DNA from: Nostoc sp. PCC 7120 = FACHB-418
Lineage (GTDB): Bacteria > Cyanobacteriota > Cyanobacteriia > Cyanobacteriales > Nostocaceae
Reading direction: 5' to 3'
Assembly: GCF_000009705.1 (NCBI RefSeq)
Contig: NC_003272.1
Coordinates: 6,210,001 to 6,242,000, forward strand
DNA: 32,000 bases
Shown here piece by piece: positions 1 through 32,000 of this stretch; positions within the stretch are counted from its first letter, which is position 1, and each line of letters begins with the position of its first letter. The translations under genes and the position numbers were made by a program. Below the pieces are notes generated by a model, which saw nothing but the letters and a program-made list of their open reading frames with translations, was not told the origin of the DNA and ran no database searches.

Positions 1-848
1 TGATTTTTCACCATATTCCGCACCTGCAAATCCTCATACGCCACAAGGTCGTTAGACTTCACTACGCACCTTGCTGTCTTGACAGCAAAGTCTTTACGCT
101 GGCGACTTACTTTGAGATGCTTACGAGCAAGTTTATTTCTAAACTTAATTCTGTTTTGAGAACCCTTTTTGGTCTTAGACATCCGGCGTTGCAATCGTCT
201 CAAAGACTTTTCACTTTTGCGAAGATGTCTAGGATTGGCGACTGTTTCCCCGTTACTATCTGTATAAAAGTGGTTCAATCCCACATCAATGCCAATAGTT
301 TTACCCGTTGGTTTTCGCTTTTCTACTCGTTCATGGTCAATGCAAAACCGGCAATAATAGCCATCCGCACGACGCACAACCCGCACCCTTTTAAACTGTT
401 TAAGTTGGTAGAAATGCAGGTCACGGGTTCCCCAAAGCTTGAAAGTTCCTGCTTTAAATCCATCGGAGAAAGTGATGTACCTGCGGTCATCAGAAAGTCG
501 CCATCCACAAGTTTTGTACTCTACAGAACCGTGCGTTTGCTCTTTCTTGAACTTTGGGAATCCCTTTTTTCCTGGTTTCTTTTTCTTGCAGTTATCAAAA
601 AACCGAGCAATAGCAGACCACGCTCTTTCTGCACTGGCTTGACGAGCCATCGAGTTGAGATTTTTCGCAAACTCAAACTGTTGTGCTAACACAGCACAAT
701 ATGCGGAAAGCTCATATCTGCCTATATCTTTATTGTCCATCCAGTATCTCAGACAGCTATTACGAACAAAACGAGCAGTTCTAATCGCCTCATCTAGCGA
801 TTGATACTGCTCATCCAGTCCCTCAAGTTTTGCCTCAAATACCAGCAT
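1..848 (-). CDS. tnpB: IS200/IS605-family TnpB (OrfB, IS891/IS1341-type) RNA-guided nuclease, N-terminal ~282 codons; the 3' part continues beyond the left window edge
   Basis: My own minus-strand translation from the ATG (complement of cat 846-848) reads MLVFEAKLEGLDEQYQSLDEAIRTARFVRNSCLRYWMDNKDIG. It continues to TIGIDVGLNHFYTDSNGETV (RuvC-I Asp) and RKDFAVKTARCVVKSNDLVAYEDLQVRNMVKN (RuvC-II Glu). The frame stays open to position 1, which explains its absence from the ORF track. The + strand ORFs 117-689 and 439-642 are antisense shadows. Confidence 0.85.
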   Translation of the reverse strand, partial: MLVFEAKLEGLDEQYQSLDEAIRTARFVRNSCLRYWMDNKDIGRYELSAYCAVLAQQFEFAKNLNSMARQASAERAWSAIARFFDNCKKKKPGKKGFPKFKKEQTHGSVEYKTCGWRLSDDRRYITFSDGFKAGTFKLWGTRDLHFYQLKQFKRVRVVRRADGYYCRFCIDHERVEKRKPTGKTIGIDVGLNHFYTDSNGETVANPRHLRKSEKSLRRLQRRMSKTKKGSQNRIKFRNKLARKHLKVSRQRKDFAVKTARCVVKSNDLVAYEDLQVRNMVKN

Positions 849-1059
849 ATTTACGTCGCATTTGCTAATGTAAATTATGACGTAGATTTGCAAAAAACTC
901 AACGGTTCCCTCTCCCTTACTGGCTTGTAGCCAGTCATGGTCGGAGAACGTCTCGTTTTTTGCCCTGTCTACGACACGCTACGCGAACGATTCATCTCGC
1001 CGCCAAATCAAAGATTATGGCGGGAGCCTTCTCTCCGAATAAGGTAAAGCTGTATCCTT
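849..1059 (-). mobile_element. Putative left end (LE) and promoter region of the tnpB element; the exact boundary is not determinable
   Basis: This non-coding 211 nt lies upstream of tnpB and has subterminal-type hairpins. One is ACTGGC-ttgta-GCCAGT (919-935). The other is CTCGCCGCC-14 nt-GGCGGGAG (996-1026, 8 bp with one bulge). There is no room for a tnpA gene, so this is a tnpB-only element. Confidence 0.4.
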
Positions 1060-1578
1060 ATGGGTAAAAAATCAGTACCAGTCACACAAAGCAAAGCAAC
1101 ATTGGGAAATCAAATTCGTAGTATTGCCGATCGCCTCAAACAAGAAACTGAGGTACAAATAAAAGCAACCTCCCGTATTTTAGACGCTGCTGCTCAAATT
1201 TCGCAAAATCATGAGCGACTAATTAACGAAGTAGTTGAGATGGTTGAAGAAGACCTTGAGCAAGAAAGCCAGATTTATAACGTTGATATTCTGAAACAAC
1301 AGTTTAAAACATTACGTGAAGCCAAAGGTCACTTTAATTTGAAAGTCAATAGTTGGGAAGCTCTGGCTAACAAATTAAATGAACCGTCTTTGCAAGAGTG
1401 TTTCTTGGAGCAGAAACATCCGTCAGACGCTATCAGGAAAGAGGAACATGGACACAAGAAGATAGAAAAGATTACCGTTGGTTTACAGCCTGATGTTGCA
1501 GAAATTTTTCCTACTGAGGAAGCAGTAAATGAAGCTCTGCGTTTTTTAATCAGAATTACAAATAAACATCTTGATTAA
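1060..1578 (+). CDS. Hypothetical protein (172 aa), charged and helical; the C-terminal ITVGLQPDVAEIFPTEEAVNEALRFLIRI resembles tails of small RHH/antitoxin-like proteins
   Basis: Intact ORF with an ATG start and coiled-coil-like composition. I recognise no family with confidence. Confidence 0.55.
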   Translation: MGKKSVPVTQSKATLGNQIRSIADRLKQETEVQIKATSRILDAAAQISQNHERLINEVVEMVEEDLEQESQIYNVDILKQQFKTLREAKGHFNLKVNSWEALANKLNEPSLQECFLEQKHPSDAIRKEEHGHKKIEKITVGLQPDVAEIFPTEEAVNEALRFLIRITNKHLD

Positions 1579-1798
1579 TATCTTGAACTTTTGCTACTGG
1601 TTGAACTGTAACAGACACAGAAGTTTTCGCAAGTATATTGGCTTTGATTTGACCTTTAACAGAAGCGAGAGCAGGTTGTTGATTGAGTGAGACGCACTGC
1701 ATGAGCTTGATAAATAATACTTATGTCATGTTTGCCAACATTCTGCACATCAGCAGCTCTATGATAAATTGATGTGATTTAACAAAGACGGCTGTTTT

Positions 1799-2188
1799 AT
1801 GTCTGAAGTCAATTATCAACAGCCCATTAGTACAGTAGCTACTCTCATCGAGATGTACACTGCGGGAAGGCGTGATTTTAACCGCGCTGAATTGGGTGAT
1901 GCTAATTTACAAAATGTAGATATCAAAGGCTCTGACCTTAGCTACGCTGATTTAAGTACAGCTAATCTTAGAGGAGCCAACCTGAGGGGAACTGACTTAA
2001 GCTTTGCTGATTTAAGTCAAGCTGATTTGCAAGATGCTGATTTGCGAGGCGCATTATTAATGTCTGCCAATCTCCGCCAAGCTAACCTCCAGGGTGCAAA
2101 ATTAGAAAAAGCTGATTGCGATCGCAATACTCATTTTCCCGAAAATTTTGATCTCCTAAAAGCAGGCTTGCAACTCAAAGAACAATAA
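1799..2188 (+). CDS. Pentapeptide-repeat protein
   Basis: Consecutive A(D/N)LxX pentads: ANLQNVDIKGSDLSYADLSTANLRGANLRGTDLSFADLSQADLQDADLRGALLMSANLRQANLQGAKLEKAD. Confidence 0.9.
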   Translation: MSEVNYQQPISTVATLIEMYTAGRRDFNRAELGDANLQNVDIKGSDLSYADLSTANLRGANLRGTDLSFADLSQADLQDADLRGALLMSANLRQANLQGAKLEKADCDRNTHFPENFDLLKAGLQLKEQ

Positions 2189-2203
2189 AATATCCGGTAA
2201 GGT

Positions 2204-5200
2204 TTATTTGCGTCTAAGGAGTTGGGCGATCGCCTCAGCTAACTCTACTGGGTCGGCTGGTTTGGGTATATGCTTTTGAAAGCCTGCGGCAATGGCTTGT
2301 CTTTGATCAATTTCTCCAGCATAGGCAGTCAGAGCGATCGCTGGAATTTGTCCGCCTTGTTCTGGCGACCATTTTCTAATTTGCCGCAACAACATATAAC
2401 CATCAATTTGTGGCATCCCAATATCACTTAACAGTACATCTGGCTTTGAGCGAGCTAGAGCTTCCAATGCCTCTATCGCCGATGCTACCGCCGTCACACT
2501 TGCACCACACTGTTCTAGAGCAAAGCTAAAAAATTCCCGCACATCTTCCTGATCATCAACTAAAAGAATCTGCACACCAACCAATAGTGAGTCTTGATTC
2601 TCTAGTTCTGTAACCGCAGACTTAGCACTCTGCACTTGGTAATCAGCACTTTTATGCAAGGGTAACTTGACAGTAAAAGTTGCTCCCTGGTCTTCTCCGG
2701 CACTCTCAGCGACCACTGTACCACCGTGTAATTCTACAAGATGGTGGACAATGGCCAATCCCAAGCCCAAGCCACCGAATACCCTGGTTGTCTTGGCATC
2801 TGCTTGACGGAAGTATTCAAAGACATAAGGTAAAAATTCTGGTGTAATGCCTTTACCTGTGTCGATTACTTGAATTTGGGCATCTCGACCTACCTGTTCT
2901 AAACGCACATCCACCCGTCCTTCCGAGGGTGTAAACTTGACAGCATTCGAGACTAAATTCCAGATTACCTGTTGCAAGCGATCGCCATCACCCATCACCT
3001 GTACAGGTTCATCACTCAAGATGGTGTGGATTTCTATTGATTTTGCTTCGGCGGCTAAACGGACTGTTTCTAACCCAGCTTGAACTGTGTTTCTCAAATC
3101 TACTAGACAAACATTCAAATTCAGCTTACCGCGTAAGATACGGGAAACATCTAATAAGTCGTCAATGAGTTGAGTTTGTAACTTGGCGTTACGCTCGATT
3201 GTTTCCAAACCTTGCTTGATCGTCTCTTCCTTATATGTGCGCGTGCGGAGTAACTTAGCCCAACCCATGATGGGATTGAGGGGGGTACGCAATTCATGGG
3301 ACAGAACCGCCAAAAATTCATCTTTAATCCGGTTAGTGGATTCGGCTATAGCTCTGGCATTTTTTTCTGCTTCATACAGTTGAGAGCGAGCGATCGCCTG
3401 AGCGCATTGTTGACCCAATGTCAACATAAATTTTTGCTGTTCTTCGTTAAATTTTTGGGCTGTGGCAAAGCTCAATGCCATCACCCCAATTGTCTGCTGT
3501 TCGACAATGAGAGGAATACAAGCAAAGGCGCAATTACCCGTAAGTGAAGGGACGTTAGCAATTTGCGGATATTTGGCGGCAAATTCTTCGATGTTGGCTA
3601 AAAAAATCGCTTCCCCTGTCCTAGCTGTTTCCGCAATTGGTACAGTTGCAGTCAGAGGGAAAGTTTCCCACGCATCTTGTACCGATTCTGGGTAGCCAAT
3701 GGCTTGGATGATTTTCAGGGTAGTACCGCCTTCAGTTAACAGAACCACAGAACCAGCAGATGCTCCCAAAGCTGCCAATCCTTGATTTACTACCACATCA
3801 GCAACTTGTTGGGGAGTGAGGGCTTCGGACAGAGATGCCGTGATGCTTTGTAAACGTACCATCCGGCTCATTGCTAACTCGGCGGCTTGTTTCGCCTGCT
3901 GAGTTTCCTGATACAGTCTGGCATTCTCAATGGCTGTAGCTGCTCGTCGGGCAATATCTTCTGCCAATGCCAAATCTGTTTGTTTGAATTGCCTGCCTGA
4001 AATACTAGTAACAAAGGAAATGACTCCAAATATTTGCTCCCGTGAGTAAAGGGGAACCACCATCAGCGATCGCATTTCCAAGTTTTGCAATAATTGTAGA
4101 TGTCGTTCATCCTTTGCCATCTCTACCAAAATCGAGTTTGGCAGTTCAGGATAAAAAGCAGATTCTCCTTTGAGGAGTTTATCCCGAAACGGGTGTTCGC
4201 CTTTGGTTCCCGGTGGATATGAATAGCGAATTTCTTCTATAGTATCCAGTTTTGCAGAGTCAATACAGGCGATCGCTACACGCTTAATTGACCAGTCGGC
4301 TTGGAGAATATCTACAGTACACCAATCAGCAATGGTAGGTACTGCCAAATGAGCCACATTATTCAGGGCAACCTCATAATCTAAAGAAGCAGCTAAAAGA
4401 GTGCTGGCTTCAACTAAAAAGTTTTGTGCGGCTTCTGCTTGTTTGCGCTCATTAATATCTTCAATAATACCCAACGCATATTTAGGTTCTCCCTGCTCAT
4501 TCCACACGGCTGATGCAGTCAGATTCACCCAAACAGTTGTGCCATCTTTGCGGAGATAACGCTTTTCTAAAGAGTAACCATTAATTTCCCTGGCTAATAC
4601 TTGCTTGGCGTATACCCAATCAGCTTCCACATCATCAGGGTGGGTAATGTCGGAAAACTTCATCTGACTTAACTCTTCAGAACTATAACCGGTAATGTCA
4701 CATAAAGCCTGATTATTTTGCAGAAATTGACCATCTAACGTAACTAATGTAATACCCACAGCTGCTTGATCAAACATTGCTCGGAAGCGTTCTTCACTTT
4801 CTCGCAAAGCAATTTCTACTTGCTTAGTAGCTGTTACCTCTGCCAGGATAATTCCAATGCCGACCGTTTTGCCCATGCTGTCGTAGACTGGGTAATAATT
4901 ACCCAACCAATAACTATTTATTTCGGGTCTTCCCAGCGCCTCACCACTAACCTCCAAATTCAACAGAGGTTGTCCCGTCTCCAATACTTGTTGTAATTGC
5001 GCTTCAAATTGCTCTGCCATCTTGGGTAGAACATCCCGAAATTTCCGTCCCAGATGTTCCTCTATACTCAAGCCATTGACATCAGCTAATACTTGATTAA
5101 TGCGGATATATCGTAATTCCTTATCCAGAAAACAGACCGCCACAGGTGCGCCTGCCAACAAGGCATCTAAAAGCGCCAAAGATTCAGCGTAATGTTTTAA

Positions 5201-6898
5201 AGCTTGGTGAGCATCTCGATATAGTTGAGCATTCTCTATCGCTAGGGCAGCACGATAGGCAATATCTTTGGCTAAAGTTAAGTCGGATTGATTGTAGCTA
5301 CGACCCGATTCAGCACTGACAAAGGTTATACATCCCAGCACTTGCTCATGTGCTATTAAAGGTAAAAACATGAGCGATTTAATTCCTATCTGCCGCACCA
5401 AGTCCAGATGTTCCTCATTTTGCGTTGCTGCTGCTAAAAGAGAATCTGGTATGTCTGCAACTAATAAGGGTTCCCCAGTTTGTAATACTTTAGCAACTAA
5501 ACTCGCGCTCCCTGATTTTGGCGCATATTCCTGAAACAACCTTGCCAATTCTGCTTTTGCTGGGTCTACATGAGCAATAGGTAAGCGGCGAATCGAGCCA
5601 TCTTGGTTGATAATATCAATACTGCACCAGTCTGCTAGTTGAGGGACTGATATTTTCGCAATCTTTGCCAAAGTTTGCTCGTAATCCAAAGAACTAGAGA
5701 GTATGTTACTAGTTTGAGCAATGTACCTCAGCGCATCCTCAGCTTGCTTTCGTTCTGTAATATCAAGACCAGTTACCCCAACTCCCAGCAGTTTCCCATC
5801 TGGTAAACACACTGGATAGTAGTTAACCAAGCTACAGCGATGTACTCCCGATGGATAGGTTACACCACATACTTCTTGATTTATGAGTGGTTCCTTGGTT
5901 GCCATTACTTGTTGGAGAATAGGCTCCAGTTGTGTTGCCCATTCTGGCAATACTTCCCTCAAGGTGCGCCCAATGTGTTGACTTTGGGGTATACCGTTAA
6001 TTGCTGCCAGAGCTTCATTAGTATAAACGTAACGTAGTTTTGTATCTAAAAAAGCTAGGGCTACAGGTGAGCTGGCCAGCCAAGCATTCAATAATGCCAG
6101 ATATTCATCTTGTTGCTGAATAGCTTTTTGGAGTTTACGCTGTAATTTAGCCTTCTCTAGCTCTGAGCGCTTGCGTTCAGTAATGTCTACGGCTGCACAG
6201 GTAATACCCTGAATTTGACCATTAATGGTCAGGGGTTCGGCTAACAAATCATAGTAAACTACTTCTCCGTGAAAAATTACAGATACTTCCTCATGGACGG
6301 AGATATCTTTCTCTAATACTTTTTGCTTAATTGCTGTTAGTTTTTCTGCCACTGAGGTGGGGAACAATTCATTGTCTGACTTGCCAATGATTTCTTCCGC
6401 AGAGGCTACACCCCGATAATTATGAATCCATCGATACCGCAAATCCCGATCCTGTTGAAAAACCACGATATCCGAATTGCTCAACGCTAATCGAAATCGC
6501 TCCTCGCTCTGCCTAAGTTTCTGTAAATTAACTACATCTTGCTTTTTAGTATTTCTCAAGGTTTCACAGATGAAACTGAAAAACCATCCTTGTACAGCAA
6601 ATAGCCCTATTCTAACTACATTATAAGTATCAATAGATAGAGTATATCTTGGGTGAAAAAAGAAGTAATTACTGAGTATTACAGATAAGAAAGTTCCTAA
6701 CATTCCTGACCAAAAACCCCCATACCAAGCACTGAGCATGACAGCGCTAAAGAATAATAAAAAAGGAGTCCTGGTCATCCCTAGCCAAGGGTCTAACAAT
6801 AGCATCAGCGCACAAGCCAGTGCGACAGAAAATATGACAATTCCAAAACGTAGTAATGCAGAAATAGGAATATTAGGCATGAAAATGACTTGCGACAA
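2204..6898 (-). CDS. Multi-sensor hybrid histidine kinase (N-terminal membrane DUF4118-like domain, several PAS and GAF domains, HisKA, HATPase_c, C-terminal receiver)
   Basis: The H-box is LAVLSHELRTPLNPI. The ATP-binding G-boxes are DTGKGI and GGLGLGLAIV. The receiver is ILLVDDQEDV...LLSDIGMPQIDGY...KPADP. The ORF-track start at 6898 is TTG; the ATG at 6880 (MPNIPISALL) is the more likely start. Confidence 0.9.
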   Translation of the reverse strand: MSQVIFMPNIPISALLRFGIVIFSVALACALMLLLDPWLGMTRTPFLLFFSAVMLSAWYGGFWSGMLGTFLSVILSNYFFFHPRYTLSIDTYNVVRIGLFAVQGWFFSFICETLRNTKKQDVVNLQKLRQSEERFRLALSNSDIVVFQQDRDLRYRWIHNYRGVASAEEIIGKSDNELFPTSVAEKLTAIKQKVLEKDISVHEEVSVIFHGEVVYYDLLAEPLTINGQIQGITCAAVDITERKRSELEKAKLQRKLQKAIQQQDEYLALLNAWLASSPVALAFLDTKLRYVYTNEALAAINGIPQSQHIGRTLREVLPEWATQLEPILQQVMATKEPLINQEVCGVTYPSGVHRCSLVNYYPVCLPDGKLLGVGVTGLDITERKQAEDALRYIAQTSNILSSSLDYEQTLAKIAKISVPQLADWCSIDIINQDGSIRRLPIAHVDPAKAELARLFQEYAPKSGSASLVAKVLQTGEPLLVADIPDSLLAAATQNEEHLDLVRQIGIKSLMFLPLIAHEQVLGCITFVSAESGRSYNQSDLTLAKDIAYRAALAIENAQLYRDAHQALKHYAESLALLDALLAGAPVAVCFLDKELRYIRINQVLADVNGLSIEEHLGRKFRDVLPKMAEQFEAQLQQVLETGQPLLNLEVSGEALGRPEINSYWLGNYYPVYDSMGKTVGIGIILAEVTATKQVEIALRESEERFRAMFDQAAVGITLVTLDGQFLQNNQALCDITGYSSEELSQMKFSDITHPDDVEADWVYAKQVLAREINGYSLEKRYLRKDGTTVWVNLTASAVWNEQGEPKYALGIIEDINERKQAEAAQNFLVEASTLLAASLDYEVALNNVAHLAVPTIADWCTVDILQADWSIKRVAIACIDSAKLDTIEEIRYSYPPGTKGEHPFRDKLLKGESAFYPELPNSILVEMAKDERHLQLLQNLEMRSLMVVPLYSREQIFGVISFVTSISGRQFKQTDLALAEDIARRAATAIENARLYQETQQAKQAAELAMSRMVRLQSITASLSEALTPQQVADVVVNQGLAALGASAGSVVLLTEGGTTLKIIQAIGYPESVQDAWETFPLTATVPIAETARTGEAIFLANIEEFAAKYPQIANVPSLTGNCAFACIPLIVEQQTIGVMALSFATAQKFNEEQQKFMLTLGQQCAQAIARSQLYEAEKNARAIAESTNRIKDEFLAVLSHELRTPLNPIMGWAKLLRTRTYKEETIKQGLETIERNAKLQTQLIDDLLDVSRILRGKLNLNVCLVDLRNTVQAGLETVRLAAEAKSIEIHTILSDEPVQVMGDGDRLQQVIWNLVSNAVKFTPSEGRVDVRLEQVGRDAQIQVIDTGKGITPEFLPYVFEYFRQADAKTTRVFGGLGLGLAIVHHLVELHGGTVVAESAGEDQGATFTVKLPLHKSADYQVQSAKSAVTELENQDSLLVGVQILLVDDQEDVREFFSFALEQCGASVTAVASAIEALEALARSKPDVLLSDIGMPQIDGYMLLRQIRKWSPEQGGQIPAIALTAYAGEIDQRQAIAAGFQKHIPKPADPVELAEAIAQLLRRK

Positions 6899-7310
6899 CT
6901 AATACTTGTTGCAGAGCTTATACTTAACCTAAGCTAGTTTGCAAGTTTTAGGTACTCGTCTTCAGATAGATTATCGTATCAGATAAAAAAACTTCTTTTG
7001 GTTAGATGCTAATTTTTTCTTAATGTAGTAATAGAACAAAATTCATCATATTTGGGCAATCTCAAAAGTCACCCTCCTTATTGTTATCAAATATGAGGTT
7101 TTGTTTCAAGGAAGATCAATACTTGACGAAAATCAATTTTATATAAAACTCCTAAAGTAATTGGGCAATCTAAATTATTGCTGAGAAAGTGATAAAAAAT
7201 ATGCTGCAAATTCCCTTGAATTTCTCAGCCAAGCTTTAGGACTGCATCACTTAAGACTGAGTGAATACCCTGATACTAAGAGCAGTACACTAAAGTAACT
7301 GTTAACACTT

Positions 7311-8723
7311 ATGCAGCAAGCATCTCATCCCACAGTCATCCTGGGTGGTGGCTTTGCTGGACTGTTTACGGCTCTGCACTTAAGCCAGCAAAATTACTCC
7401 TATCCAATTATTTTAATAGAACAGCGCGATCGCTTTAGCTTCAAACCATTATTGTATGAATTACTGAGCGGCGAACTGCATAGTCAACAAGTATATCCTC
7501 GTTATCAAGAGCTGTTAGCTGGTAGCAAAGTTAAGTTTGTCCAAGACACGGTGCAATCGATTGATATACATCAGCAGAGAGTTGATACCGTCTCTGGTCA
7601 AGCCTTCCACTACAGCAACTTGATATTAGCACTCGGTAGCAAAACAACTTATTTTGCTACTCCCGGAGCGGCAGAATATGCAATGCCCTTTACTTCTGGG
7701 GAACAGGCGATCGCACTCCGCCAACACTTGCGTCATAAGTTATATCAAGCCATTCAAACATCCGACTCAGAACGTCGTCGCCTACTGTTAACTGTGGCCA
7801 TCATTGGTGCTGGGCCATCTGGTATTGAATTGGCCTGTACATTAGCCGATTTACTCCCCATTTGGTACGACGAGTTGGGCGGTGATGGTAGTGAAATTCA
7901 TGTTGTCCTCGTCAACCGCAGTCGGGAAATTCTCAAAGGCGATGTTAATAGCCATTTGCGCTGCACTGTCGAACGCGCCATGAAAAATCGCCTCATTCCC
8001 GTGGACTTTTTATTTGATGCTGCTGTCACGAAAATTACCCCTGACGGTGTAGAGTGTCGGCGACATGGGCAAATACAGATGTTACAGGCAGGAACGATCG
8101 CTTGGACTGCTGGTACTGCACCTCATCCTTTATTAATGGAATTACCCGTTTCTCAAAATCGAGGGCGGTTACTGGTAAAACCTACATTGCAACTGTCCAA
8201 TTTTCCCGAAATCTTCGCGGCGGGTGACTGTGCCACAGATAGCGATCATCCCCAACCACCCACAGCCCAAGTAGCCTATCAACAAGGAATTGCGATCGCT
8301 CAAAATCTCCAACGAATCAGCCAAAACAAACCAACCATTCCCGTACAAGTCCAACTGCGCGGCACTTTGATGAAACTAGGACTCAACGAAGGTGTTGCCA
8401 ACTTATTCAACAAAGTGCAAATCAAAGGACAAGCAGGCCATTTGATTCGAGAAGGAACATATTTACAACTACTACCCAACTCTGCTCACAACCTGAAAGT
8501 TACAACCGAGTGGCTAACAGACGAATTATTTCAGCGTCACCGTGCTGTTACCCCCATGCAGCTGGGACAAACACCTTGGTTGTCTGGAGTCGCCACCACC
8601 GTAGCTGCACTAATTTTTGCCACCCCCCTAGTTTGGCGAGTAGCCCAACCTGCCCAATTTCAGCAAAACCTGAGTTGGACAGGCGTTCCCACCTTACTCA
8701 ATTACCTAACACCCAGCCGCTAA
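7311..8723 (+). CDS. Type II NADH:quinone oxidoreductase-like flavoprotein (NDH-2 / Ndb family) with a hydrophobic C-terminal segment
   Basis: There are two dinucleotide-binding motifs, VILGGGFAGL and IIGAGPSGIELA, plus AAGDCA near the C-terminal third. I cannot assign a paralogue (NdbA/B/C). Confidence 0.8.
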   Translation: MQQASHPTVILGGGFAGLFTALHLSQQNYSYPIILIEQRDRFSFKPLLYELLSGELHSQQVYPRYQELLAGSKVKFVQDTVQSIDIHQQRVDTVSGQAFHYSNLILALGSKTTYFATPGAAEYAMPFTSGEQAIALRQHLRHKLYQAIQTSDSERRRLLLTVAIIGAGPSGIELACTLADLLPIWYDELGGDGSEIHVVLVNRSREILKGDVNSHLRCTVERAMKNRLIPVDFLFDAAVTKITPDGVECRRHGQIQMLQAGTIAWTAGTAPHPLLMELPVSQNRGRLLVKPTLQLSNFPEIFAAGDCATDSDHPQPPTAQVAYQQGIAIAQNLQRISQNKPTIPVQVQLRGTLMKLGLNEGVANLFNKVQIKGQAGHLIREGTYLQLLPNSAHNLKVTTEWLTDELFQRHRAVTPMQLGQTPWLSGVATTVAALIFATPLVWRVAQPAQFQQNLSWTGVPTLLNYLTPSR

Positions 8724-8727
8724 ATTC

Positions 8728-9243
8728 ATGAAGAAATACCTACTCAACCTCCACACAGCCGTTACCGTCAATCGCATCACCATCGGCTTGTTCTTCTTCC
8801 TCTCCGGTATTGCCAACTACTTAAATTTCAGTGTTCCTAACGGTTTCTACCAAACAGTCATAACTCAAAAACTGCAAATAATTGGCCCTGGAATTCCCCC
8901 AGGATGGGAAGGTGTAGGGCCGCTACCTTGGTTAATAGCGGTTCCTTATGCTTGGTCGTTACCTTTAGCAGAAATCGTCCTGGGAGTCTTGTTTGCCCTC
9001 AACTATTGGGTGCGGTGGACAGGTTTATTATTAATTCTCATGACATTTAGCATCATTCTCGCATTTGGTATTGTTCCCGCAGGTAGCCTATTTCCCAATG
9101 GTGCAGAGAGCTTTAACAAAAACATTCTCTTCATGACCTTAATTTGGATGTGCATTGCCTACGATGCTTACGAACAAAAAATGAGCCGTCGTCGTAGTCA
9201 AGCAATGGCTGATTATGCTGTTACGGCTACTGACGAAGAATAG
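8728..9243 (+). CDS. DoxX-like small integral membrane protein
   Basis: About 4 TM segments. NRITIGLFFFLSGIANYL and AEIVLGVLFALNYWVRWTGLLL resemble the DoxX pattern. The start is 4 nt after the NDH-2 stop, so the two are likely co-transcribed. Confidence 0.5.
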   Translation: MKKYLLNLHTAVTVNRITIGLFFFLSGIANYLNFSVPNGFYQTVITQKLQIIGPGIPPGWEGVGPLPWLIAVPYAWSLPLAEIVLGVLFALNYWVRWTGLLLILMTFSIILAFGIVPAGSLFPNGAESFNKNILFMTLIWMCIAYDAYEQKMSRRRSQAMADYAVTATDEE

Positions 9244-9287
9244 GCGAAGATGGTCATAGCAGAGGATTTTGACGGTATTCAAAATAC

Positions 9288-9317
9288 CCGGCGGGTAACG
9301 CGGTAGCGTTCCGCCGG
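9288..9317. terminator. GC-rich nested hairpin between convergent genes (possible bidirectional terminator or dispersed-repeat copy)
   Basis: CCGGCGG-gt-AACGC-ggta-GCGTT-CCGCCGG gives a 7 bp outer stem plus a 5 bp inner stem. There is no flanking U-run on either strand. Confidence 0.35.
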
Positions 9318-9419
9318 AAAGGCTGCGCCAACAAAATTCAAAATTAAATGTAGCCACCCACAAGGGTTGAGGTTTCTACCTACCCGGAGAAATGAATCAT
9401 TGTTGAGTTGATAGAATAC

Positions 9420-10304
9420 TTACCTTTTAGCTAGCTTTCTTGTCACAAAACCCACCATCCCCAGGATAGCTAAACTCAATCCAGAAAGCGGGGTTGGCTC
9501 TGGAACTGAGATTAAAGTTGCCGCCGTTGGCGTTGCAAAGAGGAAATCGTCAGTATTAACGAGATCAACACCATTAGCTAAATCCTCACCACCAAAAGAT
9601 TGAATAGTGGTGCCATCAAAGCTAAATAGTGCATTTGTCCCGACTGTCAGTTGCACCTCAGTTACTATCGGTTGGTCAAAGAGAACTCCCAAAAACTGAG
9701 CCTCTCCTGATGCGCCAACAGGAACGAAATACTTACCAAGACTGACCTTATCGCCTTTGGTCGTTGTACCAAAGTATTCGATACTACTGCTAGCTGCATC
9801 TTCCACATCAAGGAAGATGGCACCAAAACCTCGTGTCCCAGCAGCAGTTGTTGTGCCAGGCAACACGAAGCTCTGTTCAATAAAGCGATCCTCGAACTGA
9901 CCGTTATTAAAATCAAACATCACAAACGTATTTTGCGGACTAAAGGCGGGAAACTCCCCTGCTGTACCTGGATTGACACTGGCAAACCCATCGCCACTGA
10001 CGGCATAAGGATCAGAAAACAGCGCACCTGCTCCCAAGAAGCGATTGACGGGAATCACCACTGTCTTCCCAGGATCAATTACTTGAGTCTCAGGGTTAGC
10101 ATCAGTACCGTCGAGACGGACACCATCCCAACCAATACGGCTACCACCACCGATCGCTGTTTGAAAATCCGTGAAGGCTGTAGTTGTTGTTGCTCCCGAT
10201 CCACTAAAGACGAGAGTAGATGCCTGTGCCGATTCAGCAACAGTCGTCAGTAAGCTCAATACTATGCTTCCTGCCACTGAAGCTAATATGCCATGTTTAA
10301 ACAT
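9420..10304 (-). CDS. Secreted PEP-CTERM sorting-domain protein
   Basis: The N-terminal signal peptide is MFKHGILASVAGSIVLSLLTTVAESAQA. The C-terminus VPEPTPLSGLSLAILGMVGFVTRKLAKR has the PEP motif, a TM helix and a basic tail. Confidence 0.8.
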   Translation of the reverse strand: MFKHGILASVAGSIVLSLLTTVAESAQASTLVFSGSGATTTTAFTDFQTAIGGGSRIGWDGVRLDGTDANPETQVIDPGKTVVIPVNRFLGAGALFSDPYAVSGDGFASVNPGTAGEFPAFSPQNTFVMFDFNNGQFEDRFIEQSFVLPGTTTAAGTRGFGAIFLDVEDAASSSIEYFGTTTKGDKVSLGKYFVPVGASGEAQFLGVLFDQPIVTEVQLTVGTNALFSFDGTTIQSFGGEDLANGVDLVNTDDFLFATPTAATLISVPEPTPLSGLSLAILGMVGFVTRKLAKR

Positions 10305-10605
10305 AGTTTTTGTTTCTGAAGTTGTGAGTGATTATTAGGGAAGAATGCAAAACTAAGAGGTCATCACCCAGTTAATAACTGGTAAATAGAGCAGTCATAA
10401 TTAACTGGAACATCAAAGTAATATGTGGATTTATCGGATGTTTTTGAGGAAATTATGCAATCAATTGAAAAACAATTTTATTTTTTTGATTCTGTCTGTA
10501 AAGGATAATATTTCAGATTTATCCTCAATCTTTTTTAGTGGTTATACGTAAAAAGTATGTATAATATCGGGAAAATATTTAAATCATCAATCGACTCTGA
10601 AAGTA

Positions 10606-11697
10606 ATGAATCGTACCCAAGAAGCAAACAACCTTTGTCGTTCTGATGCTATTGCATATTTACTGTTAGAAAAGCTCCATTTATTTCCTCTGAGTGCCGG
10701 CCTGTGGTCACTGGCGATTGTTGTCATGTTTGATCTGCTGACTGCAATAGCAAGCAACACTCTAACCGGATCTAGAGGATTACTTCAAGACCCCATACCC
10801 TGGATAGCAGCGATACTCATCAATCCAGTAGTAGTTGGATATTATTTGTGGAGTTTTCAAGCAATTAGCAGTGTAATTAAAAATTTGGACGAATCCAATG
10901 TAGTAATAGAAATTGATAGATTAAAGATTGAGCGTATATCTTCAACTCTCTATAACAAAAAATTTCGTAATTTACTTGCAATCATTAGTGCTATTAGTAT
11001 CAGTATTTATGTATTTGTCACTCAGCCAAAATTGATAAAAAGCTGGACAAGCACAGGATTGCTACCAAATTTGAGCATCACAATCGCAACTCTGATAGTT
11101 GTATATATGGGTACGATGCTGATTCTGAATCTAATTAATAATATCCAGATTCTCCATAGTACTCTCAAAAACAAAAAGCTGAATGTGAACCCCCTTCATC
11201 CGGATCGCTGTGGCGGTCTTCGATCCCTAAGTGATTATTCACTCAAAACTGCCTACCTCATCACTCTTTTAGGTTTCTGGGTTAGCATCATTAGCTATCA
11301 AACTATCACACAAGGTAGTAAGCAAGATTACTGGTATATTTATTTTATTGTAATATTGTATATTTTTCTATCATTAGCGTGTTTTTTTGGCCCTTTACTG
11401 ACTGCTCATAGAGGCATGAAAAAGGCTAAGGAGGAAGTTTTACACGAGATTGCTCATCAGTTCCAAATAGATTATTCACAAATTCATAGTAGTCTCACAG
11501 AAGATGCAGAAACACTAAAAAAAAGAACTGAAAAAGTCCGAGAACTACGTAATTTCTACACTATGACTGACGAATTCCCTATCTGGCCTTTTGATGTACA
11601 AACTTTTCGGCGGTATCTACTTAGTGTCAGTACACCCCTCCTTTCTCTCCTAGTAGGGGTGATACAAAAGTATTTGGAGATTGTGATGAAAAAATAA
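10606..11697 (+). CDS. Hypothetical multi-pass membrane protein (363 aa) with a C-terminal charged helical region
   Basis: Intact ORF with about 6 hydrophobic segments and the loop motif NPLHPDRCGGL. The C-terminal part is KKAKEEVLHEIAHQF...LKKRTEKVRELRNFY. It is visibly more AT-rich than its neighbours and has no HIP1 site. I recognise no family. Confidence 0.65.
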   Translation: MNRTQEANNLCRSDAIAYLLLEKLHLFPLSAGLWSLAIVVMFDLLTAIASNTLTGSRGLLQDPIPWIAAILINPVVVGYYLWSFQAISSVIKNLDESNVVIEIDRLKIERISSTLYNKKFRNLLAIISAISISIYVFVTQPKLIKSWTSTGLLPNLSITIATLIVVYMGTMLILNLINNIQILHSTLKNKKLNVNPLHPDRCGGLRSLSDYSLKTAYLITLLGFWVSIISYQTITQGSKQDYWYIYFIVILYIFLSLACFFGPLLTAHRGMKKAKEEVLHEIAHQFQIDYSQIHSSLTEDAETLKKRTEKVRELRNFYTMTDEFPIWPFDVQTFRRYLLSVSTPLLSLLVGVIQKYLEIVMKK

Positions 11698-11824
11698 GAA
11701 AGACGAAAATCGATCTAGAAAATAGGGAGTAGCTTATTCCGCTTCACCTTTAGCAATATTGACTTTAGCCATAGGAATCATCCCGCATTTAAAGCTACAC
11801 TAGCGATACAGTCTAGGAAAAAAT

Positions 11825-14800
11825 TTAAGCTGTATAGTCTGCTGTATCTGCGATCGCTCCCTGCATTCTCCCTAACGCATCAATCAAGCTTTGCAATTGT
11901 TGATCTGCTTTGAGGACTGCTAAACCTCTGACGGTGACTTTACCAGGAGAGTAAACAAAGCGGGTTTTGAGATGTTCTGGTAAGTTCGCCGCCAGTAAAT
12001 TCCATGCAGGTTCTTCCATTGGGGTTTCTAAAACCACGTGCTGTTTACTTTCTGGCTTGATGCGGCTAAATCCTAATTTTTTGGCTAGTTGTTTCAGTTC
12101 CATTACCCGCAAGAGTTGATTGGCGCTGACTGGTAAAGTACCATAGCGATCGCTCCACTCGGCTGCAATCTGGGTTAACTCGTCTTTGGACTTAGCAGCC
12201 GCTACCGCACGATATGCACTCATTTTTTGGTCGATGTCGGTAATGTAATCGGCGGGGATAAAGGCGGTGAGGTTGAGGTCAATTTGAGTATCGTCAACTT
12301 TGGGAATTTCTTGACCGCGAATTTCTCGAATTGATTCTTCCAACATTTCCATGTATAAATCAAACCCGATTGCTTCCATTTGACCGGATTGTTCTGCACC
12401 AAGCAAGTTACCCACCCCCCGGATTTCCATGTCGCGCATGGCTAATTGATAGCCGGAACCAAGTTGAGTAAATTCCTGAATCGCTCGTAATCGTTGCCGG
12501 GCTGCGTCAGATAACTCTCTTTGCTTGGGGTAAAATAACCAGGCGTGGGCTTGAATCCCTGCACGTCCCACCCGTCCCCGTAACTGGTAAAGTTGGGATA
12601 AACCAAAGCGGTGAGCATCTTCAATCAGGATGGTGTTGACACGGGGAATATCTAAGCCAGATTCAATAATTGTGGTACATACCAAAATATCTGCGTCACC
12701 ATTGCTGAAAGTGAGCATGGTTGATTCTAACTCGCTCTCATCCATTTGCCCGTGGGCGATCGCAAATCTGGCTCCGGGAACCATCTCTCGCAAATTGGCG
12801 GTAATCTCTTCGATGCCATCAACCCGTGGAACTACATAAAATACCTGCCCACCCCGGTCAAGTTCTTGACGAATAGCGCTGCGTACACTTTCCGGGTTTC
12901 TGGGGGAAAGATGGGTTTTAATTGGTCGTCTGGTAGGGGGTGGTGTGGTGATTAAACTCATTTCCCGAATCCCAGACAAGGACATATACAAGGTGCGGGG
13001 AATGGGAGTAGCGGAGAGAGTCAATACGTCAACTTGGGTTTTCAAGGACTTAATTTTCTCCTTCTGGTTCACCCCAAATCGTTGTTCCTCATCTATGACC
13101 AACAGTCCTAAATCTTTGAAACTGACACTTTTACCTAAAAGTTGGTGCGTCCCTACCACAATATCTAACTCACCAGTCGCCAATCGCTTTTGAATATTCC
13201 GCCGTTCTTCGGCTGTGCGGAAACGATTCAGTAACCCAACATTCACAGGGTATGGGGAAAAGCGTTCTTTGAGGGTGTGGTAATGTTGCTGGGTGAGAAT
13301 GGTTGTCGGTGCGAGGAGGGCGACTTGTTTACCGGAAGTCACCGCTTTGAAAATAGCGCGAATCGCCACTTCCGTTTTCCCGAAACCCACATCACCACAT
13401 ACTAAACGATCCATTGGGCGATCGCTTTCCATATCCCGTTTTACATCTTGGACGGCTTTTAGCTGGTCGGTTGTCGCTTGGTAGGGAAAAGAATCTTCCA
13501 TTTCCTCTTGCCAAGGCATATCTTGGGGATAGGCGAAACCTTGCTGTTGCGATCGCGCTGCATATAATTTCAGCAAGTCTACTGCTAATTTTTTAATCGC
13601 CTTACGGACACGATTTTTGGTATTGTCCCAAGCTTTCCCCGTCATTTTATGCAGTTCCGGCGCTTTATCTCCCGTCGTGCGGAACCGAGACAAGGAACCT
13701 ACTTGATCAGCCGCAACCCTCAACAGACCGTCAGCATACTGCACCACAATATAATCACGAGTTTCATCATTAATTGTCAGACTCTCCAGCTTGACAAACT
13801 TGCCAATCCCATGACTTCTGTGAACTACATAATCCCCTTGACGCAGCTTATTAGGGTCAACTTGCTTAGAAGCCGCCTGACGACGCTTACGGACAAAGCT
13901 CGGTGTAGCGAGGGAGTGTTGACCATAAAATTCGCGGTCGGTGATGACTACTAGGCGATAGGTAGGGAGAATAAAACCTTCCAGTTCCGCCAAACCAGAA
14001 TATTTCAAAGCTACAGGGGTGTGGTTGATTTGCAGCTTGTCAATCGCTTGGTAATCGCGGGGATTGGGGATAAACTGCGCCGGACAATCGTGTTCTTGTA
14101 GTAGAGAAACAGAACGGGAAGGTTGAGCCGAAATTAACCAAATCGAGAAATTGCGATCGCGCTCTTGTCTTAATGTGTCTGCCAGTTTAGCAAATTGGTG
14201 GGGTGTCACCGGCACAGACCGACTAGCTAAATTTACCCCGCTATTTTCTTCAGATAGTTCTGATAAATATAAGGTTTTAAATCGAGTCACATCAGCCAAA
14301 CATTCCTCAAAAGACCGATGAATTTTGGGCAATTGTACACTTCCCAAATCCGCTTCTCCCGTTCCCAGTGACCATTGTTCCTCTGCATTTTCCACCCAGC
14401 GATCGCTATGAGCATGACACTGTTCTGGCTCATCAATCGCAATTAAAGTATTTTCTGACAAATAATCCAAAACAGATGCAGGTCGCTCAAAAGCCAACCC
14501 CAAAAAGCGCCGGCTACCTTCTGTGAGTGTTGAGTCAGAGCTTAACTCAGAACTTAGCACTTGGTATTCAGCACTATTCTCAAGTGCAGTCGTAATAATA
14601 GGAGCAAAACTTGTAGGCGTAAGCACAATTTGCGTTATTTTGTCAAGCGCCGAACGTTGAGTATTGGGGTCAAATTCCCGGATTTGCTCAATTTCATCCC
14701 CAAACCATTCCAACCGTACCGGCAACTCTGAGGAAACTGGAAACACATCGACAATATCCCCCCGGCGGCTCCACTGTCCCTCTGTTTCCACCAGGGGAAC

Positions 14801-15382
14801 ACGCTCATATCCCAAAATAGTAATTTTCTCACTGAAGGTATCTAAATCAAATTCCAGCCCCCGCGTGAGAGTCAGGGAAAAAGGAATAAAAGCATCTGGT
14901 GGTGGTAAATGGGGTTGCAAGGCTCCAACAGTAGCAACGACGGCTATTTTATTTTGTTGACCGTTGACTGTTGACTGTTGACCGTTGACCGTTGACTGTT
15001 GACTGTTGACTGTTGACTGTTGACTGTTGACTGTTGACTGTTGACTCTTAACCAAATCAGCAAGGACTTGCATCTGACCCCAAGTCATTTCCGTTTCCGG
15101 GTCAAATGGTTCGTAGGGAGAGGCTTCTGAAGTGGGATAAAAATGTACTGTTTGCCATCCCATCGCTTCCAACTGTGCGTAAGCGCGCCCGGCTTCTTCT
15201 AAAGTGGCACAAACCACAAATAAGTTATTGCCAGAATTTTGCGCCAAAGCGGAAGTCACCAAGCCCTTTGGTAGGCGGGAAATGCCATTTAATCGCAAAT
15301 CTTGCTGGCGATTGAGCTTAGAAATTAATTCAGTGGTGAGTGGCGATCGCGCCAAGGCACGCACAATAGAAGAAAAAGCCAT
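11825..15382 (-). CDS. mfd: Transcription-repair coupling factor Mfd
   Basis: It has superfamily-2 helicase motifs: [21 protein letters not shown] (DExx box), [11 protein letters not shown] and QLRGRVGR. It also has a CarD/RNAP-interaction region ([14 protein letters not shown]) and a length typical of Mfd. Confidence 0.95.
14956..15046 (-). repeat. STRR-type heptanucleotide tandem array, 13 units, embedded in frame in mfd
   Basis: The + strand reads GTTGACC x3 and GTTGACT x10, head to tail. The coding strand AGTCAAC is a circular permutation of CAACAGT. It is translated as (S/G)QQSTVN repeats. Confidence 0.9.
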
Positions 15383-15678
15383 AAGTTAGGAAGTCGTTGC
15401 AGAACAGAAAATCTAGAGGTAGCCTATGTCAACTATTTTAAAAGTGTTAAACACTCCTCTTAATATTTCTGTGGAACAATAATACTCAACAAATTGAGGA
15501 ATCCATGAAAAATGCTGATTACTGAGTAAGATATTCTCTCCCCGCTCCCCTGCCTCCTCTACCTTCTTGAAAAAAAACCTACTACTTTGTGTATAGTTAA
15601 AGAATTTATGAGAAAACCTTTAATACTAGATACTAAGGATTGAGCTAAGTTCGCTCTATATAGCGGCAATTCATCATC

Positions 15679-17007
15679 ATGTCTTCCATCACTGTTGAAA
15701 TTTTAATTATTTTGGTACTAATTGTTGCTAACGGCATTTTTTCCATGTCGGAGATGGCGATCGTCTCAGCGCGGAAGGTAAGGCTACAGCAACTGGCGAA
15801 TCAAGGAGATCCCAAGGCCAAAGCTGCGCTGAAATTGGCAGAATCCCCGAATAATTTCCTTTCTACCGTACAAATAGGTATTTCTCTGATTGGTATTCTG
15901 ACTGGTGCTTTTGGAGGAGCTACAATTGCCAGCCGGCTAGCAGTTTACGTGCGGCTCGTACCGTTTTTAACACCATACAGTGAGCCAGTTTCCTTCGGCA
16001 TAGTAGTTTTAATTATTACCTACTTATCGCTGATTATTGGTGAACTTGTGCCGAAGCGTCTGGCCTTAAACAGTCCTGAACGTATTGCTGCCATTGTCGC
16101 TATTCCCATGCGTGCTTTAGCAACTTTGGCTTCTCCGGCGGTGCATTTGTTGAGTGCATCTACCGACATGGTACTGCGAATTATGGGTATTACACCTTCT
16201 CTAGAACCACAAGTCACGGAAGAAGAAATTAAAATCCTCATAGAACAAGGTACGGAAGCGGGAACCTTTGAGGAAGCAGAACAGGACATGGTAGAGCGAG
16301 TTTTTCGTTTAGGCGATCGCCCTGTCAGTTCCTTTATGACACCCCGTCCTGATATCGTCTGGCTGGATTTGGAAGACACAACCGAAGAAAATCGCCAAAA
16401 AATGAGTGAAAATGGTTATTCCCGTTATCCGGTATGCCAGGGAGGATTGGACAATGTACTAGGCATTATTCCCGTCACCGACTTACTCGCCAGAAGTCTC
16501 AGAGGCGATTCCCTAGATTTAACAGTGGGATTGCGTCAGCCTGTATTTGTTCCTGAAAGCACACGTGGCTTAAAAGTTTTGGAGTTATTTAAGCAAACTA
16601 TCACTCACATGGCGCTAGTCGTCGATGAATACGGCGTAATTCAGGGATTAGTTACCCTAAACGACATCATGAGCGAAATTGTTGGCGATGTACCTTCGGC
16701 TGATGGAGAAGAAGATCCTCAAGCCGTGCAACGGGAGGACGGTTCCTGGCTACTCGATGGAATGTTAGCCGTGGAAGAATTTTTTGAACTGTTTGGACTG
16801 GAGGAGTGGGACTTTGAAGAACGAGGTAGCTATCAAACCCTTGGTGGTTTTGTCATTACCCATCTCGGCCGCATTCCCGCCGCCGCCGATCATTTTGAAT
16901 GGCAAGGTATGCGAATTGAGGTCATGGACATGGATGGCAACCGCGTTGACAAAGTGCTAGTCGTGCCGACGAAAAATAAGGTGGCAGATACGCAAAAAGC
17001 TGATTAG
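15679..17007 (+). CDS. Hemolysin-family / CNNM-type protein (DUF21 membrane domain, CBS pair, CorC_HlyC domain)
   Basis: The N-terminal TM domain carries SMSEMAIVSAR. VFRLGDRPVSSFMTPR leads into the CBS pair. The C-terminal part is QTLGGFVITHLGRIP...G.RIEVMDMDGNRVDKV. Confidence 0.9.
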   Translation: MSSITVEILIILVLIVANGIFSMSEMAIVSARKVRLQQLANQGDPKAKAALKLAESPNNFLSTVQIGISLIGILTGAFGGATIASRLAVYVRLVPFLTPYSEPVSFGIVVLIITYLSLIIGELVPKRLALNSPERIAAIVAIPMRALATLASPAVHLLSASTDMVLRIMGITPSLEPQVTEEEIKILIEQGTEAGTFEEAEQDMVERVFRLGDRPVSSFMTPRPDIVWLDLEDTTEENRQKMSENGYSRYPVCQGGLDNVLGIIPVTDLLARSLRGDSLDLTVGLRQPVFVPESTRGLKVLELFKQTITHMALVVDEYGVIQGLVTLNDIMSEIVGDVPSADGEEDPQAVQREDGSWLLDGMLAVEEFFELFGLEEWDFEERGSYQTLGGFVITHLGRIPAAADHFEWQGMRIEVMDMDGNRVDKVLVVPTKNKVADTQKAD

Positions 17008-17192
17008 GAGGCAAGGGGCAGAGGAGAAAATTTCACAATCCCCACTCCCCAGCAGTGTTTGAATTTGGAATTGAATCTCTCCATTCCTAAGTTCTTTATC
17101 TATCCAAGATGCCGGATGGAGTTTTGCCGTAACCTGATAATGAAGGTAATTGCAATCATTCAACAACAGATAGATAAAGGCAGGTTGCGTTC

Positions 17193-17777
17193 ATGGCATA
17201 TTCCTGGTTTAAAGCATTTCACATTATAGGGATTGTGGTTTGGTTCGCTGGGTTGTTCTACTTGGTACGGTTATTCATTTATCATGTGGAGGCTAACCAG
17301 GAACCAGAACCAGCACGGACGATACTGAAAAATCAGTATCAAATTATGGAGAAGCGCCTCTACAACATTATCACTACACCAGGAATGTTGGTGACGGTAG
17401 CAATGGCGATCGGTTTAGTAAGTACAGAACCAGAAGTCTTAAAGCAGGGTTGGTTACACTTTAAGCTGCTGTGTGTTGCTTTATTACTTGGTTATCATCA
17501 TTACTGCGGTCGGTTAATGAAGAAGTTAGCCGCCGATGAATGTCGCTGGAGTAGTCAGCAGTTACGGGCGCTGAATGAAGCACCAACAGTGATGTTAGTA
17601 GTTATCGTGATGCTGGCTGTGTTTAAGAATAACTTGCCTACGGATCTCACCGCTTGGCTAATTTTTGCCCTGATTATCTTTATGGCAGTCACCATTCAGC
17701 TTTACGCTAAAAAGCGCCGATTGGATAAAGAAAAACTCACAGCCCAAATCGGACAAATTCCTCAAGAACAGAGTTAG
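17193..17777 (+). CDS. hemJ: Protoporphyrinogen IX oxidase HemJ (Slr1790-like)
   Basis: MAYSWFKAFHIIGIVVWFAGLFYLVRLFIYHVEA...RLYNIITTPGM...ALNEAPTV, with 4-5 TM segments and ~194 aa, matches my memory of the HemJ family. Confidence 0.8.
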   Translation: MAYSWFKAFHIIGIVVWFAGLFYLVRLFIYHVEANQEPEPARTILKNQYQIMEKRLYNIITTPGMLVTVAMAIGLVSTEPEVLKQGWLHFKLLCVALLLGYHHYCGRLMKKLAADECRWSSQQLRALNEAPTVMLVVIVMLAVFKNNLPTDLTAWLIFALIIFMAVTIQLYAKKRRLDKEKLTAQIGQIPQEQS

Positions 17778-17826
17778 CCTGATCACGCCACTACTTGGGT
17801 GGCAAGGCTAAAATGTAGCAGAAAAT

Positions 17827-17901
17827 GTAGGTTGGGTGGAGCCTTTGCGTAACCCAACACCATGATATATGTTGGCTTGCGCTGCGCTTCACCCAACCTA
17901 C
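17827..17901. repeat. Palindromic intergenic element bounded by GTAGGTTGGGTG / CACCCAACCTAC
   Basis: The 12-bp terminal inverted repeat is at 17827-17838 and 17890-17901. An internal hairpin is GTTGGGT...ACCCAAC. It is preceded by AAAATGTAG. Confidence 0.7.
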
Positions 17902-17988
17902 GTCTAATGTCCTATTTTAGTCGTGTCAGTCCAATAAGGTGTGTTATACCGCAAGCTAGGGACTTCCAGATAAAAAAATATCCAAAAT

Positions 17989-18053
17989 GTAGGGTGCGTC
18001 AGTGCAAGAAAACCTAGCTGTACCAAGAAAATAATCATACTGACGCACTCTAC
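17989..18053. repeat. Palindromic intergenic element bounded by GTAGGGTGCGTCAGT / ACTGACGCACTCTAC
   Basis: The 15-bp inverted repeat (14/15) flanks 35 nt that contain AAAACCTAGCTGTACCAAGAAAA. The same core recurs at 19645-19671. Confidence 0.7.
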
Positions 18054-18112
18054 TAACTACTAACCGTCAATTTGGGATAATTTATTTTTTGGTGTTCTCC
18101 TAACGCGCCATT

Positions 18113-18151
18113 GTAAAAAAAATTAGTGGGGTTGAAAATACCCCACTAATT
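18113..18151 (-). terminator. Rho-independent terminator of pmbA
   Basis: A perfect 11-bp stem AATTAGTGGGG / CCCCACTAATT (18121-18151) has a 9-nt loop. On the minus strand it is followed by a U-run (complement of the A-run 18115-18122). It begins 22 nt after the pmbA stop. Confidence 0.7.
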
Positions 18152-18173
18152 AACTCAAAATCACTTCTAACTT

Positions 18174-19514
18174 TTATTCGCCAGTGATTGATAATTCCTC
18201 TACCCAAATTCTTGGAGCCACACCACCAGGTGTTAAAGCCACTTCTGGCTCTACGTAAATAATTGATTTCAAAAGTTCCAAGAAATCACCAGCAACTGTT
18301 GCTGATTCAATACTTGTTTTGACACCTTTGTTAATCAACCAACCATCAAAGGGCAGAGAAAAAGATCCTTGCAAAGATTTCACACCAGCGTGCAGAGCGT
18401 GTAAATCATCGATCAAAATCACATTTTCTGCTGTTTCTAAGTTAAGTTTCTGCTCAGAATCCCCAGAGCTAAACACATGATAAAAGTTAGGACTAACACT
18501 AACTTTTGCCCCAATACTAGCATTACCTGTCGGTTGAGTATTTAACCTTTTTGCAGTCCCTGCACTGTGAAGAAAGCCTGTTAAGATTCCATTTTCTATT
18601 AATGCCACCTTGCGAGTAGGTGTACCTTCACCATCAAAACTTTCTGCACCTATGTTGGCAGGATGTAGAGCATCATCATAAACAGATAATAAAGGCGAAG
18701 CAATTTGCTTACCTAAATCATCAGGAGTAGATAAGCTTTGTTTATCAAGGATATTTTGGGCATTAAATAAATTAGAAAAAGCCCCTAGCAAACTTAAAAA
18801 AGCTTCCGGTGAAAAAACAACTCGATACTTACCAGTTTTAATTTTATCGTAGTTGAGATGACTAATGGTTTTCTCAGCAGTTTCTCGGATACATCCATTG
18901 ATATCCAAATTTTCTAAACTACGGTTGATTCTGTAAGCACCTGCACTGCGTGGTTTTTTCCCTTCCTCTTCAGTTTTGCTGTACAGATAAACTGATGACA
19001 AAGAAACAGACTCAGTTCTTAAAGCACCTTGGCTATTGAGATAAAATCGATCAATATCTCTTTGTGCCAAGCCGTTATAAGGTACACCTTTGATAGCCGG
19101 ATGAGCTGACAGCAGTTCTTTTTCAGCTACTAGCAATTTTTCTATGAGCTGCGAAACAGGAGCTTGAGGGGCTTTCTCATTTAACGTATTAGCGAGAGGA
19201 ACAGTAGCCTCTGGACTAAAATCAGGAACATTTTCCTTCACACCAAAAAAACTAGCTTCATAAGCCGTTTTTAAAGCTAATTCCAATCCTTTGGGATCTA
19301 CATCTGTGGTGCTAGTAATACCTATGGTATTGTCTTCATTCCAGACGCGTACAGTTACACCAGAGCGATTTGAAGCCTTGACTTGTTTTGGCTCACCTTG
19401 GTCAACTTGTACACTAGTTTCATCTACAGTTGAGCCATAAATGTCAAATTTTTGGATGCCCAGCTTTTGAGCATTATCTTGGGCATAAGTAGCGATTTCA
19501 TTAATATTCGGCAT
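18174..19514 (-). CDS. pmbA: Metalloprotease PmbA (TldE), TldD/PmbA family
   Basis: A 446-aa TldD/PmbA-family protein without the HExxxH motif, located directly downstream of tldD. Family-typical C-terminus: GSFSLPFDGWLINKG...VAP. Confidence 0.85.
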   Translation of the reverse strand: MPNINEIATYAQDNAQKLGIQKFDIYGSTVDETSVQVDQGEPKQVKASNRSGVTVRVWNEDNTIGITSTTDVDPKGLELALKTAYEASFFGVKENVPDFSPEATVPLANTLNEKAPQAPVSQLIEKLLVAEKELLSAHPAIKGVPYNGLAQRDIDRFYLNSQGALRTESVSLSSVYLYSKTEEEGKKPRSAGAYRINRSLENLDINGCIRETAEKTISHLNYDKIKTGKYRVVFSPEAFLSLLGAFSNLFNAQNILDKQSLSTPDDLGKQIASPLLSVYDDALHPANIGAESFDGEGTPTRKVALIENGILTGFLHSAGTAKRLNTQPTGNASIGAKVSVSPNFYHVFSSGDSEQKLNLETAENVILIDDLHALHAGVKSLQGSFSLPFDGWLINKGVKTSIESATVAGDFLELLKSIIYVEPEVALTPGGVAPRIWVEELSITGE

Positions 19515-19517
19515 AGT

Positions 19518-19545
19518 GAATTTTTGATTTTAGATTTTGTATTTT
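19518..19545. repeat. Heptamer array (NNATTTT x4) abutting the pmbA start codon
   Basis: gaatttt tgatttt agatttt gtatttt. It is the inverted counterpart of the array at 19805-19832. Confidence 0.7.
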
Positions 19546-19610
19546 GATAAGTAGATTAAACTTTGGATTTTTGGATATTATGATGTAAGTTTTTCGCCTA
19601 AAAAATATAC

Positions 19611-19690
19611 GTAGTAGCGCATCAGCCTAAAAACATTGGCATCAAAAAACCTAGCTAGTACCAAACAAAACTATTTTATGATTACTCGAC
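19611..19690. repeat. Degenerate copy of the GTAG...TGCGTCAG-type element
   Basis: GTAGTAGCGCATCAG (19611-19625) plus the shared core AAAACCTAGCTAGTACCAAACAAAA. The right arm is decayed. Confidence 0.5.
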
Positions 19691-19715
19691 CCAATAAATT
19701 AAGCTTGCTGCGCTA

Positions 19716-19770
19716 GTAGGGTGGGCATTGCCCACCAAAATCATGTTACGGTGGGCAATGCCCACCCTAC
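19716..19770. repeat. Palindromic element with a perfect 21-bp inverted repeat, GTAGGGTGGGCATTGCCCACC / GGTGGGCAATGCCCACCCTAC
   Basis: The arms are at 19716-19736 and 19750-19770 and match 21/21. Each arm is itself nearly self-complementary (GGTGGGCA-TGCCCACC). Confidence 0.85.
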
Positions 19771-19804
19771 AGATACTGGCTTTAAACTCCTGCTTATTCA
19801 CAAC

Positions 19805-19832
19805 CCAAAATCCAAAATTTAAAATCTAAAAT
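19805..19832. repeat. Heptamer array (NNAAAAT x4) ending 2 nt before the tldD stop codon
   Basis: ccaaaat ccaaaat ttaaaat ctaaaat, the reverse-complement type of the array at 19518-19545. Confidence 0.7.
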
Positions 19833-19834
19833 TC

Positions 19835-21307
19835 TTAGCGTCCACCTACTGTGATGGAATCAACTTTGATATGGGGTTGTCCTACAGTGGTGTAAATACT
19901 GCCACTGACGGAACCGCAGAAACCAGGCGCAAGTTCCAAATCTTGGGAACACATGGAAATTTTATTCATAATTTCCTTAGCTTCGCCGATTAGGGTTGCG
20001 CCTTTTAACGGTTTTGTGATTTTACCGTTTTCAATTAAATAGGCTTCATCAACACTAAAGTTAAATTGACCAGTAGCACCAACACTACCGCCACCCATTT
20101 TTTTACAGTAAATACCTTTATCTACAGAGGCGAATAATTCTTCAACTGTGTAGTCACCAGTAGCGATGTAAGTATTACGCATCCGGCTAGCAGCTGCAAA
20201 AGTATAATTTTGGCGGCGGCCACTACCAGTTCTGGGATGTCCGGTGCGGGAAGAGCCTGTTCTATCTGCCAAAAAGTTTTTCAAAACACCTTTTTCAATT
20301 AATAGAGTTCTTTGGGCCGGCATACCTTCGTCATCCATGTCAATTGTGCCGAAGGCATTATCAGCGCGTCCTTCATCCCAAGCTGTTAGGCTCTCATGAG
20401 CGATTTTCTCACCTTTCTTATCAGCAAAAGGTGTGGTGTTACGTTCGATTTGTGTAGTTTCTAGCAAATGTCCACAAGCTTCATGGAAAATTACACCACC
20501 AAAGTGATTCGCCATGATGATGGGGTAAGTACCTGATTCCACAAAATCTGCGTAGAGCATTTTTCCCGCAGATTCCGAGATTTGCTCGGCAGCTTGTTGA
20601 TAATCCCAAGTCCTCAGGAAGTTAGCATCGCTGGTATTACCTGCACGTTCGCCAATGGAAGCACGGTTCGCACCATCAGCACACAGTAGGTTAAATCCCA
20701 CCGATTGAGTTAAGCGAATATCACGGGCAAAAGTACCATCACTGGCTGCAACTAATACTTCTTGCCAATCCCGAAAATAGCTCGCACGGCGTGATTGTAT
20801 GTGGTTAGCTTTTTGCTTTAGGTAGGCTGTACCATCAAGGAGGATTTCTCCCATTTCGCGGATAGAACTACACAGAGGTAGCCAAGCGTCTTTACCCCGT
20901 TTGGTGGCATAGTCTCTGAGTAGTTCTAGGTTAATTTCTGGGATAAAAGCGTTAGGTGCTGGTAATTGTAAGCCTAAAATAGATAGACCTTTTTCTAAAG
21001 CTGCTTTCAAGCCAGAGAAGGATAAATCGTTGGTGCTGACATAGCAATCTGCTTTGCCACGAAACACTCTGACTCCTGCACCTGTGGCTAGACTGGGCGA
21101 AATACTAGTAATTGTATCGTCTTCTGCCAAACTACTAATATAGTTGCGACGCTCTAGAAAAAGTTCAACAAAATCAGCACCAGCTGCTCTTCCTAAACCC
21201 AGGAGGGTTGCCAAGGGGGCTTCCCAGGTTTCATCGAATCGCTCTGGTGTAGAAGAATATTGCAGGTTAGGGAGTTGGTTTGAGAGAAGTAGGGTACTTG
21301 TAAGCAT
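19835..21307 (-). CDS. tldD: Metalloprotease TldD
   Basis: It has the zinc-binding motif [10 protein letters not shown], TldD-typical length (490 aa), and the C-terminal GGSVG...GxxxxxxxG pattern. It is paired with pmbA. Confidence 0.95.
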
Positions 21308-21489
21308 GAATAGCCTCGTCTGCTGGCGTTATCAGAGATTTGACTGAAAAATCCTGGTGTCAACAGTCTAACAAATCGGTGTAAGCCGCAGGTGGCAGAT
21401 AGGCGGTGCTGGTTTCCCTACTTGGTATGTTTTGTTATGTTTGTAGTAAGCACTTTAGTGCTGAGAATATTAAGGGCTGTTTATGGATA

Positions 21490-21897
21490 CCTCGCTATCG
21501 CCAGTATACTTATCCTGATGTGATGTTAATTTAAGGTCAGTCAGTTTATATGTAAGCAAACACCACTACGGTGATGAATCTTTCTGTAATTGTGGAGGTT
21601 TTATCTAACTCTACAATTAATTATGACCAAGGAGATAAATTTCTTTACTATCGCTCAATTGCAGAGTTTCAAGAATATATTTTAGTTGACCAGTATGAAT
21701 ATCGTGTGATGCAGTATGTGAAGACAGATGCGGGTAAATTGTTGTTGAATGAAGTGGAAGGTGAGTCAGCTAATTTATTAATCCAAAGTGTTGGCTGGCA
21801 AATTTCACTAACTGAAATTTATGAGCAAGTGGATTTCATTGAAAAAATAACGAAGATTAATATTATTGGCTCTCCTAGACTAGCTATGTTAAATTAA
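21490..21897 (+). pseudogene. Uma2-family (DUF820) endonuclease remnant: 5'-truncated, with two in-frame stops
   Basis: In one frame it reads PRYRQYTYPDVMLI*GQSVYM*ANTTTVMNLSVIVEVLSNSTINYDQGDKFLYYRSIAEFQEYILVDQYEYRVMQY. This carries the Uma2 signatures YPDV, EVLS.ST..D...K and EY.LVD. The stops are at 21532-21534 and 21553-21555. The ~100 N-terminal residues are missing. Confidence 0.7.
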
Positions 21898-22256
21898 TAC
21901 TTAATACCAGCTTAAATTATTACATAGCATGGAATTCAAATAAATAAAGCGTATTTTTATTAAATCTTTAATTTTGTATTACTATAACCTTGCTATAGCA
22001 GGAGTCTTGGCCTGTTTTTATTATTAATTTATCATAACCACTCTGGAAGAGCCATATTATTTAATTGCGTAATTCATTAAGTTTGAAAGAATATTTAATT
22101 TGTTTAAGAAAAATAGGGAATACACTAAAATTTTAAAAGTCGTGTTTTTATCTAGTTTGACATGGCTTAATTATTAAGATGTCTATGAAGAAAATTACAC
22201 ACTTTTGAGAGAATCTAGCCTTGTTATTGGCTTAATCAAAACTATTTGGTTCTAGA

Positions 22257-22979
22257 TTAAACTACTACTTTTGCTTTGGCTTCTTTGTTGCCGTACTTGC
22301 GCTTTAATGCACCCAAACCAGCAGTACCTACACCAAGACCAAGCATGGTGATGGGTTCGGGAACAGGTGTAGAGGAGTTAACAAAGGCATCACTGCCATC
22401 TCCGGAAAATGCTTGAACGCGGATAGCTGTTTTGAGCGTACCAACAGTAATAGCCTCAATAACGCTTTGGTAAGTATTGGGATTTGCAAGCGTGAAACGA
22501 ATACCAAACGTTTCATTTGGATCTATCGCATTAGTTGGGCCATCGGCACTAAGACGGAAGACAATAGTCCAAGGTTGATCAATATTATTACCCTGTGGGA
22601 AAGTTCCTGTAGTTATAGGTAAAAAGCTTACAGTTCCAGAATTGCCAACATTAGGAGTATAAGTAGAGAAAAGACTACTTGTACCGGAAAAAGCAATCTG
22701 ATCAACCTTTGTGCTACTATTTATGAATTTGTTGTTAAACTTAAAATCTACAGTTCCGCTACCACTGACTACATCAAAATCGAAGTTGCCGACATAGGCA
22801 TCACCAGCAGTATTTCCAGATGTGGCAACAGTACCATCAATACCATTCGGGGGTTGACCTTCAATGATATTCTGAAAACCGAAGGTAGTAGTAATAGCAG
22901 CCGCAGGGTTAATAGAACTTACAGCCAGGGCAATACCCGATCCTGCTAATAAAGCAGAAAAAACAGACGTGATCTTCAT
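22257..22979 (-). CDS. Secreted PEP-CTERM sorting-domain protein
   Basis: The signal peptide MKITSVFSALLAGSGIALAVSSINPAAA begins at the internal ATG at 22979; the ORF-track start at 23066 adds an implausible extension. The C-terminus is VPEPITMLGLGVGTAGLGALKRKYGNK. Confidence 0.8.
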   Translation of the reverse strand: MKITSVFSALLAGSGIALAVSSINPAAAITTTFGFQNIIEGQPPNGIDGTVATSGNTAGDAYVGNFDFDVVSGSGTVDFKFNNKFINSSTKVDQIAFSGTSSLFSTYTPNVGNSGTVSFLPITTGTFPQGNNIDQPWTIVFRLSADGPTNAIDPNETFGIRFTLANPNTYQSVIEAITVGTLKTAIRVQAFSGDGSDAFVNSSTPVPEPITMLGLGVGTAGLGALKRKYGNKEAKAKVVV

Positions 22980-23352
22980 AAGAATCAAAAACCGAATGAA
23001 AAGTGTGTAATAAACATACAGTCTTGTTGCCAGTGAATCAACTGATATAGATACCAACTTCATCAAATATTCATCAAATAAAAATATTTAATTTTTTTGA
23101 TATTTAATGATTCTTTATAGAGATTTTCATTTAAGTGAGGTGTGTCGATGTTTTAAAACTCAGAGTAACCGGAAGGGAAGCGCAGGGAAACGCCGAGTAT
23201 TGCCCAATTCTATTAGCGATATTATTAATGCCTCAGCAGATTAGGAACACTATATTTTAGTGTTTAAGCCTTAAAGTAAATTACTCTCACTGACATAGAT
23301 GTTTTTTTAGTTGAGTAATTTGTAGAAACGAAAATAACTATAAACCTCATTT

Positions 23353-25497
23353 TTAACTGTTACTAACCACACCCAATATATTCAATGGCAAAATCTTCAA
23401 ATAATCTAAAGCTTGCTCTATCACTGAAGCATCGGTTTTACCTATTCTCACTACCATCAATACCCCATCCGTATAGGGTGAGATGACACTCACATCAGAT
23501 AGCCCAAAGAAATGGGGAGCATCGTAAATTACTAGGTCATAATTATTTTCAAAATCTACCATTAATTGCCTCATTTTCTCAGAAGCCAGTAGTTTTATGG
23601 GGTCTTCAGGTACTGGGCCAGCCGTGATTAGAGATAGCTGTTCCATAGAAGGTAGTTTATGGATAACTTCACTTACTGGTAAATTTGTAGATAATAAACT
23701 ACTTAAACCCCATAAATTTTTTAAATTCGCTAAGTTGTGAATCATAGGTTGGCGGAGGTTCACATCTACCAGTAATACTCGCAGTCCCATTGCTGTGGCT
23801 GTTTGAGCCAGATAAAAGGCAACAATAGATTTTCCGTCACCAGCCATAACCGAGCTAACAACTAAAGATCGTAGTTGGGACTTGGGTTTAATTTGTTGAA
23901 TATTTGTATAAAGAAACCTTAAAGCGTCTAAAAATTCTGTTGAATAACTACTATATTCTTGAGTAATTGCCACATCTGAATCTTGACTACCTTCTAGTAA
24001 GGAATTGAATATTTTAAATCGAGCTAACTTTGATTTAGAAGTACGAGCTTGCAGAGCTTTTACTTCATTATCAAAAGGCACATTTCCCAGCAAGGGAAAA
24101 TTTATATTATTTTTCAGTTTTAGTACGCTATTGTAGGTGTTAGATATTTTTTCTAGTAGTAAAGCAACTGCAATACCTGCTGCTATACTGGCGAATAGAC
24201 CTATAGTTAAACTGCGTAATCTACTAGAGGAATTCACCAGTTTTGGCTCAGAAGGTGGTTGAATTAACTGCCAACCTAGTTCTGTTTGGGATATTTGAAT
24301 CTGTAAGGTTTCGCGGGTTGATAAAAAACGATTCAAACTGTCATTGGCGAACTGTAACCTACGCTGTATTTCTGTGTATTGTCTTGCTAAAATTGGTACT
24401 TGCTTGCGTTGCTGTTCAAGTTGGTGCGATATCTTAGCAATTTCTGCACTTTGTAACTCTAGCGATTGCAGTTGGGTTCTTAATTCTGCTGCTCTCACAT
24501 CTAAAAAGCGCTTTTCTTCCTGCTGTAAAACAGGGAGGAGGCTAGCTCGTTTTTCCTTCAAAGTTTGTAATCTAGGATTGTTACTTTCTAATAGCGTTGA
24601 CTCTGTAGCAATTTGAGTATCTAATTGCATTAGCTGACTCACCAGTTGTTGATACAAAGACGCATTATTCAGTACTGTTGTTTTTCCTTTTTCTGTTTGA
24701 AGAAGATTTAGTTGGTCGCGGACTTGTGTCAATTGTAATTTAATACTTTGCTGTGTTCCAGCTAGCGTACTGGCTTGTGCATCAAGTGCATTTCCTTTGC
24801 TTTCTGGAGAGCTAAAATCATATTTTTGGCGAAAAAATTGCAGTTCTTGTTGAATTTGATCAACTCGCTTTTGGATAGATGGTAACTGTTTGTCAATAAA
24901 TTGAATCCCCTGACGTAACTTAGTTTGTCGCCTTTCTTGGCTGTATTCTAAATAATCTTTGGAAATTAGCTCTAATACTTTGCTAACTTCATTGGGATCA
25001 TTAGCTCGATAGCGAGTTTCTATGATTTTCGTTTCTCCTACCCGATTAATAGTAAGAGATTCTAGCAACGATGGGTAAGTGATGTCTGGATAAGAAATTC
25101 TCAACGCCTGAAGGGTGTTTCTCATGATTTCAGGACTTTTAAGAACTAAAATTTGGCTGTCATAATCTAGTTTCGATGTACTAGAACTTGTTTCTTTAAC
25201 TATATTTATTGCTTCGCTATCATCGTTAACTGGTTCCACTAGCATGAAAAAATTGCTTTCATATTCTATGGGCTGCTTACGGAATATCACGTTTACAGCC
25301 ACAATAGTCATGACTACTATAGATACTCCTGCGATAACTCTCGACCGACGTTTTACTATACTCAGCCAATCTCTTATGCTAAAGCTTTCGTCTTTTTCTT
25401 CACCCCAGGGAACAGCAACAGGTTGTGGTTGAGGCAAGAAAGATTTAGAGTTGCCATTTTGTTCAGAGTTTAAAGTTTGGTAAGATTGCTTATTCAT
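23353..25497 (-). CDS. Polysaccharide co-polymerase / BY-kinase fusion (Wzz domain, coiled-coil periplasmic region, P-loop domain; Wzc/GumC/EpsG-like) without a C-terminal Tyr cluster
   Basis: TM1 is VIAGVSIVVMTIVAVNVIF and TM2 is LTIGLFASIAAGIAVALLL, with a long Q/L-rich coiled coil between them. Walker A is SSVMAGDGKS, Walker A' is VLLVDVNLRQP and Walker B is DLVIYDAPH. The protein ends at ...LNILGVVSNS. Confidence 0.85.
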   Translation of the reverse strand: MNKQSYQTLNSEQNGNSKSFLPQPQPVAVPWGEEKDESFSIRDWLSIVKRRSRVIAGVSIVVMTIVAVNVIFRKQPIEYESNFFMLVEPVNDDSEAINIVKETSSSTSKLDYDSQILVLKSPEIMRNTLQALRISYPDITYPSLLESLTINRVGETKIIETRYRANDPNEVSKVLELISKDYLEYSQERRQTKLRQGIQFIDKQLPSIQKRVDQIQQELQFFRQKYDFSSPESKGNALDAQASTLAGTQQSIKLQLTQVRDQLNLLQTEKGKTTVLNNASLYQQLVSQLMQLDTQIATESTLLESNNPRLQTLKEKRASLLPVLQQEEKRFLDVRAAELRTQLQSLELQSAEIAKISHQLEQQRKQVPILARQYTEIQRRLQFANDSLNRFLSTRETLQIQISQTELGWQLIQPPSEPKLVNSSSRLRSLTIGLFASIAAGIAVALLLEKISNTYNSVLKLKNNINFPLLGNVPFDNEVKALQARTSKSKLARFKIFNSLLEGSQDSDVAITQEYSSYSTEFLDALRFLYTNIQQIKPKSQLRSLVVSSVMAGDGKSIVAFYLAQTATAMGLRVLLVDVNLRQPMIHNLANLKNLWGLSSLLSTNLPVSEVIHKLPSMEQLSLITAGPVPEDPIKLLASEKMRQLMVDFENNYDLVIYDAPHFFGLSDVSVISPYTDGVLMVVRIGKTDASVIEQALDYLKILPLNILGVVSNS

Positions 25498-26641
25498 TGT
25501 GTTCTAACTATCTGGAAATAAAATGGCTAAGATGTAGTATAAATGTTTTCTACTTTCCTACACGAGTGTAAAGTTATATATATGAATATTTACTTTTGGC
25601 CAATCATTAAATCACGGACTGCACAAATTTTCTGTGTTAAGTTGCACTAATTATTTACGTTGATATCCTGAATCTAAATAAACTACTTTCACTGGAAATA
25701 TCCTAACTGAGATATCAACTCCGTATTATAAAGTTTTAATGATTCTAAGTATATATCATCCGTGTAGAATGTTAATTTGGATACACTTCAATTGTAAATC
25801 AATCAGTCATTGAGAGATAAGTATTCGGTTAACATCATTGGTCTATTTAAGGTAGTTGCAACCTTGAAAACTGGGAATTAAGAGGTGATTATTTGTTGTT
25901 TACCAAACAATTAAGGCGATTACGCTTAAGAAGATTTAACTACACTTGATTACTATGTAAGTTTAATACAACTTAATAAAATATACCTTTTATGAAGAAA
26001 CACCTAAAAAACATCCTAGTAAGATGAACTTTTTATGAAGGATGCCAGGCATCTTTAAAACATGGTATCGTATACCTCGTGATTACACTTAGATTAAGCA
26101 AGAAAACGCGAAGGAGATTAAATAATTGATCTGAAGATCCCCCAATACAGTAAAAATTAAAGTTGGAGCAGATACAAACAGGTTCATAACAACCAAAATC
26201 GGTACATTGTATGATCCTATATTTTCGTCAATTCTACTAGAAACATAGTGCCTGTTATATACCTTATTGACTGAGAAGTTAGCGACATAGTTATTTAACA
26301 ATACTAAATAGTTAACTACTAAGTGAAATACCTTCTTCATGTAGCGAATATGAATGATTAGTAATGCTTTTGTAATTTTTATTTGTGTTCCCCCTGTGCA
26401 GAAAAAGCATTTTATTCATGATTATTGGTTATGTAGCATGGACTGTTTGATGGGATATATGTGTGAAGTTTGGATTGTTTAGATTGTATATAATCAACAC
26501 ATTATAGACTTGGAAAAGTATAAACCAAAGATGTTTCCATGTCATAAAACCAGATTAAATTCTTATGCTTGCAATTAATGGCTTGAGCAGTTCGGTAGTG
26601 TCATCAGTAAAGTTTATAACTTCCCAAATAGGACACAGCCG

Positions 26642-27991
26642 ATGAGACTAAACGAATGGATTAATAACAAATTTATACAATCCATTTCTACTCCTATAGA
26701 AGCTGAAAATACGTCAACGCCAAAGACTCAAAAGTCCATCAAGTTATCTGTAATGACTCAGTTTTTTCCTCCAGATTATGCTCCTACAGGGCAGTTGATC
26801 GAGGAACTCGTGAAACAGTTAGGACAACAGGGAGTGAATGTTGAGGTATTTACCAGTCAGCCTGGTTATGCCTTTCAATCTCAGACGGCTCCAGCAGTTG
26901 AATGGTTGGATAGGATAAGAATCCAGCGATCGCGCACTGCTCAACTTTGGTCAGGTAGAATTCGTGGTAAAGCTGTCAATGGTGTTTTGTATACACTACG
27001 TGCCTTACTACATATTCTCAAAGCTTGGCGGCGTAACAATATATTATTAGTCACTACAGCCCCACCTTTTTTGCCAATTATAGGATATTTGGCTTACTTG
27101 CTATTCCGGTTACCTTATGTCTGCGTACTCTACGACTTATACCCAGATATTGCGATCGCGTTGGGGGTAGTTTCCAAACGTAGCTTGGTCGTGCGTTTGT
27201 GGAATGCAATGAACAGACAGGTTTGGCTGAATGCCAAAGGTATTGTGGTACTCAGCCCGGCGATGAAGCAAAAGATAGTGGCACATTGTCCAGAGGTGAC
27301 TGACAAAATTTCGGTGATACATAGCTGGGCTAATCCGGAAGCGATCGTACCGATTCCTAAGTCAGAAAACTGGTTTGCCCACGAGTACGGTTTAGTTAAT
27401 AAGTTTACCGTGCTTTACTCTGGGAACATGGGTCGTTGTCATGATATTGACACCATGTTGGAAGCGGCCAAGCTATTGCAGAATGAACCAATTCAGTTTG
27501 TTTGCATTGGTGGTGGTGCCAAACGTGAAGAATTAATCAGGGAGGTAGATAAGTTAGGGTTAAATAATTTTACATTCTTGCCCTATCAAGATAAGCAAGT
27601 GTTGCCCTATTCCTTAACAGCCTGTGATTTATCATTGGTGAGTGTAGATGCAACTACAGAGGGTTTAGTTGTACCTAGCAAACTTTACTCAGCCTTAGCT
27701 TCTGGACGACCAATTGCTGTTATCTGCTCCCAATCTTCATATCTGAGGGAAATGATGGCTGAAGCTAAATGTGGTGGCTCATTTGAGAATGGCGACAGTC
27801 AAGGTCTTGCACAGTTTATCCGTTTTCTTAGCCGTGATACCCAAATAGGTGAGGATATGGGCAAGGCAGGTCGTCAGTATATGCGATCGCACTTCACACC
27901 CAAAGTTATATCTCAACAATACTTGCGAGTGTTGCAGCAGGCATTATTTTCTCATGAGGTAGTTCATGTGTCTCGAAGCAATGTAAAGTAG
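26642..27991 (+). CDS. GT4-family glycosyltransferase (WcaI/WbuB-like)
   Basis: The N-terminal part is LSVMTQFFPPDYAPTGQLIEELVKQL...GVNVEVFTSQP. The C-terminal GT-B part is YSGNMG...VVPSKLYSALASGRPI (E/K-x7-E-like region). The start codon is uncertain; M38 is possible. Confidence 0.85.
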   Translation: MRLNEWINNKFIQSISTPIEAENTSTPKTQKSIKLSVMTQFFPPDYAPTGQLIEELVKQLGQQGVNVEVFTSQPGYAFQSQTAPAVEWLDRIRIQRSRTAQLWSGRIRGKAVNGVLYTLRALLHILKAWRRNNILLVTTAPPFLPIIGYLAYLLFRLPYVCVLYDLYPDIAIALGVVSKRSLVVRLWNAMNRQVWLNAKGIVVLSPAMKQKIVAHCPEVTDKISVIHSWANPEAIVPIPKSENWFAHEYGLVNKFTVLYSGNMGRCHDIDTMLEAAKLLQNEPIQFVCIGGGAKREELIREVDKLGLNNFTFLPYQDKQVLPYSLTACDLSLVSVDATTEGLVVPSKLYSALASGRPIAVICSQSSYLREMMAEAKCGGSFENGDSQGLAQFIRFLSRDTQIGEDMGKAGRQYMRSHFTPKVISQQYLRVLQQALFSHEVVHVSRSNVK

Positions 27992-28293
27992 GCATATTGG
28001 GGTTATTAAAGTTCTATAATTCCCCAGAAACAGGAAATAAATAAAGCCACAAATGTTTAATTACATGGTATAAAAGTATCATGAGATAAATACAAGATTA
28101 AGAGCTTGGTTGAAATAGAATTTATTTCAATATTAATAAGTTCTTTATCTAGTAGAGAAACTAATTTGTGAGATCACCAGAGTTGTAAAATAATAGCAAC
28201 AAACTCATCATTTTAATTGAATATTTCGGCAGTGTTTTTAGGAGTTGGGCTTTGATGGTCTTATTGATCTCAGTCCCTCCAAGATAGCCTTCC

Positions 28294-28755
28294 TTGTTCA
28301 TAGTTTTTTCTATACAGGAGGTGGAATTGCAGAGAAGGTGTGACCGAAATCGGAAACGTTCTAAACGTAGGGCGATTTATTGTCCGATTCATGGCTGCTA
28401 TCTTGATAGCGTCAGCCAGAAATACAGAATATTCGCTGACCAAGCAGGTCAGTTACAGCAAAGAGGTATGAGTCGGCGCAATGCCTTAATGTTAGTAGCA
28501 AATCAAACAACAGTTGCTATAGAAGGAGAATGGCTAGAAGCTTTTTGGTGTGAAGAGTGCCAAGAAACCAAATGGTATCACGTTTGTAAGTCAGGCGATC
28601 GCACCTATGAAATTTCCTTAGCACCGAGGGAAATATGGCAGCAGGTAACAGGAGTAATTGATTCTCAGGGAAACCCTTCTATCAGTGAGTTTACTAGAAG
28701 AAGTGCTAGAGATGTCAATTATCAAGGTCTTGCTGGTTTCCAGTTTCTGAGTTAA
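28294..28755 (+). CDS. Hypothetical Cys4 (zinc-ribbon-like) protein
   Basis: It has CPIHGC (C-x4-C) and CEECQ (C-x2-C) about 55 residues apart, with a basic N-terminus (RNRKRSKRR). It contains a HIP1 site. The ORF-track start is TTG at 28294. An alternative TTG at 28327 lies 5 nt after AGGAGG (28316-28321). Confidence 0.6.
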   Translation: MFIVFSIQEVELQRRCDRNRKRSKRRAIYCPIHGCYLDSVSQKYRIFADQAGQLQQRGMSRRNALMLVANQTTVAIEGEWLEAFWCEECQETKWYHVCKSGDRTYEISLAPREIWQQVTGVIDSQGNPSISEFTRRSARDVNYQGLAGFQFLS

Positions 28756-28796
28756 ATCTTCAAATTTAATTTTTTCTTAACTATAAGATAATCTAA

Positions 28797-29126
28797 ATGA
28801 AGAAAGCTCTCATTTACGGAATATCAGGGCAGGATGGAGCTTACTTAGCCCGATTCCTTTTGAATAAATAGCACACCGTTATTAGTGCTTCACGAGATGC
28901 TCAAATCTCCCCGTTCCGAAATTTAGTTTACTTAGGTATTAAAGACCAGGTGAAATTAGAGTCAATGGCTCTCAATGATTTTCGCAGTGTATTATAAGTA
29001 CTGACGAAAAACCAGTCAGATGAAATCTATAATTTCGTAAGGCAAAGTTTAGCCACTTGTACTCTAAATTCAGTGCAAGCTATTCGGTTTTTGGGTATCC
29101 CCATCAAACTACATAGTGCTATTTAG
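28797..29126 (+). pseudogene. GDP-mannose 4,6-dehydratase-like SDR, N-terminal remnant with in-frame stops and an internal deletion
   Basis: It reads MKKALIYGISGQDGAYLARFLLNK*HTVISASRDAQ...NDFRSVL*VLTKNQSDEIYNFVRQSLATCTLNSVQAIRFLGIPIKLHSAI*. This carries the GxxGQDGxYL Rossmann motif and an EIYN(L)..QS motif. The stops are at 28869-28871, 28995-28997 and 29124-29126. Only ~110 of the expected >300 codons remain. Confidence 0.7.
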
Positions 29127-29221
29127 GCAATATCCAGATTCAGCGTAACTGAAGATACATAAGAATATTGCCACCTGTATTTCCAATACAAACTCTGCAT
29201 GGTTTGGTAGGTTAATTTCTA

Positions 29222-30484
29222 ATGTCACAAAGATTTGCTAAGACTTTTTATTGGATTAGATTACTCAGTAAATTTGTTTCAGTCCAACTCATAGTCCAAG
29301 CGTTAAATTTAAGCAGTGGCATACTAGTAGTACGTACTTTAAGCAAGGAAGAATATGCTTATCTTACCTTAGCTAATGCGATGCAAGGGACAATGAATTT
29401 ATTGGCAGGTAGTGGAATTAGTTCGGCATTATCTGCTATCGGCGGTAGGGTTTGGCAAGATCCACATCGTTTTGGGCAACTGATTAATACGGCAATGACG
29501 TTACGTCGATATTTAGCTATAATTGCCACAGCAGTAGTCACACCTATTCTGTTTTGGATGCTACTCCGGAATGGAGCATCAATTAGCTATACGATCTTAC
29601 TAATCATTGGAATTTTAATTGAGCTTTATTTTTATTTAAGTATTGGAGTGCTGATAACTGTACCTAGACTTCATTCACAAATTGGTCAAATTCAGCGTTT
29701 AGATCTGCTCTCTGCCGGCTCAAGATTAATATTATTAATAGGCGGGATACTAACTTTTCTAAATGCTGCAACAGCAGCCTTTTCTTCGACTATTGCTTCA
29801 TGGTTAAAAAACTTAATTTTATGGTCTTATGTTAAAGATAGTGTTGCTATTGAAGCACCCATAAATGAAGAAGATAAATTAGAAATCATAAAACTGATTA
29901 AAACTCAAGCTCCAAACACTATTTTTTACTGTTTACAAGGACAGATAACAATTTGGTTAATTAGTATTTTTGGTAATGTACAGAGTATTGCCGAAGTAGG
30001 TGCTTTAGGTAGATTAGGATTAATTTTTTCTCTAATTAGTTCAATAATGACAAGTATTGTCTTGCCAAGCTTTGCACGATGCCAGAATTATAGAATTCTA
30101 ATTAATAAATACTGGCAAATTTTGGGTTATTATATCCTATTATGTTTAATTATTTTGGGACTATCTCTTTTATTCACGGACGAGTTACTATGGATTTTGG
30201 GCAATAAATACTCTCATCTACATAAAGAAGTAGTTTTTTTTCTTTTTGCTGCTATGCTCCAAACTTTTGCCAACATACTGTGGTCTATTAATGCCTCAAA
30301 GGGTTGGATAGAGAAAGCATGGCTATTTATTCCAAACACAATTCTTATTCAAGTCCTACTTATACTTTTCTTTAGATTTTCTACCGTTACTGGCGTAATA
30401 TTTTTTAATATCTTTTCTCAAATACCTGCATTCTTTATCAATTTTTATATGGCATATAAAGGTCTATACGAAAGAAATAGTTGA
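29222..30484 (+). CDS. Wzx-like oligosaccharide flippase / polysaccharide biosynthesis membrane protein (MOP superfamily-like)
   Basis: It is 420 aa with about 10-12 TM segments. The N-terminus LLSKFVSVQLIVQALNLSSGILVVRTLSKEEYAYLTLANAM is typical of flippase-family proteins. It is very AT-rich. Confidence 0.6.
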   Translation: MSQRFAKTFYWIRLLSKFVSVQLIVQALNLSSGILVVRTLSKEEYAYLTLANAMQGTMNLLAGSGISSALSAIGGRVWQDPHRFGQLINTAMTLRRYLAIIATAVVTPILFWMLLRNGASISYTILLIIGILIELYFYLSIGVLITVPRLHSQIGQIQRLDLLSAGSRLILLIGGILTFLNAATAAFSSTIASWLKNLILWSYVKDSVAIEAPINEEDKLEIIKLIKTQAPNTIFYCLQGQITIWLISIFGNVQSIAEVGALGRLGLIFSLISSIMTSIVLPSFARCQNYRILINKYWQILGYYILLCLIILGLSLLFTDELLWILGNKYSHLHKEVVFFLFAAMLQTFANILWSINASKGWIEKAWLFIPNTILIQVLLILFFRFSTVTGVIFFNIFSQIPAFFINFYMAYKGLYERNS

Positions 30485-30560
30485 AGACAGAGTTTTATAC
30501 AAAACCAGCATAAAAATAAAAATAATATTTACAAGTAGACGTTTTTAGGATAAAAATATA

Positions 30561-30627
30561 AATTTATAATCCAGATAATACTAAGTAGATCCATGCAAAT
30601 AAACCGAACTATGTAACGAAAAGTAAA
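30561..30627 (+). repeat. Diverged copy of the sequence that precedes the IS630 transposase ORF (solo IS-end or MITE-like relic)
   Basis: AATTTATAA...TAAGTAG...AAACCGAACTATGTAACGAAAAGTAAA aligns with 31708-31772 (AATTTATAA...TAAGTAG...AAACCAAACTATGTGAAGATAAGTAAA). The core is 23/27 and the whole is ~70% identical, in the same orientation. Confidence 0.55.
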
Positions 30628-30734
30628 TTTGCTTGAAAACCTCTTTCCTTCTGTCCTCTGCCTTGTCATAGCGACAACTTTTAACACAGAGCTACTTAGA
30701 CTAAAGCAAATTATGATGGTACTAAAAATATAAT

Positions 30735-31658
30735 ATGCAGTCAGCAGTCTGTACTTTGTTTGAGGGTAACTACCACTACGGTGTAGGAGCCTTGGCAAAC
30801 TCTTTATATTATCACGGGTTTCGCGGAATTATTTGGGTAGGCTATCGTGGCGAATTACCACCTTGGGCGCAACCCATAAACAAATATGGAAATTATCATG
30901 AGTATTTTGTGGCCGACAGTTGCATGATTCGCTTTATTAAATTAGAAACTGATGATCACTTCACTAATTATAAACCTAACCTGATGTTGAGATTATGGAA
31001 GGAATTTTGTCCTGACATTGAAGCTTTATTCTACTTTGATCCTGATATTGTAATTAAATGCCGTTGGTCTTACTTTGAAGAGTGGGTTACTTATGGTGTT
31101 GCTTTGTGTGAGGATGTAAATTCACCTGTTCCTAATAGTCACCCTTTACGAATGGCGTGGCGTAACTTTTATGAACTATATGGATATATTTTTAATTCAT
31201 CTGTGGATATCTATGTTAACGGCGGATTTATCGGTGTTAAAAATTCTGAAAAAGAATTTTTAGAAAATTGGTGCAAAATACAAGGTTTGATGTCTTCCTC
31301 AATTGGAGGCTTAAATAATGCAAATATTAAAGATAGAACATTTATGTTTAATAAAACAGATCAAGATGCTCTAAACATTACTTTGATGTCCAACAACCTT
31401 CCAATCAGTTTGATGGGAAAAGAGGCGATGGACATCATATATGGAGGATTTACGATGTCTCATGCTTTAGGCGCAAAAAAGCCCTGGAAAGGTTCAACCA
31501 TTTTTCAAGTAATAAAAGGTAAAAAGCCTCGTCAGGCGGAAAAAGAGTATTGGAAATACACTCTAAAGCCCATAAAATTATATTCTAAATTAGAATTCAT
31601 TATAAGAAAAATTGAATTGAAGATATCAAGTTTTTTAGGGCGTTTTATAGCTAATTAA
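30735..31658 (+). CDS. GT8-like (GT-A fold) glycosyltransferase
   Basis: The GT8 motif series appears in the right order: FEGNYHYGVGALANSL, DxD (FDPDIV), YVNGGFIGV, DQDALN and H.LGAKKPW. Confidence 0.65.
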   Translation: MQSAVCTLFEGNYHYGVGALANSLYYHGFRGIIWVGYRGELPPWAQPINKYGNYHEYFVADSCMIRFIKLETDDHFTNYKPNLMLRLWKEFCPDIEALFYFDPDIVIKCRWSYFEEWVTYGVALCEDVNSPVPNSHPLRMAWRNFYELYGYIFNSSVDIYVNGGFIGVKNSEKEFLENWCKIQGLMSSSIGGLNNANIKDRTFMFNKTDQDALNITLMSNNLPISLMGKEAMDIIYGGFTMSHALGAKKPWKGSTIFQVIKGKKPRQAEKEYWKYTLKPIKLYSKLEFIIRKIELKISSFLGRFIAN

Positions 31659-31707
31659 TAATAGCAAAAATGTTCCACGAAGTTTCTGCTTCAGGCGCAC
31701 CTTGGAC

Positions 31708-31772
31708 AATTTATAAAACATTTGCATAAGTAGGTAGGCACGAAAAAACCAAACTATGTGAAGATAAGTAAA
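31708..31772 (+). repeat. 5' non-coding end region of the IS630-family element (partner of the repeat at 30561-30627)
   Basis: See the alignment under 30561-30627. It lies 36 nt upstream of the transposase ATG. Confidence 0.55.
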
Positions 31773-31807
31773 GACGGAGAATAAATCTGCCGAGGTAACT
31801 AATATAT

Positions 31808-32000
31808 ATGGGCGCTCGTTTAAGAGTATTCCTGAGTCTTGAGGAAGATAGAACCTTGTTCAACCTGAGAACAGCAGATGTACCACAGAAAGTCAAAGAC
31901 CGAGCAGAAGTAATTAGGTTAAATGCACACGGTTGGTATGTGGAAAAAATAGCGGCTCATGTAAATTGGACTTCACAGACAGTTAGAGAAGTTTTGCATA
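31808..32000 (+). CDS. IS630-family transposase, N-terminal helix-turn-helix part (partial, runs off the right edge)
   Basis: My own translation is MGARLRVFLSLEEDRTLFNLRTADVPQKVKDRAEVIRLNAHGWYVEKIAAHVNWTSQTVREVLH. This is the typical N-terminus of cyanobacterial IS630/Tc1-type transposases. It is absent from the ORF track because it is open-ended. Confidence 0.8.
   Translation, partial: MGARLRVFLSLEEDRTLFNLRTADVPQKVKDRAEVIRLNAHGWYVEKIAAHVNWTSQTVREVLH

Follow-up and report, generated by a model that had tools for sequence, protein, structure and literature searches.

Can slippage in a short tandem repeat switch a DNA repair gene on and off in a cyanobacterium, or is such a repeat simply tolerated by the protein into which it is translated? 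The question is raised by the mfd gene of Nostoc sp. PCC 7120, whose reading frame runs through an array of heptanucleotide units. Mfd couples transcription to nucleotide excision repair and promotes mutagenesis in several bacteria, and a frameshift hot spot in its gene could therefore create heterogeneity in repair or mutation rate within populations of this model cyanobacterium, a standard laboratory strain. STRR sequences of heterocystous cyanobacteria were reportedly described by Mazel et al. in 1990, STRR3 being CAACAGT. The DNA analyzed here is a stretch of 32 kb, referred to below as the window; coordinates given without a contig name are positions in it. We assign a probability of about 0.6 to the reading that the mfd array is a slippage-prone STRR microsatellite which is tolerated in a permissive loop of D1a and is kept in frame by purifying selection.

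The heptamer array in mfd

The gene and the array are located as follows.

11825 to 15382, - strand: mfd, transcription-repair coupling factor, 1185 aa (Pfam, exact-sequence match to BAB76914.1, and Foldseek)
14956 to 15046, - strand: STRR-type heptanucleotide array of 13 units (direct reading, TRF, and dimer count)

Direct reading of the + strand gave 13 head-to-tail 7-nt units without interruption at 14956-15046, composed of 10 GTTGACT and 3 GTTGACC units in the order C,T,T,C,C,T,T,T,T,T,T,T,T (GTTGACC being units 1, 4, and 5). The coding strand reads AGTCAAC x8, GGTCAAC x2, AGTCAAC x2, and GGTCAAC x1. Tandem Repeats Finder (TRF) reported the array at 14955-15046 with period 7, 13.1 copies, 95% matches, and a score of 163, by far the top score in the window, and the dimer pattern GTTGACYGTTGACY had 12 matches, against 0.05 expected in shuffles. 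The original prediction of 13 uninterrupted heptamers within mfd thus agrees with both direct reading and TRF, although the two variants are interleaved and do not occur as three of one followed by ten of the other. Likewise, the 1185-aa frame reads through the array as had been proposed: the array starts at nt 337 of the coding sequence, i.e., at codon 113 in phase 0, and occupies codons 113-143, which encode (S/G)QQSTVN units as stated.

It is the only array of this unit in the 32-kb window. AGTCAAC is a rotation of CAACAGT, which we take to be the STRR3 consensus, and the array presumably resembles STRRs in this respect as well as in its tandem 7-nt unit and its heterocystous host. The earlier identification of the unit as a permutation of CAACAGT in such a host holds insofar as the rotation is exact and the protein is that of PCC 7120 (BAB76914.1). 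Arrays of the same unit (AGTCAAC) are also found between genes elsewhere in Nostoc (L037 2806-2833, GGTTGAC x4; L017 2781-2807; L004 1342-1392).

Independent assemblies provide 18 contigs that encode the exact 1185-aa protein, one of them a chromosome of 6,413,771 bp, and identical Mfd entries are BAB76914.1 (PCC 7120), BAY70813.1, NIES-23, and FACHB-709. Since these 18 contigs are identical and relatives carry homologous arrays at the same site, the array of PCC 7120 is real, and the possibility that the reference array is an assembly artifact, which the prediction had named as a check, can be ruled out.

Two further properties of the array were examined. TTGACT repeats on the + strand recall a promoter element, but the 2 promoter-like sites at 14700-15700, against 1.4 expected, are unremarkable. 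As for a hairpin or cruciform that might aid slippage, single-strand folds were no better than those of shuffled sequences (z = -1.27 and +0.94).

Position of the array in the Mfd protein

All five Pfam domains of Mfd (UvrB_inter, CarD_TRCF_RID, DEAD, Helicase_C, and TRCF) scored above their cutoffs, and the Mfd/TRCF architecture is complete, with a UvrB-homology N-terminal module, an RNA polymerase-interaction domain, an SF2 translocase, and a C-terminal TRCF domain. The array lies in the following segment.

14945 to 15055, - strand: hypervariable D1a loop, aa 110-146, with the C-terminal end GQQNKI (motif-delimited comparison and AlphaFold)

When aligned with the Mfd of Mycobacterium smegmatis by HMMER, residues 14-119 correspond to residues 44-147 and residues 144-255 to residues 150-259, indicating that the repeat is an insertion. 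The counterpart in Escherichia coli Mfd is the short D1a loop STLYQLPTMQRGVLIVPV (LPTMQRG, 6-7 aa), and mycobacteria have almost none. The insert is thereby placed between a helix and the next strand, within D1a. Residues 1-400 were modeled with AlphaFold on the basis of an alignment of 67 cyanobacterial sequences; the mean pLDDT was 89.5, falling to 70 at aa 121-130 and to 49 at aa 131-140. The first repeat units are still part of a modeled helix (aa 97-123), and strand structure begins again at residue 146. The best Foldseek matches were the Mfd structures 6ac6, 3hjh, and 2eyq; TM scores were 0.67-0.76 for Mfd structures and 0.6-0.76 for Mfd and UvrB structures taken together. These results suggest that the insert is probably an exposed and disordered loop within D1a. 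A surface loop in the N-terminal UvrB-homology module, as originally proposed, is thus consistent with the low pLDDT and with the insertion relative to other Mfd proteins, whereas the placement at D1a/D2 has to be corrected, as the HMMER alignment puts the insert inside D1a at the position of the E. coli LPTMQRG loop.

Frame properties of the array

As 7 and 3 have no common factor, a perfect AGTCAAC array gives the same cyclic heptapeptide, SQQSTVN, in all three sense frames. There is no stop codon in any sense frame of such an array, and TGA is present in all three antisense frames, so that the array can be carried within a gene in one orientation only. Directly behind it lie the following stop codons.

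14944 to 14951, - strand: stop codons immediately 3' of the array, one per alternative frame: TAA (14949-14951) and TAG (14944-14946), which both fall in AAAATAAAATAG

When slips of -2, -1, +1, and +2 units were simulated, the products measured 139, 143, 146, and 150 aa, with tails that end in ...STK or ...NKIK before the stop; this early termination is due to AAAATAAAATAG behind the array, which supplies TAA and TAG in the other frames. Simulated slips of three units in either direction gave proteins of 1178 and 1192 aa, in which the frame is kept and only the length of the loop is altered. The simulated products agree with the earlier claim that slips of one or two units shift the frame of mfd and that a slip of three units changes loop length only. 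The anatomy of a contingency locus is therefore present, with a unit not divisible by 3 located in the 5' part of the coding sequence (codons 113-143 of 1185).

Out-of-frame alleles

Alleles in which mfd is out of frame (OFF alleles) were searched for, the query being the 112 residues that precede the array, and short N-terminal products were retrieved. P0298, a protein of 136 aa that ends in ...STVNKIK before the stop, is encoded on contig L168 (ENA ERZ926327, run ERR1254282), which, apart from one mismatch and one gap of 28 nt, agrees with the window along 2150 nt; its array consists of AGTCAAC x8 and GGTCAAC, i.e., 9 units (-4). Contig L169 (NCBI GCA_034691575.1, 220 kb) differs from Nostoc indistinguendum L043, to which it is 96.8% identical, by the loss of exactly one CCCAATC unit, and contig L170 (ENA ERZ27246989, 27.9 kb) differs from L083, to which it is 98.9% identical, by the loss of exactly two GACAAAG/T units. 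In L169 and L170, mfd is split into short open reading frames (ORFs) of 188 and 174 aa and long ones of 1011 and 1023 aa, respectively. The OFF alleles thus occur in three independent lineages, each being a contraction that splits mfd, and in every case the source is a short-read metagenome assembly. Among the PCC 7120-type assemblies, which number about 21, one is OFF, and no reversion was seen among the three OFF alleles found in public assemblies.

L168 retains the perfect 56-nt run of the reference (8 identical units), and the contexts shared across the deletions are 11 nt in L169 and 20 nt in L170, below the usual k-mer sizes. Judging from how assemblers would be expected to behave on such sequences, collapse in a de Bruijn graph is an unlikely cause of the three OFF alleles.

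Additional N-terminal fragments that are frameshifted at or near the site (P0300, P0303, P0308, P0313, P0315, and P0321) were seen at the protein level. L171 (Logan SRR14117739) and L172 (ENA ERZ27292216) carry an mfd frameshifted at or next to the site but have no close in-frame comparator, and the Logan assembly of L171 (k = 31) may collapse repeats. P0255, P0283, and other short members of the cluster were rejected as array-truncated products, as they are C-terminal or internal fragments. Sorting N-terminal fragments by their unaligned tails as a measure of the frameshift rate per site proved too noisy.

A separate disruption was observed in L161 (JGI 3300014713, Ga0169447_101448), a PCC 7120-type contig with an intact heptamer array, in which a 58-nt deletion between AACTTGC microhomologies (window 13800-13857) splits mfd into ORFs of 517 and 658 aa. 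In this strain background, mfd has thus been disrupted a second time, independently of the L168 allele; an upstream difference in the same contig is merely a run of N. Taken together, the OFF alleles in three lineages and the disruption in L161 raise the possibility that loss of Mfd is neutral or favored in some settings.

Length stability and the contingency hypothesis

Unit numbers in the close relatives of PCC 7120 were as follows.

NIES-2111 (L166), 93% protein identity to PCC 7120: 13 units in a 21-nt super-period of the pattern (A,A,G)
Anabaena variabilis ATCC 29413, 96% protein identity: 1 unit, a 57-nt nonrepeat block, and 6 units
CCY 9910, 94% protein identity: 4 units
Nostoc carneum NIES-2107: 7 units
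UHCC 0399 (Anabaena sp., L165), 89% protein identity: about 22 units, among them four copies of a 21-nt super-unit
Nostoc parmelioides, 97% protein identity: insert of the same length as in PCC 7120, 37 aa, with one S-to-G change

The alignment of orthologues that had been suggested as a check thus defined the insertion and the number of units per strain (13, 13, 7, 4, 7, and about 22, beginning with PCC 7120), and all differences among these close relatives are multiples of three. Thirteen units are common to three lineages whose proteins have diverged by 3-7%, as confirmed at the DNA level for PCC 7120 and NIES-2111 and deduced from insert length for N. parmelioides, which argues that length turnover is not fast. 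Within the PCC 7120 type, 13 units are kept in about 20 of 21 assemblies: 18 contigs encode the exact protein, one more differs only at residue 834, and the array of L161 is intact. The ATCC 29413-type protein is identical on 12 contigs.

For a broader comparison, 160 representative loci were assembled from 80 species-representative genomes and 80 metagenome contigs; the best matches in scans of genomes and metagenome contigs were 82-84% identical, so that neither collection contains PCC 7120 or its nearest relatives, and close relatives were reached via a protein index instead. All 160 loci are open across the site, as judged by flanking motifs in 151 and by uninterrupted translation in 9.

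These data bear on the hypothesis that mfd is a contingency locus, i.e., that a lineage gains from stochastic and reversible slippage between ON and OFF states of Mfd and for this reason retains a long, pure tract. Several features are those expected of such a locus. A non-triplet unit is repeated 13 times starting at codon 113 (of 1185), a stop codon follows immediately in either of the other frames, OFF alleles differ by whole units (-4 in PCC 7120-type DNA and -1 and -2 in two other Nostoc lineages), and mfd has been independently disrupted in another PCC 7120-type sample. Moreover, heptanucleotide tracts drive phase variation elsewhere, an example outlined in PMC8262952 being hmw1A of Haemophilus influenzae. 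Against this stand the ON state of 160 out of 160 representative loci, the retention of exactly 13 units throughout nearly all PCC 7120-type assemblies, and the occurrence of that same number in three diverged lineages. Tracts in orthologues are mostly short and impure, the heptamer family is not conserved, and the three OFF alleles are without exception contractions, with no reversion among them. Cells of Anabaena PCC 7120 hold several copies of the chromosome (oligoploidy), which would hide a recessive frameshift and delay its segregation. Finally, similar arrays appear to occur throughout these genomes, in spacers and in other loops, without a link to switching. We therefore consider a contingency function unlikely. 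As for the prediction that mfd is switchable, whole-unit out-of-frame alleles do exist (-4, -1, and -2), but reversibility, a high rate, and an adaptive role did not find support. At every representative locus, mfd is ON.

A variant of this hypothesis is that mfd is phase variable in Nostocales, slippage reversibly toggling between full-length Mfd and either a null state or an N-terminally truncated Mfd that would be devoid of the inhibitory clamp and of UvrA recruitment. The second ORFs of 1011 and 1023 aa in L169 and L170 are a hint of translational restart downstream, but we regard phase variation as doubtful. If true, subpopulations would differ in transcription-coupled repair and mutagenesis, and mfd would become the first example of a contingency locus from a cyanobacterium, as well as the first such locus to affect a factor for repair or evolvability.

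Hypervariability of the D1a loop among Nostocales

In the 151 motif-delimited loci, the segment that follows the conserved QMQVLAD (site 1) is 27-255 nt long, and its sequence is unrelated between lineages. Depending on the lineage, the unit is AGTCAAC, AGTCATT, GACAAAT, ATGGGGA/ATGGGGC, ACTGGGG, CCCAATC, AATTACC, or TGGTCAG, and up to 11 copies of a 21-nt unit of the AQELSLN type are present at the site. The inserts encode acidic, glycine-rich, or Q/N-rich peptides of 9-85 aa. As lineages carry unrelated peptides and DNA with a period of 7 nevertheless recurs, it is the repeat DNA and not the peptide that characterizes the site; conservation of the repeat peptide at the protein level was ruled out by the same observation. 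In most orthologues the array is short or degenerate and its perfect runs comprise 2-5 units, which fits a microsatellite in birth and decay rather than a maintained mutable tract. The tract of PCC 7120, with 8 identical units in succession, has the highest TRF score among all site 1 arrays.

Heptamer arrays are not restricted to this loop. TRF, applied to about 0.9 Mb of mfd loci, detected two more heptamer sites within the gene, at about aa 270-300 and aa 340-370, and showed that long arrays are frequent in the spacer upstream of mfd in Nostocales. In PCC 7120, the two sites correspond to the following segments.

14495 to 14599, aa 262-296: further site, a degenerate remnant with lowered pLDDT
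14303 to 14377, aa 336-360: further site (site 3), a degenerate remnant with lowered pLDDT

The earlier statement that such arrays are normally intergenic was therefore too strong, considering the three sites in mfd and the report by Rehm et al. (2015) that 32% of the GGGGA(C/T)T heptamer arrays in PCC 7120 lie within genes (PMC4692102).

The recurrence of inserts at site 1 also raises the possibility that the segment rich in S, Q, T, and N is a functional linker, i.e., an adaptive flexible spacer or a module for interaction or condensation, whose length would tune the N-terminal clamp or the recruitment of UvrA. Every Mfd protein of Nostocales has an insert of at least about 9 aa at this position, the helix at aa 97-123 in the AlphaFold model runs into the first repeat units, and the N-terminal module, as described for PDB 3hjh, restrains the motor domains. 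However, neither the sequence nor the composition nor the length of the insert (9-85 aa) is constrained across lineages, foreign hairpin mini-elements and a 57-nt nonrepeat block are tolerated at the site, and the Mfd proteins of E. coli (LPTMQRG, 6-7 aa) and of mycobacteria (almost none) work with few residues. The lack of constraint and the tolerance of foreign insertions make a functional linker improbable.

The remaining explanation, that the array or its length is an artifact of assembly or sequencing, is very remote: tandem repeats are error-prone in short-read assemblies and L168, L169, and L170 come from MEGAHIT-type metagenome contigs, but the reference array is the same in 18 contigs from independent projects and technologies and has homologous counterparts in relatives, L168 keeps exactly 8 identical units, unlike a low-k collapse, and the shared contexts of L169 and L170 measure only 11 and 20 nt.

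A tolerated microsatellite as the preferred explanation

We thus favor the tolerated microsatellite, which could have arisen and evolved as follows. Slippage-prone DNA of the kind that appears to litter the genomes of Nostocales would have colonized the disordered surface loop of D1a in Mfd and expanded there, confined to one orientation and read as a polar linker of low complexity. The number of units would then change through replication slippage. Changes by multiples of three units (21 nt) would only resize the loop, whose peptide we assume to be neutral, and could be fixed; other changes would shift the frame into the stop codons behind the array and produce mfd alleles that are null or N-terminally truncated. 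Such alleles may arise repeatedly but would mostly be transient, being removed by purifying selection. In favor of this explanation are the location of the insertion at a site of low pLDDT, the other heptamer sites, the multiples of three among relatives, the ON state of 160 of 160 loci, and the rarity of out-of-frame alleles; counting against it are the length and purity of the PCC 7120 tract, its position early in the gene, the stop codons in both alternative frames directly behind it, the OFF alleles of the three lineages, and the separate disruption of mfd in L161.

On this reading, the array makes mfd a loss-of-function hot spot. More generally, the locus shows selfish 7-nt microsatellites, together with hairpin elements that land in them, in the course of being absorbed into proteins. 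Absorption appears to be tolerated in one orientation only, in permissive loops only, and in steps of 21 nt only, and yields low-complexity peptides that are specific to a lineage.

Comparison with known repeats and switches

Repeat-mediated switching in a mutator gene is known from the 6-bp repeats of Salmonella mutL. The mfd array resembles these in being a tandem repeat in a DNA repair gene that could modulate mutability; the mutL repeats are in-frame hexamers that alter the protein, whereas the heptamers of mfd shift the frame.

STRRs as such, their occurrence in the gene for RNase P RNA (Vioque 1997, as cited in PMC7593598), and intragenic heptamer arrays in PCC 7120 are already known. 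The array in mfd is similar to the STRRs of the RNase P RNA gene, as that source presents them, in that it lies within a functional gene where the structure tolerates it, but it is translated and hence subject to constraints of frame and orientation. It also resembles the GGGGA(C/T)T repeats of PCC 7120 (PMC4692102), which occur in the same organism with the same period, form arrays within ORFs, and vary widely in unit number. That study deals only with a G-rich, quadruplex-forming family, and does not cover the AGTCAAC family, mfd, effects on the reading frame, or comparative hot spots.

With the contingency loci of Haemophilus, Neisseria, and Campylobacter, as outlined in PMC8262952 and PMC11868660, mfd shares a non-triplet repeat, slippage by whole units, and OFF alleles in populations. 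Classical contingency loci are surface or restriction-modification genes of host-adapted pathogens, with frequent ON/OFF polymorphism and measured reversible rates. In contrast, mfd is a repair gene that is ON nearly universally, it resides in a free-living cyanobacterium that is oligoploid, and its repeat presumably belongs to a genome-wide family. The literature searched contained no description of the D1a loop of mfd as a recurrent heptamer hot spot, of the rule of three among relatives, or of whole-unit frameshift alleles of mfd, and yielded no data on mfd phenotypes in Anabaena.

Other insertions and arrays at mfd loci

Examples of arrays at the further sites within mfd are L017 3787-3819 and 4008-4048, L025 4042-4074, and L079 2960-3026. 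Site 3 is wholly different between PCC 7120 and N. parmelioides despite an overall identity of 97%. Arrays are also present in the spacer between mfd and the gene of a CNNM-family protein, as in L006 2766-2860 (TGGGTAA x13.6), L001 2835-2927 (TCCCCAA x12.9), and L058 2686-2836; in the corresponding spacer of PCC 7120 (window 15383-15678), TRF detected no heptamer array.

Contigs of the ATCC 29413 type (L163/L164) carry a nonrepetitive 57-nt block, CCTCCGGGTTCGGCAGTTCGCAATCGACGGTAACCGCCAAGACTGCGACTGCCTCAC, that splits the AGTCAAC array in frame after its first unit, and in L004 the same point is occupied by a different block, of 45 nt. Diverged heptamers expand as 21-nt super-units, as seen for TCTCAACAATCAATAGTCAAC x4 in UHCC 0399 and for (A,A,G) in NIES-2111; such arrays may in effect represent a repeat that has been turned into a frame-safe minisatellite.

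Hairpin mini-elements of approximately 45 nt (GGAGSCASTGCG...CAASTGSCGT) are inserted in frame in the site 1 heptamer arrays of L031, L064, L040, L045, and L046, where they are translated, e.g., as RRQCGLGVSPSGATAV. These elements recall the small dispersed repeats that Elhai et al. are said to have described in 2008. Further copies occur elsewhere in the loci (L057 6877-6916, L012 4080-4125, L038 3759-3799, and L066 213-258), which suggests that they may be small mobile elements that target heptamer arrays or ride on them.
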